Shown in pieces: positions 1-64,000 of a stretch of DNA of 64,000 nt. Source of the stretch: Patescibacteria group bacterium (GTDB lineage Bacteria; Patescibacteriota; Microgenomatia; 2-02-FULL-39-11); NCBI GenBank assembly GCA_023379265.1, contig JAMCUI010000011.1, positions 4,030 to 68,029 of the forward strand, written 5' to 3'. Every line of letters starts with the position of its first letter. Positions within the stretch are counted from its first letter, which is position 1. Made by a program: the position numbers and the translations under genes. The notes beneath the pieces are model-generated. The model was not told where the DNA came from. It did not search any database and saw only the letters and a list, made by a program, of their open reading frames with translations.

Positions 1-1202
1 ATATCTGGAGGTGAAGGGCGGTCTGGATTTAAGAATCTTTCAAATGGCAGATTATGCTTTATGGGATCAAGATCAGTAATACCCATGCTATATGCCACTA
101 GACTACCTGCAGCTGAACCACGGCCAGGCCCTACTGCAATTTTTTTTCCTTTTGCCCAGTTGACAAAATCCGCTACTATAAGAAAATAAGTTGAATAACC
201 TTTCTGGGAGATAATATTCAACTCGTAATCAAGCCTCTTTTTCAAATCATCGGTCACCTGACTGACTCTCCCTTTTAATCTTTCTTCAGCTAATTGGGCC
301 AGGTAAATATCAGGTGTCGTATCGGGGGGAACCTCAAACTGAGGTAAAATAAACTTTCCCAACTCAATCTCCACATTGCAACGCCGGGCAATTTTTATGG
401 TGTTTTCTATCGCTTCAGGATATTGTATAAAAAGTCCTTTCATCTCTTCCTGGCTGCGCATATAAAAATCCGGGGAAGAAATCATCGAAAGGGGTCTTCT
501 GGATTCCAAAATCGTATGCTGGGTTTGAACACAGAGAAGAATTTCTTGCGCTTCCGCATCATCCTTTCCGACATAGTGGATATCATTGGTTGCAACAATG
601 GGCAATCCCAGCTTTCTTGAAAGATCTACCAATTTTTTATTTGTCTCCTCCTGAATAGGGATTTTAGGATGATTCTGCAATTCCAGAAAAAATCTTCCTT
701 CCGGAAATATCTCCATAAATTCCCTTGCTTTTTTTTCAGCCTGCTCCACCTGGTTTGTAGCAAGAAGATGAGGGACCTCACCGTTGAGGCAACCGGAAAG
801 ACATATCAATCCTTCACTATGATCACGGAGAATCTGCAAATCAATCCTTGGTTTGTAATAATACCCTTCAAGGTTCGCGTGGGTGACCAGCTTCATCAAA
901 TTCTGATAACCTGTATTATTCTCAGCCAGAAGAATAAGGTGATATTGATCACTGTCCAAACCCTGCTGTTTATCAAAACGGCTTCTTGCTGCCTGGTAAG
1001 CCTCCACACCAATAATTGGTTTTATTCCTGCCTCACGCGCCTTGAGAAAAAACTTTACCGCTCCATACATGGCACCATGGTCGGTAATTGCCAGTGAATC
1101 CATTCCCAATTGCTTGGCGCGGTTTACTAAATCAGAAATCTTCCCCAATCCATCCAGTAGTGAATATTCAGAATGAGTATGAAGATGTACAAAATCAGAC
1201 AT
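1..1202 (-). CDS. dnaE: DNA polymerase III alpha subunit, 5' part (runs off window)
   Basis: Reverse strand from ATG at 1202 reads [18 protein letters not shown] (PHP domain), later TDHGAMYG and [14 protein letters not shown]. Not in the ORF track because it is truncated by the window edge. Confidence 0.95.
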
Positions 1203-1207
1203 AAAAT

Positions 1208-2269
1208 CTAAATCTTGGTTCCACCAATACCGTACTCCAGATTATAACTTCTGCCACCTCTTCTCTTAACAGCATACACTAATTCATCAGTTCTATCATT
1301 ATATTGACGAAAACTCTGCAAATGGTTTCTATCAACAAAAATTCCTCCCGTGCTTACTCCAAGACTAACAAAAGTTTTATCAATTAATTCGATCACTTCA
1401 CTCTCCTGAATTCTCCTTAAATGTCGATCTCTGTCATCTAGTTGCGCCCAAGTTCTCTCATCATTTAAGTAGATATCATAGTGTGTCACATCAATCTCTC
1501 TTAACATTTGTAAAAAATCTTTTATGCGCTTTCTATTACCCCTGCCACTATGCATAAAATGATCTGCTCTTCCATCTTCGTTATTACGTAGATTTTTGAA
1601 CCCTGTCAAAAATTGTTTCAATATCATGGTTCCCTCTTTTTCTTCCTGGCCTTTTTCATTCGTAACCGATCTATCTGAAGCCTGTATTAATTGTAGAGTT
1701 GAAAAGAGCGCGTGTTGATTTAAGGATTTATGCAATCTTAAGGCTACAGACTTAAACGCTTCGCCATCAATGGGGTCTCTTAATAAAACTGCAAACTCGT
1801 CACCTCCAATTCTGATACCTACATCTTTATTCCCTTTAATGCTATCCCGAATAATTCTTCCCACCTGAGCAAGATATAAATCTCCGATCATATGTGCCTC
1901 TAAATTATCATTCAGCCAGCTAAAATTATCCAAATCAAATCTTAAAATTCCTAAGGTTTTTAATTCTCCTGCTTTTAATTTTGCCAGGTCATCATTGATA
2001 AATATTTCAAAAGATTTTTTTTGATGGAGTTTAGTCAAATAATCAAACGTATTTTTTTCTTCTTCTCGAACTGTCTTTGCCGCTTGGAGTATAAGGGCTT
2101 CATCGACACCATATTTTCTGAAAAATGGTTTAGATTTATCTGACTTTTGGTTTTCTTTTAATTGTTGAATCGTGTTGAAAACTTCATGAGCAACCAGCGG
2201 ATTTTTAATTTTTCCCTTGTTTGGGCCGGATCTTAAGTATGGGTTCGGATAACCTTCAAATTCAGGCAT
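1208..2269 (-). CDS. GGDEF (diguanylate cyclase-like) domain protein with a large internal insertion
   Basis: [11 protein letters not shown]...GDLYL...[11 protein letters not shown], with the remaining strands (VSLGVSTG...[10 protein letters not shown]) about 115 aa later. Confidence 0.8.
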
Positions 2270-2298
2270 AGCTTGAGGTATTTCAGAAACTGATTAAC

Positions 2299-3651
2299 TT
2301 ATATCAAGTCCCGAAGTAATAAACCAGCTTTCTCAATATTTACTTTTCCTTTTGTTTCCTTCATTACTTGTCCCACCAGAAACATCAGCGCATTTTTCCT
2401 GCCTGCCTTATAATCGGCAACTGCCTTCGGGTTTGCGCCAAGAACTTTCTTAACGATCTGCCCCAACTCATCATCTGACATGGTCGCTTTTTGCGACTTT
2501 TGGGATATTTGCTTAATCAATTCTTCTGAAGAAACTTTGGAAATATCCGCTTTCCTGTTTATGATCCAATTCGCAATTGTTTTTGCTGTTATCTGTCCTT
2601 TGTTCTTTGTAACCTGTTTCATTACATTCTCAAAATATTCCGCCGTCTCTTTCTCATCAGTCAGGACAACAGCATCATATTCTGAAAGTGAATAATCTCC
2701 CATAAATCTGGCAATTTTTTGATCGGGAAGCTCACAGATTTGAGATTTGAGATTTGAGATTTGAGATTTTGTCCATCTTACAGGAGGGATATCCGGTTCA
2801 GGGAAATACCTGTAATCCTGCGCCTCTTCCTTACTTCTTTGACTGTAAGTTACTCCTTTCTTTTCCTCCCATCCGCGAGTTTCCTGTTTGGGCACGATTC
2901 CATCCGAAAGTAACTCTATGTGTCTATTTATCTCAAAATCTATTGCCTTCTTGGCAAAATTAAAGGAATTAATATTCTTCACCTCTACCTTATATGGAGG
3001 TAAATTTCCGTCAGTTTTGAGTTTCACTGATATATTCGGTTCCAATCTCATACTTCCTTTTTCCATGTCCGCATCCGATATCCCCAGATACCTGACGACA
3101 TGATGCAGCTTTTTCAAGAAAATTCTGGCTTCTTCACTTGTCCTGATGTCAGGTTCCGTAACAATCTCCACCAGTGGCACCCCACTCCGGTTGAAATCAA
3201 TGAGTGAAACTTTCTTCCCCTCCACTGTGGCATGAAGAAGTTTTCCGGTATCCTCTTCCATATGTACCCGTCTGATTCTAATTATTTTCTCTCTTTGTTC
3301 TTTATTATTGGTTCCCTGTTCTTTAATTTTTAGTTTTCCATTGACGCAAAACGGTTGGTCATACTGGCTTATCTGATAGCCTTTCGGCAGATCAGGATAA
3401 AAATAATTCTTCCTGTCAAACTTGCTGAATTCCGGTATAGTACATCCTAAAGCCATCCCCAACATGACACACCATTCGACTGCCTTCCTGTTTGGTACCG
3501 GAAGTGCCCCGGGAAGACCCAAACACACCGGGCAGCAATGCGTATTTGGGTCATGGCCGAAATAGTCGGCAGAACACCCGCAGAACATTTTAGATCCGGT
3601 TTTTAATTCTACATGGATCTCAAGACCGATAACTGGCTCAAAATCAGGCAT
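2299..3651 (-). CDS. gatB: Asp/Glu-tRNA amidotransferase subunit B
   Basis: VIGLEIHVEL, FDRKNYFYPDLPKGYQISQ, RSKEEAQDYRYFPEPD. Confidence 0.97.
   Translation of the reverse strand: MPDFEPVIGLEIHVELKTGSKMFCGCSADYFGHDPNTHCCPVCLGLPGALPVPNRKAVEWCVMLGMALGCTIPEFSKFDRKNYFYPDLPKGYQISQYDQPFCVNGKLKIKEQGTNNKEQREKIIRIRRVHMEEDTGKLLHATVEGKKVSLIDFNRSGVPLVEIVTEPDIRTSEEARIFLKKLHHVVRYLGISDADMEKGSMRLEPNISVKLKTDGNLPPYKVEVKNINSFNFAKKAIDFEINRHIELLSDGIVPKQETRGWEEKKGVTYSQRSKEEAQDYRYFPEPDIPPVRWTKSQISNLKSQICELPDQKIARFMGDYSLSEYDAVVLTDEKETAEYFENVMKQVTKNKGQITAKTIANWIINRKADISKVSSEELIKQISQKSQKATMSDDELGQIVKKVLGANPKAVADYKAGRKNALMFLVGQVMKETKGKVNIEKAGLLLRDLI
2736..2769. repeat. 7-bp tandem repeat (AGATTTG x about 4.9) inside gatB
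   Basis: Perfect heptamer run encoding KSQISNLKSQI. Confidence 0.9.
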
Positions 3652-3655
3652 ACTT

Positions 3656-4645
3656 TCAATTTGATATAGTTACTTCTCCTGCTATATTTGTATTGAATAA
3701 CTTTCTAATTTTATTTACCGCTTTGTAATTGGCCAAACCCCACATTAATTTTGTTGATGCAGCCTCAAGAGTCATATCCCTTCCCGGAATCGCCCCCACG
3801 TTAAGAGCGTTTTGACCAACCTCGTACAACTGCATTTGCGTCGATCCTTTGTAACACTGGCTTATGATTACCACAGGGAGATCTTTCTGATTTGCTCTTC
3901 CTATTAAAGAAATAAAATTATCAGGTATATTACCGGATCCAAATGATTTTAGGATAACTCCTTTACATTGGCTCTCTATTATTTCATCTAAATACTTTGG
4001 ACGAAATCCGGGGAAAAGATCAAATATGACTATGTCAGGTTCAAACTTTGGCTTCAATTTCAATTTTTGCGATCTGGTTTTCTTTTCCTTTATAAACAGT
4101 TTCGGCTCAAGAGCAATTTCTCCCAATGGTAACCTCATGACGCTATCAAATGCATCCAGACTTGATTCGCTTATTTTTGTCGCCCTATTTCCTTTCAGTA
4201 TTTTTGTTCCGAATACGATATAAATATCCGGAATGCCATAATTGATTACTAAGACAGCGTTGATTAAGTTGTTTATCCCATCCGTCCCTATATCATCCAT
4301 CGGTTTTTGCCCGCCTGTAAGAACAACAGGTTTCCCCAGATTTAACAATGCAAAGGATAATGCGGAAGCGGTATAAGCCATCGTATCGGTACCATGAATG
4401 ATGATAAATCCCTCGTACTTGGAAATATTATCAGCAATTTTAATTGCAATTTCTGTCCATATTTCAGGTTGGAAATTAGAACTGTCTATATTTACTATAT
4501 TTTCTATATCAATTGCGGCAATTTCCGACAGATGAGGAACCCTTTTTATGAGATCTTTACTCTCGTAATAGGGAGACAGATTACCACGGTTATCTCTTTT
4601 CATCGCCAACGTACCGCCGCAAAAAAGTATCAAGATTTTCTTCAC
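3656..4645 (-). CDS. ansA: Type I (cytoplasmic) L-asparaginase/glutaminase
   Basis: GGTLAM, HGTDTMAY, PVVLTGGQ, FGSGN, DMTLEAA motifs. Confidence 0.9.
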   Translation of the reverse strand: MKKILILFCGGTLAMKRDNRGNLSPYYESKDLIKRVPHLSEIAAIDIENIVNIDSSNFQPEIWTEIAIKIADNISKYEGFIIIHGTDTMAYTASALSFALLNLGKPVVLTGGQKPMDDIGTDGINNLINAVLVINYGIPDIYIVFGTKILKGNRATKISESSLDAFDSVMRLPLGEIALEPKLFIKEKKTRSQKLKLKPKFEPDIVIFDLFPGFRPKYLDEIIESQCKGVILKSFGSGNIPDNFISLIGRANQKDLPVVIISQCYKGSTQMQLYEVGQNALNVGAIPGRDMTLEAASTKLMWGLANYKAVNKIRKLFNTNIAGEVTISN

Positions 4646-6042
4646 AGATTAGATTTTTTATGCCAATCCGTAACTTTTTGGTAAAAATAACCTAGTTTTA
4701 ACAAAAGCGGTTCGGAAAACATATTACCCAGTAGCTGCATCCCGACAGGCAAATTGCTTTTTGTAAAACCAACCGGGACAGCCAGAGAAGGGATGCCAAC
4801 GGGCGTCTGACAGGTAAATATATCCGCCAGCATGTTTTTTACCGGATCTCCTATCAATTCTCCGAGTTTTGTAGCGGGCATCGGTTCAATCGGCATTAAT
4901 ATCGCGTCACATTGTGTAAAAGCTTTGGCATATTCCTTTATGAAAAGTGTCCTTCCCTGCTGGGCCTTTTTATAATAAGCGTCATAATAACCGGCCGACA
5001 GGGCATAAGTTCCCAGCATAATCCTTCTCATGGTCTCACTTGTAAATTTATTTCTTCCATTACCATATCTTATACCGTCATATCGAGCTAGATTGGAACT
5101 GGTTTCGGACGTACCAATAAGATAGTATACTGGTACACCGTATTCCAACATGGGCATGGAGATTTCCTTTATTTCTACTCCCAACTTTGCGTACTGCTCT
5201 GCCGCTTTATATATGAGCGATTTAATCTCATTATCGACACCTTCTCCATAACATTCCTTAGGCATGCCAATAGTCATACCTTTTATATCCCCGTTTAATC
5301 TGCTCCCGTAGTCAGGAACTTCTTCAGGAGAACTGGTAGCATCCAACGGATCTTTTCCGGCTGTAACCTGCAGTATTATCGCGCAATCCTCCGCTGTCCT
5401 GGCCATCGGTCCCACAGTATCAAAGGAAGATACATAAGCGATGCATCCGTACCTTGAGACACGCCCGTACGTCACTTTAAGACCGGTAATATTACACCAT
5501 CCCGAAGGGTTGCGGATTGATCCACCAGTATCTTCACCAATACCAAATACCGCCATTCTTGCGGCAATTGCCGCTGCATTTCCGCCACTTGAACCACCGG
5601 CCACCCGTGAGTTATCCCACGGGTTTCTGACGGGACCAAAATCCGTATTTTCCGAAGAAGCACCGTGTCCCCATGCGTCCATATTTGTTTTGCCAATAAG
5701 AATTGCTCCCGCGTCTAAAAGCTTCTGGTAAACGGTAGCGTTGTATGGCGGGATATATGTCTCTAATACTTTTGAGGAAGCAGTGGTACGTATGCCTTTA
5801 GTGTTATATGAATCCTTTATTACAAAAGGTAGTCCGTAAAGTAAAGAATTGACTGGAGTTTTTTTATCTTTTTCTCTTGCCTCTTTTATGACCTCATCCT
5901 TATCCCTTAAAGTTACAAAAACATTAAGCACAGGATTTAGTTTCTCAATATTCTCATAACATTCGCGCACAAGATCTTCGCTGGAAAACTTTTTTTCCTT
6001 CAAACCCGATGCCAGCTCTTTAATACTTTTTTCTAAAAGCAT
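4642..6042 (-). CDS. gatA: Asp/Glu-tRNA amidotransferase subunit A
   Basis: Amidase signature (GGSSGG, DTGGSIRNP) and RRIMLGTYALSAGYYDAYY. Start moved to ATG 6042 (MLLEKS), just after the gatC stop. Confidence 0.95.
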   Translation of the reverse strand: MLLEKSIKELASGLKEKKFSSEDLVRECYENIEKLNPVLNVFVTLRDKDEVIKEAREKDKKTPVNSLLYGLPFVIKDSYNTKGIRTTASSKVLETYIPPYNATVYQKLLDAGAILIGKTNMDAWGHGASSENTDFGPVRNPWDNSRVAGGSSGGNAAAIAARMAVFGIGEDTGGSIRNPSGWCNITGLKVTYGRVSRYGCIAYVSSFDTVGPMARTAEDCAIILQVTAGKDPLDATSSPEEVPDYGSRLNGDIKGMTIGMPKECYGEGVDNEIKSLIYKAAEQYAKLGVEIKEISMPMLEYGVPVYYLIGTSETSSNLARYDGIRYGNGRNKFTSETMRRIMLGTYALSAGYYDAYYKKAQQGRTLFIKEYAKAFTQCDAILMPIEPMPATKLGELIGDPVKNMLADIFTCQTPVGIPSLAVPVGFTKSNLPVGMQLLGNMFSEPLLLKLGYFYQKVTDWHKKSNL

Positions 6043-6043
6043 A

Positions 6044-6349
6044 CTAATCCTCAAAAATTGCGTCCACCACAAAATAACCTTTATGTTTTCGGGGAGCATT
6101 TCTTAGCACTTCATCCTGCGGCAATGAGACGCCGGCTTCGTCTTCACGCATGACGTTCTCCATGCCGGTCACCTGGCTTGTCGGCTCAACATTTGTAGTT
6201 TCCACTTTGGAAACCTGTTCCACCAGGTGGAGAATGGATGACAGTTGATCCTGAAAACTCTTTAACTCTCCCGCAGACAGATCCAGTTTTGCCAATGTCG
6301 CGACATGTTTAACTATGTCTGTGGTTAAAATATTTTTTCCTTTTGGCAT
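6044..6349 (-). CDS. gatC: Asp/Glu-tRNA amidotransferase subunit C
   Basis: VKHVATLAKL...NVMRED...NAP...YFVV; adjacent to gatA. Confidence 0.93.
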   Translation of the reverse strand: MPKGKNILTTDIVKHVATLAKLDLSAGELKSFQDQLSSILHLVEQVSKVETTNVEPTSQVTGMENVMREDEAGVSLPQDEVLRNAPRKHKGYFVVDAIFED

Positions 6350-6450
6350 ATGCTAATTTTATCTTTTTAGATTACCTATTGCCAGTAGATCATTAAGGCC
6401 AGACTCTTTTTCCCGTCTGACCTTAATATTTGACCTGCCTGAAATTTATG

Positions 6451-7797
6451 TTACAAATTCACCAGATATCTGTCTATTTCCCAATCAGTGACAAAAGTCC
6501 TGAAGGCATCCCATTCCTCTTTCTTTGCCTCCAGATATCTTCTCCAGGTATATTCACCAAATGTCTCTTTTACCAGCCTGCCTTTTCTTATTTCCTCCAT
6601 TGCTTCATCAAGTGACGCCGGCAGCTTGGTAATATAATACTTAGCCAGTTTTTCATCATCAAATTCAAAGAGGTTTTCCTCAACCGGCCCCGGAGCTTTC
6701 ATACCTTTCTTTATACCCTCCAAACCAGCCTTGAGTAAAACAGCCAATGTCAAATAAGGATTGCTTGAAGGATCAGGACACCTTATTTCAAGGCGTGTCG
6801 CCTTATCCTCAAGCCCCTTGGAAACTCTGGGTACCCTTATCAACGCCGATCTGTTGATCCGTGCCCAACAGGCATAGACTGGAGCTTCAAATCCTGGTGT
6901 TAACCTCTTATACGAATTCACCGTCGGGGCAAAAACACCGGTTATCTCTCTTACGTGAGCCAGCTGCCCGGCCAGATATTGATATGCCACACGGGAAAGC
7001 CCGTATTTATCTGTCCTGTCATAAAAGACATTTTTACCGTTTTTCCACAAACTCTGGTGTGTATGCATCCCGCTGCCGTTTATGCCGTAGAAAGGCTTGG
7101 GCATAAATGTGACATGGAAATTATGCCTGAAGGCAATAAATTTTGCCGCCATTTTGAGTGTAACTGTATTATCAGCAGTTCTCAGAGCCCGGTCATAGCG
7201 GATGTCTATCTCATGCTGGTTATCGGCAACCTCATGCGTACTGGTTTCAGTAGCAATCCCCATACTGTCTAAAGCCTCCATAATTTCCCTTTTTATGGTG
7301 TAAGTCTCGTCCATGATGAGGTTAAAATAAAATCCGTTTCCCTGCGATACACGCATAATCTTTCCCTCATCATCTTTTGGGAAAAGGAAAAATTCACATT
7401 CCGGTCCGGCAAAATACTCATACCCCATCGATTTGGCCTCAACCAACACTCTTTTGAGTATATTCCGGGGATCCCCTTCAAAAGGCTCGTGATTAGGCTT
7501 GAATACGTCGCATATAAGTCTTGCTACGCGGCCTGATTCTACATTGTTTCTCCATGGTAAAAGGGAATAAGTTGCAGGATCGGGCATCAGAAACATATCT
7601 GACTCATGTATTCTGGCAAAGCCTTCAATTGATGACCCGTCTATCCAGACTCCTTTTTCCAAAGCTCCCTCAAGGTTATAGGCAGGAATAGTTGAACTTT
7701 TGATATTTCCCAGGAAATCTGAAAATTGCAGATCAATAAATGAAACTTTATCCCTTTTTGCTTTCGCAAGAATTTCCTTCGTAACATCTTTTGGCAT
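6451..7797 (-). CDS. glnA: Glutamine synthetase type I
   Basis: DGSSIEGF, HEVADNQHEI, FMPKPFYGINGSGMH, NRSALIRVP, RLEIRCPD. Start ATG 7797 follows an AAAGGGA RBS. Confidence 0.96.
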   Translation of the reverse strand: MPKDVTKEILAKAKRDKVSFIDLQFSDFLGNIKSSTIPAYNLEGALEKGVWIDGSSIEGFARIHESDMFLMPDPATYSLLPWRNNVESGRVARLICDVFKPNHEPFEGDPRNILKRVLVEAKSMGYEYFAGPECEFFLFPKDDEGKIMRVSQGNGFYFNLIMDETYTIKREIMEALDSMGIATETSTHEVADNQHEIDIRYDRALRTADNTVTLKMAAKFIAFRHNFHVTFMPKPFYGINGSGMHTHQSLWKNGKNVFYDRTDKYGLSRVAYQYLAGQLAHVREITGVFAPTVNSYKRLTPGFEAPVYACWARINRSALIRVPRVSKGLEDKATRLEIRCPDPSSNPYLTLAVLLKAGLEGIKKGMKAPGPVEENLFEFDDEKLAKYYITKLPASLDEAMEEIRKGRLVKETFGEYTWRRYLEAKKEEWDAFRTFVTDWEIDRYLVNL

Positions 7798-7867
7798 ATA
7801 AATCCCTTTCAAATTGAACATTTATAAAATAGGTCAAAAAAACTTACATTGTTTTCTATTTCCCTAT

Positions 7868-7938
7868 AAAAAATCTCCCGTTCCTTTAGTTCACTCTCGG
7901 ATTGGGAGACTTCAGCGTCTCATCCACATCATTGTGGA
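7868..7938 (-). promoter_or_regulatory. ANTAR-target dual-hairpin RNA overlapping an intrinsic terminator in the glnA leader
   Basis: Minus strand: UCCAC-AAUGAU-GUGGA (7938-7923) and GAGAC-GCUGAA-GUCUC (7921-7906), both with 6-nt loops and G at loop position 4. The second hairpin overlaps terminator UCUCCC...GGGAGA-UUUUUU (7909-7868). Confidence 0.85.
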
Positions 7939-7950
7939 AATATGATATGT

Positions 7951-7980
7951 ATACTAATTTACAAAATACCGCTTTGTCAA
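7951..7980 (-). promoter_or_regulatory. Sigma70-type promoter for the glnA leader
   Basis: TTGACA (7980-7975), 18 bp, TAGTAT (7956-7951). Confidence 0.65.
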
Positions 7981-8693
7981 GACTCAAATTTCATTCTGTC
8001 AGCCAAAATTACAGCTTCGGCAATTTCTTTAAGAGACTTCCTGCTATTCATGCTTTCCTTCTGAATTAACTTATACGCCGCCTCTTCGCTCAAATTCCTC
8101 CTTTTCATCAGTATCCCTTTTGCTTTTTCTATTAACTTTCGCAGCTCCAGCGCTTCCCTCAACGACAATGTTTCCTCTATGAGTAGCGCATTCTCCAGCG
8201 CTCCTCCCACCAGTTTGCCGATTGCCGCAAGAAGGTTTATTTCCATCTTGGTATATTTATGCTTTTTCCTGTACTGTATATTTATCACTCCAGCTACACC
8301 GTGCCGATTCAGAATTGGTACCGACAAAAACCCTTCAAACCTGTCCTCAGGCAGGGAATTAATGGTCTTAAAGCGGATATCTTTATAAGCCCCATCCTTA
8401 AGCATTACAGTCTCTTTCTCTTTGGCCACCCAACCCGTAATGCCTTCTCCCAACTTTAAGGATACTCTTTGTAATAGCGCCGGGTGGGGATTTTTGGAAG
8501 CGCGCAGGGTTAAAATTTGCTTTTGAGAATCATAAGTGTATATGAGACATGAATCTCCTGCTGTCACTTCAAGAGCAATTTTCAATATTTCGCGGAACAG
8601 TTCTTCTATTTCAAGACTGTGCACGCTTTGGGCGATGCGGTATAAAAAGTCCAATTCACGTTTTAGTTCTGAATACTTCGTTTTAATCATCAT
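7977..8693 (-). CDS. GAF-ANTAR RNA-binding antitermination regulator
   Basis: GAF domain (GEGITGWVA...FLSVPI...GVINI) plus ANTAR (RKLIEKAKGILM...SEEAAYKLIQKESMNSRKSLKEIAEAV). Confidence 0.92.
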   Translation of the reverse strand: MMIKTKYSELKRELDFLYRIAQSVHSLEIEELFREILKIALEVTAGDSCLIYTYDSQKQILTLRASKNPHPALLQRVSLKLGEGITGWVAKEKETVMLKDGAYKDIRFKTINSLPEDRFEGFLSVPILNRHGVAGVINIQYRKKHKYTKMEINLLAAIGKLVGGALENALLIEETLSLREALELRKLIEKAKGILMKRRNLSEEAAYKLIQKESMNSRKSLKEIAEAVILADRMKFES

Positions 8694-8698
8694 TCGTT

Positions 8699-8743
8699 AA
8701 GTTCATAAAGTTCATAAAGTTCATAAAGTTTTTAAAGTTTGCA
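8699..8743. repeat. 9-bp tandem repeat (AAGTTCATA x3 plus 2 degenerate copies), intergenic
   Basis: aagttcata aagttcata aagttcata aagttttta aagtttgca. Confidence 0.8.
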
Positions 8744-8763
8744 TAGTAATGGATACCTTAACT

Positions 8764-9549
8764 TTAGAAACTTTCTACTTTATAAACTTTTAACTTTTTT
8801 AATATGAAATCGTGCGCTTTCCACTCAAGCGTATCGTCTAGAGGCTCCAATTTTATCTCTTTTTTATACCTGATTTCAAGCGATTTGGATATAAGCCAGT
8901 CTGCAATATGGGGATTTTTGGGTAAAAAAGGACCATGGAAATAACAGGCAATCACATTTTTATATACCGCTCCTTCCGTTTTGTCTTCCCCATTATTTCC
9001 GTATCCCTTTATCACTTTGGCAAAAGGTTTGACATCCTTCCCTAAATATGTTCTGCCCCCGTGGTTTTCAAATCCCACTATGGTGTCTCTCAAATTTCCA
9101 ACTCGGAATTGCCAATCTCCGGTTAACCTGCCCACTGTATTCCCTATGCATCTTGGCTTATCATTACCGAAGTGTCTGGTGACGAAATCAAATATCCCCA
9201 ATCCTTCAAGTTCCTTGCCGTCTCCAGTCATATAATAATGTCCCAAAAGCTGGGGAGAACCGCATACAAACAGTCCGGGAACGCCCCTTTCAAACATTTC
9301 TTTGTAAATACTTACTTTTTGGTGCAAATCCGTAATAACTATAGACTGTTGCCTATCTTGCGCCCCGCCTCCCATGATAAGATCACATTTTGCAATCTCC
9401 GCTTCTCTTGTATCCCTATCTATATTAAATACATTTATATTTATCCTCCGCCACTGACAACGCCTCTTCAGGCAAATGATATTTCCCCGATCCCCATAAG
9501 TAGACATAAGGTCCGGATACAACCAACCTATTTTCAGTTGAAAGTTCAT
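8764..9549 (-). CDS. gatD: Lipid II isoglutaminyl synthase glutaminase subunit (CobQ-like GATase)
   Basis: LYPDLMSTYGDRGN, GGGAQD, VCGSPQLLG, GFENHGGRT, YFHGPFLPKNP; overlaps murT. Confidence 0.9.
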   Translation of the reverse strand: MNFQLKIGWLYPDLMSTYGDRGNIICLKRRCQWRRININVFNIDRDTREAEIAKCDLIMGGGAQDRQQSIVITDLHQKVSIYKEMFERGVPGLFVCGSPQLLGHYYMTGDGKELEGLGIFDFVTRHFGNDKPRCIGNTVGRLTGDWQFRVGNLRDTIVGFENHGGRTYLGKDVKPFAKVIKGYGNNGEDKTEGAVYKNVIACYFHGPFLPKNPHIADWLISKSLEIRYKKEIKLEPLDDTLEWKAHDFILKKLKVYKVESF

Positions 9550-10880
9550 AGTATTTTTCTCCCCGTCAATATCTTCCTTACCTCTAACATAGCTGAGTAA
9601 GTCGCAAAAACGTATAAAACATCAGATTTAGCCGTGCGCGCCGTACTAGAATTTATCGCTCTCTCCAGGTTTTCTTCGATTTGACATTTAATATTTGCAG
9701 TTTGCACTTTTTCAGAAGTGTATTTTATCCTCAATCCCACATCATACGCCCTGTCACCACTTACGGTAATTTGCACTTTCCCGGGAATCATCTCAAAATC
9801 CACATCCCAGATCCAGGAGACATCGCGTCCGTCCGGTATCCGGTCATTTAAGACCAAAAGAATATTATGAAGTCGTAAGTCAATTACAGTCCGCAACGCT
9901 GCGTTAAATCCTGCGGGATTTTTAGCAAGAAATATCTTTATCTTCTTCCCCTTATACTCAATTTCCTCCTGACGCCCGAATGCCGGCATAAAATCAGAAA
10001 CTGCAACACTTTTCAGAATATCTGTTCCCACTCCCGCCTCTATCGCTGCCCAATATGCGGCCTGACTATTGTATAGATTGTAAATGCCGGCAAGAGGAAA
10101 AGTTAAAACATCACTCTTTACAGCTGGGCGGTGTAATCCGCAATTTTTACAACTCCATTTCCCCAGATGGGAAAAATATACTCCTTCATAGTCAAGTTTT
10201 TGCCCGCATGAGGGGCAATAGATTGAATCAGTCGCGTGTTCATAAGTTTTGAGATAGACTTCCGGTTTATCTAATCCGAAATAAATTGATCTAGCTTTGG
10301 TTTTTCCTCCTATATATGCTACCAAAGGGTCGTCAGCATTCAGTATTAAGGTGGTATTTTCTTTTTTGGACTGATGGGCCAGCACATTTTGCCATTTGCG
10401 TGCAATTAGGTCTACTTCTCCATACCTGTCTAACTGATCTCTAAAAAGATTCAAAAGTACTACAATGATTTTTTTCTTTGCATCAAGGCATCGGTTTATT
10501 TTGGGCAAAACAACAGGCAAAACATTCTCATCTACCTCAAGCACTGCCCATTTTGCGTAAATCCTGCCTTTTGCCGACGACTGCGATATAAATGCGGATA
10601 CGAGGCCGTTTTCAATATTAGCGCCGGACTGATTATGCACCACTTTTACATCTTTACCACTTTTTTCAAGGAATTTACGGATCATAAGGGAAGTAGTAGT
10701 CTTACCGTTTGTGCCTGCAACGATAATTACTCCCTTCTCAACCTGAGAAACAAAATGTTCCAATATTCTATCATTGAAAGTTAAGGCAATCTCTCCCGGC
10801 CATGTACCGCCATTACCAAGATTTAAACTTTTTGAAATGAAGCGGATAATCTTACCTATGAGTATAAGAGGAATAATCAT
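9546..10880 (-). CDS. murT: Lipid II isoglutaminyl synthase Mur-ligase-like subunit
   Basis: GTNGKTTT, LNLFRDQLDRYGE, Cys4 zinc insertion, KNPAG, DGRDVSWIWDVDFE, TYSAML. Confidence 0.92.
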   Translation of the reverse strand: MIIPLILIGKIIRFISKSLNLGNGGTWPGEIALTFNDRILEHFVSQVEKGVIIVAGTNGKTTTSLMIRKFLEKSGKDVKVVHNQSGANIENGLVSAFISQSSAKGRIYAKWAVLEVDENVLPVVLPKINRCLDAKKKIIVVLLNLFRDQLDRYGEVDLIARKWQNVLAHQSKKENTTLILNADDPLVAYIGGKTKARSIYFGLDKPEVYLKTYEHATDSIYCPSCGQKLDYEGVYFSHLGKWSCKNCGLHRPAVKSDVLTFPLAGIYNLYNSQAAYWAAIEAGVGTDILKSVAVSDFMPAFGRQEEIEYKGKKIKIFLAKNPAGFNAALRTVIDLRLHNILLVLNDRIPDGRDVSWIWDVDFEMIPGKVQITVSGDRAYDVGLRIKYTSEKVQTANIKCQIEENLERAINSSTARTAKSDVLYVFATYSAMLEVRKILTGRKIL

Positions 10881-10891
10881 TTTCCCAAAAT

Positions 10892-13033
10892 TCAGTTTGG
10901 CAGGATAAAAACAACTTTATCATTCTTTATATCCGCTTGCACTTTATCTCCCTGTTTTACCTTTTCCTCCATAATAAAAAGTGATAGCTCATCCAATATC
11001 TTATCCTGTATCACCCTCTTGAGAGGTCTTGCACCAAAGGAAGGGTCGTATCCAGCCTGTGCGATATATTTCTTCAACTTATCCGTAAATTGTATCTGTA
11101 TATTTTGCCTTGACAATCTTTCTCTTACCATTTCCAATTGCTTATCCGCAATCCGGCCAATAAGGTCGCGCGTCAGTGAACTGAAAAATACTATCTGGTC
11201 CAACCGGTTAAGAAATTCCGGCTTGAAGCTTTGCCGCAGGAGCTGCATAATTTTTACCCTTACAACCTCGTCTATCTTTCCTTTTTCCATAACCAGGTCA
11301 CTGCCCAAATTCGAAGTCAAAATTATGACAGTATTGGTAAAATTTACCATCCTGCCGCGACCGTCCGTAAGTCTGCCGTCATCAAAAATCTGCAAAAAGA
11401 TGTTAAATATCTGGGGATGGGCCTTCTCTATTTCATCAAAAAGAATCACACTATACGGCCTTCTTCTTACCGCTTCAGTCAGCTGTCCTCCCTCCTCATA
11501 ACCTACATAACCAGGAGGTGCGCCAATCAGACGTGCTACTGTATGAGCCTCCTGGTATTCGGACATATCTATTCTTATCATCATCTTCTCGTCATTAAAA
11601 AGTGCCTGCGCCAGGGCCTTGGACAACTCTGTCTTACCCACACCCGTGGGACCAAGGAAGAGAAAAGTACCTATCGGTTTATTTTCCTCTCCGATACCGA
11701 CCCTATTGCGTCGTATGGCTTTTGCCACTTTCTCTACCGCTTCATCCTGACCTACAACTCTTTTCTTTAACTCATCATCAAGATGGAGAAGTCTTTCCGT
11801 TTCCGAACGCAACAGCCGGGTCACTGGAATACCTGTCCATTTGGAAATTACTGAGGCGATATCCTGGTCAGTCACTTCATCCCTTAAAAGCCTTTCATCC
11901 TGGGGAATTTTTTTCCATTGCCCTTCCAATTCCTTTAATTTTTTCTCTATCTCTGGCAGTTTGCCGTACTTTATCTCCGCAGCCTTATCAAGCATTACAT
12001 CTCTTTCCGCTTTTTCAAGTTCAAGCTTCAGCGAATCGTACTGCCGGCGAAGTGCATTAAGTTTCGTCAGTATGGATTTTTGCTCCTGCCATAATTGTGT
12101 CAGTTTTCCTTCTCTATCCTTTAACCCGTTTATTCTCTTTTCCAAATCGCTCCTGCGCTTTTGGGTCGTCTCACCCTTTTCCCTCCTGAGTCCAGTCAGC
12201 TCAATCTCAGCCTGGGTCTTTTGTCTTTTCACCTCATCAAGACCCGCGGGCATGCTTTCTATTTCTATCTTTATGGCTGAGGCTGCTTCATCCACCAGAT
12301 CTATGGCTTTATCAGGCAAAAAACGATCCGTAATGTATCTTTTGGAAAGGGTAACTGCGGCAATCAGGGCATCATCGGTAATTCTAATAGCATGATGCAA
12401 TTCATATTTTTCGCGCAGTCCCCGAAGTATTGAGATTGCATCCTCAACTGATGGTTCATCCACATATATAGGTTGAAACCGTCTTTCCAAAGCTTTATCC
12501 TTCTCGATATATTCCCTGTATTCGTTTACTGTAGTCGCACCTATAGCGTGAAGAGCTCCACGAGCCAGAGCCGGTTTTAATATATTAGCCGCGTCTACAG
12601 CTCCTCCTGCGGCTCCTGCCCCCACCAGCGTATGAAGTTCATCAATGAAAAGTATATATTTTCCGCCTCCCTTCTCCAATTCTGACATCAGTTTTTTCAA
12701 CCTGTTCTCGAATTCCCCCCTGTATGCTGCACCAGCCAAAAGTCCTGCCAAATCCAAAACCAGCACTTCCTTACCCCTCAGTGTTTCAGGTACATCTCCT
12801 GCCACAATTCTCTGTGCCAAACCCTCCACAATAGCAGTTTTCCCTACTCCTGGATCTCCCAAAAGCACAGGATTGTTTTTTGTCCTTCTTGCCAGAATTT
12901 GCATCAGGCGCCTGATCTCACTGTCCCGTCCCACAACAGGATCAAGTTTACCCTCATGCGCCCGCTTTGTCAGGTTGAGAGTATATTTTTCCAGAATGTT
13001 TCCTTCGTGAGGAGGCTCATAATGCATCTGCAT
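10892..13033 (-). CDS. clpB: ClpB-type AAA+ disaggregase lacking the N-terminal domain
   Basis: Two Walker A motifs (GDPGVGKT, GPTGVGKT) and a coiled-coil M domain; starts just before LEKY/GKLDPVVGR. Confidence 0.9.
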   Translation of the reverse strand: MQMHYEPPHEGNILEKYTLNLTKRAHEGKLDPVVGRDSEIRRLMQILARRTKNNPVLLGDPGVGKTAIVEGLAQRIVAGDVPETLRGKEVLVLDLAGLLAGAAYRGEFENRLKKLMSELEKGGGKYILFIDELHTLVGAGAAGGAVDAANILKPALARGALHAIGATTVNEYREYIEKDKALERRFQPIYVDEPSVEDAISILRGLREKYELHHAIRITDDALIAAVTLSKRYITDRFLPDKAIDLVDEAASAIKIEIESMPAGLDEVKRQKTQAEIELTGLRREKGETTQKRRSDLEKRINGLKDREGKLTQLWQEQKSILTKLNALRRQYDSLKLELEKAERDVMLDKAAEIKYGKLPEIEKKLKELEGQWKKIPQDERLLRDEVTDQDIASVISKWTGIPVTRLLRSETERLLHLDDELKKRVVGQDEAVEKVAKAIRRNRVGIGEENKPIGTFLFLGPTGVGKTELSKALAQALFNDEKMMIRIDMSEYQEAHTVARLIGAPPGYVGYEEGGQLTEAVRRRPYSVILFDEIEKAHPQIFNIFLQIFDDGRLTDGRGRMVNFTNTVIILTSNLGSDLVMEKGKIDEVVRVKIMQLLRQSFKPEFLNRLDQIVFFSSLTRDLIGRIADKQLEMVRERLSRQNIQIQFTDKLKKYIAQAGYDPSFGARPLKRVIQDKILDELSLFIMEEKVKQGDKVQADIKNDKVVFILPN

Positions 13034-13136
13034 ATTTTGGATCTTAATGCGCCTTCAACATCATTTACATCTCTTTAAGTATTCGTATTCTTTCTTCTAT
13101 TAGTAAATCCGAAGTTTGGTCAATTCAAAACATTAT

Positions 13137-14045
13137 CTACATGGCCCGTAGTATTTTTATTCTTTCTTCTATTGGCGGATGCGTATCAAAGAGCCCGGCA
13201 AACCAGGCTTTGGCGCTTTTACCCTTGAAAGGATTTTCAATATAAAGGTGTGCGGTAGCATTTGTCGCTCCCCGCATTACAGTCTTATCCTGGGCGATTT
13301 TTTCCAAAGCCGAAGCTAACTCTGCCGGATTTTTGGTAAGGAGTGCCCCTGAGGCATCCGCCAAAAATTCCCTTTTCCGTGATATTGCCAGCTGTATTAT
13401 AGTGGCAATTACCGGAGAAAGTATGGCTAAAACTATACCTAATACCATAATAATCGCACCAAAGCTACTCCTATCCTCCCTACTATCCCGATTTGCTCCT
13501 CCCCACCATAGCATCCTCATAAACCAATCAGACATAAAAGCTACAGTTCCTACCAAGACTGTCACAATAGCCATAAGGCGTGTGTCGTAATTGCCTACAT
13601 GCGACAATTCATGCGCAATCACTCCCTCCAGCTCATCCCTATCCATCTTCTCAAGAAGTCCCCTTGTCACACAGACTACTGCGTGCTGAGGGTCGCGGCC
13701 CGTGGCAAAAGCATTGGGAGCGGCATCCTCAATGATATAAACTTTTGGTTTGGGCAATCCTGCACCTATCGCCAGGTTTTCAGTCACAGTATATAGATCA
13801 AAATCCCTTCTCCTGTCTGCTGGCCGGGCGCCCGACATGGAAAGAACAATTTTGTCACTCCAATAATAGCTTCCCAGACTGGTCAGTCCGGCAAATATGA
13901 GCGCAATTCCCGCCCACGATATGCCATAGCCCGAAGCCTGTCCCAATATAAAGGCTATCATTGCGATAAATACGGTAAAAAAAGCCATTGTGAGAAGGCT
14001 TTTGGTTTTATTGCTTTCTATTTGAGAATATACAGATAAAGCCAT
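13137..14045 (-). CDS. htpX: M48 zinc metalloprotease HtpX
   Basis: PNAFATG, HELSH, REFLAD, FDTHPP. Confidence 0.93.
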   Translation of the reverse strand: MALSVYSQIESNKTKSLLTMAFFTVFIAMIAFILGQASGYGISWAGIALIFAGLTSLGSYYWSDKIVLSMSGARPADRRRDFDLYTVTENLAIGAGLPKPKVYIIEDAAPNAFATGRDPQHAVVCVTRGLLEKMDRDELEGVIAHELSHVGNYDTRLMAIVTVLVGTVAFMSDWFMRMLWWGGANRDSREDRSSFGAIIMVLGIVLAILSPVIATIIQLAISRKREFLADASGALLTKNPAELASALEKIAQDKTVMRGATNATAHLYIENPFKGKSAKAWFAGLFDTHPPIEERIKILRAM

Positions 14046-14111
14046 TATTTTATTAATTGACATCCCGTATCTGAAACTGACAGAACGGTTATAAATAAAT
14101 ATTTGATACTA

Positions 14112-14666
14112 TCAGTCAAACTTTACGTCAATCTTCTTTTTTTCTTCTTCAGAAGCGGCAAAGAATTCTTCATCAAGAAAACCCAGATGCTGAGCAATAA
14201 GTACGTTTGGGAAAATCTTTATTCTGGTATTGTAATCCATGACCGCTGTGTTATAAAACTGCCTGGAGTATGCCACTTTGTCTTCGGTGTCTTCAAGTTC
14301 TCTTTGCAACTGCCCAAAATTCTCGCTCGCACGCAATTGCGGATAAGCCTCAGCTACCGCGAAAAGAGACTTGAGTGTCGCACCCAGCTGGTTATTTGCT
14401 TCGGCTTTTGCCGCAGGAGTTTTGGCAGAAAGAAGGGCACTCCTCGCCTTAGTCACGTTTTCAAATACGCTCTTCTCATGCTTGGCATATCCTTTGACTG
14501 TTTCCACAAGGTTTGGAATAAGGTCTGATCGCCTTTTGAGCTGTACATCCACCTGACTCCAGGCTTCCTTCACCCGCATTTTGAGCGTCACAAGTCCGTT
14601 GTAAAGTGACCAGATATATAGGATTATCAACCCCAAAACTGCTATAAGCAGCAATGCAATATTCAT
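14112..14666 (-). CDS. lemA: LemA family protein
   Basis: [25 protein letters not shown]; usual lemA-htpX pair. Confidence 0.93.
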
Positions 14667-14696
14667 AAATCACCACCCTCCTTTTAATTTTAATAA

Positions 14697-16508
14697 TCAG
14701 GGTTTTAGAAGCCAATCCTTGACTTTATTATAAGGTAAAGTGTTTAGTATGTCATCTTTTTTTGCCCAACCCCTTCGGGCAACAGAAACTCCATATTTCA
14801 TAAGCGACATATGTTCCTTGTCATGACTGTCTGTATCAATTACCAGTTTCACTCTGTTTTTTATAGCCTCCCGCACAAGAGAATCAGGCAAATCAAGCCT
14901 GTCGGGATATGAGTTTATTTCTATTGCTTTGTTATTCTCAAAGCAGAATTTAAAAATTTGCTGCCAATCCAAATCATAACCGGGACGTTTCCCCAAAAGT
15001 CTTCCGGTCGGATGTCCCAATATTTTTGCTTTCGGGTGAGAAAGAGCCGATAGTACACGCTTTGTCATCATTCCCGTACCAATTGTAAATCCGCTATGTA
15101 TAGATACGACAGCCGCGTCAATGTAGTTGAATGCTTCTTCCGGTAAAGCCAGTTTCCCATCAGGGAGTATATCAATCTCCATCATGATAAATAAATTTAC
15201 CCGTATACTTTTATTGCTCAACATTATGTGTTCAAATTCGTGTTTTCGTCGCTCCATTATGTGTACAACATCTTCTTTTGTGTGTTTGGATACACTAGGA
15301 TTATGATCGCTTATCCCTACATATTCATAATTCATGCTTTTGGCAGTAGTCAGTATTTCTTTTAGGGAAGATATCCCAAGGTCATGTGACGGTTCAAGAT
15401 CGTAATTAGAGTGGATGTGAAGTTCACCTTTTATATCCGAAAGTCCTATAATATCGGGCAGTTTATTGGTGCCAGCTGCCTCAATTTCTCCCGTATCCTC
15501 TCTCATTTCAGGGGGAATATACTGCATATCAAGCGCCCGGTACAAACTCTTTTCATCCGGAAATTCAAACATCTTTTCCTTTTTACTGTATGATGCTCCT
15601 GTAAGTTTATACATTTCCGCTTCCTTTGATAATGCCTTCATTCCGTATTCAGAAAGTGAAAGTCGCTTTTTGAGAGCCACCTCACGAAGATGTATGTTAT
15701 GGTTTTTGCTACCGGTAAAATATTGGAGCATCGCTCCGAACCTGCCCGGATACTGTACCCTCAGATCCACCTGTCTGCCGCTTTTAAGTAAAATAGTAGC
15801 TCCTGCAGTCCCCTTCTCCACCTGCTTTTCCTTTTGGGGATAGGCCAGAAACCAGTCCACTACTTCTTTTGGATTTCTTGTAGATACGGCTATATCTATA
15901 TCTCCAATTGTAGCTACCCTTCTTCTCAAACTCCCCAAAAACTCGGCTTGAAGTGTGTATTCACATTTGCTCAAGTAAGACAATATATCGTCGGCAATTG
16001 CTCCGGCATAAGGCAAAGGCATCCTATTTTCCTTTACCTGACCTTCTTTAAGCCTCTTTAAGGCGTCCAATATATCCTGCTGTGATTTATTACCAAAACC
16101 CTCAATTGAGGCGATTTTGCCGGATTTGGCGGCGGCAGACAAGTCTTTTATCGCATTTTTGGCATTGTCCAGTTTCAATTCCGACACCAGCCTGTACGCT
16201 TTTTTGGCGCCAAAGCCGGGAATATCCAGAAGTGGAAAGACTGCTTCAGGAATTTTAGATTTTATATCCTCAAAATGTTTAACCTTGCCCGTTTTGAGTA
16301 GCTCACCTAGGTGAGCGGCAAGCGAACCGCCAATACCGGGTACGGAAGTCAACTTCCCCTCTTTCCACAACTGCTCCGCTTCAACAGTACTTTTTTCTAT
16401 GGAATCAGCAGCCCTCCCGTAAGCTATTATCCTGAACCTGTCCTCAGACAATATCACATATGAAGCGGCAATCTCCCTGAGAAGCTTTGCAATCTCCCTG
16501 TTATTCAT
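14697..16508 (-). CDS. polX: DNA polymerase X family with C-terminal PHP domain
   Basis: MNNREIA start, HhH motifs, GSLRR..TIGDIDI, YFTGSKNHN, HIHS/SDH/HPTGR/DSH PHP motifs. Confidence 0.92.
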   Translation of the reverse strand: MNNREIAKLLREIAASYVILSEDRFRIIAYGRAADSIEKSTVEAEQLWKEGKLTSVPGIGGSLAAHLGELLKTGKVKHFEDIKSKIPEAVFPLLDIPGFGAKKAYRLVSELKLDNAKNAIKDLSAAAKSGKIASIEGFGNKSQQDILDALKRLKEGQVKENRMPLPYAGAIADDILSYLSKCEYTLQAEFLGSLRRRVATIGDIDIAVSTRNPKEVVDWFLAYPQKEKQVEKGTAGATILLKSGRQVDLRVQYPGRFGAMLQYFTGSKNHNIHLREVALKKRLSLSEYGMKALSKEAEMYKLTGASYSKKEKMFEFPDEKSLYRALDMQYIPPEMREDTGEIEAAGTNKLPDIIGLSDIKGELHIHSNYDLEPSHDLGISSLKEILTTAKSMNYEYVGISDHNPSVSKHTKEDVVHIMERRKHEFEHIMLSNKSIRVNLFIMMEIDILPDGKLALPEEAFNYIDAAVVSIHSGFTIGTGMMTKRVLSALSHPKAKILGHPTGRLLGKRPGYDLDWQQIFKFCFENNKAIEINSYPDRLDLPDSLVREAIKNRVKLVIDTDSHDKEHMSLMKYGVSVARRGWAKKDDILNTLPYNKVKDWLLKP

Positions 16509-16680
16509 AAATCGAGTGTAGCATAAAAAACAGCCGTCTCCCATCCCTTGACCCTCGTACCCGCTTCTGATATCATCCTGATAGTCCAAAATCTTAGGAT
16601 AATACATCAAGACGGAATTATTCTGAATAAAAGATAAAATTTATCTGGGTTTACCCAGTAAATTTGATCGCAAATTTACC

Positions 16681-16753
16681 GGGCTCGTGGTGTAGCGGTT
16701 AACATGTCGCCCTGTCGAGGCGAAGACCGCCGGTTCGAATCCGGTCGAGCCCG
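16681..16753 (+). tRNA. tRNA-Asp(GTC)
   Basis: Acceptor GGGCTCG/CGAGCCC, anticodon arm TCGCC-CTGTCGA-GGCGA, GGTTCGAATCC T-arm. Confidence 0.95.
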
Positions 16754-16812
16754 CCTTCGTCTCGCCGTAGCTCGACTTCGGCGAGGCAAGCCCGCTAAAA
16801 GAGCGGAGGCGG
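16750..16812. repeat. GC-rich REP-like hairpin element, copy A, at the tRNA-Asp 3' end
   Basis: CTCGCCG...CGGCGAG stem flanked by duplicated CCCGC. Contains the reverse complement of GCGGGCTTGCCTCGCCG, also at 18795 and 60829. Confidence 0.75.
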
Positions 16813-16892
16813 AAATGTAATTTTTTATTCCGTCGTATTCTGCCCCGAAGAAAAATATCCATCTGCCCAGAAAGGGGGAACAAATATCATTT

Positions 16893-17453
16893 ATGTGGAA
16901 AAAATACCTAAAACAGTTGAGTATGCCGGAATCATACATATCAATCACTTTGGGATTTCTCGTAGTAGTTGTCGCCGGTCTTCTTTTTTACAACTACATA
17001 AACCGTACAAGAACCGGGACTTCCATGCAAAATAGCGGCAACACTACTACAGGACAACAGGCGGCAAAGGAGCAAAAGATGGATTTGCCCACAACCCATG
17101 CAGTGGCAGCAGGCGAGACACTCTGGTCCATAGCACAGAAATATTACAATTCCGGATACAATTGGGTGACCATAGCCCGCGCCAACAACCTGGCAAATCC
17201 GGACATGATAGAGGAAGGACAGAAACTTGATTTACCCAAAGCAGATACTATTACCCCTCCGGCAGCAGGGGAAGTATCATCGGCAGGTATCACTCCGGCT
17301 ACATCCTATACGGTAGTACACGGTGATGACCTGTGGAACATAGCGGTCAGGGAATATGGTGACGGTTTTGCCTGGACCAAAATTGCTAAAGCCAACAACC
17401 TGGTAAATCCCAATCTTATACATGCCGGAAATGTACTGAAATTGCCAAGATAA
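16893..17453 (+). CDS. Membrane-anchored protein with two LysM domains
   Basis: N-terminal TM helix; HAVAAGETLWSIA..YY and YTVVHGDDLWNIA LysM repeats. Confidence 0.9.
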   Translation: MWKKYLKQLSMPESYISITLGFLVVVVAGLLFYNYINRTRTGTSMQNSGNTTTGQQAAKEQKMDLPTTHAVAAGETLWSIAQKYYNSGYNWVTIARANNLANPDMIEEGQKLDLPKADTITPPAAGEVSSAGITPATSYTVVHGDDLWNIAVREYGDGFAWTKIAKANNLVNPNLIHAGNVLKLPR

Positions 17454-17506
17454 TAAGGATTAATTTTAGTATTTCTTCTGAAGTTACAGATTTACACCTG
17501 TAAGAT

Positions 17507-18694
17507 TTAACGTGCAAAACGGTTTATGACGTATCCCCTCACTTTCGATACCGGCTTTTCTACTATGAAGTATGTTGCTACAGATACTAATACGGTGATC
17601 AAAAACGCAGGTATGGCCTTTTGGAGAAAAACTGCCCAAGAAGTCACATCGTAATTGGTAAAGCCGAATATATCTATCACGGCTTTATGCCAAATATAAA
17701 TTTCAAAAGATAAAATACCGACAATTTCAAAAAGTCTGACCGGTTTCCCCATTACACTCTTTACACTCAATTTTATCCTCTTTTTGTAAGCGCTATATTT
17801 TTCCAGTGTTTCAAAATAAACGATATACCAACCAGTCACTAGACACGCTAAAAATGGCAACGTATATGTAACTGCCTCACGGTAACTGGAAAACCGGGAG
17901 TATACAAAAATTGTATTGTAGTTGGCAAAAAAATATAAAAATAATAGAGATAAAATCGTCACTACCATTCCCAAAAGATTTCCGTGCAATCTATTCCAAA
18001 ATTTTGCGGATGCATTTTTTTTAACTCCCCTTACGATGAGATTTAAGAAAAAACCAAAAAGGAATATATCCAAATTCGCCACAAGTGGAGTATATACATG
18101 CACGCTATAACTCTCAGCATTCCACACAACACCATGAACTGTGATATAGGCGCGTATAGCAAAACCCAGTATTAAGATAGCTTCACCTGCCAAGATCGAA
18201 AGGGTAAGTCTCTTCTCAATAAAAGAAAAGAGAGCAAAAAAAATAGGTACCAAAAGAAAAAACTGCATCTCTGTGGAAACAGTCCAAATAGGGGAATTAA
18301 AGTTTGCTATGGGGTAAAAATCAGTCTGTCGAAACGTCAGAAGATTTATAAAAACCGGCAATCTGTCGCGAAGAAAAGCAGGATATATAAAAATGGCAAG
18401 GAATAAAATATTCAGATAGTAAGCCGGTGCTATCCGTAAAAACCGGCTGAGATAAAAACGCATTATACCCGCCTTTGTCAGTGCATAGCGGCCGATAAAA
18501 AATATTTTGCCCATGAGGTATCCCGAAAGGATAAAAAATACCCATACAGCGGCAAGCCCGGAGGGAAACGTAATCCAGCTGAAGTTAATCCCTTTTATGA
18601 CTAAGTAATATTTGGGCGGGCCTATATGCCAAAAGAAAACAGCAAGGCAGGCCAATCCGCGAAGAATAAGAAGAGGATCCGCTTTGTTCTGCAT
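17507..18694 (-). CDS. Acyltransferase family 3 (OafA-like) membrane protein
   Basis: LRGLACLAVFFWH, VFFILSGY, RFLRIAPAY, WTVSTEMQF, VEKP. Confidence 0.9.
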   Translation of the reverse strand: MQNKADPLLILRGLACLAVFFWHIGPPKYYLVIKGINFSWITFPSGLAAVWVFFILSGYLMGKIFFIGRYALTKAGIMRFYLSRFLRIAPAYYLNILFLAIFIYPAFLRDRLPVFINLLTFRQTDFYPIANFNSPIWTVSTEMQFFLLVPIFFALFSFIEKRLTLSILAGEAILILGFAIRAYITVHGVVWNAESYSVHVYTPLVANLDIFLFGFFLNLIVRGVKKNASAKFWNRLHGNLLGMVVTILSLLFLYFFANYNTIFVYSRFSSYREAVTYTLPFLACLVTGWYIVYFETLEKYSAYKKRIKLSVKSVMGKPVRLFEIVGILSFEIYIWHKAVIDIFGFTNYDVTSWAVFLQKAIPAFLITVLVSVATYFIVEKPVSKVRGYVINRFAR

Positions 18695-18793
18695 AGGAAA
18701 ATCAAACTATTATACATTCTTATCATTTTCACTGATATAATGAAATACTCCTAGCAGGTTACAGATTTGATATAATAAAAGCAGAAAGTTTTT

Positions 18794-18830
18794 GGCGGGC
18801 TTGCCTCGCCGTAGCTTTAGCGTAGGCGGG
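18794..18830 (+). repeat. REP-like element, copy B, flanked by duplicated GGCGGG
   Basis: GGCGGG-cttgcctcgccgtagctttagcgta-GGCGGG. Confidence 0.75.
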
Positions 18831-18859
18831 ATTAGTACACCGGTAGTATGCGTCCTTCC
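18826..18859 (+). pseudogene. Orphan 5' half of a tRNA-Gly, broken in the anticodon loop
   Basis: GCGGGAT-TA-GTAC-ACCGGTA-GTAT-G-CGTCC-TTCC parallels the intact tRNA-Gly at 19023; no matching 3' half follows. Confidence 0.65.
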
Positions 18860-18927
18860 TCCGACGAAAGCTTCGCATTCAGGTGGACACGCTTAAATAC
18901 GAAGTTTTTAGCGGGCAAGATATAAGC

Positions 18928-19032
18928 ATGTTTTATTATACTTATGTAGAGAGAAACAGTTGAAAACTGGGTTCGGAAGAGGATATTATTAAACGAAGAT
19001 TAGACGGCTATTTAAAGTCGTTGCGGGCGTAG
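18928..19032 (+). pseudogene. Internally deleted, frameshifted GIY-YIG nuclease remnant overlapping the tRNA-Gly 5' end
   Basis: MFYYTYV joined out of frame to REKQLKTGFGRGY, then IKRRLDGYLKSLRA*. Same C-terminal motif as the GIY-YIG in hsdS (REKWLKTGFGRKW). Confidence 0.7.
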
Positions 19033-19094
19033 TTCAGCGGTAGAATGTCTCCTTCCCAAGGAGAAGGTCACCGGTTCAAATCCGGCCGCCCGCT
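19023..19094 (+). tRNA. tRNA-Gly(CCC)
   Basis: Acceptor GCGGGCG/CGCCCGC, anticodon arm TCTCC-TTCCCAA-GGAGA, GGTTCAAATCC, U discriminator. Confidence 0.95.
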
Positions 19095-19253
19095 CAAATC
19101 TCCGATTTCTTAGTTTCAGAATATTAGGTTATATTGAAATAATCCACGCTGAACAACATAATCTAAAAAGATCACGCAATCCAGCGTGGAAAATAATACC
19201 TAGAGACAAATCCGCTTGCGGGATAAAACAGATCCGTCTCTGACGAACCTAAC

Positions 19254-19667
19254 CTAATCCGGGACTCTTGGACGCATGCCTGGAGGCAAACCCCAGATTA
19301 CCCATTGGGTCATTCCGACTATAACAAAGCCGGCTATGATGACAATTACGGTTCCCCATGGATAATCATAGGGTAGAAAAGTGGGCGCTAGAAATAGCGT
19401 GAAGAGGCCAATCAGACACATCATTGATCCTGCCGCTTCGACCATACGCAGTATTTGCCTCACCACGAAATCCAACGCCCACCAATTTGGTAGTCGTCCC
19501 CGTGCGTTCTCAATCATCCCTATACTCAGCAACAAGAAAATCAACGTTGCTAAAGTCAAAAGGATGGCAAGACCGCTGAAGGGCCAACGTAACCAAATCA
19601 GTGCGAGGATCAATAGATCGATCCCCCACATTTTGCCCCAGATCGGAATCCTGTTTACTAATTCCAT
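19254..19667 (-). CDS. Hypothetical membrane protein (about 4 TM)
   Basis: 137-aa hydrophobic ORF with AAGGA RBS. Confidence 0.6.
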   Translation of the reverse strand: MELVNRIPIWGKMWGIDLLILALIWLRWPFSGLAILLTLATLIFLLLSIGMIENARGRLPNWWALDFVVRQILRMVEAAGSMMCLIGLFTLFLAPTFLPYDYPWGTVIVIIAGFVIVGMTQWVIWGLPPGMRPRVPD

Positions 19668-19835
19668 CAGTGGAATTCCTTTCTAGCCGGATTATCTGAT
19701 TCTTTGTCCCTTTGCAGATTTTTTTCAAGTGTATCCCACGGTTTTTCAACCACACTTGTTTTCATTTTGCACGCGAAATTGTGCACCGGAAAAAGAGAGA
19801 CAACCCGATAGCAAAAAAGAATATATTCTTTTCTT

Positions 19836-20111
19836 TTAACGGATTGTCTCAGCAATATTAATGTGCAAAGATCCGATGTGATAATAGCAGAGGGTTAAAA
19901 CTATAGCAATTTTATGGGAAAAAGGGGAAATTAAAATATGTTTACAGTTTACATTACCAGAAAAATGTCCGGCAGAATCAAAATCATATCCACTAAAACT
20001 ATTTCCAGAAAATGTTATTGAAATATGATTTCTATTTCCATAATGATAAAGTGAAAATGTATCGCCTGATCTGCTACCACTTATATGACATTTTTGGTCA
20101 TAATCGTACAA
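19836..20111 (-). pseudogene. Probable gene fragment (beta-rich, YD repeats)
   Basis: YDYDQKCHISG...SLYHYG...FSGYDFDSAGHFSGNVN looks protein-like, but the start is weak and the tail degenerates. Confidence 0.35.
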
Positions 20112-20194
20112 TGAGACATTTCCGTTCTTACACCCTTAAACTTTCCTCCAGAAGAAAATCCGAGGTCCTATTTTACTAAATTTTATAGGGTATT

Positions 20195-23100
20195 CTAATT
20201 TCCACCACTCCAATCTTTGCAAAGTAAATTTGCTTGCTCTAAAACGGTTTGGGTGGCACTTTCCTGCTTATCCGGTGGATAATTATACTTGCGTAGCAGC
20301 TTTTTAACATAAACCCTGAGTTTCGCCTGAACATTTTCCTTTATAGTCCAGTCAATCGTTGTGTTTTTGCGAAGCATGGAAACCAACTCTCTGGCAATCT
20401 GCATAAGTGTTTCGTCTCCTAATTCCCGAATTGCACTTTCATTGATACAAAGCGCATCATAAAAGGCTACTTCCTCAGGACTGAGTCCGATCTCTTTTCC
20501 TCTTTCTTTTTCTGCCCTTATTTTTTTAGCCAGTACTACAAGTTCTGCTATCACTTGAGCCGCTTCAATCGTACGGTTTTGATATTTTTTTATCGTATCC
20601 TCCAACATTTTGGCAAATGACCGTGATTTTACTAAGTTACTCCTCATCATGGTTATGACTTCATCATTTAAAAGACGTTTAAGCATTTCAAAAGCTAAAT
20701 TCTTATGAGGTAAACCTTTTACCTCAGCTAAAAATTCATCTGAAAGTATTGAAATGTCCGGCGCTTTTAATCCTGTGGCCGAATAGATATCGATAACCTT
20801 ATCTGAAACAATCGCTCCAGAAACGATTTGCTTAATAGCCTCTTGATAATCTTCATCTGTCGGACCTCCTCTGCCACCACCATCCCCACCCCCAGCTTTT
20901 CTTATTCCGGCTTTAACGGATTGGAAAAACGCTACTTCATCTCTAATTCTTATTGCTTCTTCGTGAGGCACGGATAATGAAAAAGCAAACGAGAGCTCTG
21001 TGACAGCTTGAACATACCGTTTCTCACCATCTTCTAAACCAAAAACAAAGTCAATCGCTCCCGCTATCATTCGTGTTCTATCCGACGCAGAACCATGAAG
21101 GTCTTTCTTATAATCAAATCCATGATACATACCTGAGACCACCTCATATTTTTCAAGCATAACCATCACCGCTTCTTCTTGAGGTATTGCAACTTTCTTC
21201 CGGTCGTTATCAGCATAGTAGGCAAGGGCTTCTTTTAACTCCGGTGCGATACCCAAATAGTCTACAATCAAGCCTCCTTGTTTGTCTTTGAAAACTCTGT
21301 TTACCCGGGCAATAGTCTGCATCAATCCGTGGCCTTTCATGGGTTTATCGATATACATCGTATGAAGGCTTGGCACATCAAATCCGGTAAGCCACATATC
21401 CCGGACGATAACCAGCTTTAGCTCATCATTGGGATCTTTCATCCTGTTAGCCATATCATGACGTGCCTTTTTGGTTCTGATATGTTTTTGCCAATCCAAA
21501 GGATCCATAGCAGATCCAGTCATTACTATCTTTAGAAAACCACTATTGTCATCTTCTGTTGCCCAGTCAGGACGCAGTTTGGCAATTTCGTTATATAGTT
21601 CAACCGCAATTCTTCGGCTCATCACTACAATCATTCCTTTACCCTCAACTGCGGTAAGTCTATCTTCAAAATGTTCAACTACGTCATGAGCGATAAGAGA
21701 AATTCGCTTAGGAGCACCAACCAAAGCCTCAAGTCGTGCCCACTTGCTTTTAAGTTTCTCTTTCTTTTCAATCTCTTCTCCTTCAGTTAATTCCTCAAAT
21801 TCAGGATCAATCTTTGGTCTTTCTTCTTCTTTCAGGGAAATCTTGGCAAGTCTGGCCTCATAATAAATCGGCACCGTTGCTTTATCTTCAACGGCATGCG
21901 ACACATCGTAGATATCAATATAGTCTCCGAATACTGCCCTGGTATTTTTATCGGTTAGTTCAATTGGGGTTCCGGTAAAGCCAATAAACGAAGCGTTGGG
22001 AAGAGCATCACGCATATATCTTGCAAAACCATCAACAAAATCGTACTGGCTGCGGTGGGCTTCATCAGCAATCACTACGATATTTCTTCTGTCTGACAAA
22101 AGCGGATACTCTTGACAACCGTTTTCAGGAAAAAACTTTTGTATCGTGGTAAAAATCACTCCACCTGAAGCAACTTTAAGATACTCTTTTAATTGCTCTC
22201 TGTCTTCCGCCTGTTTGGGGGTTTGGCGCAGTAAGCTTGAGCATCTGGAAAACGTCCCAAACAATTGGTCGTCAAGATCGTTCCTGTCCGTCAAAACCAC
22301 AATTGTCGGGTTACTAAGATCTTGAATAATCCTGCCCGCATAAAACACCATCGTCAAACTCTTACCTGACCCTTGTGTATGCCAGACAACACCGCAGCGC
22401 CTGTCTCCCTCTTTTTTCGTGGCCTCAATTGTCTTTTTAACCGCCTTATTTGTGGCGTGATATTGATGGTAGGCAGCTACTTTTTTAGTAATCTTCTCTC
22501 CGTCTGTCTCAAACACTACAAAGTTATTGACGATATCTAAAAGTCTTTTCTTTTCAAAAATTCCTTTAAGTAAAACCTCTAATTGAGGTAAAGAATTGGG
22601 CGCCAATTCATCTCCGTCAATTGTTCGCCATCTGGTAAACCATTCTTTGTTAGCAGAAATCGTGCCAACTCTGGCTTCCATACCATCACTGATAATTGAT
22701 AGTTCGTTAAAGGCAAAAAGTGTAGGAATATCGTTCTTGTAGGTTTGAATTTGATTAAACGCTCCGCCGATTGTCGCCCCTGTATCTGCCGGGTTCTTCA
22801 GTTCAATAACCGCAACAGGTAAACCATTTATAAAGATAACTACATCCGGCCGTCTTTGGCTTCTTCCTTCGATAATTGTAAATTGGTTTACTGCAAGAAA
22901 ATCGTTCTTGTCAGGATTTTCTGTATCTAAAATTTTTACTTTGTCTCCAGCGATTGAACCATCCGGCCGTTTATATTCAATATCAATCCCGTCTCGAAGC
23001 ATGGTATGAAAGGCTTTGTTATTAACAATGAGTTTAGGACTGGTAGTTGGTACACGGAGGACTTTTCGTAATGCTTCGTCTTTTGCTTCATCCGGTATTT

Positions 23101-23284
23101 GAGGATTGAATTTGTTAATAGCGTTTTTTAGTCTTTCAACCAGTACCACATCTTGATAACTGGTACGTTCCGGCTTCTCACCATCGGGGGGTGGGGCAAT
23201 TTCAGGTCCTCCGACAACACTATATCCCAGCTCGGCAAGCCATTCGAGCGTTGCCTGTTCTAAGTCTGATTCCGTATATTTCAT
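20195..23284 (-). CDS. hsdR: Type I restriction endonuclease subunit R
   Basis: [18 protein letters not shown] nuclease motif, [36 protein letters not shown]. Confidence 0.96.
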
Positions 23285-24069
23285 CGTGTATATCTTTCAA
23301 TAAGTAAAAATAATATACAAAGCAAAGTGATAACAGAAATAAATACTAATTTTTTTAATAAAAATGGTATTTTTTTATCATAATCTTCCAGCTTCTTAAA
23401 AATTTCCTGATAAAGAGAATTATATAAATAATTTAAGGAGTCAATTTGACCTTGATTACCGATAAGTTGGTTGTGGATTGTATCATTGGTTAAATATAAC
23501 CTATAGGCTAAATAATGCATATTCCTGTCGATTTTAATTTTACTCTTTGAAAGATTATCTACCGACAGTGAAAAAGCAGGAAACAATACTGCTCTTTTTC
23601 TTAATCCATTATTTTCTAAAAAATCTTGTAAACTACCGGAAAGAATCGGGTTAGCAGTAATGTTATACATCTGGTAATCAAGTTGTTGGTTAAAAGCAAC
23701 TATTCTTTCGTTAAATAAACTAATTTGTCGATATAGTTTTTTTGAAATAACCCTCGAATCACTAATTCCTCGCCTTGCAATTTCCACCGCAGATTCAAAT
23801 GATAATTTGAATACGATTTTATCAGGAGAAAACCATTCTTTGTCTTGATTTTTTATGTATATTCCACCAATCCAAGATGACTGCGCCATTAGTTCATCAA
23901 GAAAAGATTGAAGAAGAGCTTTCCAGGAATCATATTTGTCTAAAATCGACCTTCGATAGGCAATAATTGCTAAAATAAAAGCAACAAAAGTTATCAAGTC
24001 ACCACTTTTGATTGGAGAAAGATAAAAACAGATGAAATCTAATATTAAGTACCCAATTTGATTGCACAT
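23281..24069 (-). CDS. Hypothetical membrane protein between hsdS and hsdR
   Basis: AT-rich 262-aa ORF with N- and C-terminal hydrophobic helices; 4-bp overlap with hsdR. Confidence 0.7.
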
Positions 24070-24070
24070 A

Positions 24071-25702
24071 TCAATTCACCCTTAATTTTCCACTCATCAA
24101 CCTTGGTAGTAAAACATTGCGAACCTTACTTAAGTTAATATTTAGCTTTGCTAACAAGACAATTTGCCTTGATATATTCAAAGTCAATTCCGAGTAGTAT
24201 TTAAGCAATACAGAATCAATGTTTGAGAGCACGATCTTATATTCCGACATCTGATTCCAACTAGTTCTTGGCATTTTCGTACCAGTAGATGCATTACTTA
24301 TTTGGGATATAAATTTGTCATCAAACAGAGTAAATAGCATCGGTCCTAAGTATTTTTCATCCTTAGGTTTAATCACTAAAATATCTGTAGAACATATTCC
24401 CTCGAATGGAGCTACTGCAACATTTTTAAAATATGGTCTTAATTTGCCAAAAAGAATGTCTCCTATTGAAAATGACCATTTATCACTAGAAACCTCTGTT
24501 GAAAAACCATAGTTTTCTAATGAGAGTGATCCTCCTGTAAAATGTTCTAAACCTATATACTTAGACTCGGATGATACCGCTCTTGGTTTTATTTTTATCC
24601 TTATATTCTCTGAAATATCACAAAGTTTTTTTATTTCCCATCCCTTCGGTATCTCTCCTAATTCCGACTCAACCATCTCGCCGCCTGCCTGCCTGAGCCT
24701 ACCGGCTATTTCTTCCCGATCCAACCACTTTCTACCAAAACCGGTTTTCAACCACTTTTCTCGAGCTGCTGCCTCCTGTTTGTTTGAAAGTCCTTCCCAA
24801 TGAATAATCTTTACCGGTTTATATTGAAGTGTATATTTTGCACCAGTTCCAGTAACGTGTTCATGATATCGTTTAAGAATAAAATCAGTCATGCCTATGT
24901 AGCGGTATCCGTTTTCCAGCTCGAGAACATAAACAAAATACTTATCAGACTCAGGCGCAGGTAAACCGCCAAATGATTTGTAGCCATAGCACATCAACTC
25001 AAGATGCGCGGCTTGCGTGCGCTCGCCATAGGCGAGCAGGCACGGAAATTCGAAATCCACAAACCACCTATTAAAAAGCGCTTTTCCAATTTCCTCTAAA
25101 GCCGTATTCATCTTTTTATTGAGTTCGATCCTGTCATCAAGAGAAGAAAGAAAACCCGCAATCTGTTTCTGTTGTTGCATCGGAGGACATGGGGCTAATA
25201 TCTTCTTAAAATCGGTTTTATTGAACTTAGGCACTGCACTCCCACTTTTAATATCGTTTAAGGCCTGTTGACCATATATACTCTTTAACCAGTAATAGAA
25301 AAAAGTGTCATCGTATTTTGTCTTAAGGGTTATCGAGTTTGGTCCTAACGTCATTGGGTAATTTAACTGAGGTGCTCTATAAACAGTCCCAGAGTATTCA
25401 CCAACATTAGAAATAATAATTTCACCACCAGTTAATTTTGATTTTTTAAGATATTCATATCCCTCTTTATTTACATAAACAAAATTCCCTTGAAAATTTT
25501 TATTGTAATCAGCTAATCGAATAAGTACTGCGTGGTCAGGGATATCGTTATACCTAACATGAAATTTAAGAGAAGCGAAACTCCCGTTTGCTACATAATC
25601 TGTAACAACACTACATATTTGAGCCATCGTCTCCACCTTCCAATCCTCAGGAATATTGCCGATTTCAGTTTGTTTATATTTCGTTTGACTTTTGTTTGAC
25701 AT
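24071..25702 (-). CDS. hsdS: Type I R-M specificity subunit with an in-frame GIY-YIG domain between the two TRDs
   Basis: TEIGNIPEDW, QKQIAGFLSSLDDRIELN, WFVDFEFP, GGEMVESELGEIPKGW, LLPRLMSGKLRV; insert YFVYVLE..YIGMT..RYHEH..G..REKWLK. Confidence 0.92.
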   Translation of the reverse strand: MSNKSQTKYKQTEIGNIPEDWKVETMAQICSVVTDYVANGSFASLKFHVRYNDIPDHAVLIRLADYNKNFQGNFVYVNKEGYEYLKKSKLTGGEIIISNVGEYSGTVYRAPQLNYPMTLGPNSITLKTKYDDTFFYYWLKSIYGQQALNDIKSGSAVPKFNKTDFKKILAPCPPMQQQKQIAGFLSSLDDRIELNKKMNTALEEIGKALFNRWFVDFEFPCLLAYGERTQAAHLELMCYGYKSFGGLPAPESDKYFVYVLELENGYRYIGMTDFILKRYHEHVTGTGAKYTLQYKPVKIIHWEGLSNKQEAAAREKWLKTGFGRKWLDREEIAGRLRQAGGEMVESELGEIPKGWEIKKLCDISENIRIKIKPRAVSSESKYIGLEHFTGGSLSLENYGFSTEVSSDKWSFSIGDILFGKLRPYFKNVAVAPFEGICSTDILVIKPKDEKYLGPMLFTLFDDKFISQISNASTGTKMPRTSWNQMSEYKIVLSNIDSVLLKYYSELTLNISRQIVLLAKLNINLSKVRNVLLPRLMSGKLRVN

Positions 25703-25714
25703 GTTGTATATACT
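25685..25714 (+). promoter_or_regulatory. Predicted antisense promoter for the structured RNA
   Basis: TTGACT (25685-90), 18 bp, TATACT (25709-14); predicted start about 25721, the first base of the structure. Confidence 0.5.
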
Positions 25715-25720
25715 AAGAAT

Positions 25721-25788
25721 GCAGGTGTTGGGTAGGTTTACCTACCAGCAGGGAGGCATAGATTGCATCTATACCCTCCCCATCCTGC
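25721..25788. ncRNA. Candidate three-way-junction RNA abutting the DUF3800-like gene stop
   Basis: Closing stem GCAGG/CCTGC encloses GGTAGG-TTTA-CCTACC and GGGAGG-c-ATAGAT-tgc-ATCTAT-ac-CCTCCC. No U-tract on either side; strand uncertain. Confidence 0.65.
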
Positions 25789-26477
25789 TACTTTCTACTC
25801 CAATCTACTTCCCAACAATTAAACTTGTTTTTTCCGACTTTTCTTTTAAGTTCCAGCACTTTTTGAGCGATTCTTGTTTTGTTTCCTTCTTTATCTCCAG
25901 AATCTGGATTTAATGAATATAAGAAACCACCCAAAAGCATATCCGCAAGTTGAACAGGTAAAACTCCGTGAGATTCTGTTTGGAGAATATTGTATACTTT
26001 TGGAATATCTTGACAAACAAATTCAATCTTTTTCCGGGAATCCTTTGGTTTACGTTGATAATCTGCAATGATGATGGTTTCTTCACTTTTCCACACAGTT
26101 TTTTTGACCAGCATTTTAATAAATGAGACATATTTTCCCCATCTCTGTATATGATTAGCTGGTTTAATAAAACCTATATCGTTTGTATCAAAATACAAAC
26201 AATTAAATTCCCAATCATAATCTCCATCAAGCTTGCTAATAAAATCAATGTCGAATTGAATACTTTTTGATGTTGTACTTTTAAAACTGAATTCCACTTT
26301 TGTTTCATCTTTCTTTAATTGACTGACCAATCCTTCGTAAACAGGATGAAGACGTTCGAGCAACGCTATTGGTTTTATGTGCTTAAATGCACCAATACCA
26401 AAGTATGACTTTCCATCATGAACTGGATTTAATACCCCACTTTCATCTATAAAAGTAAAGGTTTTAATTACCGTCAT
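25788..26477 (-). CDS. DUF3800-like protein (predicted RNase H-like fold)
   Basis: N-terminal FIDESG and C-terminal ESH..VQLADML.G motifs; 4-bp overlap with hsdM. Confidence 0.75.
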
Positions 26478-28000
26478 ACTTTGAATCCAACTTTTTCTAA
26501 ATTTTCTCTAATTTTCTGTTCTAAATCCTTTGACTGTTTAAATTGTTCTGATAATTCTTTTGTTAACCTTGTCATCTTTTCCTCAAAGGCCTCATCGTCT
26601 TCCTCTACAAAGTCCGTGCCTACATAACGGCCGGGAGTCAAAACGTATCCGTTCTTTTCGACTTCTTCTATCGATGTTGCCTTGCAAAAACCCTTTATAT
26701 CTTCATATTTACCGTTTTTGTTTCTCCAGTTGTGATATGTTCCTGATATTTGTTGCAGTTCCTCATCCGAAAGTTCCCTGTGTCTTCGGTCAACCAGTTT
26801 TCCCAGCTTACGGGCGTCAATAAAGAGTATTTCATCATGTCTGTCTCTGAATTTGTTGTTATAGCGGTCTCTTGACACAAACCAAAGGCAAGCCGGAATC
26901 TGGACGGTATAAAAAAGTTTATCCGGCATGGCTAAAATACAATCAACCAGTCCGGCTTTTATCATCTTTTTCCTGATTTCTCCCTCGCCTGAAGTATTAG
27001 AGGATAGTGAACCGTTAGCCATGACAAACCCTGCTATACCTGTTGGTGATAAATGATGGATAAAGTGTTGAATCCATCCGTAGTTAGCATTTCCTGTCGG
27101 AGGAGTGCCGTATTTCCACCTTACGTCTTCCCGTAACCGCTCACCGCCCCAGTCGCTGATGTTAAAAGGAGGATTGGCAAGGATAAAATCTGCTTTTAGG
27201 TCTTTATGCTGGTCATTATGGAAGCTGTCACCCAGATAAATATGTTTGCTTTCGATCCCTCTAATAGCCAGATTCATCTTACAAAGCCGCCAGGTGGTAG
27301 CGTTTGACTCCTGCCCGAAGATCGAAACGTCATCAACCCGCCCGCCATGGCTTTCTGCAAACTTCTCGCTTTGCACAAACATCCCGCCACTGCCACAACA
27401 CGGATCAAACACTCTCCCTTTGTATGGCTCAAGCACCGATACCAGAAGTTTGACTACAGATTGCGGGGTAAAGAACTCGCCGCCGCCTTTACCCTCTGCA
27501 CTAGCAAACCTTCCGATGAAATACTCGTAAACCCGGCCGAGTATATCCTTTGACCGGCTTTCCTTATCTCCTAAACCGATTGTGCCTATAAGATCAATAA
27601 GCTCTCCTAATCGCTGTTTATCTAAAGTGGGGCGGGCATAATCTTTGGGAAGCACCCCTTTAAGCGACGGGTTTTCTTTTTCGATTGCCACCATCGCATC
27701 ATCAACAAGTTTTCCAATTTCCGCTTTCTTGGCGTTTTGAAGTAGAAAATTCCAGCGGGCTTCTTGAGGTACCCAGAATACGTTCTCTGCTAAGTATTCG
27801 TCTTTATCCTCTGGATCTGATAATTTGTCAGCTTTTAATTTTTCGTGTAGTTCTTCGAAAGAGTCAGAGATATATTTAAGAAAGATAAGTCCCAATACAA
27901 CATGCTTATACTCTGAGGGGTCCATATTGTTCCGCATCTTATCGGCAGCCGCCCACAGTTTTTCCTCGAACCCCAGGTTTGCAGAAGTTGATTTAGCCAT
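26474..28000 (-). CDS. hsdM: Type I R-M methyltransferase subunit
   Basis: [35 protein letters not shown]. Confidence 0.96.
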
Positions 28001-28108
28001 AAATCGAATACCATTTAATAAATGACTTATTTTATCACTTTATCTGTAGGTAAACGAGAAGAAATGAGTTGCGGCAGTTCGCAAAATTTAATCCAAAAAA
28101 TACGGAGC

Positions 28109-28948
28109 TTATTTGCCTAAACCAGTAATAATTTGATTAGCTATACCTTCCAAAGAATTTTGCGTTTTGAAAAAATTTGCTTCCCAAGGAGGAGTAAATG
28201 AACTAGTTAATAGAACCGTATCCATCTGAAGCGCATGCGGTGTTACTAAATCAAATTCCCCTCCATTCCCAACAACAACATAAGGGTGTTGTCCCAGGGA
28301 TAAAATAATATTTCCATAGTGTTCTCTTCTTAATAAAACATCACGGCTATTAAGTCCTGGCAACTTCATACTCCACGGAACTCTACTCCAATTTGGGCTA
28401 ATTAGATTCTTATGAGCATTACCCCTTACCTCAATGTTTTCCATAGGAATATTATTACTACTTAAGAAAGGTTCCAGTTTCCTAAGAATATGATCCGGAT
28501 TTGAACCAGAAATAATAACAAGTTTACCAAGAGGTATTATTTCTTTAATTGTGTAAGCTGCATCTGGTCTATAAAAAGAATCTATTTGGGGATAACTTGT
28601 ATATTCTATCCCATCCAAAAATTGAGACATTGCTTCTTCATCTGGTAAACCAGGTTCCAAAGCTTGACGCATCTTTGCAATTGCCCGTTCAGCCGCTACT
28701 CGATTTAACACGATAGTATCAAATGAGGCTGAAGCAATAACAAAACCTTGATGATTTCTCCATCCGTAAACTTCCGGATGTTCTCTTAATTCATATCTTT
28801 CAGGTTCAAGATATTTTGTTACAACATCACTTGGTAAACCGGTTGCCTGTGAAAATTGTTCCTCAAATACGTCAGTATAGGCATCATGCGTCGCTTCAGG
28901 ATCAGTTAAAGTCCCGTCATGATCAAAAATAAATAATTCTTTTGACAT
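28109..28948 (-). CDS. HAD-superfamily hydrolase-like protein
   Basis: FIFDHDGTLT motif I; VVGN..EFD motif IV-like. Confidence 0.6.
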   Translation of the reverse strand: MSKELFIFDHDGTLTDPEATHDAYTDVFEEQFSQATGLPSDVVTKYLEPERYELREHPEVYGWRNHQGFVIASASFDTIVLNRVAAERAIAKMRQALEPGLPDEEAMSQFLDGIEYTSYPQIDSFYRPDAAYTIKEIIPLGKLVIISGSNPDHILRKLEPFLSSNNIPMENIEVRGNAHKNLISPNWSRVPWSMKLPGLNSRDVLLRREHYGNIILSLGQHPYVVVGNGGEFDLVTPHALQMDTVLLTSSFTPPWEANFFKTQNSLEGIANQIITGLGK

Positions 28949-28966
28949 AATAAAACTGATTTAGAT

Positions 28967-29647
28967 CTAATCAGCAATCTGAATACTGGAAGGTCGGGAT
29001 TTTGTCATATAACCTGGTGCAAGTAGTCTGTATTTGAAATCAGATATTTCTATCGGCCTTTTATCAGCAGCAAAATTTATCCCAAATACATAATTTCCAA
29101 AAGTAGTAAGCCAATCAACACGCCTTGGATAACTTATCGGCAAAAAAATTGGCAACTCTTTACTTGATGTTAGATTTTTATACTCTATTTTTTCTCCCCG
29201 CTTTTTATCATAAGCGAGAATTGAAACAAGCTCTGCCTCATCTGGTTTTTGGTTATCGACTTTATATCCAAGCTGATACGCTCTGTTAGAATCAAAATCA
29301 TGATACCAAGCTGTAAAACCACCACCCTTTAGACCGACCAAATCATGCTTTTCATCAAATAAGACATTCATTTCAAGAAGTCTAAGTTGCGGGCCATTTT
29401 CAATGGGAGAGTTAGTATTTATCTCAAGCACGCCGATATTTCTTAGTCCCTCCATTTTCTCTTTATCAGCAAAATCAATACCACGAAATCCGAGATATAT
29501 TGAGAAAATTGTACCCTTATCATCATGATAACTACTTTGCGCAAGACCCATGGGACCAGATTCAGTCCGATCTGATGTTTCCCATCCTTTAAATACTTTT
29601 TCTGCTTCAGAGGTTATATATGGATTAATTTCTTTCAGGTTCAACAT
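28967..29647 (-). CDS. Hypothetical protein
   Basis: 226-aa ORF, no motif recognised. Confidence 0.6.
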   Translation of the reverse strand: MLNLKEINPYITSEAEKVFKGWETSDRTESGPMGLAQSSYHDDKGTIFSIYLGFRGIDFADKEKMEGLRNIGVLEINTNSPIENGPQLRLLEMNVLFDEKHDLVGLKGGGFTAWYHDFDSNRAYQLGYKVDNQKPDEAELVSILAYDKKRGEKIEYKNLTSSKELPIFLPISYPRRVDWLTTFGNYVFGINFAADKRPIEISDFKYRLLAPGYMTKSRPSSIQIAD

Positions 29648-29736
29648 AAATTATTTCTATTATTATATATTGTCAGATCAAGCTATTATATAATTTTAAG
29701 TGAAATTTAACACAAGTGTTATAATTCAGTCAAAAT

Positions 29737-30477
29737 ATGATGGAACATCAACCGGATCCAGCACGTGGAACTACTATGGAACCTCATGTCTTAACAAGAG
29801 AAGAATTAATTGAAAACTTGCAAGGTATCAAAGCGAGAATAGAACAAGCAGCACGGAGTGTAGGAAGAAATTCATCTGAAATTACTATCGTCGGCGCTGC
29901 AAAAACAGTCCCTATTGAAACGCTTAATACTGCTATTGCTCTTGGAATTACTCACCTTGGAGAAAATTACGTGCAGGAGGCAACCAGGAAAAAACTAGCG
30001 CTTGTTCAACTAGGCGCAAATCCTACATGGCATATGATCGGTCATCTTCAGACAAACAAAGCAAAAGATGCGGTATCTATTTTTAATGTAATTGAGACTG
30101 TAGATTCTGTCCGTCTTGGGGAAGCGATTGCACATAGAGCGGTAAGAAAATCAATTCCCGTCATGCTGGAGGTCAATATAGGACAGGAAGTCACTAAGTC
30201 TGGCTTTGCGCCACAGAACTTAGCTGAAGCATATAGAACGTTAAGAGATTTACCGGAGCTCTCTATTGTAGGTTTGATGACAATTGCACCAGAAGTAACC
30301 AACTCAGAGGAAGTTAGACCAGTTTTCCGTCAGTTACGACAGTTAAAGGACGAACTGGGTTTAAGAGAGCTTTCTATGGGAATGACCAATGATTTTGAGA
30401 TAGCGATACAGGAAGGAGCAACTTTGGTCAGAATAGGTCGGGCGCTCTTCGGTGCACGTCCACAATCACAGAGATAA
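29737..30477 (+). CDS. yggS: PLP homeostasis protein YggS/PROSC
   Basis: [36 protein letters not shown]. Confidence 0.94.
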
Positions 30478-30479
30478 AC

Positions 30480-31076
30480 TTATATCTGATACACCTGTTT
30501 AATAAAATATTCGTGGAAAGTTGTTGTTGTCAGTTCAGGGTGGAAACAGGACGCTAAATAATAGTTACCATCTATTTTCTGTTCACAGGCAATAGTTTCT
30601 CCCTCATTTTCGGCAAGTACATTTACATCTGTTTCTACTTTTAATATCCTTGGTGCACGAATAAAGACTGCACGAATATAGCCTAATTTTGTTTTTATAT
30701 CTTTATCAAATGAATCTGTCTGTCTTCCATAAGCATTTCTGTCTATTTCAATATCCATTAGTTCAAGAGTTTTCTGCCCGGGTATTTTATGATTTATCAC
30801 TTTGGCAAGCATAATAGCACCGGCACAGGTTCCGAATATATTTTTTATTTTTTTCATCTTTTCCCACATACCTTCCCTTTCACATAATTTATAAAGGGTA
30901 GTACTTTCTCCTCCTGGAATAATAAGAGCATCAAGATGGGAAATAATATCTTTCGTACGAACGGAAACTATTTCAATATCTAATTGAAGTTTTTTGGCTG
31001 AGAGCTTTGTTGTTTCAATATGCTCTATAACATCACCGTGAAAGGCGAGGACTCCGATAATCTTTCTTGATTTCAT
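30480..31076 (-). CDS. pdxT: PLP synthase glutaminase subunit
   Basis: PGGESTT, GTCAG, RNAYGRQ, FIRAP, FHPE. Confidence 0.94.
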   Translation of the reverse strand: MKSRKIIGVLAFHGDVIEHIETTKLSAKKLQLDIEIVSVRTKDIISHLDALIIPGGESTTLYKLCEREGMWEKMKKIKNIFGTCAGAIMLAKVINHKIPGQKTLELMDIEIDRNAYGRQTDSFDKDIKTKLGYIRAVFIRAPRILKVETDVNVLAENEGETIACEQKIDGNYYLASCFHPELTTTTFHEYFIKQVYQI

Positions 31077-31098
31077 GAGTTGTTATCATTACGGTTTT

Positions 31099-31977
31099 TT
31101 ATATACCACGGGATGCCATTTTTGTTTCTAAAGTGGCAATTTCCAGACCTTTCATGGCTTCACCCAAATTTTCGCTTGCCTTGGCTATTTTACCGGGATC
31201 TTTAAAATGGGCGGTTGCGTCAACAATGGCTTGAGCCATTTTTACCGGTTCATTGCTTTTGAAAATTCCTGATCCGACAAAGACACCATCAACTCCAAGC
31301 TGCATGCAAAGCGCAGCATCGGATGGAGTAGCGATACCTCCTGCGGCAAAATTAACAACAGTTAGTCTTCCCAGCTTTGCCGTTTGCAAAACCAAATCAT
31401 ATGATACACGATATTCTTTGGCTTTATCTTTTAATTTATTTAATTGCTTATTTTTGAGTAAATTCTTTAACTCATCACAACCTCTATTTACCGCTCTGAT
31501 ATGTCTGACAGCTTCAACTATATTACCTGTTCCGGCCTCTCCTTTGGTTCGTATCATAGCAGCTCCTTCTTCAATCCTACGGAGTGCTTCTCCTAAATTA
31601 CGGCAACCGCAGACAAAGGGTACCTTGAATTTAGTCTTATCTATGTGAAATTCCTCATCTGCCGGAGTCAGAACTTCGCTCTCATCTACAAAGTCTACCT
31701 TCAAAGATTCGAGAACCTGCGCTTCGACAAAATGTCCTATGCGGCACTTAGCCATAACAGGAATAGTAACAGCCTCTTGAATTTCTTTTATTTTGGTCGG
31801 ATCAGACATACGAGCCACTCCTCCGGCTGCACGGATATCTGAAGGAACCCGTTCAAGAGCCATGACTGCTACCGCACCTGCTTTCTCGGCAATCTTCGCA
31901 TGTTCGGCGTTGACCACATCCATGATTACGCCGCCTTTTAACATCTGGGCCAAGTTTTTTCCAAGTTTGTTGTCCAT
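31099..31977 (-). CDS. pdxS: PLP synthase subunit
   Basis: [38 protein letters not shown]. Confidence 0.96.
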
Positions 31978-31995
31978 AGTTATAGTTTAATAAAA

Positions 31996-32838
31996 TTATT
32001 TATAAACCTCAATAGGAACAAAAGTACTACCTTGCAAAACTTGAGCAACCTTATCCATTTGAGTTTCAGTCAGTGCTGTTACGTAAGATTCCGCAGGGGG
32101 TCGGGAAACGGTATATAGTTGTATTGCTGAAATTTGGCCACCGTTCTCAATAATATGATTTACTCTGTCAGCATATGCCTTGAGTTCATCCTCCCCAGGC
32201 ATTTCACCATGAACATTCATAAAGCACGACTGAATTTTAATAGGGCGTTCTTTGGCTGTAGTTAAAATGTTAGTTAAGACTTTATTAAAAGGTACTCTCG
32301 TTTGAGCGATACGTTTATAATAATCCTCTGTTCCTGCATCCAGTTTTGCCCAAAGTTCACCGTTATGCTCATCCATAAACCGTAAACCCTTTTTAACAGT
32401 ATCTCTATGTAACCCAGAAGCGTTTGAGATAACTACGAACTTGGCATCGGATAAACCAAATTCATCTCTAATAGCAATGGCTCTTTTTACTACTTCCTCA
32501 AAATTCAGTAAAGATGAGGGTTCTCCATCTCCTGAAAGAGTGATTGCTTTGATCGGCTGATCGCCCATACTACCACCTTTTATATCGGTTAATACTTTTC
32601 TTAACTGAGTATCAGCCAAATCAGCGTTGAATTTCATTATGCCGCCCTCTACCGTGCGGTCAACCTCACAGTAAATACAACCGAAATTGCATATTTTCGA
32701 GGGGGAGGTATTAATTCCAACGGAAAGACCGCTAACTCTTCTGGAAAGAACCGGATAAATTAAACTTCCTTCTCCATAATAACTTCTGTCATGTAAAGTT
32801 GTGGTTAGTTCTGGTTGTCGGTCATCACGTTCATCCAT
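31996..32838 (-). CDS. Radical SAM protein
   Basis: CNFGCIYC motif, SGDGEP, KLDA; start uncertain. Confidence 0.85.
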   Translation of the reverse strand: MDERDDRQPELTTTLHDRSYYGEGSLIYPVLSRRVSGLSVGINTSPSKICNFGCIYCEVDRTVEGGIMKFNADLADTQLRKVLTDIKGGSMGDQPIKAITLSGDGEPSSLLNFEEVVKRAIAIRDEFGLSDAKFVVISNASGLHRDTVKKGLRFMDEHNGELWAKLDAGTEDYYKRIAQTRVPFNKVLTNILTTAKERPIKIQSCFMNVHGEMPGEDELKAYADRVNHIIENGGQISAIQLYTVSRPPAESYVTALTETQMDKVAQVLQGSTFVPIEVYK

Positions 32839-32919
32839 ACCGTGCTCTACCTTACTGCTAATAACTGTCTTTGTCAAGAAAAATAGGTTTTGTTAAGGTT
32901 TGGAAAGGTCTTGGAAATC

Positions 32920-33210
32920 TTATGGTTTAAAAAATTTCGCCAAACTTAGCTTATACATCGATTCTATAAAATCTGATCCTGCGTAACCGGCAAGCAACGA
33001 GGCTCTCCAATCTCCATTAAACACTACTCCCCCAAACTGTCCCACAATCATGGAAATAACAAGAGTCGCTGCAAAATATTGCCACTGGAATTTGAAAGTC
33101 TTCGGATCAAATGTCTGGGATTTAGTAACGCCAACTAAACCCCTGACTAAACCTCCTAATCCTCCGGCCAGAAATTGTAATAAGGCTGGTGAAATATTCA
33201 TAAAACTCAC
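32920..33210 (-). CDS. Small hydrophobic hypothetical protein
   Basis: 96 aa with GxxxG-rich helices; GGAGG upstream. Confidence 0.7.
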   Translation of the reverse strand: MSFMNISPALLQFLAGGLGGLVRGLVGVTKSQTFDPKTFKFQWQYFAATLVISMIVGQFGGVVFNGDWRASLLAGYAGSDFIESMYKLSLAKFFKP

Positions 33211-33216
33211 CTCCTA

Positions 33217-34608
33217 TCATAAATGATAAATAGTTGCTTTTCCCTTTCCCTCCATCCTTATTTTCCCGGAAGAAACCAAAGCATGTAAGTACTCTGTGGC
33301 TGTAGTCTGGGAAACATGAAGATAATCCCTGATGTTTTTATTATTGGCTTTTGGTTTAGACTGAAGGAACTGGATGATTTTATTTAAGTTTTCTTCCCTT
33401 TTCTCAATTCTTTTCCGGTTGGCTTTCTGGAGTCTGGAATCAACCTCCAGAGTAATTCTTTCTTCAGCTCTCTTATCTACTTCTGCTTCGTCAAAAACTC
33501 GAACTTCCTTAACCACTTCTTTTATAACTTCCACCGGTTTTTCGATAATAACCGGTTCAGGAACAACGGGTGCAGTTGTCGGAGGTGAGACGCTTGGTGG
33601 GTTGGGGACTGATGCCGGGGCTTGGGATTGTTGCTGTTGGAGCTGTTGGGAAACCGGCTGAGAATTTCCGGTTGCAGGTTGTGGACTGTCTGAAGGTGCA
33701 GCAGAAGCTGGATCTATCAGATCACCAAAGGAAACGGAAGGATTGGGAGTATCAGAAACCGGAGTTTGAACCGGCAATGGTGAAGTATTGGAATCTGACT
33801 TTCCGGAAAGTATATCCCCAAAGGATAAATTATTGTTTTTTTCAGGAATTTTCTCCTCGGATGGGGCTATTTGGGGACTATCAGAAGGCTCTGGCTGGAT
33901 TTCGGCCGAATCTACCCCCGGAATTTCCGTAGCACTTATAGAAGCATCATTTGGGGCTTCTGATTGCACCTGTTCGACCTGAATCGGTAGTGTTCCGGTG
34001 TTTTGAACGGTATCGGAATTTGGCTGTAAAGATGACTGTTCAGGCTGAACTGGAACCTGATTTTCGTTTATCGGATCGGCCGGATTCGTTGAATCTGTCT
34101 GTGAATCGGCCGGTTTGGCATCAACGGGAATTTCAGGCTGCTGCACTTCAGAAACGGAATCCTCTTTCGCTGAAGCACCGGCTGACAATTCGGCCGGAAT
34201 GGAATCAACAATTTCTTCCGGAATCTTAACTTCGGAAACTGGATCGGCCGGAATGGTAGGTTCTGACTGGATGCTTATATCGGCAGATTGGGTAGGAGAT
34301 TGAACTCGTCCGGAATCGGCCGGAATGGTGGAAACCGGCCGATTGGAATCAGAACTAATGGTCTGCTCAGAAGTTAAAGCTGTCGTTTGTGAATCGGCCG
34401 GAATGGTCCCCGACTCTCCGGTCGGGGTAAAGGAAACCGGCCGATTGGTGTCTGATCCGACCAATTGATCACCGGAAGCTGAATCTGAAGTGGGCTGGTT
34501 AACCGCTGGAGGGGAAGGCGAGGAAGTATCCTCCGGTAAACTGCTAAAGTCCTGATTATCCCGGACAGTCCGGGAACTGGAATCATCAGCCATGGGTATA
34601 TCCAGCAT
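33217..34608 (-). CDS. Pro/Ser/Gln-rich low-complexity protein with C-terminal winged HTH
   Basis: Repeated (T)IPADS units; C-terminal NNKNIRDYLHVSQTTATEYLHALVSSGKI...G. Confidence 0.7.
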   Translation of the reverse strand: MLDIPMADDSSSRTVRDNQDFSSLPEDTSSPSPPAVNQPTSDSASGDQLVGSDTNRPVSFTPTGESGTIPADSQTTALTSEQTISSDSNRPVSTIPADSGRVQSPTQSADISIQSEPTIPADPVSEVKIPEEIVDSIPAELSAGASAKEDSVSEVQQPEIPVDAKPADSQTDSTNPADPINENQVPVQPEQSSLQPNSDTVQNTGTLPIQVEQVQSEAPNDASISATEIPGVDSAEIQPEPSDSPQIAPSEEKIPEKNNNLSFGDILSGKSDSNTSPLPVQTPVSDTPNPSVSFGDLIDPASAAPSDSPQPATGNSQPVSQQLQQQQSQAPASVPNPPSVSPPTTAPVVPEPVIIEKPVEVIKEVVKEVRVFDEAEVDKRAEERITLEVDSRLQKANRKRIEKREENLNKIIQFLQSKPKANNKNIRDYLHVSQTTATEYLHALVSSGKIRMEGKGKATIYHL

Positions 34609-34683
34609 AACATAAAATGAGAATCACATGAATATTATATGAATGGCTCCAGAGGTAAAGATCATGACTGGATTTACACAATC

Positions 34684-35790
34684 CTAATTTACGATTTTCT
34701 CCCAAGGAAATATGCTCCTGCCGAAATGCCCGTAACAGGCAGCCGGAAGATATATAGGCCGCAAGAGGTCAAAAGCGCTGATGATGCCGGAAACGGATAG
34801 ATCAAGGAGATTCCAGGCATATTTCTCTATCTTTCTTTTATCTTCCATCTCTGTCCCGAATGTCTCCACCGCTTTAGCAAAAGGGGTTTTCTTTCCTATA
34901 ACGTAGGCTACCTGTACTTCACACCGGCTGGCCATTTTCCGGGCAACAATATTTTTGGCGATAAAACGGGCAGCATAAGCACCGATTCTATCCACCTTGC
35001 TGGGGTCTTTTCCGGAAAAACAACCGCCTCCGTGCCGACCCATTCCCCCGTAGGTGTCTACCATAATCTTCCTGCCTGTCAGTCCGGTATCTGAAGCCGG
35101 ACCGCCAATTTCCCATCTCCCCGTACCGTTTACAACCAGATCTTTCTCATCGCATTGGAATCCGTATCCGGAAAAGACAGGAGTCACAACATTTTTCCAG
35201 AGTACTGATTTTAATTCACCGTTTGCAATTTCGCGATTATGGGGTACCGCCAGAACCACTTTATCGACCGCCTCCGGTTTCCCCTTCTCATAAACTACCC
35301 TAACCTGGCTTTTTCCGTCCGGCCGCAAAAAGGAATATTCTTTTTTCTTCTTTATATTGTCCAGGCGGCTGATAAGCTTATGCGAGAGCATAATAGGAAG
35401 TGGCATCAACTCCTCTGTTTCGCTAGTAGCGTAACCAAACATCATCCCCTGATCACCCGCTCCCCCTTTTGTCACTCCGATGTCTATATCTGCCGATTGC
35501 TGGTGAATAAAATTTTCTACGGGAGAGTGAAAACTGAAATTATATATATCGTTTGTATAACCGGATTTCCTTATAATTCTTCTAGCGATACTAACATAAT
35601 CCACTTTCGCACAAGACTTCACTTCGCCTGCAATAATCAGACGATTTGCAGTAGCCAAACATTCGACAGCTGTATGGGAATTCCTGTCCTGGGACAAACA
35701 TTCATCCAAAATGGAATCCGAAATCTGGTCGCAGATTTTATCCGGATGACCGCAGGAAACTGATTCTGAAGTAAAGTATCTGTAATTCAT
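34684..35790 (-). CDS. metK: S-adenosylmethionine synthetase
   Basis: ESVSCGHPDK, GAGDQG, DTGLTGRK, GGGCFSGKDPSKVDR. Confidence 0.96.
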   Translation of the reverse strand: MNYRYFTSESVSCGHPDKICDQISDSILDECLSQDRNSHTAVECLATANRLIIAGEVKSCAKVDYVSIARRIIRKSGYTNDIYNFSFHSPVENFIHQQSADIDIGVTKGGAGDQGMMFGYATSETEELMPLPIMLSHKLISRLDNIKKKKEYSFLRPDGKSQVRVVYEKGKPEAVDKVVLAVPHNREIANGELKSVLWKNVVTPVFSGYGFQCDEKDLVVNGTGRWEIGGPASDTGLTGRKIMVDTYGGMGRHGGGCFSGKDPSKVDRIGAYAARFIAKNIVARKMASRCEVQVAYVIGKKTPFAKAVETFGTEMEDKRKIEKYAWNLLDLSVSGIISAFDLLRPIYLPAACYGHFGRSIFPWEKIVN

Positions 35791-35796
35791 AGCCAC

Positions 35797-35945
35797 AAAA
35801 AAACCTCCGGTAAAGAGGTAAAAGGTTTCCTCTTTAAACAGGCTTATCTTTGCTAGCTGGCACCCTTACCTTCCGGGTTGCCGGATGATTTTACAAGCTA
35901 GAACTTGCTACCTTGTTTCAGGTATTCTCATCTCTCTTGATAGAT
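35797..35945 (-). ncRNA. SAM-I family riboswitch (no P4, extra hairpin in P2) with downstream terminator
   Basis: AUCAAGAG...CCGGCAACC...GGUGCCA...AGAUAAG; CUAGC/GCUAG pseudoknot; ACCUCU-UUACC-GGAGGU-U-run directly upstream of metK. Confidence 0.85.
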
Positions 35946-36036
35946 TATCCATTTCCCAGGATGATTTGATTTGTTATTAAGTTTACAAAATTAGTCAAAA
36001 AAAAGTCAATATACAATTGGTATATAATACTAAAAT

Positions 36037-36480
36037 ATGGATACGCTTCCCGACGAGAATTCCAAAAAATTCGTTGCGGTTCTAAACAAAAAAATAGAGG
36101 CGGGAAAACTCATGAATGCCCTGGGACATATGACTGCCGGGCTTGCCGGTGGATACGGTAAGGAGAAAGAGATGTGCTTTCTGGAATACTGCGATAAGGA
36201 TAATGGAAAACATCCCTTTATCTCACATTTCCCTTTTATTGTCCTGAGGGCTGACAATTCCAACCAAATAAGAACCGCCAGAAAAGAGGCTGCAGCAAGG
36301 AATATCATCTTCACCGACTTTACAAGCACCATGACGGTGGGAACATCAGCCGAGCAAGTCCAAAGAACTTCTGAGACTCCAGAAGCCGAACTGGAATATT
36401 ACGGCATATGTATGTTTGGGGATACGGCAGCTCTAAATGAATTTACCAAAAAGTTTTCCCTATGGAGGGAAGACGCGTGA
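36037..36480 (+). CDS. DUF2000-like protein
   Basis: K.VAVLN..GKLMNALGH...FT.TM...EYYGICMFG...FTKKFSL pattern (recalled family). Confidence 0.6.
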   Translation: MDTLPDENSKKFVAVLNKKIEAGKLMNALGHMTAGLAGGYGKEKEMCFLEYCDKDNGKHPFISHFPFIVLRADNSNQIRTARKEAAARNIIFTDFTSTMTVGTSAEQVQRTSETPEAELEYYGICMFGDTAALNEFTKKFSLWREDA

Positions 36481-36553
36481 AACCTATATAGACAAACTCA
36501 AACAGCAAATAAAACAACAGCAAGATAATAGAAAAAGAATTCTCAAACCTGAA

Positions 36554-37057
36554 TCAACCAGCCGGGCGGATAAAATATCTGTATCTGCCGCTCTTCCTAA
36601 ATAACTTTGGAATGGCATCTTTGATAAAATTTAAGTTTAGCCTTTCCCAGAACTGTCTTAGAAGAAATACCTTTATCTCTCCGGGTAAACCCATATAGCT
36701 AATTTTGCGGAAATTCAATCCTTTCACAATATGCCCCACTTTTTTGTTGGAACTCCCTATATAAAGATTGTTTGCCCTGTATCTTTCCACCACCCGCGAT
36801 AACAATCTCTTGCCGTATCCTTTTCCCTGAAATTCTTTCAGAATAATGACTGGCCCCAACTTCAACCAATTTTCCAAGGGTATGACGACACATACTCCTA
36901 TAAATTTGTCGTCTTTTAAGATGATAAAAGGATTCTGAAAACCTTCCCAAGTCTTCTTTGCATACAAGCCGACATCGGGAAAAAATGGAGACTGGGACAA
37001 TAAAAGCATGATTTCGCTATCCGCAAGTTTTCTTTGAAAAATTGAGATTTTGGGCAT
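36554..37057 (-). CDS. GNAT acetyltransferase
   Basis: EFQGKGYGKRLL acetyl-CoA motif A; start probably MPKIS at 37057. Confidence 0.75.
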   Translation of the reverse strand: MPKISIFQRKLADSEIMLLLSQSPFFPDVGLYAKKTWEGFQNPFIILKDDKFIGVCVVIPLENWLKLGPVIILKEFQGKGYGKRLLSRVVERYRANNLYIGSSNKKVGHIVKGLNFRKISYMGLPGEIKVFLLRQFWERLNLNFIKDAIPKLFRKSGRYRYFIRPAG

Positions 37058-37073
37058 ATAATTCATATCACAT

Positions 37074-37196
37074 ATGAGCAAGGAAATTTACGAAACAGCA
37101 AAGAACGCAGAAAATATAAAGGAATTCCTGAAAAAGTGGGGTACTAGAATAGGTCTTCTCGCCATAGGTATTATCGGTCTCTCTTTTATACTCTAA
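37074..37196 (+). CDS. Small (40 aa) protein with C-terminal hydrophobic tail, absent from the ORF track
   Basis: MSKEIYETAKNAENIKEFLKKWGTRIGLLAIGIIGLSFIL*, preceded by TTGAAA-17bp-TATAAT (37034-37062). Confidence 0.55.
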   Translation: MSKEIYETAKNAENIKEFLKKWGTRIGLLAIGIIGLSFIL

Positions 37197-37200
37197 ATTT

Positions 37201-38346
37201 TTAGACTTTCCCTTCTTTTATCTTTTCTCTGATTTTTTCGACCAGTGTATTGAAGTAATAGAGATTGTGCAAAGTCAAAAGCCGTAAACCTAAAATTTCT
37301 CTGGCTCTTATCAGATGATTGATATAATAACGGGGAAAATCCCCTGTGCAGACAGTACATAGACAATCTTTATCAAGCGGGCTTTTTTCACTCTCATACT
37401 CACTCTTTCTGAAATTCAACCTTCCTTCCCGCGTAAACGCTATTCCCCGCCTGCCATAATGCGTCGGAACGGTACAATCAAAAAGATCAATTCCCTCTTT
37501 TATGATAAGCTCCATATCCTCCGGATACCCTATGCCAAGCAGATGACGCGGTTTCCCCTCATCAAGGATTGGCAGCGTCCAGCGCAAAATGTCCCTGGTA
37601 TCGGTCTTACTTTCACCCAAATCGCCTCCGATACCAAAACCCTCAAAGCCTAATGAATTGATATACCTGGCACTCTCTTCCCGAAGTTCACGGAAGTTGG
37701 ATCCCTGGACTATACCAAAAAGCGCCTGTTTTGTCCTGTGCGTCTCCCGGCAAATCTTGGCCCAGCGGTGTGTACGCAAAAGAGAAAGGCGGGCATAATC
37801 CCTGGTAATAAGGGGAGGCGTACACTCGTCAAAAGCAAAGATGATATCAGCTCCAAGCTTTTCCTGTATACTGATTGACTCTTTGGGACCTATAAAAAGT
37901 TTTTGACCATCAAAAGGAGAAGAAAAATAAACACCATCTTGTGTGATTTTCAACCCTTTGGGCTGGTCTTTAACATCAACTTTGAGCTTTTGCCTGCCAG
38001 GGAAATACTTGATTTTCTTGCCTATTCCAAAATCCAGACCAAAACCGAGACTAAATACCTGAAATCCGGCGGAATCGGTCATAGTCACTCCATCCCAAGC
38101 CATAAATTTATTCAAGCCGCCCAATTTTGAAATAACCTCCTCACCTGGCTGTTCGTGAAGATAAAAGGTATTGGAAATGGCAATTTTGGACTTGGCCATC
38201 TTGAGTTCGCCACTTGTAATAGTCTTTACTGCTGCCTGAGTGGCGACTGCGACAAGAGCGGGTGTCTCTACCACTCCATGGGGGGTGGCGAGAAGCCCCA
38301 GCCGGGCCTGTGATTTTTGCGATCTTTGTAGAACTGTAAATTTCAT
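37201..38346 (-). CDS. tgt: tRNA-guanine transglycosylase
   Basis: TPHG, TDSAGFQVFSL, FDECT, GIVQG, PRHLLGIG, CxCxxC...H zinc site. Confidence 0.92.
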   Translation of the reverse strand: MKFTVLQRSQKSQARLGLLATPHGVVETPALVAVATQAAVKTITSGELKMAKSKIAISNTFYLHEQPGEEVISKLGGLNKFMAWDGVTMTDSAGFQVFSLGFGLDFGIGKKIKYFPGRQKLKVDVKDQPKGLKITQDGVYFSSPFDGQKLFIGPKESISIQEKLGADIIFAFDECTPPLITRDYARLSLLRTHRWAKICRETHRTKQALFGIVQGSNFRELREESARYINSLGFEGFGIGGDLGESKTDTRDILRWTLPILDEGKPRHLLGIGYPEDMELIIKEGIDLFDCTVPTHYGRRGIAFTREGRLNFRKSEYESEKSPLDKDCLCTVCTGDFPRYYINHLIRAREILGLRLLTLHNLYYFNTLVEKIREKIKEGKV

Positions 38347-38441
38347 AAAAGGCTGAATATATCAGTATTTCGGTCTTGCCTGAGCTCTGCAGACCAAAAA
38401 AGATGGAAATAACACCGCTAAATTAATGCTAAAATATCACT

Positions 38442-39626
38442 ATGACCCCCAAAATCATAAAAGCTGTACTTGTCCCTCTTATATCTGGAATTATAGCAGG
38501 CATACTCATCTTTTTCTTTTTACCTAAACTTCCGCTTTCTCCTGACAATCCCCTCTACAGTTTATTGGGAATAAGGAAAATGCGGGTAATCGGTTTTGAG
38601 CCTTATTGGCTCCTGACTCGGTCCGACAAAAACTATACCCCCTACCTGACAGACTTGACTTATTTTGGCTTAAATATCGGCCCAGACGGACACTTGGTAA
38701 AACTTGCAAACACAAAGGAGGAAGATCCTTCCTGGACATGGTTTAAGGGAAATACTCTTTCTAGCAGGTTAAAAACGGTTACCAAAGATGGACTGACCAC
38801 CACTTTACTGCTTTTTAATGCCAATGAAAAAGATATAACCGCACTTTTATCTGACCCCTTGACAAATGCTAGGAATATGATGGATGACGCCGTACCCCTA
38901 ATGGCAAAATACGGATATAAAAACCTGAATCTGGATATAGAAAGTTTCAAAGAGGCTTCGGCCGAGGACAAGATACGCTTTACTGAATTCGTCCATAATG
39001 TCAAAAACCTGCTAAAGATTAACGGCAAGGGTAGTCTGATTGTCGATTTCAGCCCGTCTGTATTTTATAAAAATTACATCATCGACCCGGCGGGCGTAGC
39101 CCAATATGCGGACTTTGTCATCATAATGGCGTATGACTACAATTATTCGGGTTCTTTCCTGACAGGGCCGGTAGCTCCTCTTTCTGGAGCCGGCATCAAC
39201 CGAGAGACAGATGTGGAATCAGCAATAAAGGATGCCAAAAAAATCATACCCGAAAACAAAATCGTATTGGGTATACCACTTTATGGTTATGAATGGGATA
39301 CGCTCTTAAAAGAACCTGGAATTGCGGCAATTCCCAACTCGTCATCTGTGGCAAGCAATAACAGAATCACCAAACTATTGTCATCATGCAAGACTTGTAC
39401 CAGGTCTTTTGATATCGACTCTATGTCTCCCTATATCATCTATCAGGAAAAAGATGCAGACTATTACCATCAAATATATTTTGAAGATAAAGAATCTTTA
39501 GAGGCAAAATTGCAGGTAGCAGAAAAAAACGGACTGGCCGGCGTGGCCCTGTGGGCTCTGGGATACGAGGGAAACGACATGCTTTCACCTCTTTCAAACT
39601 ACAAAAAAACTTACCTGAAACTTTAA
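38442..39626 (+). CDS. GH18 glycoside hydrolase, membrane anchored
   Basis: LNLDIE, IMAYDY, GPVAPL, LGIPLYG, GVALWALG. Confidence 0.88.
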   Translation: MTPKIIKAVLVPLISGIIAGILIFFFLPKLPLSPDNPLYSLLGIRKMRVIGFEPYWLLTRSDKNYTPYLTDLTYFGLNIGPDGHLVKLANTKEEDPSWTWFKGNTLSSRLKTVTKDGLTTTLLLFNANEKDITALLSDPLTNARNMMDDAVPLMAKYGYKNLNLDIESFKEASAEDKIRFTEFVHNVKNLLKINGKGSLIVDFSPSVFYKNYIIDPAGVAQYADFVIIMAYDYNYSGSFLTGPVAPLSGAGINRETDVESAIKDAKKIIPENKIVLGIPLYGYEWDTLLKEPGIAAIPNSSSVASNNRITKLLSSCKTCTRSFDIDSMSPYIIYQEKDADYYHQIYFEDKESLEAKLQVAEKNGLAGVALWALGYEGNDMLSPLSNYKKTYLKL

Positions 39627-39627
39627 C

Positions 39628-40296
39628 CTACCTTATCTCCACTGTTTTTGAAGAATTATCATAAACGGCTTTTTTATCTTGCGAAAGATTATAGACTTTG
39701 GTATTATTATCTTTGTCTTCATATCCAATGACGGCAGAACCTTGTAAATCCGTCGTAGAAACGGTACCGGAATAAATATCTGTTGTAATCTTTGCTTCCC
39801 CGCTCAGACTCACCAGTGAATTCAGACTGCGAACTGCCAATTTTTCGCCTCCAGAGGCCTTATACGAGACTGTCCCTGACTTTTGCCAAAAGAGAAATTG
39901 GTTGGGAGTAAGATTGGAAAAAACCAATTCAGTCTCAGCACCGACTTTTAGATCTGCATAATTGGTAAAAGACACTAAAGCAGACGATTGATAACCAGTC
40001 AGGATAGCATCACCCAGAACGATCTTGGCCGAAGTGGAAGCCGCAGAAAAACTGTCTTTATCAAAAGGCTGCAGCTTTACATCACCTGAAATTTCAATTA
40101 TTGTCCCCTGCCTGCTTGCTGCGGGAGGAGTAAGTGTAATATCCAATGTCCGAGGTATAAATGGTTTCTCTTTGATTTTCTTTACCTGAAAATATCTTAC
40201 CGTCAAAACAGTAAAAACACCTAAGGTGAAAAAAGGATTATAGTGAGCAAACTTTTCCACATCTTGGATAATAATTATAAACCATCTCGCTAACAT
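39628..40296 (-). CDS. FecR-like beta-domain protein
   Basis: ISGDV...GDAILTG..S.A...F pattern; start uncertain. Confidence 0.5.
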   Translation of the reverse strand: MLARWFIIIIQDVEKFAHYNPFFTLGVFTVLTVRYFQVKKIKEKPFIPRTLDITLTPPAASRQGTIIEISGDVKLQPFDKDSFSAASTSAKIVLGDAILTGYQSSALVSFTNYADLKVGAETELVFSNLTPNQFLFWQKSGTVSYKASGGEKLAVRSLNSLVSLSGEAKITTDIYSGTVSTTDLQGSAVIGYEDKDNNTKVYNLSQDKKAVYDNSSKTVEIR

Positions 40297-40379
40297 ATAG
40301 TTGATTGTTTGCTATTTCACAAAATTCTGTCAGTTTTGTATAATCCACATTCATATAAATCACGTTTGAGAAATTTATT

Positions 40380-41462
40380 ATGATTTCAGAATTACCAAGC
40401 GAGATAGAATCACCTACTAAACCTTTACTAGACGCACCCAATATAGAAACCGTCTTTATCGTCGGTGCTCCAACCCCGACAGCTATCGCAGAATTACCAG
40501 CTCAAACGCGGCTTGACGCACCCGGTAGAAAAACAGATTTTGTTGTGAGCGCACCCAGCCAAGCAGCTTTATCCGTAGATTTTAGAAAGGAAATTCCTCA
40601 CAAGCCTAAAGCAATCGCTAGGCCTGGAAAGATAATTCCTACCGCTGCTGTCATACTTAGCGTAGCTTTATTAGCCGATGCTTGTGCTTCTCCCCCCAAT
40701 CTCACTCCTGAGCCGACACACGTCTCTCCACCTCCTACCTCTGTACTACTCTACCAAAGAACGGAAACCCCCACCCCCTTATCCCGCCCACAGATACAAA
40801 TTGACCCGGACCTCTTTCCCGTGCTTTACAAAAAACTTAGCGGCGATCCTGATTTTAAGCCGGAAAACTTCCTAAGAGAAGCAGAAGATTATTATCTGGC
40901 ACAAAAATTAAATAAGCCCGTCAGTGCACTAAGAAGACAAATTGGAAATGAAGGCGCAAGTAAAACTTTATTTAAGGTTTGGGGTCCGCCAAGCGTTGAC
41001 GGCGAGGCTTATATGATTGTGCTGCCTGATGGTAGACATGCGCTCTATGTCGATCCGCCGGGCGTAGTAGTCGCTTTACCTCACGGGGCGCACCTCGACA
41101 ATGAAGACTTAAAGCAGGTCTCAATTGACATGGGTGACAAAAATAATATGTACCAACCAATGTACGTAATGGATCCCAAAACGCCCGTAAGCGGGTTGGG
41201 ATTTGTAATCACCAGGTCGATAAACGGCAGCGAATATGATATTGCGGCCAAAAATTTCCCCACAGAGCATCTTGATCAATTGATGGAACTTATAAAAGAA
41301 TGTTCACAAAATTCAATTTGCCAATTTGATATGACTGAGTATGTGGACGCTGCCTCAAAAAAAATAGTTTCGATTATACAACAGACTGACTATTTGGGCA
41401 GGACTCAATCCTTTCAACTCACGGACAATGGTATTATCATTCCTATTACTGTACAGAAGTAA
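40380..41462 (+). CDS. Hypothetical protein with internal lipobox-like helix and Pro-rich linker
   Basis: 360-aa ORF; AAVILSVALLADAC followed by P/T-rich segment. Confidence 0.55.
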   Translation: MISELPSEIESPTKPLLDAPNIETVFIVGAPTPTAIAELPAQTRLDAPGRKTDFVVSAPSQAALSVDFRKEIPHKPKAIARPGKIIPTAAVILSVALLADACASPPNLTPEPTHVSPPPTSVLLYQRTETPTPLSRPQIQIDPDLFPVLYKKLSGDPDFKPENFLREAEDYYLAQKLNKPVSALRRQIGNEGASKTLFKVWGPPSVDGEAYMIVLPDGRHALYVDPPGVVVALPHGAHLDNEDLKQVSIDMGDKNNMYQPMYVMDPKTPVSGLGFVITRSINGSEYDIAAKNFPTEHLDQLMELIKECSQNSICQFDMTEYVDAASKKIVSIIQQTDYLGRTQSFQLTDNGIIIPITVQK

Positions 41463-41522
41463 CATGTCAACCAGCAGGTGTTTTACAAAAGCCAGAAAAA
41501 CTATAGTAAAATAGATTACAGA

Positions 41523-42101
41523 ATGAAAAAAACTTTGCCCATTCTTCTTGCCACTTGCTCTCTTGCTTTTCTTCTTCTTTTATCTTTTGCCAACCAGAAA
41601 AGAAGCGATTCGGCAAAAAGTCCAGATGTCCTTTCCGCCAGAACCACCATAATCTCTTATCCTACTGGTAAGACCTTTGTCTATACTTCTCCTTCTCTTT
41701 CTACCGGCTGCCAAACCAAAGGCGGGTTGCCAGACACTAGATGCACGCCGGGCGCTATCATCACGCAAACCACGAAGGATGAAATATGCCAAGCAGGATA
41801 TGCCAAATCGGTCCGCAACGTATCCGAAAGCGAGAAAAAACAGGCCTATGCCGAATACGGAATATTTTCTCATGCCACCGGTGAATATGAGGTCGACCAT
41901 CTGGTAAGTCTGGAATTGGGCGGATCAAACGACATTGCCAACCTCTGGCCCGAAGCAGCGGCTCCCACACCAGGCTTCCATGAGAAGGATAAAGTCGAGA
42001 ATTATCTGCACAAGATGGTCTGTAATGGATCAATTACTTTAGTTCAGGCTCAACAAGAAATTGCCACGGACTGGCTGCAGGTTTACCAACAGATGAAATA
42101 A
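41523..42101 (+). CDS. Secreted HNH-like protein
   Basis: Signal peptide; [23 protein letters not shown]...KDKVENYLH. Confidence 0.7.
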
Positions 42102-42102
42102 G

Positions 42103-42252
42103 ATGGCGCAAAAAGCAGATAATAGAGAAAACGCCACATTGGCCGGAGGCTGTTTCTGGTGCACTGAGGCTATTTTCAAAAGATTAAAAGGCGTCATCTC
42201 AGTCACCTCAGGATACACAGGAGGCACAAAATTATATCTGAATCATCCTTAA
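42103..42252 (+). pseudogene. msrA: 5' fragment of peptide-methionine sulfoxide reductase
   Basis: [31 protein letters not shown], then similarity is lost where it meets the convergent gene; 49 aa only. Confidence 0.85.
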
Positions 42253-44652
42253 TTTTGGGGAGCCGAAATTGGTAAAAATAAGCAGAATTTCTGTCAATTT
42301 GCCTTTTCTTAACCTTATATCCACCAAATTTTCATTAATATCCATGTCATCCATCAGGCTAACACTTAAGTTTGTCCGCATCGTTTCGCTTGGAATAATT
42401 TTTAATCTGTGCACACCAACAAGAGGATCATATAATACCAAAAGGCTTTCGTCACTTTTATAAACCCTTTTCTTTGGATCTAACACTTCCATCTTTGCAC
42501 TTTTATCCAAACTGACTGACATGACAATTTTACTTGTCTCTTCCGGTAAACTTATCATGCCGGCTGGACGCACTCCAGGTATTCCCAAATAATTCAAAAT
42601 CTTTTGGATTCCTTCTGTTGAAGAAATTACATCAGAGTGGCTTCCATTTATCTCACTATTATTAGCTCCTTCCACAACACTACTCATGTTTAATACTGTC
42701 CCGTCGCCTTCTCTTGTATATTCTTTCATTTGTGGGTATCCATCCAGCCAGTCACCATTCTTTCTATCTTTGTTAGAAGTATCTTTTATATCCAAATATT
42801 GAAGAGTTCTATTTCCGGTACCTGATAGATTAAACACACCAACGTGATATAAATCTGGATCAAGTTTATGGCTCATAAGCCAATCATTTTTATACACTTG
42901 ACTCTCATATCTTAGTAGATTACCATTTCTCTTCAAATAGTCAAAAACTGGCAAAATATCCTGTACAGAAGGTACCAATTCCTGAACTACATCTTTTTTA
43001 GTTTTCTTTAGAAACTTAAAATTGTTGTTTTTCACTGAATTATTATTTGTAATAAATCGGCAGTGTTGTATGATGGCATTTGTGCCTACTTTCAATAATT
43101 TATCATCAGTCCATAGCTCTCCAGCCTCCCAGATGGGATATGCTAAAATAGTTCCCTGATGAGGCGTACCCGCAGTCAAAATACTTTCAGCTTTATGAGT
43201 ATCATGATATAAATCCAGATAACTTCTTATCACTAAACCTCCTAGACTATGTCCAATTAGTCGCACTTTAGTATGAGCAGGTTTATCTTTTAAGATATTA
43301 TCTATAAAATCCTTCAAATGCTGTCCCTGCCAATCCAGTGTTTGACGCCAGTCATATGTATAAATATAGACTTCATTATTCATCTTCAAGCGGGCGTTTT
43401 TTGTGAGTGTATTTATCAGACGCGTATAAACATTCACGTAAGGTGCCATCGTCCAACCGGAAGAAGTATTCAAAGAACAAGTAAAAATTGCTTGGGGATT
43501 CCAAGTAGAACCCATCCCAGGAACAATAATAATGGGAGAAAATTGTGCCTTTACAACTGTAGGAGTGGGAGTTGGAGTACTAGAAGGTGTAGGTGTAGGA
43601 CTGGAAGTTGGGGTTGGAGTTTCCGTTGGAGTTGGTGCAGGAGTATAAGTGGGGGTTGGATCAACCGTGATAAACGGAGTAGGAAGTGCTTCAGTTGTAG
43701 CCAACCCAATCTGCCATTTTCCATTTTGTCCAATTCCTGTGTAATACATAAAATATTGATTATCTGACTTTATTACAAAAGGATTCATAACTCTTAAAGA
43801 GTCAAACGACGTAGAATCATTACTAGCAGTTAAAACTGGGGTGGGTGACTTTACCCAATTTGTACCATTGTTAGACTCTGCATACCAAATCCCAAGGTCT
43901 GTATGATACCATAACCTATATATTCCACTATCAAAAATTACATTAGGACTATTTGCGTTAAGTCCATCTAAGTTTTCATCACCTTCTAATATTGGCTTAC
44001 TCTCTCTTATCCAGTTAATTCCGCTACTTGACGTTGCATATCCTAGTCTCCATAATTCGCTACCATTATATAAACCATTTGCACCATACCATAATTTATA
44101 TAAACCATCTGAATAACTTACAAAAGGAAATGATATCCCTTTAGGCATTTCCCATTCGTATAAAGGATTAAATACCCCCAAAACTCTACTTCCCCAATTT
44201 TCTCCATCTGGAGATTTAGAAAAGTTGATATGAATATTGTTGATGGTTGAATTTGAACCATCAAACCACATTAAATATTCTCCGTCCTTATATATTACTC
44301 GCGGATCATGAATATTATAGTTATTGTTATAATCTATTTGATCAATTACGAAAGAACTCGATTTATTCCAGTTAATCCCATCAGCAGATTCTGCATACCC
44401 GATTCTCCAAAGAAATCGATTATTTCCTGCATACCACATTTTATAATTATCTTTATTTCTAATAACGGAAGGTGAACCTACAAAGTAATTATCCCATTCA
44501 TTTTCGGATCCAACGGAAATAATTGGTTGTGACGAATATTTATTCCAATCTGCGTATGTTTTATTTCCAACTGAAACAAACATTAATATAAATTGTGAAA
44601 TTATTACAAATACTAATTTTGGAAGATGCATATATCGACTTATTTTTTTCAT
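42232..44652 (-). CDS. Secreted fusion: beta-propeller glycosidase-like domain, PT linker, alpha/beta hydrolase
   Basis: Repeated MWY.G...IGYA.S.DG..W blades; (PT)n; VPGMG, GHSLGG, GTPHQG, GDGTV, His. Confidence 0.75.
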
Positions 44653-44716
44653 TTTGAGTGAAAAGACTACTAGTGATAAACTATCCTCTAATAAAATAAA
44701 ATTAATCTATCATCTT

Positions 44717-45487
44717 ATGAAAAAAATGTCAGTAATTATTCATACATTAAACGAATCAAAAAACATTGAGAACTGCATAAGGTCAGTTAATTGGGCTGAT
44801 GAAATAATAGTAGTAGATATGGAATCAAAAGATAAAACAGTTAAGATTTGTAAAAAATATACGTCGAAAGTTTATTTGATTAAAAAACTAGATTATGTTG
44901 AACTTGCAAGAAATTTTGCGATCTCAAAAGCAAAATACGATTGGATATTAGTACTTGATGCTGATGAAACTTTGCCCAACCACTCAGAAGTAATAATTCG
45001 AAAATTATTACAAAATAAAAAAATATATGGTTATCAATTTCCAAGAAAAAATTATGTAAATTCTAAAGAGTATTTACTCCACGGATATTTCTACCCCGAC
45101 TATCAACTTAGATTATTCCGGAATAATAAAAAAATTAAATATTCGGGAAAAATTCATGAACAACCACTTATTGAATCAAGCCATTTAAAAATCTGCAACG
45201 ATGTAATTATTTTTCATAATCCTTCTCATAGTAAATATAATTCTTTTTCTTCTTTTTCCCGTTTCTTCCCATATATAAAAATTGAAGGTAAAACTGAATC
45301 TAATAATTATTCTTTACTATGGCTACTTATTAAAGCTAAAATAGATTTTTTTAGGCACTTTTATAGATCATTTATTAAATTAAGTGGATATAAAGATGGA
45401 TATATTGGCTTTCGTGCAGCAATTCTTTTTGCATTATACAAAAGTTCTATATACGTATACGGAGCATATCTTAAGATAAAACGCTAA
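44717..45487 (+). CDS. GT2 glycosyltransferase
   Basis: SVIIHTLNE, VVDMESKD, LDADE, RLF, IHE. Confidence 0.9.
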   Translation: MKKMSVIIHTLNESKNIENCIRSVNWADEIIVVDMESKDKTVKICKKYTSKVYLIKKLDYVELARNFAISKAKYDWILVLDADETLPNHSEVIIRKLLQNKKIYGYQFPRKNYVNSKEYLLHGYFYPDYQLRLFRNNKKIKYSGKIHEQPLIESSHLKICNDVIIFHNPSHSKYNSFSSFSRFFPYIKIEGKTESNNYSLLWLLIKAKIDFFRHFYRSFIKLSGYKDGYIGFRAAILFALYKSSIYVYGAYLKIKR

Positions 45488-45489
45488 AT

Positions 45490-46152
45490 ATGAAATTAAA
45501 ATACAATCATTTTAATATTGTTCCTTTTGAAACTCACATGCTTGTGTACGACAAAATAAAAACTGGTAGTAAAGTGTTAGACGCTGGTTGCGCTTCTGGA
45601 TATTTTGCGAGGGAGCTTAAAAAGAAAAATTGTAAAGTTTGGGGTATAGATAGCGACAAAAATGCCATAAGACAAGCTAAAAGATATTGTGTTGATACGT
45701 TCGCTGCAGACGTTGAAACGTTATCTTCAATCCCCTTCAGACAAAAATATGACTATATCTTACTTCTTGATGTTATTGAACACTTAAAAAATCCAAACCA
45801 TATCTTACAAACTGCTAAAAAATATTTAAATACAAAAGGAGAAATTATTATCTCTACACCCAATATAGCTTTTCTATCATCCAGATTGTCTCATTTTGCC
45901 GGAAAATTCGAATATAGAGACACTGGGATTATGGATAATAATCACATACATTTCTACACAAAAAAAAGTCTCATTGATCTAATAAAAAGAAACGGTCTGA
46001 AATTAAAGACTTTTGATACGGCTAGCGGCTTTTCTCAAATTAGTTGGTTTGGGCATTACCTTAATCATATTCCCAAAATATGGCAGTATAAAATTACAAG
46101 GCTGTTTGATACACTCTTGGCATATCAGTTTATCGCTTTTTGCAACTCATGA
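45490..46152 (+). CDS. Class I SAM-dependent methyltransferase
   Basis: VLDAGCASG, DVIEHL, STPN. Confidence 0.88.
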   Translation: MKLKYNHFNIVPFETHMLVYDKIKTGSKVLDAGCASGYFARELKKKNCKVWGIDSDKNAIRQAKRYCVDTFAADVETLSSIPFRQKYDYILLLDVIEHLKNPNHILQTAKKYLNTKGEIIISTPNIAFLSSRLSHFAGKFEYRDTGIMDNNHIHFYTKKSLIDLIKRNGLKLKTFDTASGFSQISWFGHYLNHIPKIWQYKITRLFDTLLAYQFIAFCNS

Positions 46153-47285
46153 AACTTGCTATTGTCCATAATCTTCCAGCCGGAGGCCAAAAAAGGGCCC
46201 TTTATGAGCAGGTCAAAAGGCTTTCTACCCGCCGTCACTTACTGGATTTATTTACTCTATCCTCTACAGACGAATCATTTCTGTCTTTATCTCCTTTTGT
46301 CAGAAAACATATAAAGACACCTTACAACCCGCCTCCCCACTTCCCTATGAGCGTCCTTTCAGTTTATACCAGGCTTCCACAAGCTTACCGAATTCTGGCT
46401 GAAAGCATAAATGACGGAAAGTATGACGCTGTCTACGTTAACCCCTGTTATCTCACCCAGGCTCCGTATATACTACGCTTCTTGAAAACCCCTTCCCTCT
46501 ACTACTGTCCTGAGCCAAAAAGGGAATTTTATGAAAAAATCCCCCGCATATCCAATCTGCTGACTTACTATGCCACCTACCCTTTCCGACTACCTATAAA
46601 GGATATTGATATCAGAAATACCAAGTCGGCCACACGAATAATTACCAACTCCTATTATTCCAAAGCAAAAATCGACAAAATTTATCAGGTAAAATCCTAT
46701 ATCAATTACTTGGGAGTTGATAACAATCTGTTTCATCCTGCTCCTGTCAAGAAAGAAAAAACCGTATTGACTGTAGGTGATTTTTCCCTTCATAAGGGAC
46801 ATGATTTTCTCATAAGAAGTCTCTCTCTCATTCCTTCCGAGAAAAGGCCCAAGCTTGTAATTATAGGCCATAGCGGTGTGGAGAAAAAATACCTTCTTAA
46901 ACTTGCCGCACAATTTGGAGTAAATGTCGAAATATATGGCAATATTTCAGATTCCGAACTAGTCAGCTGGTACAATCGTGCCAGGCTCTTTGTCTATGCT
47001 CCACACCATGAACCATTTGGTATGGCACTTCTGGAGGCAGCAGCGTGCAACTTGCCGGTAGTAGCGGTTGACGAAGGCGGTATAAGTGAGGCACTGCAAA
47101 ATTACCCCCATGCCGTACTTACTGATAGAGACGAAAATCGCTTCGGTCAGGAAATAAAATTCGCGATTGAGACTTCATATCTGCAAAGTAGCATAGAAGC
47201 CAAAAATGGCCAATTTCTCTCTGGTTGGAGCTGGGATAATTCTGTTAATATACTAGAGAAGCATCTGAAAGAAATATGCGCCTGA
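46149..47285 (+). CDS. GT4 glycosyltransferase
   Basis: HKGHD, EPFGMALLEAAA.NLPVVA. Confidence 0.9.
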   Translation: MKLAIVHNLPAGGQKRALYEQVKRLSTRRHLLDLFTLSSTDESFLSLSPFVRKHIKTPYNPPPHFPMSVLSVYTRLPQAYRILAESINDGKYDAVYVNPCYLTQAPYILRFLKTPSLYYCPEPKREFYEKIPRISNLLTYYATYPFRLPIKDIDIRNTKSATRIITNSYYSKAKIDKIYQVKSYINYLGVDNNLFHPAPVKKEKTVLTVGDFSLHKGHDFLIRSLSLIPSEKRPKLVIIGHSGVEKKYLLKLAAQFGVNVEIYGNISDSELVSWYNRARLFVYAPHHEPFGMALLEAAACNLPVVAVDEGGISEALQNYPHAVLTDRDENRFGQEIKFAIETSYLQSSIEAKNGQFLSGWSWDNSVNILEKHLKEICA

Positions 47286-48109
47286 AAATTGCCGTCGTCA
47301 TACTCCATTTCCGCAATATTTCACTTACAAGTCAGTGTCTACAGTCCGTAGGATTAATGAAAACCGGTAATTTTGATTTCTATATTATTCTGGTCAACAA
47401 CTCTCCTGAGCAAAACTTCAATAAAAATGACGTCGGGAAATATCTCAAACCCGGCAAAAATAATATTCCTGTTTATGTCATAAAAAATACCAAAAACATG
47501 GGTTTTGCCGCCGGTATAAATGTAGGCATTAAAAAAGCATTGTCAGACAAAAATACCACACATTTTCTCCTCTTGAACAACGACACAGTTGCTCCAAAAG
47601 AGATGCTTACCATGATGATAAAAGAGAATTCTGATATTGTCTCTCCTGTAATTAGATTCAAATCTTTGGAAAATAGATTTGTTTTTGATTTTGGAGGTAT
47701 GGTTAACCGATGGACTGGACGCACTACTCATATTGAGTCAGATAAAATGGAAGAAAATAAAACGGCTGGCGATATAGATTATGTCAGCGGGTGTTGCATG
47801 CTAATTAAAAGGGGTGTCTTTGAGGAAATTGGGTATTTCGACGAGAACTATTTTTTTTATTATGAGGATACGGATTTTTGCACCAGAGCAAAAAAAGCAG
47901 GTTTTTCCATAAAAGTCTGCCACCATACATACATCGATCATAAACTTGCAGGAAGCATAGGCAGATGGTCCAGCCGGGCAATCTATTATAATTTGACAGG
48001 TAATGCTAAATTCATATCGAAACACTTGGGTCTGAGAAAACCAATCGGGTTTACATATCTTTTTTTACTATCGCTTAAAATTCTTATCAATCGCCTGGCA
48101 GGAAAATGA
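47276..48109 (+). CDS. GT2 glycosyltransferase (rhamnosyltransferase-like)
   Basis: NMGFAAGIN, LLNND, SGCCML, FDENYFFYYEDTDFC. Confidence 0.9.
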   Translation: MRLKIAVVILHFRNISLTSQCLQSVGLMKTGNFDFYIILVNNSPEQNFNKNDVGKYLKPGKNNIPVYVIKNTKNMGFAAGINVGIKKALSDKNTTHFLLLNNDTVAPKEMLTMMIKENSDIVSPVIRFKSLENRFVFDFGGMVNRWTGRTTHIESDKMEENKTAGDIDYVSGCCMLIKRGVFEEIGYFDENYFFYYEDTDFCTRAKKAGFSIKVCHHTYIDHKLAGSIGRWSSRAIYYNLTGNAKFISKHLGLRKPIGFTYLFLLSLKILINRLAGK

Positions 48110-48885
48110 AAGACAATAATCTCATATCTGCGGTAATCTTGACCAAAAACGACGAGCGCACAATTAAAAGATGTCTTGAGTCTCTTTCATGGTGTCATGA
48201 AATTATAGTAGTTGATGATTATTCTTCGGACAATACTTTGAGTCTAGTACGAGACTTCAACAAAGATATCAGGATATACAAGCGTCATATTGGTGGTGAT
48301 TTTTCTTCTCAACGAAATTATGCATTGGAAAAAATCAATACTAAATGGGTGCTCTTTGTTGACAGCGATGAGGAAATACCTGATGAACTTGCGAAAGAAA
48401 TTACTCAAAACCTAAAAAACCCGATAAATAGTGGAATCCAGGGATATTATATTATGCGTAAGGACACTTTTGCCGGAAAGCTTCTCGAACATGGGGAAAC
48501 CGGCAACATCAGCTTTATTCGTCTTGCAAAAAAGGATGCCGGAAAATGGTACGGAAAGGTGCATGAAGTATGGAATATACCTGGTAAAAAGATAACCTTA
48601 AAACATAATATTTACCATTTCCCCCATCCTTCCATCTCATTATTTCTTGATGAAATTAACCGCTATACCGATATAGAGGCATACGCGCGTTTTAAGGAAG
48701 GCAGGAGGGATGGATTTAAGGAAATCTTATTTTTCCCACTAGGTAAATTCCTTTGGAACTATTTGATAAAACTTGGTTTTCTGGATGGAGTACCCGGACT
48801 GCTCGTAGCTGTTATGATGAGTTTCCATTCTTTTCTGGTCAGGGCTAAACTTTTTCGTTTGGTCCAAAATAAAAATGAAAGATAA
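48106..48885 (+). CDS. GT2 glycosyltransferase
   Basis: VILTKND, VDDYSSD, FVDSDE, VHE, GFLDG. Confidence 0.9.
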   Translation: MKDNNLISAVILTKNDERTIKRCLESLSWCHEIIVVDDYSSDNTLSLVRDFNKDIRIYKRHIGGDFSSQRNYALEKINTKWVLFVDSDEEIPDELAKEITQNLKNPINSGIQGYYIMRKDTFAGKLLEHGETGNISFIRLAKKDAGKWYGKVHEVWNIPGKKITLKHNIYHFPHPSISLFLDEINRYTDIEAYARFKEGRRDGFKEILFFPLGKFLWNYLIKLGFLDGVPGLLVAVMMSFHSFLVRAKLFRLVQNKNER

Positions 48886-50101
48886 ACTTTTAAAATACTT
48901 CCTCTATTTTGCCATATTTTCCATCATTTCCGGATCGGCGTTTAGTATTCCTTTAGGCGGTAACGGTTCTGACATAGGAGTAAATATATATACTATGGAC
49001 ATATCCGCCATCCTCTTAACCATATTTTGGCTCTTTAATATACGTGACTTTTATAACCTAATCAAAAGAGATAATGTCGCAAAATCATTTCTGCTCTTTA
49101 TCTTTATAACTTTCCTGTCTTTGGTATTTACTCCGGCATTAATCACTTTACCCCATAAAATTCTGTCATCTCTTTACATAATAAGAATATTTTCCTACTT
49201 CTCAATTTATATTTCAGTCCGACACCTCTTAGCTAAAAATAAAATCAGCACATCAAGATTCATATATCTTCTAACCGTTTCCGGAATAACCCTTGCAATA
49301 GCAGGTTGGCTGCAATATTTTTTATATCCGGATTTGCGCAATCTCTACTATCTTGGATGGGACCCGCACTACAAAAGGATTTTTAGCACTATACTCGACC
49401 CAAACTATCTTGGCCTTATCCTAGTTTTGACATTTGTGGCTTTATTCTCTAGTCTTCCACGCCCTTTATGGAAAAAAGATACAAAAATAAAAATATTCTC
49501 TTTAATTCCTTCCATTTTTATCTTTTTCACAATAATGTTCACTTACTCCCGTAGTGCTTTTTCCTCTTTCCTTACAGCCGCGGCATACTATTCTCTGGCA
49601 CAAAAAAAATACATAATCATCGGAGGATGCGTAATTATTCTTTTTCTTGCTGCTTTTTTATTGCCAAAACCTGGCGGCGAAGGTGTAAACCTGAAAAGAC
49701 TTTATTCTATACAAGAAAGACTAATCAATTGGCAGGAGGGTCTGGGGATATTTCTGAAATATCCTTTATTGGGAATCGGTTTTGACACCTTAAGATATAC
49801 AAATCCCAACGTAAAAAATACGCAACTAAACAACACTATTATCAGTCAAAACGTTCCCAACCACTCAGCAGGAGGTCTGGATAATAGCCTAATCTTTGTC
49901 GCCGCAACCACTGGAATATTGGGATTAACTGCGTATCTGCTATTCCTTATTATGGCATTCAATAAATCAATATTAGTTTCTCGTATTTCGCTTCTGGCTA
50001 TTTTCGTACATAGTCTTTTCTTAAACTCTCTCTTCTTTCCGCCTGTTTTAATTTGGCTGTGGGTAATTCTTGGATTAAGTAAAGGGAAAGGTGATTTTTA
50101 A
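48875..50101 (+). CDS. O-antigen ligase/polymerase-like membrane protein
   Basis: Many TM helices; DPNYLG, TYSRS, R..NW, PLLGIG, TGILG. Confidence 0.8.
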   Translation: MKDKLLKYFLYFAIFSIISGSAFSIPLGGNGSDIGVNIYTMDISAILLTIFWLFNIRDFYNLIKRDNVAKSFLLFIFITFLSLVFTPALITLPHKILSSLYIIRIFSYFSIYISVRHLLAKNKISTSRFIYLLTVSGITLAIAGWLQYFLYPDLRNLYYLGWDPHYKRIFSTILDPNYLGLILVLTFVALFSSLPRPLWKKDTKIKIFSLIPSIFIFFTIMFTYSRSAFSSFLTAAAYYSLAQKKYIIIGGCVIILFLAAFLLPKPGGEGVNLKRLYSIQERLINWQEGLGIFLKYPLLGIGFDTLRYTNPNVKNTQLNNTIISQNVPNHSAGGLDNSLIFVAATTGILGLTAYLLFLIMAFNKSILVSRISLLAIFVHSLFLNSLFFPPVLIWLWVILGLSKGKGDF

Positions 50102-50808
50102 GGATTATAATTGACTGTTCTATCCACTTCAGTCTTATTTCCCGCATCATCAGTGGCAACAATCTTATACCTGTTTTCACCTGAAGAAAGTACTACATGA
50201 TAGGAAAACTTCCCGTCTGTATCCACTATCACCACATGATCATTTACGACTAGATGATTATTGGGATCCGTCTGCCCGATAATATCAATTTCTTTAGTGT
50301 CTGAAGAGAATTTTTGTCCGTCATCAGGAGAAGATATATCAAGTTTTGGTGGCTGGTTAACAAAAGAAACGCTTATTGATGCTGAAGGACTGCTTTCCTT
50401 TTCATTTTTCACCACCGTAGCATAAATACTATTATCCCCTTGGGACAATTTCAGACGAGGTACAGAAAATTGACCTTTATTGTCGGTTAAAGTGGTCAAC
50501 TGTTCATTTCCATTGACATAGATTTTTACTGTTGCCTCCTTATCAGCAAAACCTGAAATATTGGTATAAGCGGTATTGGTAGCCTCAACTGCCGGATTTA
50601 AGGAAGGAGGAGAAATATAGTTTTCCGTCACCGCGACGCCAACAGGGCTTTTCTTAAAAGTGGAAAAAGTCAGTATAACTTTTACCAGGATTGGCAACCC
50701 TGCATAAAAAAATGCTATTACTACCGCTATAAATCCCAGTATGGTTAGTATTAGTCTTCTTTTAAGCTTTGTTTCCTCCGCCCTAATCCTGTGAGAAGAT
50801 AAAATCAT
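50098..50808 (-). CDS. Membrane-anchored protein with two Ig-like domains
   Basis: TM helix then ISG.A...VNG...G.F...L..G.N repeats; ATDDAGN. Confidence 0.75.
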   Translation of the reverse strand: MILSSHRIRAEETKLKRRLILTILGFIAVVIAFFYAGLPILVKVILTFSTFKKSPVGVAVTENYISPPSLNPAVEATNTAYTNISGFADKEATVKIYVNGNEQLTTLTDNKGQFSVPRLKLSQGDNSIYATVVKNEKESSPSASISVSFVNQPPKLDISSPDDGQKFSSDTKEIDIIGQTDPNNHLVVNDHVVIVDTDGKFSYHVVLSSGENRYKIVATDDAGNKTEVDRTVNYNP

Positions 50809-50863
50809 AAAGCCTTATGTCGGAATAAAACCGGCAATCCTTAAAACTAAATAATACCACTTA

Positions 50864-50985
50864 TATTTGAGCCGACAGTCGGGATCGAACCGATAAACTC
50901 CATATTGCTTATTTGAGCCGACAGTCGGGATCGAACCGATAAACTCCATATTGCTTATTTGAGCCGACAGTCGGGATCGAACCGA
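50864..50985. repeat. 46-bp tandem repeat (about 2.6 copies) duplicating the tRNA-Thr 3' end
   Basis: Unit tatttgagccgacagtcgggatcgaaccgataaactccatattgct at 50864 and 50910; partial third copy at 50956. Confidence 0.92.
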
Positions 50986-51034
50986 CGACCTACGCTTTAC
51001 GAAAGCGCCGCTCTACCAACTGAGCTATGTCGGC
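50962..51034 (-). tRNA. tRNA-Thr(CGT)
   Basis: GCCGACA/TGTCGGC acceptor, GCGCT-TTCGTAA-AGCGT anticodon arm, GGTTCGATCCC. Confidence 0.95.
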
Positions 51035-51246
51035 AGCCTAAACAATTCTCTTTCTCCGGTAAAACTACTCTAATACCAGATGTATTATAGCCGAGCTATG
51101 TCGGCAGCCTAAACAATTCTCTTTCTCCGGTAAAACTACTCTAATACCAGATGTATTATAGCCGAGCTATGTCGGCAGCCTAAACAATTCTCTTTCTCCG
51201 GTAAAACTACTCTAATACCAGATGTATTATAGCCGAGCTATGTCGG
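51022..51246. repeat. 71-bp tandem repeat (about 3.2 copies) duplicating the tRNA-Thr 5' end and leader
   Basis: Identical units starting 51022, 51093, 51164, partial at 51235. Confidence 0.93.
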
Positions 51247-51333
51247 TATATTCTGAAATATATAGTTGTAAATCAGAATTATTGAAGTATATAAGTGTAT
51301 TTTATCAGATTAAAAAGGTATGAAAAAGAGCAG

Positions 51334-51723
51334 TCACTTACCAGCAAATATGACACGTGCGTCTTTGCGATCCAATACCAACTGTTTCTTCATTTCCTCA
51401 AGTGAAGAAAAAAAGGAAGGTCCCCTTATAAATCCTACAAGGCTAAAACTGACAATTGAGGGAGAAACCTGTTTTTTATAATTAAGTATATATATTTCCA
51501 GTATATTTTTTTGCTCTCCCAACACCAGCCTGGGACCAAAATATAATAAACCCTTATAAATTTTATTATCCCATCTTACCCAAGCAGCATAAACCCCCAA
51601 CTTTTTCGTGGTCAAAAGTAGAGGAATATCCAGATTTATGGTAGGAAATCCTATTGTCCGGCCAATTTTTTTTCCTTGGACAACACGTCCGGAATGCCAG
51701 AATCTTCTAATCTTATTCGTCAT
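51334..51723 (-). CDS. Stand-alone riboflavin kinase (RibF C-terminal domain only)
   Basis: GRVVQG..IGRTIGFPTIN, GVYA, E.YI, FIRG...F.SLEEM..Q...D. Confidence 0.85.
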   Translation of the reverse strand: MTNKIRRFWHSGRVVQGKKIGRTIGFPTINLDIPLLLTTKKLGVYAAWVRWDNKIYKGLLYFGPRLVLGEQKNILEIYILNYKKQVSPSIVSFSLVGFIRGPSFFSSLEEMKKQLVLDRKDARVIFAGK

Positions 51724-52291
51724 TAAAACCCCTTGACTGCATAATCATGGCGATTTGCTCAGATCTATGCAATATTCTATGTAACAGAGGAATTACGATC
51801 GGGAACGTATTTTTTATCATGTTCAGACTTTTAGTATTATACCCGCGCGAATTTTGTGCCATATATATTTTTTGCGCTTCCTTAAAGATAACCGGTATCA
51901 GACTCAAAGTGATTGTAAGCATAAGCTGGATTTTACGCGGAAGAAAAGATAAGACTCTGGCAATTTCACTAACAGATGATACTGCGGTATATGCCAACAT
52001 CAGAAGTGAAAGAGTGGTCAACTTTAACCAGGCAGATAACCCTTGGAAAATTCTGATGGAAAGACTCCCATGACTATTGAGAAAAATCTGGATAGCCAGT
52101 ATTAAAATAAAGACATACAACATTGGCTTTAATCTGTATAAGACTTGTGTTCCGGAAAGCAAAAATACCAAATATGCCAAGAGAATAAAAATCGCCGATG
52201 ATAAAACATAAAGGTTATGGCTGGAGGCAATAAAAACAGTCATCATTACTAAAACAAATAATTTCAACCTTGCAATCGTAATACTATCCAT
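51713..52291 (-). CDS. ecfT: ECF transporter T component
   Basis: TM helices; AQNSRG and MQSRGF motifs. Confidence 0.88.
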   Translation of the reverse strand: MDSITIARLKLFVLVMMTVFIASSHNLYVLSSAIFILLAYLVFLLSGTQVLYRLKPMLYVFILILAIQIFLNSHGSLSIRIFQGLSAWLKLTTLSLLMLAYTAVSSVSEIARVLSFLPRKIQLMLTITLSLIPVIFKEAQKIYMAQNSRGYNTKSLNMIKNTFPIVIPLLHRILHRSEQIAMIMQSRGFNDE

Positions 52292-52293
52292 AT

Positions 52294-53049
52294 TTATTTT
52301 TTTCGCTTGTTTGGAATTTTTATTCCCAACTTGTTTAATATCCGTACTTTTCTAAACACGTCACGCGTTTTTCCCTCCAAAACAACGGAACCCTCATTCA
52401 AAACTTTGACCTCTTCGGCAAACTGGTAAAGAAAGTCAGTATCGTGTTCCACCACGATGATTGTATTTCCTTTTTTATTCAAATTTCGCAGTATGGAGTA
52501 AAGTTCACAAGAACTCCTGTAATCCAGCATTGCACTGGGTTCATCAAGCACTATATACGCCGGATCAAGAGCAATCACAGCTGCAAGGCTAACTTTCTGC
52601 TTCTGGCCGAAAGAAAGCGATTGAGGGTCTCGGTCGGCATACCCTTCCAAACCAACCTGTTGCAAAATCCTGTCTATCTTTTCTTTTCCCTCATCAATAT
52701 GATAATTTCTTAATCCGAATTGTATCTCTTCCCTGACAGTCAGATTAAAAGTGGAAAAATCCGGGTTTTGGAACACCATGCCTACTTTTCTGGAAAAATA
52801 AGCAACATTCTTCTGGCTTGTAGCGATACCATCAATCATCACTTCACCTTCCAACTTCCCTTCTATAAAATGAGGTATAAGACCGTTTAGAAGATATGTT
52901 AACGTAGATTTTCCAGAACCGTTACTCCCTGCAATGCCTAAAAAGGTACCCGGAAGTATCGAAAAAGATATATCTTTTAAGACTTTCTCGCTCCCGCCAT
53001 ACGCAAAGGATACGTTCTTTAATATAATTCCCATATCAATACTTGTCAT
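52294..53049 (-). CDS. ecfA: ECF transporter ATPase
   Basis: GSNGSGKST, FQNPD, LSFGQKQ, LDEP, VEHD. Confidence 0.9.
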   Translation of the reverse strand: MTSIDMGIILKNVSFAYGGSEKVLKDISFSILPGTFLGIAGSNGSGKSTLTYLLNGLIPHFIEGKLEGEVMIDGIATSQKNVAYFSRKVGMVFQNPDFSTFNLTVREEIQFGLRNYHIDEGKEKIDRILQQVGLEGYADRDPQSLSFGQKQKVSLAAVIALDPAYIVLDEPSAMLDYRSSCELYSILRNLNKKGNTIIVVEHDTDFLYQFAEEVKVLNEGSVVLEGKTRDVFRKVRILNKLGIKIPNKRKK

Positions 53050-53092
53050 AAATTATCTGAAACGTTTCGAAAAAAGAAAAGAACGGCAAACA

Positions 53093-53665
53093 TTATTTCC
53101 GCCATGAAGCAAATCGGTATATACGGAAATGAAACACTACCAGCCATGCCAAAATCACGTCAAATATCCCCTGTATGGAATTAAAAATTGATATGATATA
53201 CCATGGTATGGTAGAAATTGCCTGCTGGGTCGTCATACCGGTCCATATTGGTATCGCAAAATAATAATTCAAAGGCAACATCAATACGGTTCGTATTACA
53301 AGTGCGAAAACAAGAGGTGCAACCAGTTCCCGAATTTTTTGGTATGAAGAAATATCCTTTTTTCTGAATTTCATCCATATATACAAACTGAACCACATTG
53401 GCAATGTCGCAACCCATTTCATCACTGCACCAAGCCATGTTTCAGGAGCAAAAAGAGTGATAATTAATCCACCCATCAAAGATACTAAAAAAGCTGACCT
53501 TGTACCAAAGAGAAAATAAGCTACAAGCCAGGACACTGCCACCACATCTATCCACATTCCCCACTGAGGAGATTGATACCCCAAATGCACAAGTTGTACT
53601 ATGGCAGAAATTGCCGCAAGTCCTGCTGATAAAGCGATTTCCCTTGAGTTGAGACTTTTTCTCAT
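53093..53665 (-). CDS. ECF S-component, probably for riboflavin
   Basis: About 190-aa multi-TM protein; first gene after the FMN riboswitch. Confidence 0.75.
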   Translation of the reverse strand: MRKSLNSREIALSAGLAAISAIVQLVHLGYQSPQWGMWIDVVAVSWLVAYFLFGTRSAFLVSLMGGLIITLFAPETWLGAVMKWVATLPMWFSLYIWMKFRKKDISSYQKIRELVAPLVFALVIRTVLMLPLNYYFAIPIWTGMTTQQAISTIPWYIISIFNSIQGIFDVILAWLVVFHFRIYRFASWRK

Positions 53666-53679
53666 AAAACTCCTCCCAT

Positions 53680-53701
53680 AAAAAATCCCCCATTCGGGGG
53701 A
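53680..53701 (-). terminator. Riboswitch-controlled intrinsic terminator
   Basis: UCCCCC-GAAU-GGGGGA-UUUUUU. Confidence 0.8.
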
Positions 53702-53749
53702 AACATAATAAATATAGGGTTTAGAGCAAAATAAGCCTAACCCTATCTC

Positions 53750-53888
53750 TTCTTTCTTTTATCCCGACTTTACGGTCGCTACCGGAGTTGCACCGGTTCA
53801 TGTCCGATTTTATATCAGACTCGTAGAGTTTAACTACCGATTGGGAATTTTCCGCTTGATGCGCAATCACCCATACCCCGAAAGAATA
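53750..53888 (-). ncRNA. FMN riboswitch
   Basis: UUCGGGG.AUGGGUGA...AAUUCCCAAUCGGUAG...CCGGUGCAACUCCGG...CGACCGUAAAGUCGGGAU; promoter TTGACA-17-TAATAT at 53922-53894. Confidence 0.92.
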
Positions 53889-53981
53889 AGTAGATATTAT
53901 CTTTTATCAACTAGTCTGTCAAGTAAGTGCAGATGCATTTATACCCTCACGCACTGAGAAATTTCCTCAGAAATTTCGAAG

Positions 53982-54053
53982 TGCACGCACATGGACTTGA
54001 ACCATGGACCTCTTCGATGTGAACGAAGCGCTCTACCGCTGAGCTATGCGTGC
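53982..54053 (-). tRNA. tRNA-Val(CAC)
   Basis: GCACGCA/TGCGTGC acceptor, CTTCG-TTCACAT-CGAAG, GGTTCAAGTCC. Confidence 0.95.
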
Positions 54054-54205
54054 ATCCTAAAAATAAGTCTTTTTATTATACACAATTTTACATATCTATC
54101 ATAACAATAACAAATCTACACACTTGCTTAAATAAACGATTCTAACGTATAATAAAAATGTTGCCTCTATTTGAGGATTTTTACTTTTATTGACTAGATT
54201 CCCAA

Positions 54206-54922
54206 ATGCCAACTCAGAATAATTCCAAAGTCGCAGTCGACAGCAGAATAGACCGTTCAACTCCAAACGTGGTAGTTTCATCGGCTCCCAAAGAAGACAT
54301 TGTCAATCCTGCCCCGGAAGTCAAACAGCAAAATCCCACAAACCTTCCTGTTACGTTGGTAAAACGGTTGGTAAATTTCTGTCTGGACTTTCTGGAGACT
54401 ATTGTCGTAGCGCTATCTATTTTCGTAGTAGTCTATCTCTTTCTTGTCCAACCACATGAAGTAAAAGGTAGCTCAATGGAGCCCAATTTCCATGATAATG
54501 ACTATATTTTGACTGACAAAATCTCACTCAAACTTCACGATCCTGAGCGAGGAAATGTCATAATCTTCAAATCACCGCCAAATCCTGACGTAGATTATAT
54601 TAAAAGAGTTATAGGGCTTCCCGGCGATAAAGTAAAAGTCCAGGACGGCGCAGTTTATATTAACGATAAAAAACTTGACGAGCCTTATTTAGCTGACAAA
54701 ACCAATCTTTTCCCTGGAAGCTTTTTACAAGAAGGGGTGGACTTTACTGTCCCACAAGGCGAATATTTTGTCATGGGAGATAACCGTCCCCACAGTTCTG
54801 ATTCGCGCGAATTTGGACCTATTAAAGCTGACTCAATCATCGGTAAAGCCATGCTGCGGTACTGGCCGATCACGCAATTCGGGATTATTCCAGACTTAAA
54901 ATATAACCTCAGCAGTCCTTAA
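54206..54922 (+). CDS. lepB: Signal peptidase I
   Basis: GSSMEP, YIKRVIGLPGD, GDNRPHSSDSR. Confidence 0.95.
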   Translation: MPTQNNSKVAVDSRIDRSTPNVVVSSAPKEDIVNPAPEVKQQNPTNLPVTLVKRLVNFCLDFLETIVVALSIFVVVYLFLVQPHEVKGSSMEPNFHDNDYILTDKISLKLHDPERGNVIIFKSPPNPDVDYIKRVIGLPGDKVKVQDGAVYINDKKLDEPYLADKTNLFPGSFLQEGVDFTVPQGEYFVMGDNRPHSSDSREFGPIKADSIIGKAMLRYWPITQFGIIPDLKYNLSSP

Positions 54923-55026
54923 TTACCATAGTGCACCCGCCTGTTTGATGGATTTTAATATTTCCGGTAGTTTATCCTTAAATGTTTGAGATTTGAAGTT
55001 TGTTTGAAGAATCAGTACACGTTATA

Positions 55027-55848
55027 TTAAATTAGAAGCTTATCTTTTAGTGTTTTAATCAATTCTGAGGTTTCTTCAGGCGGACCTTTGAAGAGAATTT
55101 GTATCTTGGCGCTGACTGTAGACTGATATACAGATACTCTGGCACTTAACCTGCTACTCAATTCCTTTCCTATACCCTCCAGTTCCACACTTTGAATACG
55201 TTTATTGGCTGCTTTGGGTACCATATCGGACTTTTCTTTTATTCTTCTGACAAGCTCTTCCACCCGTCTGACTGACGCGCCTTCCGCCAGTATGGTCTTA
55301 TAAACCTCAATCATCTGGCTGACATCTCCCAAACCGGCAATAGCTCTGGCATGACCCTCTGTAATATCTCCAGAGATAAGCCCGTCTTTTATGGCATCCG
55401 GCAAAGCCAAAAGTCTCATTGTATTTGATACGTAAGCCGGGCTTTTTCCTATCCTTTTTGATATTTCCGTGACTCCCATCCCAAACTCGTCCATAAGCCG
55501 CTGAAATCCTTGCGCTCTTTCAATGGGATTTAATTCTTCTCTCTGGACGTTTTCCACGAGAGCCATCTCCAACATCCCTTGGGTACTTGTCTCTTTAACA
55601 ATTACAGGCACTTCTTTCAACCCGACTATTTTGGATGCCCGCCAACGTCTTTCGCCTGCAATTATTTGATACCCGGCTGGGGTTTTAGCAACTACCAATG
55701 GTTCAAGGACACCATGTTCTTTTATCGACTCCACAAGATCCACCAACGATTCCGACTTGATGAGGCTACGTACCTGAAGAGGATTTGGCTGTAATAAGTG
55801 TATTTCCAAATTTATTAGTTTCTGATTTTCTGGTACTGTTGAGGCCAT
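55027..55848 (-). CDS. parB: ParB/Spo0J partition protein
   Basis: IIAGERRWRAS, ENVQREEL, HTH, GHARA. Confidence 0.93.
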   Translation of the reverse strand: MASTVPENQKLINLEIHLLQPNPLQVRSLIKSESLVDLVESIKEHGVLEPLVVAKTPAGYQIIAGERRWRASKIVGLKEVPVIVKETSTQGMLEMALVENVQREELNPIERAQGFQRLMDEFGMGVTEISKRIGKSPAYVSNTMRLLALPDAIKDGLISGDITEGHARAIAGLGDVSQMIEVYKTILAEGASVRRVEELVRRIKEKSDMVPKAANKRIQSVELEGIGKELSSRLSARVSVYQSTVSAKIQILFKGPPEETSELIKTLKDKLLI

Positions 55849-55851
55849 ATT

Positions 55852-56097
55852 TTAGGCTATTTCAATAACGGTATTTCCCAATCTTGTCTTAAAATTAACC
55901 ACTCCGTTTTTTATTGCATAAATGGTAAAATCTTTCCCCAGTTTTGTTCCATTACCTGCTCTATATCTTGTCCCTTTCTGGCGCACTATTATATTTCCGG
56001 ATATTACTTTACTACCACCATATACTTTTACTCCAAGCCTTTTACTTATTGAATCTCTGTTACCTTTTGTTGTTCCGCCTGTTTTTATGTGTGCCAT
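55852..56097 (-). CDS. rpmA: 50S ribosomal protein L27
   Basis: MAH..GG...NRDS..KRLGVK, IIVRQKGT. Confidence 0.95.
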   Translation of the reverse strand: MAHIKTGGTTKGNRDSISKRLGVKVYGGSKVISGNIIVRQKGTRYRAGNGTKLGKDFTIYAIKNGVVNFKTRLGNTVIEIA

Positions 56098-56188
56098 ATT
56101 TTCTCCTTTTTAACTTATGTAGTCTACTTTATTTTTTCACGGATGTCAACCATTTTTTTCACGAAAAAATCTTTGATTATGAAGTTAA

Positions 56189-56548
56189 TTAGATATTTTT
56201 CTTGTTCTTGCTGTGCTCTCTCTTATCGACGCCGGCAGGATGAATTTTCTCTATGAGGACCTTGGAAAGAAACGATCTATAACCTATCACTCTTCTGTAA
56301 TGCACTTTTGACTTGAATTTTCCCACTCTTATTTTTTCTCCTTTTATATTATCGATAACCTTTCCGCTTACTTTACAATTATCTATATATGGAGTACCTA
56401 TCTGGATAGCATCATCATAATTTACCAGAAGTATATGCGGAAACTCATATGTTTCCCCTTTTTCTCTAGTAATATAATCGACTAGTATAGTATCACCCTC
56501 ACTTACCCTATATTGTTTGCCGCCTGATTCGATTACCGCGTAATTCAT
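56189..56548 (-). CDS. rplU: 50S ribosomal protein L21
   Basis: YAVIESGGKQYRVSEGD, IGTPY. Confidence 0.95.
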   Translation of the reverse strand: MNYAVIESGGKQYRVSEGDTILVDYITREKGETYEFPHILLVNYDDAIQIGTPYIDNCKVSGKVIDNIKGEKIRVGKFKSKVHYRRVIGYRSFLSKVLIEKIHPAGVDKREHSKNKKNI

Positions 56549-56613
56549 ATTGGGAGATTATATCAAAAATGAATAAATCTCACAAGAGACGTATAGTTAC
56601 TAGAGAAATAGAA

Positions 56614-57690
56614 TTACTTTAACAGTAACGTGTGTCTATTTTTACTTACTCTAGCCACAGAAGCTACCAAACCCAAATCAATAAACGTACTTATTATTGA
56701 ACTTCCACCATAAGATAATAAGGGTAGAGTAATCCCTGTAATTGGCATGATTCCAAGATTCATACCTATATTAATAAATACCTGAATAAATATTTGGGCA
56801 AAAATGCCTATTACCAAAAGTTTGCCAAAATTATTTTCCGACTCTTCCATAACCTGTAAAATCCTCAATAGAAGAATAAAGTAAAAAATAATTACAGCGA
56901 AAGTACCAAGAAAACCTAGCTCCTCTCCCAACGAGGCAAAAACGAAATCCGTATGATACTCTGGTAAAAATAACAGATGACTTTGTGTTCCACGTCCCAG
57001 ACCCATTCCAAAAAGTTGGCCGGAACCTATAGCTATCATCGCCTGTATGGCATTGTAACCTATGCCTACCGGATCAGCCTGTGGATTGAAAAACGCCAAC
57101 AACCTCACTTTCTGATACTGCTTCAGCAAAAACCAAAAAAATGGCAATACAACTCCAGACAAAACAGCACCAATAAAAAAGTATAAAAGAGGTAAACCAC
57201 TGGCGAGCTCTAACGCTATAAATGTCAGAAAATACACAAGTACATTACCTAGGTCTGGCTGCTTAAAAATTATAATAAGGATTGGAAGGAAAAAAATGAA
57301 AGGTTTTAGTTTATCCAGAATTGTGTGTCTTTCTCTATCAATAATTATTCCTGTCAGAAACAGTATGACAAAAGGCTTCAGAAGTTCAGACGGCTGTATC
57401 ACGCGAATCCCTGCAATATCTATCCATCGGCTTGCCCCTCTTACTTCACCACTGGCAAAACTGGCTATAAGAAAAAATAGAGAGAAAATATAAAATATCC
57501 AGCTAAAACGAGACCATATTCTAAAATCAACCGCAGAAAAAATCAGGAAAAGAAAAATACCAACCAGAAAAAAAATTAACTGCTGCGAAAAAAGGGTGGG
57601 GGTAGTACTACCTAAAATTGACAAACTTATCCCAATCAAACCAAATACCGGTACAGTCAGTCCTATGTCGAAAAGGACACCAAGATTCAT
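56614..57690 (-). CDS. rodA: SEDS glycosyltransferase RodA/FtsW
   Basis: GASRW, QPSELLK, QPDLG, LPEYHTDF, GITLPLLSYGGSS. Confidence 0.88.
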   Translation of the reverse strand: MNLGVLFDIGLTVPVFGLIGISLSILGSTTPTLFSQQLIFFLVGIFLFLIFSAVDFRIWSRFSWIFYIFSLFFLIASFASGEVRGASRWIDIAGIRVIQPSELLKPFVILFLTGIIIDRERHTILDKLKPFIFFLPILIIIFKQPDLGNVLVYFLTFIALELASGLPLLYFFIGAVLSGVVLPFFWFLLKQYQKVRLLAFFNPQADPVGIGYNAIQAMIAIGSGQLFGMGLGRGTQSHLLFLPEYHTDFVFASLGEELGFLGTFAVIIFYFILLLRILQVMEESENNFGKLLVIGIFAQIFIQVFINIGMNLGIMPITGITLPLLSYGGSSIISTFIDLGLVASVARVSKNRHTLLLK

Positions 57691-57691
57691 A

Positions 57692-60679
57692 TTATAACTT
57701 TTCTACGCTTAAAACAGTTCCTCTTTTTAATTCTCCAGCCAATGTTTCTTTCTTTATATATTCCTCAAATCCATCAGGAAAATTCTTGTCGGGAAGAGTA
57801 ACTTTTACTTCTTCTGTTAGAGAGCATCCCAATTCTTTCCTTTTTATCTGAATCTGTCTTACAAATTCTCTAGCTTGACCTTCAAGAAGGAGGTCTTGAG
57901 AGATTTTTGTATCTAATTCCACTAGCAAATTCTCTTTCCCTGGTTTTATCTCTACTGATTTTATATTCAACTCGTCTTTTATAAGACTAACAAACTCACT
58001 ATCGTCAGTCATTAATAAATCTGTGTATACAGTAATAAGTCGCAATGGCTGCCGAACTTTTATATTCTGCGCTTTCCTCTGGGCATGTCCCAGTTCCACA
58101 ATACTTCTTACTTCAGCCATTTTCTTTTCCAACTTATCACTTATTAGACTTGCGTCCGGTTGTGGCCAATCGGATAAATGTACGGATAGTTCGTCTGTGA
58201 TATTGATATAAATTGACTCTGAAAGATAAGGATTAAATGGAGCAAGAAGACGAGAAAATATTGATAAAATATTATAAGTGACCGTATAAAACGAATTTTT
58301 GTCGTCAAGAGATGTTACCCCTTTCCCCACCCGGCTACGACTTCTCCTTATATACCATAAAGACAGATCGGATATGAAATCTTCCATTAAAATGGCGCCA
58401 GTACTTGCATCAAAATTTATAAGGTTTTTTGTCACGGCTTTAACAAGTCTATTAAGCCTTGAAAGAATCCAAAGATCAAGAACGGTGTAATTTACCTTCA
58501 CTCTGGAAGCATTATTGTGTTCTTTGGACGTCCAACCATCAATATTTGCATAGGTAATAAAAAAGTTATAAATATTCCATAAAAGCAGATGGAATCTCCT
58601 TCTTGTTTCGTCAGCAGTCCGGTATCCGAATAAAAGATTCATAGTCGGCTTTTGGGTAACATACATCCAACGCATCACATCTACACCTATTTTCCCAGCT
58701 GCTTCATTGAATTCTATAGCGTTTCCCCAAGATTTATGCATCGGACGTCCGTCTTCACCCAATACCGAAGCGTATCCCAATACCGAGCAGAAAGGATTTT
58801 TTTTCTCAAGAACCGTAGACATGGCGATCATTGAATAAAACCAGTTTTTGAACTGACCCGGGAATGATTCAGTGATAAAATCTGCTGGAAACCACTCTCT
58901 CCAATATTTTTTATCAGACGTATAACTCAATTTATTGCTTTTGGGATCAATAAGTGTGGAAAAAGGCACAATCCCAGCGTCAAGCCAGACATTTCCTACA
59001 TCATCAAGCCTGGACACATTTTTACCACATTTATCACATTTGATCTTTACGCTATCAATGTATGGTTTATGCGGACTGTGACCTTCAAAATCTTCCCAAC
59101 CTTCTATTGCTTTTTCCTTCAACTCTTCTTTACTACCGATAACCGTAAAATATCCGCAGTTGCTACATTCATAGATTGGAAGAGCCAATCCCCAATACCT
59201 GTTCTTTTTGCTTATGAGCCAGTCGTGCATATTCTGCAACCAGTCCAGTTCCCGCTCAAGGCCAAAATCCGGAATCCACCGGATCATCTTTGCTGTTTTT
59301 ATCATCTGCTGTCTCAGCGTCCTGTCTTTTGCTCCTTTTTTTAACCCTTTCTCTTCCTTGTCCATCGAGATATACCATTCATCAGCCACCTTCCAGACCA
59401 ATTCAGTCTTGCATCTCCAGCAGGCCGGATAACGGTGCTTATAAGGGAAAATCCTGAATACCCACTTTCCTTCTTTTTCTTCCCGTTTTTTCAGATAATC
59501 AAGGATTATTCCGGGGTTTTTCTTGGCGTTTTTACCGCTAAACTCGCCGAATCCGCCAATATAATCGGCATTATCCGCAATAACGGGAATCATCGGTAGA
59601 CCCAATTTTTTACCCAGCTTGAAATCCTCCTCGCCGGCTGATACTGCTGTATGCACCATTCCGGTTCCTTCACTCATGGAAATAGGCATTAAAAGCGGAT
59701 CGGTCGGGATAACTGTGTGGAATTTTTCGGGGTTTTCATCTCGTGCTTTCTCAACCGCCTGCAAACCGTCAAAAGCACTTTGGTACCGCAAACCGACCAG
59801 TTCTTTTCCCCTGACTGTTTTTACTATTTTCTTTCCAAAATCCTTAAATATCTGGTCAACCAAAGTTGACGCCAGCCAGTATTTCTGTTCCCGCCCGCTT
59901 ATATCCGAAGAGACTAACGTATAATCTGATTCCGTATCTACGGCAACGGCGATATTGGCAATAATTGTCCAGGGGGTAGTCGTCCATACAAGCAGAAATT
60001 CGTCTTTGGCATCCGCAAGAGGGAACTTCATTATGACTGATTCATGAGTCAACTCCTTATAATCCTCAGTCAGCATCTCATGTTGGGATATTGCCGTCTC
60101 GCATCTGGGACACCACGGCACGCTTTCCCTGCCTTTATAAACCCATCCTTTGTCAAAACAGGTTCTGAGGAAATGCCATATCATGTAATTATTCTCATCC
60201 GACATAGTAAAGTATGAATTGTTCCAATTCATAAAATACCCTAATTTTTGACTTTGTTCGGACTGTATTTTACTAAACCGTTTCACTCTTTCTTTACATA
60301 ACTCCACAAATTTAGCAACACTTGCTTTCTTATCACCTGGAACAAGATTTTCTATATCTCTTTTGTTGCGTATACCCAATTCCTTCTCCACTTCAACCTC
60401 AATCCACAAGCCCTGGCAATCAAAACCGTTCTGGAAACGTTCCTTATAACCCCTCATGTTAAAAAACTTTTGCCATAAGTCTTTATATGTCCTACCCCAA
60501 GCATGATGTACTCCCATAGGGTTATTGGCCGTGATAGGCCCATCTATAAAGGAGAATCTTTTTTTTGAACCGTCATTTCTTCGGAGATATTTCTCGATGA
60601 CACCGTTTTTAATCCAATACTCATAGATGCTCTTCTCAAGCTCAGGAAAGCTTACTTTTGTATTGACATTTTTGAACAT
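57692..60679 (-). CDS. ileS: Isoleucyl-tRNA synthetase type 2
   Basis: DGPITAN..GVHH, WTTTPWT, DWLIS..RYWG, PMHKS, IleRS2-type C-terminus (EGQAREFVRQIQ..RK). Confidence 0.93.
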   Translation of the reverse strand: MFKNVNTKVSFPELEKSIYEYWIKNGVIEKYLRRNDGSKKRFSFIDGPITANNPMGVHHAWGRTYKDLWQKFFNMRGYKERFQNGFDCQGLWIEVEVEKELGIRNKRDIENLVPGDKKASVAKFVELCKERVKRFSKIQSEQSQKLGYFMNWNNSYFTMSDENNYMIWHFLRTCFDKGWVYKGRESVPWCPRCETAISQHEMLTEDYKELTHESVIMKFPLADAKDEFLLVWTTTPWTIIANIAVAVDTESDYTLVSSDISGREQKYWLASTLVDQIFKDFGKKIVKTVRGKELVGLRYQSAFDGLQAVEKARDENPEKFHTVIPTDPLLMPISMSEGTGMVHTAVSAGEEDFKLGKKLGLPMIPVIADNADYIGGFGEFSGKNAKKNPGIILDYLKKREEKEGKWVFRIFPYKHRYPACWRCKTELVWKVADEWYISMDKEEKGLKKGAKDRTLRQQMIKTAKMIRWIPDFGLERELDWLQNMHDWLISKKNRYWGLALPIYECSNCGYFTVIGSKEELKEKAIEGWEDFEGHSPHKPYIDSVKIKCDKCGKNVSRLDDVGNVWLDAGIVPFSTLIDPKSNKLSYTSDKKYWREWFPADFITESFPGQFKNWFYSMIAMSTVLEKKNPFCSVLGYASVLGEDGRPMHKSWGNAIEFNEAAGKIGVDVMRWMYVTQKPTMNLLFGYRTADETRRRFHLLLWNIYNFFITYANIDGWTSKEHNNASRVKVNYTVLDLWILSRLNRLVKAVTKNLINFDASTGAILMEDFISDLSLWYIRRSRSRVGKGVTSLDDKNSFYTVTYNILSIFSRLLAPFNPYLSESIYINITDELSVHLSDWPQPDASLISDKLEKKMAEVRSIVELGHAQRKAQNIKVRQPLRLITVYTDLLMTDDSEFVSLIKDELNIKSVEIKPGKENLLVELDTKISQDLLLEGQAREFVRQIQIKRKELGCSLTEEVKVTLPDKNFPDGFEEYIKKETLAGELKRGTVLSVEKL

Positions 60680-60803
60680 AAACTCTATTTTACACAAAAA
60701 ATCCCACCTTTGAAAGCACTTCACCTGTAGTTCAGTGCCGGTGAGATTTAGATAATTATTCCGATAATTTTCAGATTTATCTTTTTTATCATTTAGTTAC
60801 TTA

Positions 60804-60888
60804 TTAATGTTTCCCCTGCCTTAAGAATGCGGGCTTGCCTCGCCGTATTGCGGTAAAATCAATGTTTACCTTGTCGCAAGAAGGCGGG
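60804..60888 (-). repeat. Duplicated ftsZ 3' end (PAFLRQGKH*) separated by REP-like element copy C
   Basis: 60888-60859 and 60833-60804 encode the same 9 aa plus stop; GCGGGCTTGCCTCGCCGTA at 60829-60847. Confidence 0.85.
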
Positions 60889-61992
60889 GATATCCCAGTC
60901 ATCTTCTTCAGGAGGCACGTTATCATCTTGCTGTTGCGGCTGGTTTGAACTGACAGCAACACTTGAAGATGGGATTGACATGTCTTCGCGCATTACCGGA
61001 GATTCCATTTTTGCAGACAGTTCCTTTAATCTTTTCTTTGTTTCGTCAAACCCGGTCGCAATTACTGTAATTTTTACCTGATCAACCATTTGTTCGTCGA
61101 TTGTCGCCCCAAAAATTATATTAGCATCAGGATCCACCGAGGCAGCAATTAATTTAGAGGCTTCATCCACCTCATTCATCGTCAGATCAGATCCACCAGT
61201 AATATTGTAAAGTACACCTTTTGCCCCATCAATTGACAATTCCAGAAGAGGCGATGAGATTGCCATCCTAGCAGCGGCTGAAGCCCTGTTTTCTCCTACC
61301 CCAGTCCCAATTCCCATCAGTGCACTCCCCGCATTACTCATAATAGTCCTCACATCGGCAAAATCTACATTTATTAAGCCAGGCAGAGTGATCAGATCGG
61401 AAATACCCGTAACTCCTTGACCTAGAACAGAATCGACAATCTTGAACGCTTCAACGAGTGTCATTTTTTTATCCACTACATCCAAAATTCTCTGGTTAGG
61501 TATAACAATAAGAGTATCCACTTTCTCCTTGAGATTGAGAATTCCTTCTTCTGCTGCCAGCATCCTTCTTGTTCCTTCAAAAGCAAAAGGTTTTGTGACC
61601 ACAGCTACAGTAAGAGCTCCAATCTCTCTCGCAACTTCTGCAATAATTGGTGTCGCACCGGTTCCGGTACCTCCACCCTCTCCACACGTCAAAAAAACCA
61701 TGTCAGTCTCTAAAAGAAACTCTTTTATCTTTTCCCGGGATTCCTCTGCAGACTGTTTGCCAATTTCGGGGTTTCCACCAGCACCAAGCCCTTTGGTTAT
61801 ATCATCACCAATCTGTATTTTAACTTGAGCAGCACATGTCAATAATGCTTGAGCATCTGTATTAACACCTATAAAATCCACGCCCTGTATAGTGGAAGCA
61901 GCAATCATAGAATTAATTGCGTTACATCCGCCACCACCGATACCGATAACTTTTATTTTGGCAAAACGCGCAATATCAGGTTTGATCAACAT
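60859..61992 (-). CDS. ftsZ: Cell division protein FtsZ
   Basis: GGGGCNA, GGGTGTG, NVDFAD, C-terminal DIPAFLR. Confidence 0.98.
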
Positions 61993-62032
61993 GAATTAGA
62001 GTCCTTTCCGGGCAGAAAAATATGGAAACAGA

Positions 62033-63343
62033 TTAGGGTAAAAAAGATTTTACCAGATCGACTACTCTTCCAGCAACGCCTTGTATGGGCACTTTTCCCA
62101 CTATCTTTGTCAGTCTATTCAGATTGAACTTTTCCTTCATCACTACTCCTGTTTTTGAAGCATAAATTACAAGTCCAGAAGCCGTTGCGTAGGTAGGAGT
62201 AATGATTTCGTCCACCAACCCCGTAATGTTGGCCGGTACTCCAACTCTCACCTGCATCGCAAGATTTCTTTTGGCGGTTTCCACTATTCCCAAAGTTTCT
62301 GATCCTCCTCCGGTAATAACAATTCCTGCAGGTGTTAATCCTCCAAAACCGCTCTTTTTTATCTCAAGTCCTATCATGGTAAATACTTCATTCAATCGCG
62401 GTCTTATGATACCTTCTATCAAGGTTTTTCTAGATACCTTGTTTAGTCCTTCAGGTAAATGCAGATTTGATAAATCCATACTGTCATGATCGTCTTTCTC
62501 TTTACCTTTTTTTGTATTATCGGACAGTATTGACTGCGGAAGCGTCATCTCTGGTTCCTTCTTATTTAGTGCTAGTTTAATTTTCTCCGCACTTTCTAAA
62601 GAAATTCTCAAACCTATAGCCAGATCATTTGTTATATTTCTCGCACCTACAGGTAAAACAGATGAATATGAAAGTGAACCATCTACAAACATACAAATAT
62701 CGGTCGTTCCTCCACCTATATCAACCAATACCACTCCTAACTCTTTTTCCGTTTCTGTTAGTACAGCTGTACTAGATGCTAACCCACCAAAGACAAATCC
62801 GTCTACATCAATCCCTACTAACGACGCGCATTTTTCCAGGTTACGAAGAGCGGTTCCTCCAGTAGTAATAATATGAGTGTTCACCTCAAGCCTGACACCG
62901 GTCATCCCCACGGGATCCTTTATTCCCTCTTGTGAATCCACGATAAATTCTCTTGGAAGAACATGAAGGATTTCTCGGGTTGAAGGAAGATTGACCGCTC
63001 TAGCCGCCTCCACAGCTCGATTTATATCTTCTGGTGTAATTTCTTTTTGTGGCTCGGCAACAGCCACTACTCCATGGGAATTTTGAGACATGATATGCGC
63101 ACCACCCACTGATAGAAATGCTGAGGAGATGGAATAACCCGCCATCCTTTCTGAGGCTTCAAGACTTTCAACAATAGCTGCAGTTGACTCTTCTATATCG
63201 ACTATTTGGCCTTTTCTGATTCCTCTGCTTTTTACACTCGCCACTCCCATCACATTTACAGTGCCCTCTTCGCTCACAGAAGCTATAATAGTGGTAATTT
63301 TTGTTGTACCGATGTCTATTCCGGCAACTATTCTTTTACTCAT
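62033..63343 (-). CDS. ftsA: Cell division protein FtsA
   Basis: DIGTTKI, DIGGGTTD, ITNDLA, TGGGS. Confidence 0.96.
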   Translation of the reverse strand: MSKRIVAGIDIGTTKITTIIASVSEEGTVNVMGVASVKSRGIRKGQIVDIEESTAAIVESLEASERMAGYSISSAFLSVGGAHIMSQNSHGVVAVAEPQKEITPEDINRAVEAARAVNLPSTREILHVLPREFIVDSQEGIKDPVGMTGVRLEVNTHIITTGGTALRNLEKCASLVGIDVDGFVFGGLASSTAVLTETEKELGVVLVDIGGGTTDICMFVDGSLSYSSVLPVGARNITNDLAIGLRISLESAEKIKLALNKKEPEMTLPQSILSDNTKKGKEKDDHDSMDLSNLHLPEGLNKVSRKTLIEGIIRPRLNEVFTMIGLEIKKSGFGGLTPAGIVITGGGSETLGIVETAKRNLAMQVRVGVPANITGLVDEIITPTYATASGLVIYASKTGVVMKEKFNLNRLTKIVGKVPIQGVAGRVVDLVKSFLP

Positions 63344-63422
63344 AAACTTTTTATCTAATAAGCAACAGTGTATTGCTTATTTCGGAGTTTTTCTATCTGA
63401 TAATTGCGCCGGTTAATTTTAT

Positions 63423-64000
63423 CTATTTTGAGTAAATATTGTCTCCATTTGACAACACAACAATCGGCTTATCAAAGCGAAAATCCACTTTACTGACAAA
63501 TTTACCCTCTATTCTAAACCTAGATATTATTACTTGTAAAGAGGCAGCTACCGAAAGAACGTCTGCGGTAAATGGTACCATCACTATGCTGTCATCTTTC
63601 ATATATGCAGTAAAATAATTTTCATTATTATTTATTTCTATTTTCCTGACTGTCAAACCGGCTTTATTCAAATCCACTATCATATCCACTGATTTTTGTA
63701 TTCGCCAATCAGCTTTCTGGTCTTTGTATATGGGAATACCACCAGCTTGAATAGTGGGCAGATCACTGTTAAACGCATCAAGTGTATAGATTCCGCTTGA
63801 GTCCACATCTCCCATTACATTACCACTAACTACATGTACAAGAGGAATCCTCAGCTCTGTTTGAACGATAATAGTATTGACATACCTTTTTTCCAATCTG
63901 ATTTTTTTTATCACCATATTTTTCACCAATAGGTCTTTCTCCAACCTTTCAGTATCCATAAATAGTAGGTTTTGACCAGCGAGTATATCTAAATCCTTAA
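63423..64000 (-). CDS. FtsQ/DivIB-like protein, 3' part (starts outside window)
   Basis: Upstream of ftsA; ends in the VDFRF motif. Confidence 0.65.
   Translation of the reverse strand, partial: KDLDILAGQNLLFMDTERLEKDLLVKNMVIKKIRLEKRYVNTIIVQTELRIPLVHVVSGNVMGDVDSSGIYTLDAFNSDLPTIQAGGIPIYKDQKADWRIQKSVDMIVDLNKAGLTVRKIEINNNENYFTAYMKDDSIVMVPFTADVLSVAASLQVIISRFRIEGKFVSKVDFRFDKPIVVLSNGDNIYSK

Follow-up and report, generated by a model that had tools for sequence, protein, structure and literature searches.

The window analysed here, a stretch of 64,000 nucleotides, belongs to a 1.53-Mb genome (G000, 93.7% complete), and the genome of a sister species (G001) served for close comparison. On the minus strand, ftsA is followed by ftsZ and then by ileS. 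A Pfam scan identified the ftsZ product with confidence (PF00091, Tubulin, 2.4e-47; PF12327, FtsZ_C, 4.1e-36). FtsZ of G000 is 99% identical to that of G001, and its D-I-P-A-F-L-R motif is kept in 30 relatives. The features around the end of the gene are as follows.

62033-63343, minus strand: ftsA, confirmed by Pfam
60859..61992, minus strand: ftsZ coding sequence, 377 aa, intact (ORF and Pfam)
60887..60896, minus strand: perfect 10-nt palindrome in the Trp-Asp-Ile-Pro codons just 5' of CCCGC, read from the sequence
60859..60888, minus strand: copy 1, the translated codons of the C-terminal peptide PAFLRQGKH with TGA
60834..60858, minus strand: 25-nt spacer between copies 1 and 2
60829..60844, minus strand: 16-mer hairpin core, bridging the end of the spacer and CCCGC (the first five bases) of copy 2, the junction
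60804..60833, minus strand: copy 2, PAFLRQGKH with TAA, behind the ftsZ stop and in the +1 frame relative to ftsZ
57692..60679, minus strand: ileS, the native downstream neighbour of ftsZ, with its ATG at 60679 (Pfam tRNA-synt_1, 2.5e-74)

A repeat search reported two copies of 31 nt, 77% identical and 55 nt apart, together with overlapping palindrome arms at 60887..60896; as a speculative reading of the sequence, this palindrome may be a candidate core-type site. Coordinates and codon comparison confirmed the description in the earlier note of a peptide end present twice with seven synonymous differences in 30 bp: copies 1 and 2 differ at 7/30 bases and all seven differences are silent, one of them exchanging one stop for another. 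By codon-table count, the peptide and a stop survive 20 of the 90 single-base changes possible in copy 1, giving an estimated chance of p ~3e-5 that seven random changes would all be silent. Neither cargo nor an integrase was found beside the site in the window, and there is no ORF between the two copies; the nearest extra integrase of G000 is on a separate contig (C20).

The 3' part of the 25-nt spacer supplies the loop and the 5' arm of a G+C-rich hairpin of REP-like form. The 16-mer can fold with a CAAG loop, its 3' arm being the Pro-Ala codons of copy 2. It has three exact copies in the 1.53-Mb genome, all three inside the window, with ~7e-4 expected by chance (estimate), and on this count the earlier note's term for the spacer, "REP-derived", was a fair one. 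The two other units are:

16756..16796, plus strand: second REP-like unit, abutting the 3' end of tRNA-Asp (16681-16755), with CCCGCC and CCCGC on its flanks
18790..18835, minus strand: third REP-like unit, built as CCCGCC, 14 nt, hairpin and CCCGCC; an acyltransferase-like ORF lies downstream of it

These two units are inverted, ~2 kb apart and each preceded by CCCGCC, and they bracket a LysM-like ORF (16893-17453) and the acyltransferase-like ORF (17507-18694). An FMN riboswitch (RF00050, 71 bits; 53747-53889, minus strand) beside tRNA-Val in the window was ordinary. All hairpin instances begin with CCCGCC, followed by 12-40 nt and then by the hairpin with a CCCGC(C) end; as in REP-type elements, an imperfect hairpin is repeated in intergenic DNA. 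The hairpin is present in 7/401 genomes of the class. It also occurs in MAGs whose titles name Levyibacteriota, Moranbacteria or other groups, where, among the matches listed, it often lies at tRNA ends. Scanning genome contigs with the 16-mer gave, among the matches listed, mostly chance ones in G+C-rich genomes; ten of the 80 loci retrieved had a G+C content below 0.5, and only two of these were ftsZ cases. The last 19 nt of the spacer, its 3' end, are identical in the metagenome locus L193, which represents another genus. A terminator scan called no terminator at the hairpin in G000, and the predicted RNA fold of the ftsZ-end region was ordinary (z = -1.87). A search for a cognate Y1 (RAYT/IS200-like) transposase gave 0 matches to PF01797 in G000; control genomes matched.

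To place the window among its relatives, ftsZ loci were taken from 30 of them, and all 21 genomes of the family were scanned for the peptide codons (degenerate 30-mer, <=2 mismatches, combined with the inspected loci). One to three extra ftsZ-end copies were found behind ftsZ in nine of the 21 genomes, with 21 nt to 7.8 kb of DNA separating neighbouring copies; the other 12 had no extra copy matching the degenerate 30-mer pattern. The arrangements were:

G000: two copies, period 55
G001: a 7.8-kb insert, then the orthologue of the window tandem, period 54
G007: two copies, period 52
G016: three copies, period 52
G013: four copies, spaced in turn by a period of 52, by 3.4 kb and by 0.7 kb
G017: behind copy 1 and its spacer, a second REP-like unit precedes an interrupted (decayed) copy 2
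G019: a 1.28-kb cargo with a PLD-like gene, and a further copy adjoining ileS on a different contig
G014 and G015: displaced copies, with ftsZ truncated or split

ileS also comes after the most distal copy in G014, G015, G019, G007 and G016. Similar tandems occurred outside the family. In L094 (Levyibacteriota), PAFLRQRN-stop is found twice, 46 nt apart, with all differences silent; in L071 a second copy, 47 nt away, has decayed; and L193 has a G000-type spacer with a period of 57, its FtsZ being identical to that of G000 at 303/378 positions. The codon version of copy 1, with one to four differences, is linked to the hairpin spacer in three other genera. Hairpin-linked unit copies differ by 1-4 bases between genera, compared with a mean of 5.6 (range 2-10) among eight single-copy ends. 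A single-copy ftsZ with the hairpin behind it was found neither in the 21 family genomes nor in the ten more distant loci inspected. Assemblies of relatives break within or just behind ftsZ-end repeats (contig C83 end of G014, contig C25 end of G019), and arrays are therefore probably under-counted in draft genomes. A motif of a 7-bp inverted repeat with a 10-nt loop, after which one arm is repeated, lies behind ftsZ ends in three genomes (L173 after copy 2, L175 after the displaced copy, L169 after copy 2'). A locus of another family (L026, G021) has an ftsZ ending in …DTPAFLKKH-stop (~2617) and, 112 nt downstream in another frame, …ATPAFLRNSR-stop (~2729); this second end is possibly another displaced one, in a family that is only distantly related. 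A partial second ftsZ in G001 (contig C119) was set aside as irrelevant, since it lies on a short contig of another organism.

The restriction of differences to silent sites held across these arrays. Nine neighbouring copy pairs from six genomes had 56 differences, 55 of which were synonymous, and the sole replacement was in the most distal copy of G013. Two pairs outside the family, from L094 and the viral record G401 (described below), were likewise silent-only, the latter at all of ~9 differences. Divergence of this kind would be expected only where both versions stood under protein-level selection as they diverged, and it excludes in-place duplication followed by drift. The 55/56 silent differences over nine pairs bear out the argument of the earlier note that simple duplication and drift would be inadequate.

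The order of events was read from the FtsZ tree and from flanking DNA. The tree left 10/18 inner branches open, together with the base of the family, so that gains and losses were countable for three sister pairs only (G014 and G015, with truncated or split ftsZ, were left out). These three well-supported pairs are discordant for the short unit. Two of them, G017/G002 and G007/G018, are same-genus pairs (support 100/100 and 100/99), and in both the downstream copy of the array-bearing genome matches the single end of its relative at 27/30 positions (background level), whereas the upstream copy differs from it at 10-11/30. The downstream flank aligns in the G017/G002 pair, and copies 3 and 4 of G013, the most distal, retain the native downstream flank common to G002 and G017. 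Since relatives match the downstream copy and distal copies keep the native flank, the most distal copy is the oldest and new ends were added beside the gene. Single-copy alleles in relatives, on which the earlier reading depended, are thus present in G002 and G018; as empty sites they correspond to the distal repeat. That note had also proposed aligning relatives to find which copy is ancestral. The downstream copy is indicated in these two pairs, but the window's own genus is ambiguous: the functional end of G001 differs from copy 1 at five positions plus an indel and from copy 2 at eight plus an indel.

Several displaced copies have decayed. Copy 2' of G001 has a frameshift and at least two replacements, its copy 1' being intact; copy 2 of G017 is interrupted; the second copy in L071 has three replacements; and copy 4 of G013 and copy 2 of G014 also carry replacements. 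Copy 2 itself differs between G000 and L193 at three sites, all silent, which could also be read as selection on copy 2. For copy 2 to have stayed intact since before the split of G000 and G001 would need some luck under neutrality, with a probability that we estimate at roughly 0.1-0.3.

The sister genome G001 extended this picture. Its ftsZ has ~95% nucleotide identity to that of G000, and its functional end is different (…GKQH-stop) and is followed by a 7.8-kb insert containing metabolic genes, an IS200-like gene (PF01797, 8e-19) and 61 codons of an integrase N-terminus. The orthologous tandem (copy 1', spacer and copy 2') comes after this insert, and the window tandem is hence older than the divergence of the two species. 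Copy 1' remains intact and has five silent differences, whereas copy 2' has decayed, which implies that copy 2 was already free of selection at a time when copy 1 was not. In sequence, the integrase remnant shares 57% identity with the N-terminal part of the second integrase of G401 (5e-22); it abuts the IS200-like gene and lies ~320 nt from the displaced copy, at the distance and in the orientation relative to the displaced end seen in G401. Together, these sequences demonstrate what was evidently a later reuse of the ftsZ-end site by an integrase-type element in the G001 lineage.

The viral record G401, a predicted virus (34.7 kb, linear), comes from a related lineage, and no ftsZ was found in it. 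It contains two ftsZ-end mimics (PAFLRQRN-stop), 5.9 kb apart. Between the mimics lie a PF00589 integrase gene (1.8e-30), with its 3' end toward the proximal mimic and ~350 nt from one mimic, and a gene for an Mrr-like nuclease. A second integrase gene (3.3e-18), HTH genes and a block of large ORFs are found on the other side; from their size and order only, these ORFs look like tailed-phage-like structural genes. Across L180 and L187-L189, G401 encodes two Cro/C1-type HTH proteins, two tyrosine integrases, the Mrr-like nuclease and a DUF2079 membrane protein. The two mimics suggest two elements that may have integrated in tandem. No circular element with an attP was seen; G401 itself is linear and possibly represents an array in the integrated state. 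In the viral scan, which used a degenerate Trp-Asp-Ile-Pro-Ala-Phe pattern, nine of the ten loci were unrelated (G+C ~53%) and one was useful. A recombinase gene beside the repeat is absent from the window, present in G401 (PF00589) and present as a remnant in G001.

Cargo of three sizes separates neighbouring copies: 1.28 kb with a PLD-like gene in G019, 3.4 kb in G013 and 7.8 kb in G001. The earlier note had suggested looking between the copies in other strains for larger cargo, a GIY-YIG gene or an integrase; cargo of 1.3, 3.4 and 7.8 kb was found, as were the integrase of G401 and the remnant of G001, and no GIY-YIG gene was seen. The family's own cargo elements are without intact integrases, Pfam finding none in the cargo of G013, G015 or G019. 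Nuclease-type genes were seen in the cargo of G019 (PLD-like, PF13091, L013:2653-3717, minus strand) and in G401 (Mrr_cat, PF04471, L187:229-714, minus strand), and a MOSC-domain gene in that of G015 (L175:4806-5396, minus strand); there are hints here of defence-type cargo. A conserved arm of ~150 nt, with a TTGACA box and conserved blocks, precedes the cargo-type displaced copies of several genera, in G013, G014, G015 and G019, and partly in G401, and from its sequence may be an outward promoter towards ileS or a set of integrase arm sites. Its positions are:

L173:3413-3562, conserved arm
L173:4127-4276, conserved arm
L175:4670-4819, minus strand, conserved arm
L176:5747-5896, minus strand, conserved arm
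L013:3734-3883, conserved arm

Variation at the site was also apparent within the sampled population. Runs X2 and X3, from two other samples of the study behind the probable source run, are dominated by a strain in which 865 other letters replace 60757-60834, a segment made up of copy 2 and the 47 nt after it; the sequence diverges exactly at the junction (60835). This strain also has two silent changes in copy 1 (60868 and 60871), both towards the codons of copy 2, which look like a conversion patch. The ftsZ-end site is polymorphic in this population. A metagenome scan with an 18-mer of the spacer gave unrelated loci in 30/31 cases and did not recover the 865-nt variant.

We consider it probable that copy 2 is a former 3' end of ftsZ, displaced at CCCGC by an incoming end with its REP-like spacer, and it is predicted to be untranslated. 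At the level of sequence, the comparisons establish that a site in the last ftsZ codons has been used repeatedly for insertion across the family, that replacement ends arrive with incoming DNA and former ends stack downstream and decay, and that elements with tyrosine integrases, one of them beside phage genes, are flanked by ftsZ-end mimics. Polarity, cargo and decay all support the proposal of the earlier note that incoming DNA at CCCGC supplied a new 3' end and displaced the old one. Of its two suggestions for the scar, att-like or homing, the former gained support; no GIY-YIG or other homing endonuclease was seen.

In the mechanism that we propose, the two versions would have diverged silently as working gene ends in separate lineages. 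The incoming DNA would carry the peptide codons, a stop and the 25-nt REP-like hairpin spacer, and would enter at CCCGC of the Pro-Ala codons. A tyrosine integrase would recombine site-specifically, with an attP that mimics the ftsZ end and a crossover at or near CCCGC. Copy 1 would be the newer, incoming end, having arrived after copy 2 and together with the spacer, and new arrivals would always land beside ftsZ. The cargo-less units of 52-57 nt would be minimal att-flanked relics comparable to cis-mobilizable elements: in composite arrays they would travel with neighbours that carry integrases, and they would remain when these neighbours excise. We infer this origin for the cargo-less units, including the arrival of the unit in the window; a unit of 52-57 bp is too small to recombine alone as a double-stranded circle, so its spread would presumably be by hitch-hiking. 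The relic, copy 2, is probably functionless.

That the tandem is an artefact, with two strain haplotypes of the ftsZ end collapsed in tandem, is scarcely credible. No single Logan contig covers the full tandem stretch, and there are strain variants as well as a branch of the assembly graph inside the spacer. In the probable source run, however, two unitigs overlap by 30 nt inside the spacer, and one of them runs from copy 2 through the complete spacer into the final six bases of copy 1; moreover, the independent assembly of the sister species has the orthologous tandem, and the same architecture recurs in L193, G013, G016, G007, L094 and L071. The linking unitig and the sister tandem thus speak against the collapsed haplotypes that the earlier note had named as a danger. 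In-place tandem duplication, with copy 2 selected and translated through a +1 shift at the stop, through reinitiation or as a small peptide, would account for the 55/56 silent differences, and in G000 the +1 frame is indeed open from 60962 to the end of copy 2; several periods (55, 52, 46) are also 1 mod 3. The frame is nevertheless not kept, the periods of 55, 54, 57, 52, 46 and 47 nt having no common frame, and a frameshift design in which all periods would be 1 mod 3 was ruled out by L193 (57), G001 (54) and L071 (47). A stop closes the +1 frame of G013, G007 and G016 at 11 codons ahead of copy 2, with no start codon after it, and copy 2 has no conserved ORF or frame among relatives. Translation of copy 2 is therefore unlikely, and the variable frame relation and the stops in the +1 frame of these three genomes do not fit a programmed +1 frameshift; CAT-TGA, as read from the sequence, also lacks a slippery site. 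With copies decayed in G001, G017, L071, G013 and G014, and with the relative's single end matching the downstream, not the upstream, copy in two same-genus pairs, we regard selection and translation of a copy made in place as very improbable.

Two further explanations also treat copy 2 as an old end that was displaced, and so leave the core conclusion standing. In one, which we judge unlikely, no integrase took part and the end was exchanged by homology-facilitated illegitimate recombination from a related strain. The donor would be an ftsZ with a terminator-like hairpin ~11 nt after its stop, ending in CCCGCC, and the recipient a naive allele; the left junction would lie in the conserved Trp-Asp-Ile-Pro-Ala codons, and the right junction would form by microhomology between the hairpin 3' arm (plus any T run) and the Pro-Ala-Phe-Leu codons. 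The junction does lie exactly at CCCGC, the hairpin 3' arm; the first 6-11 nt of the 52-nt spacers resemble native post-stop sequence in G002, in copies 3 and 4 of G013 and in G017; a T run follows the hairpin elsewhere (L166); and several ftsZ alleles have CCCGCC followed by TTTTTG, giving up to 11-12 nt of microhomology. A donor-type allele was nonetheless absent from the 21 family genomes and the ten more distant loci inspected, and RecA-type exchange at 72-80% identity would be unlikely to make the unit recur in several genera with both junctions in <=30 nt. The model also leaves unexplained why integrase-flanked copies occur at this site. The other explanation, a REP-type miniature element with target CCCGCC that captured the peptide codons and stop and was inserted harmlessly by a REP-specific enzyme, seems improbable. 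It would fit the hairpins at tRNA ends and in intergenic DNA (two more sites in the window, and L078, L091, L095 and L164-L166), all of which have 12-24 nt between CCCGCC and the hairpin, the second such unit inside the first in G017, and the IS200-like gene in the G001 insert (PF01797, 8e-19). Against it, G000 (93.7% complete) has no PF01797 gene and only three hairpin copies, and the acquisition of lineage-matched peptide variants (RQGKH, RQRN, RQKN) is unexplained. The ends of IS200/IS605 elements are not known to be built with a hairpin flush at the junction, whereas here the hairpin is flush with the right junction of the unit. An IS200/IS605 element with a TTGAT-like target at CAT-TGA-T was considered and dropped, as TGA is not universal in the units and G000 has no Y1 gene.

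Beyond the displaced end itself, the 52-57-nt block might be a mobile, self-healing cassette, moved in trans by integrases or by a REP-specific enzyme, with the FtsA-binding tail of ftsZ a dedicated, accreting landing pad for defence-type cargo in bacteria of the candidate phyla radiation. We hold this to be doubtful at best; if true, the block would be the smallest known element to carry a replacement for the essential gene end that it interrupts. In a bolder form of this idea, displaced copies might occasionally be expressed as free FtsA-binding peptides that modulate division.

Displacement of an old end by an integrating element has a counterpart in Escherichia coli. There, e14 occupies the 3' end of icd and brings a substitute end that leaves the gene intact, icdC at the far side of e14 is the old icd end, a C-terminal pseudogene fragment, and the two ends differ mostly at silent sites (PMC13626634). 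The ftsZ event likewise concerns a housekeeping protein gene with a replacement end, an old end left downstream and mostly silent differences, and in G000 the end repeats flank 25 nt beside an intact ftsZ, a direct-repeat arrangement of the icd/e14 type. Phage 21 reportedly integrates into the icd 3' end as well, and original papers on the system are attributed to Hill et al. The ftsZ case departs from icd/e14 in that its target is the FtsA-binding C-terminal peptide, its host lineage has a small genome and is of the candidate phyla radiation type, no more than 30-55 nt are duplicated, arrays reach up to four ends, the window copies are separated by 25 nt only, and the role of an integrase at the ftsZ end is one that we infer from sequence. 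The ftsZ case is best read as an event of the icd/e14 type with a new target gene. A full-text search of a limited literature collection found no report of ftsZ as an attachment site.

In Dehalococcoides, genomic islands occur at the tmRNA gene ssrA (PMC3146451). Like ssrA and tRNA islands, ftsZ shows repeated integration at one conserved 3' end and serial direct repeats; unlike them, its target is protein-coding and the repeats are constrained at the amino-acid level, which makes the silent-only pattern visible. Repeated integration at the Dehalococcoides ssrA islands is said to leave a series of direct repeats of the gene end. In the accretion-mobilization of streptococcal ICEs, att-flanked DNA without recombination genes (CIMEs) can persist and can move with an incoming integrase-bearing element. 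The ftsZ-end unit is similar: in the window, two att-type repeats flank DNA without int/xis, and its mobilisation would be of this kind. It is, unlike CIMEs, only 52-57 nt long, and to our knowledge no CIME is nearly as small. The spacer resembles REP/BIME sequences in having a short, imperfect hairpin, rich in G+C, that recurs both within the genome and in other lineages and is often beside tRNA genes, but it has only three copies, G000 has no Y1 gene, and one hairpin arm is displaced coding sequence.

These findings add ftsZ, by way of the codons for its partner-binding C-terminal peptide, to the short list of essential protein genes that serve as attachment sites with replacement ends. The silent-only pattern offers a general signature of replacement versus in-place duplication, and blocks of this kind ought to be annotated as relics of displaced gene ends rather than as small ORFs or evidence of frameshifting. 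The arrays are a dated stack of former ends, the newest beside the gene, and could be used to order insertions and to measure neutral decay. The setting is a poorly known small-genome lineage in which mobile elements and phage integration are little described, and where a conserved stretch encoding an essential peptide offers elements a safe landing place.
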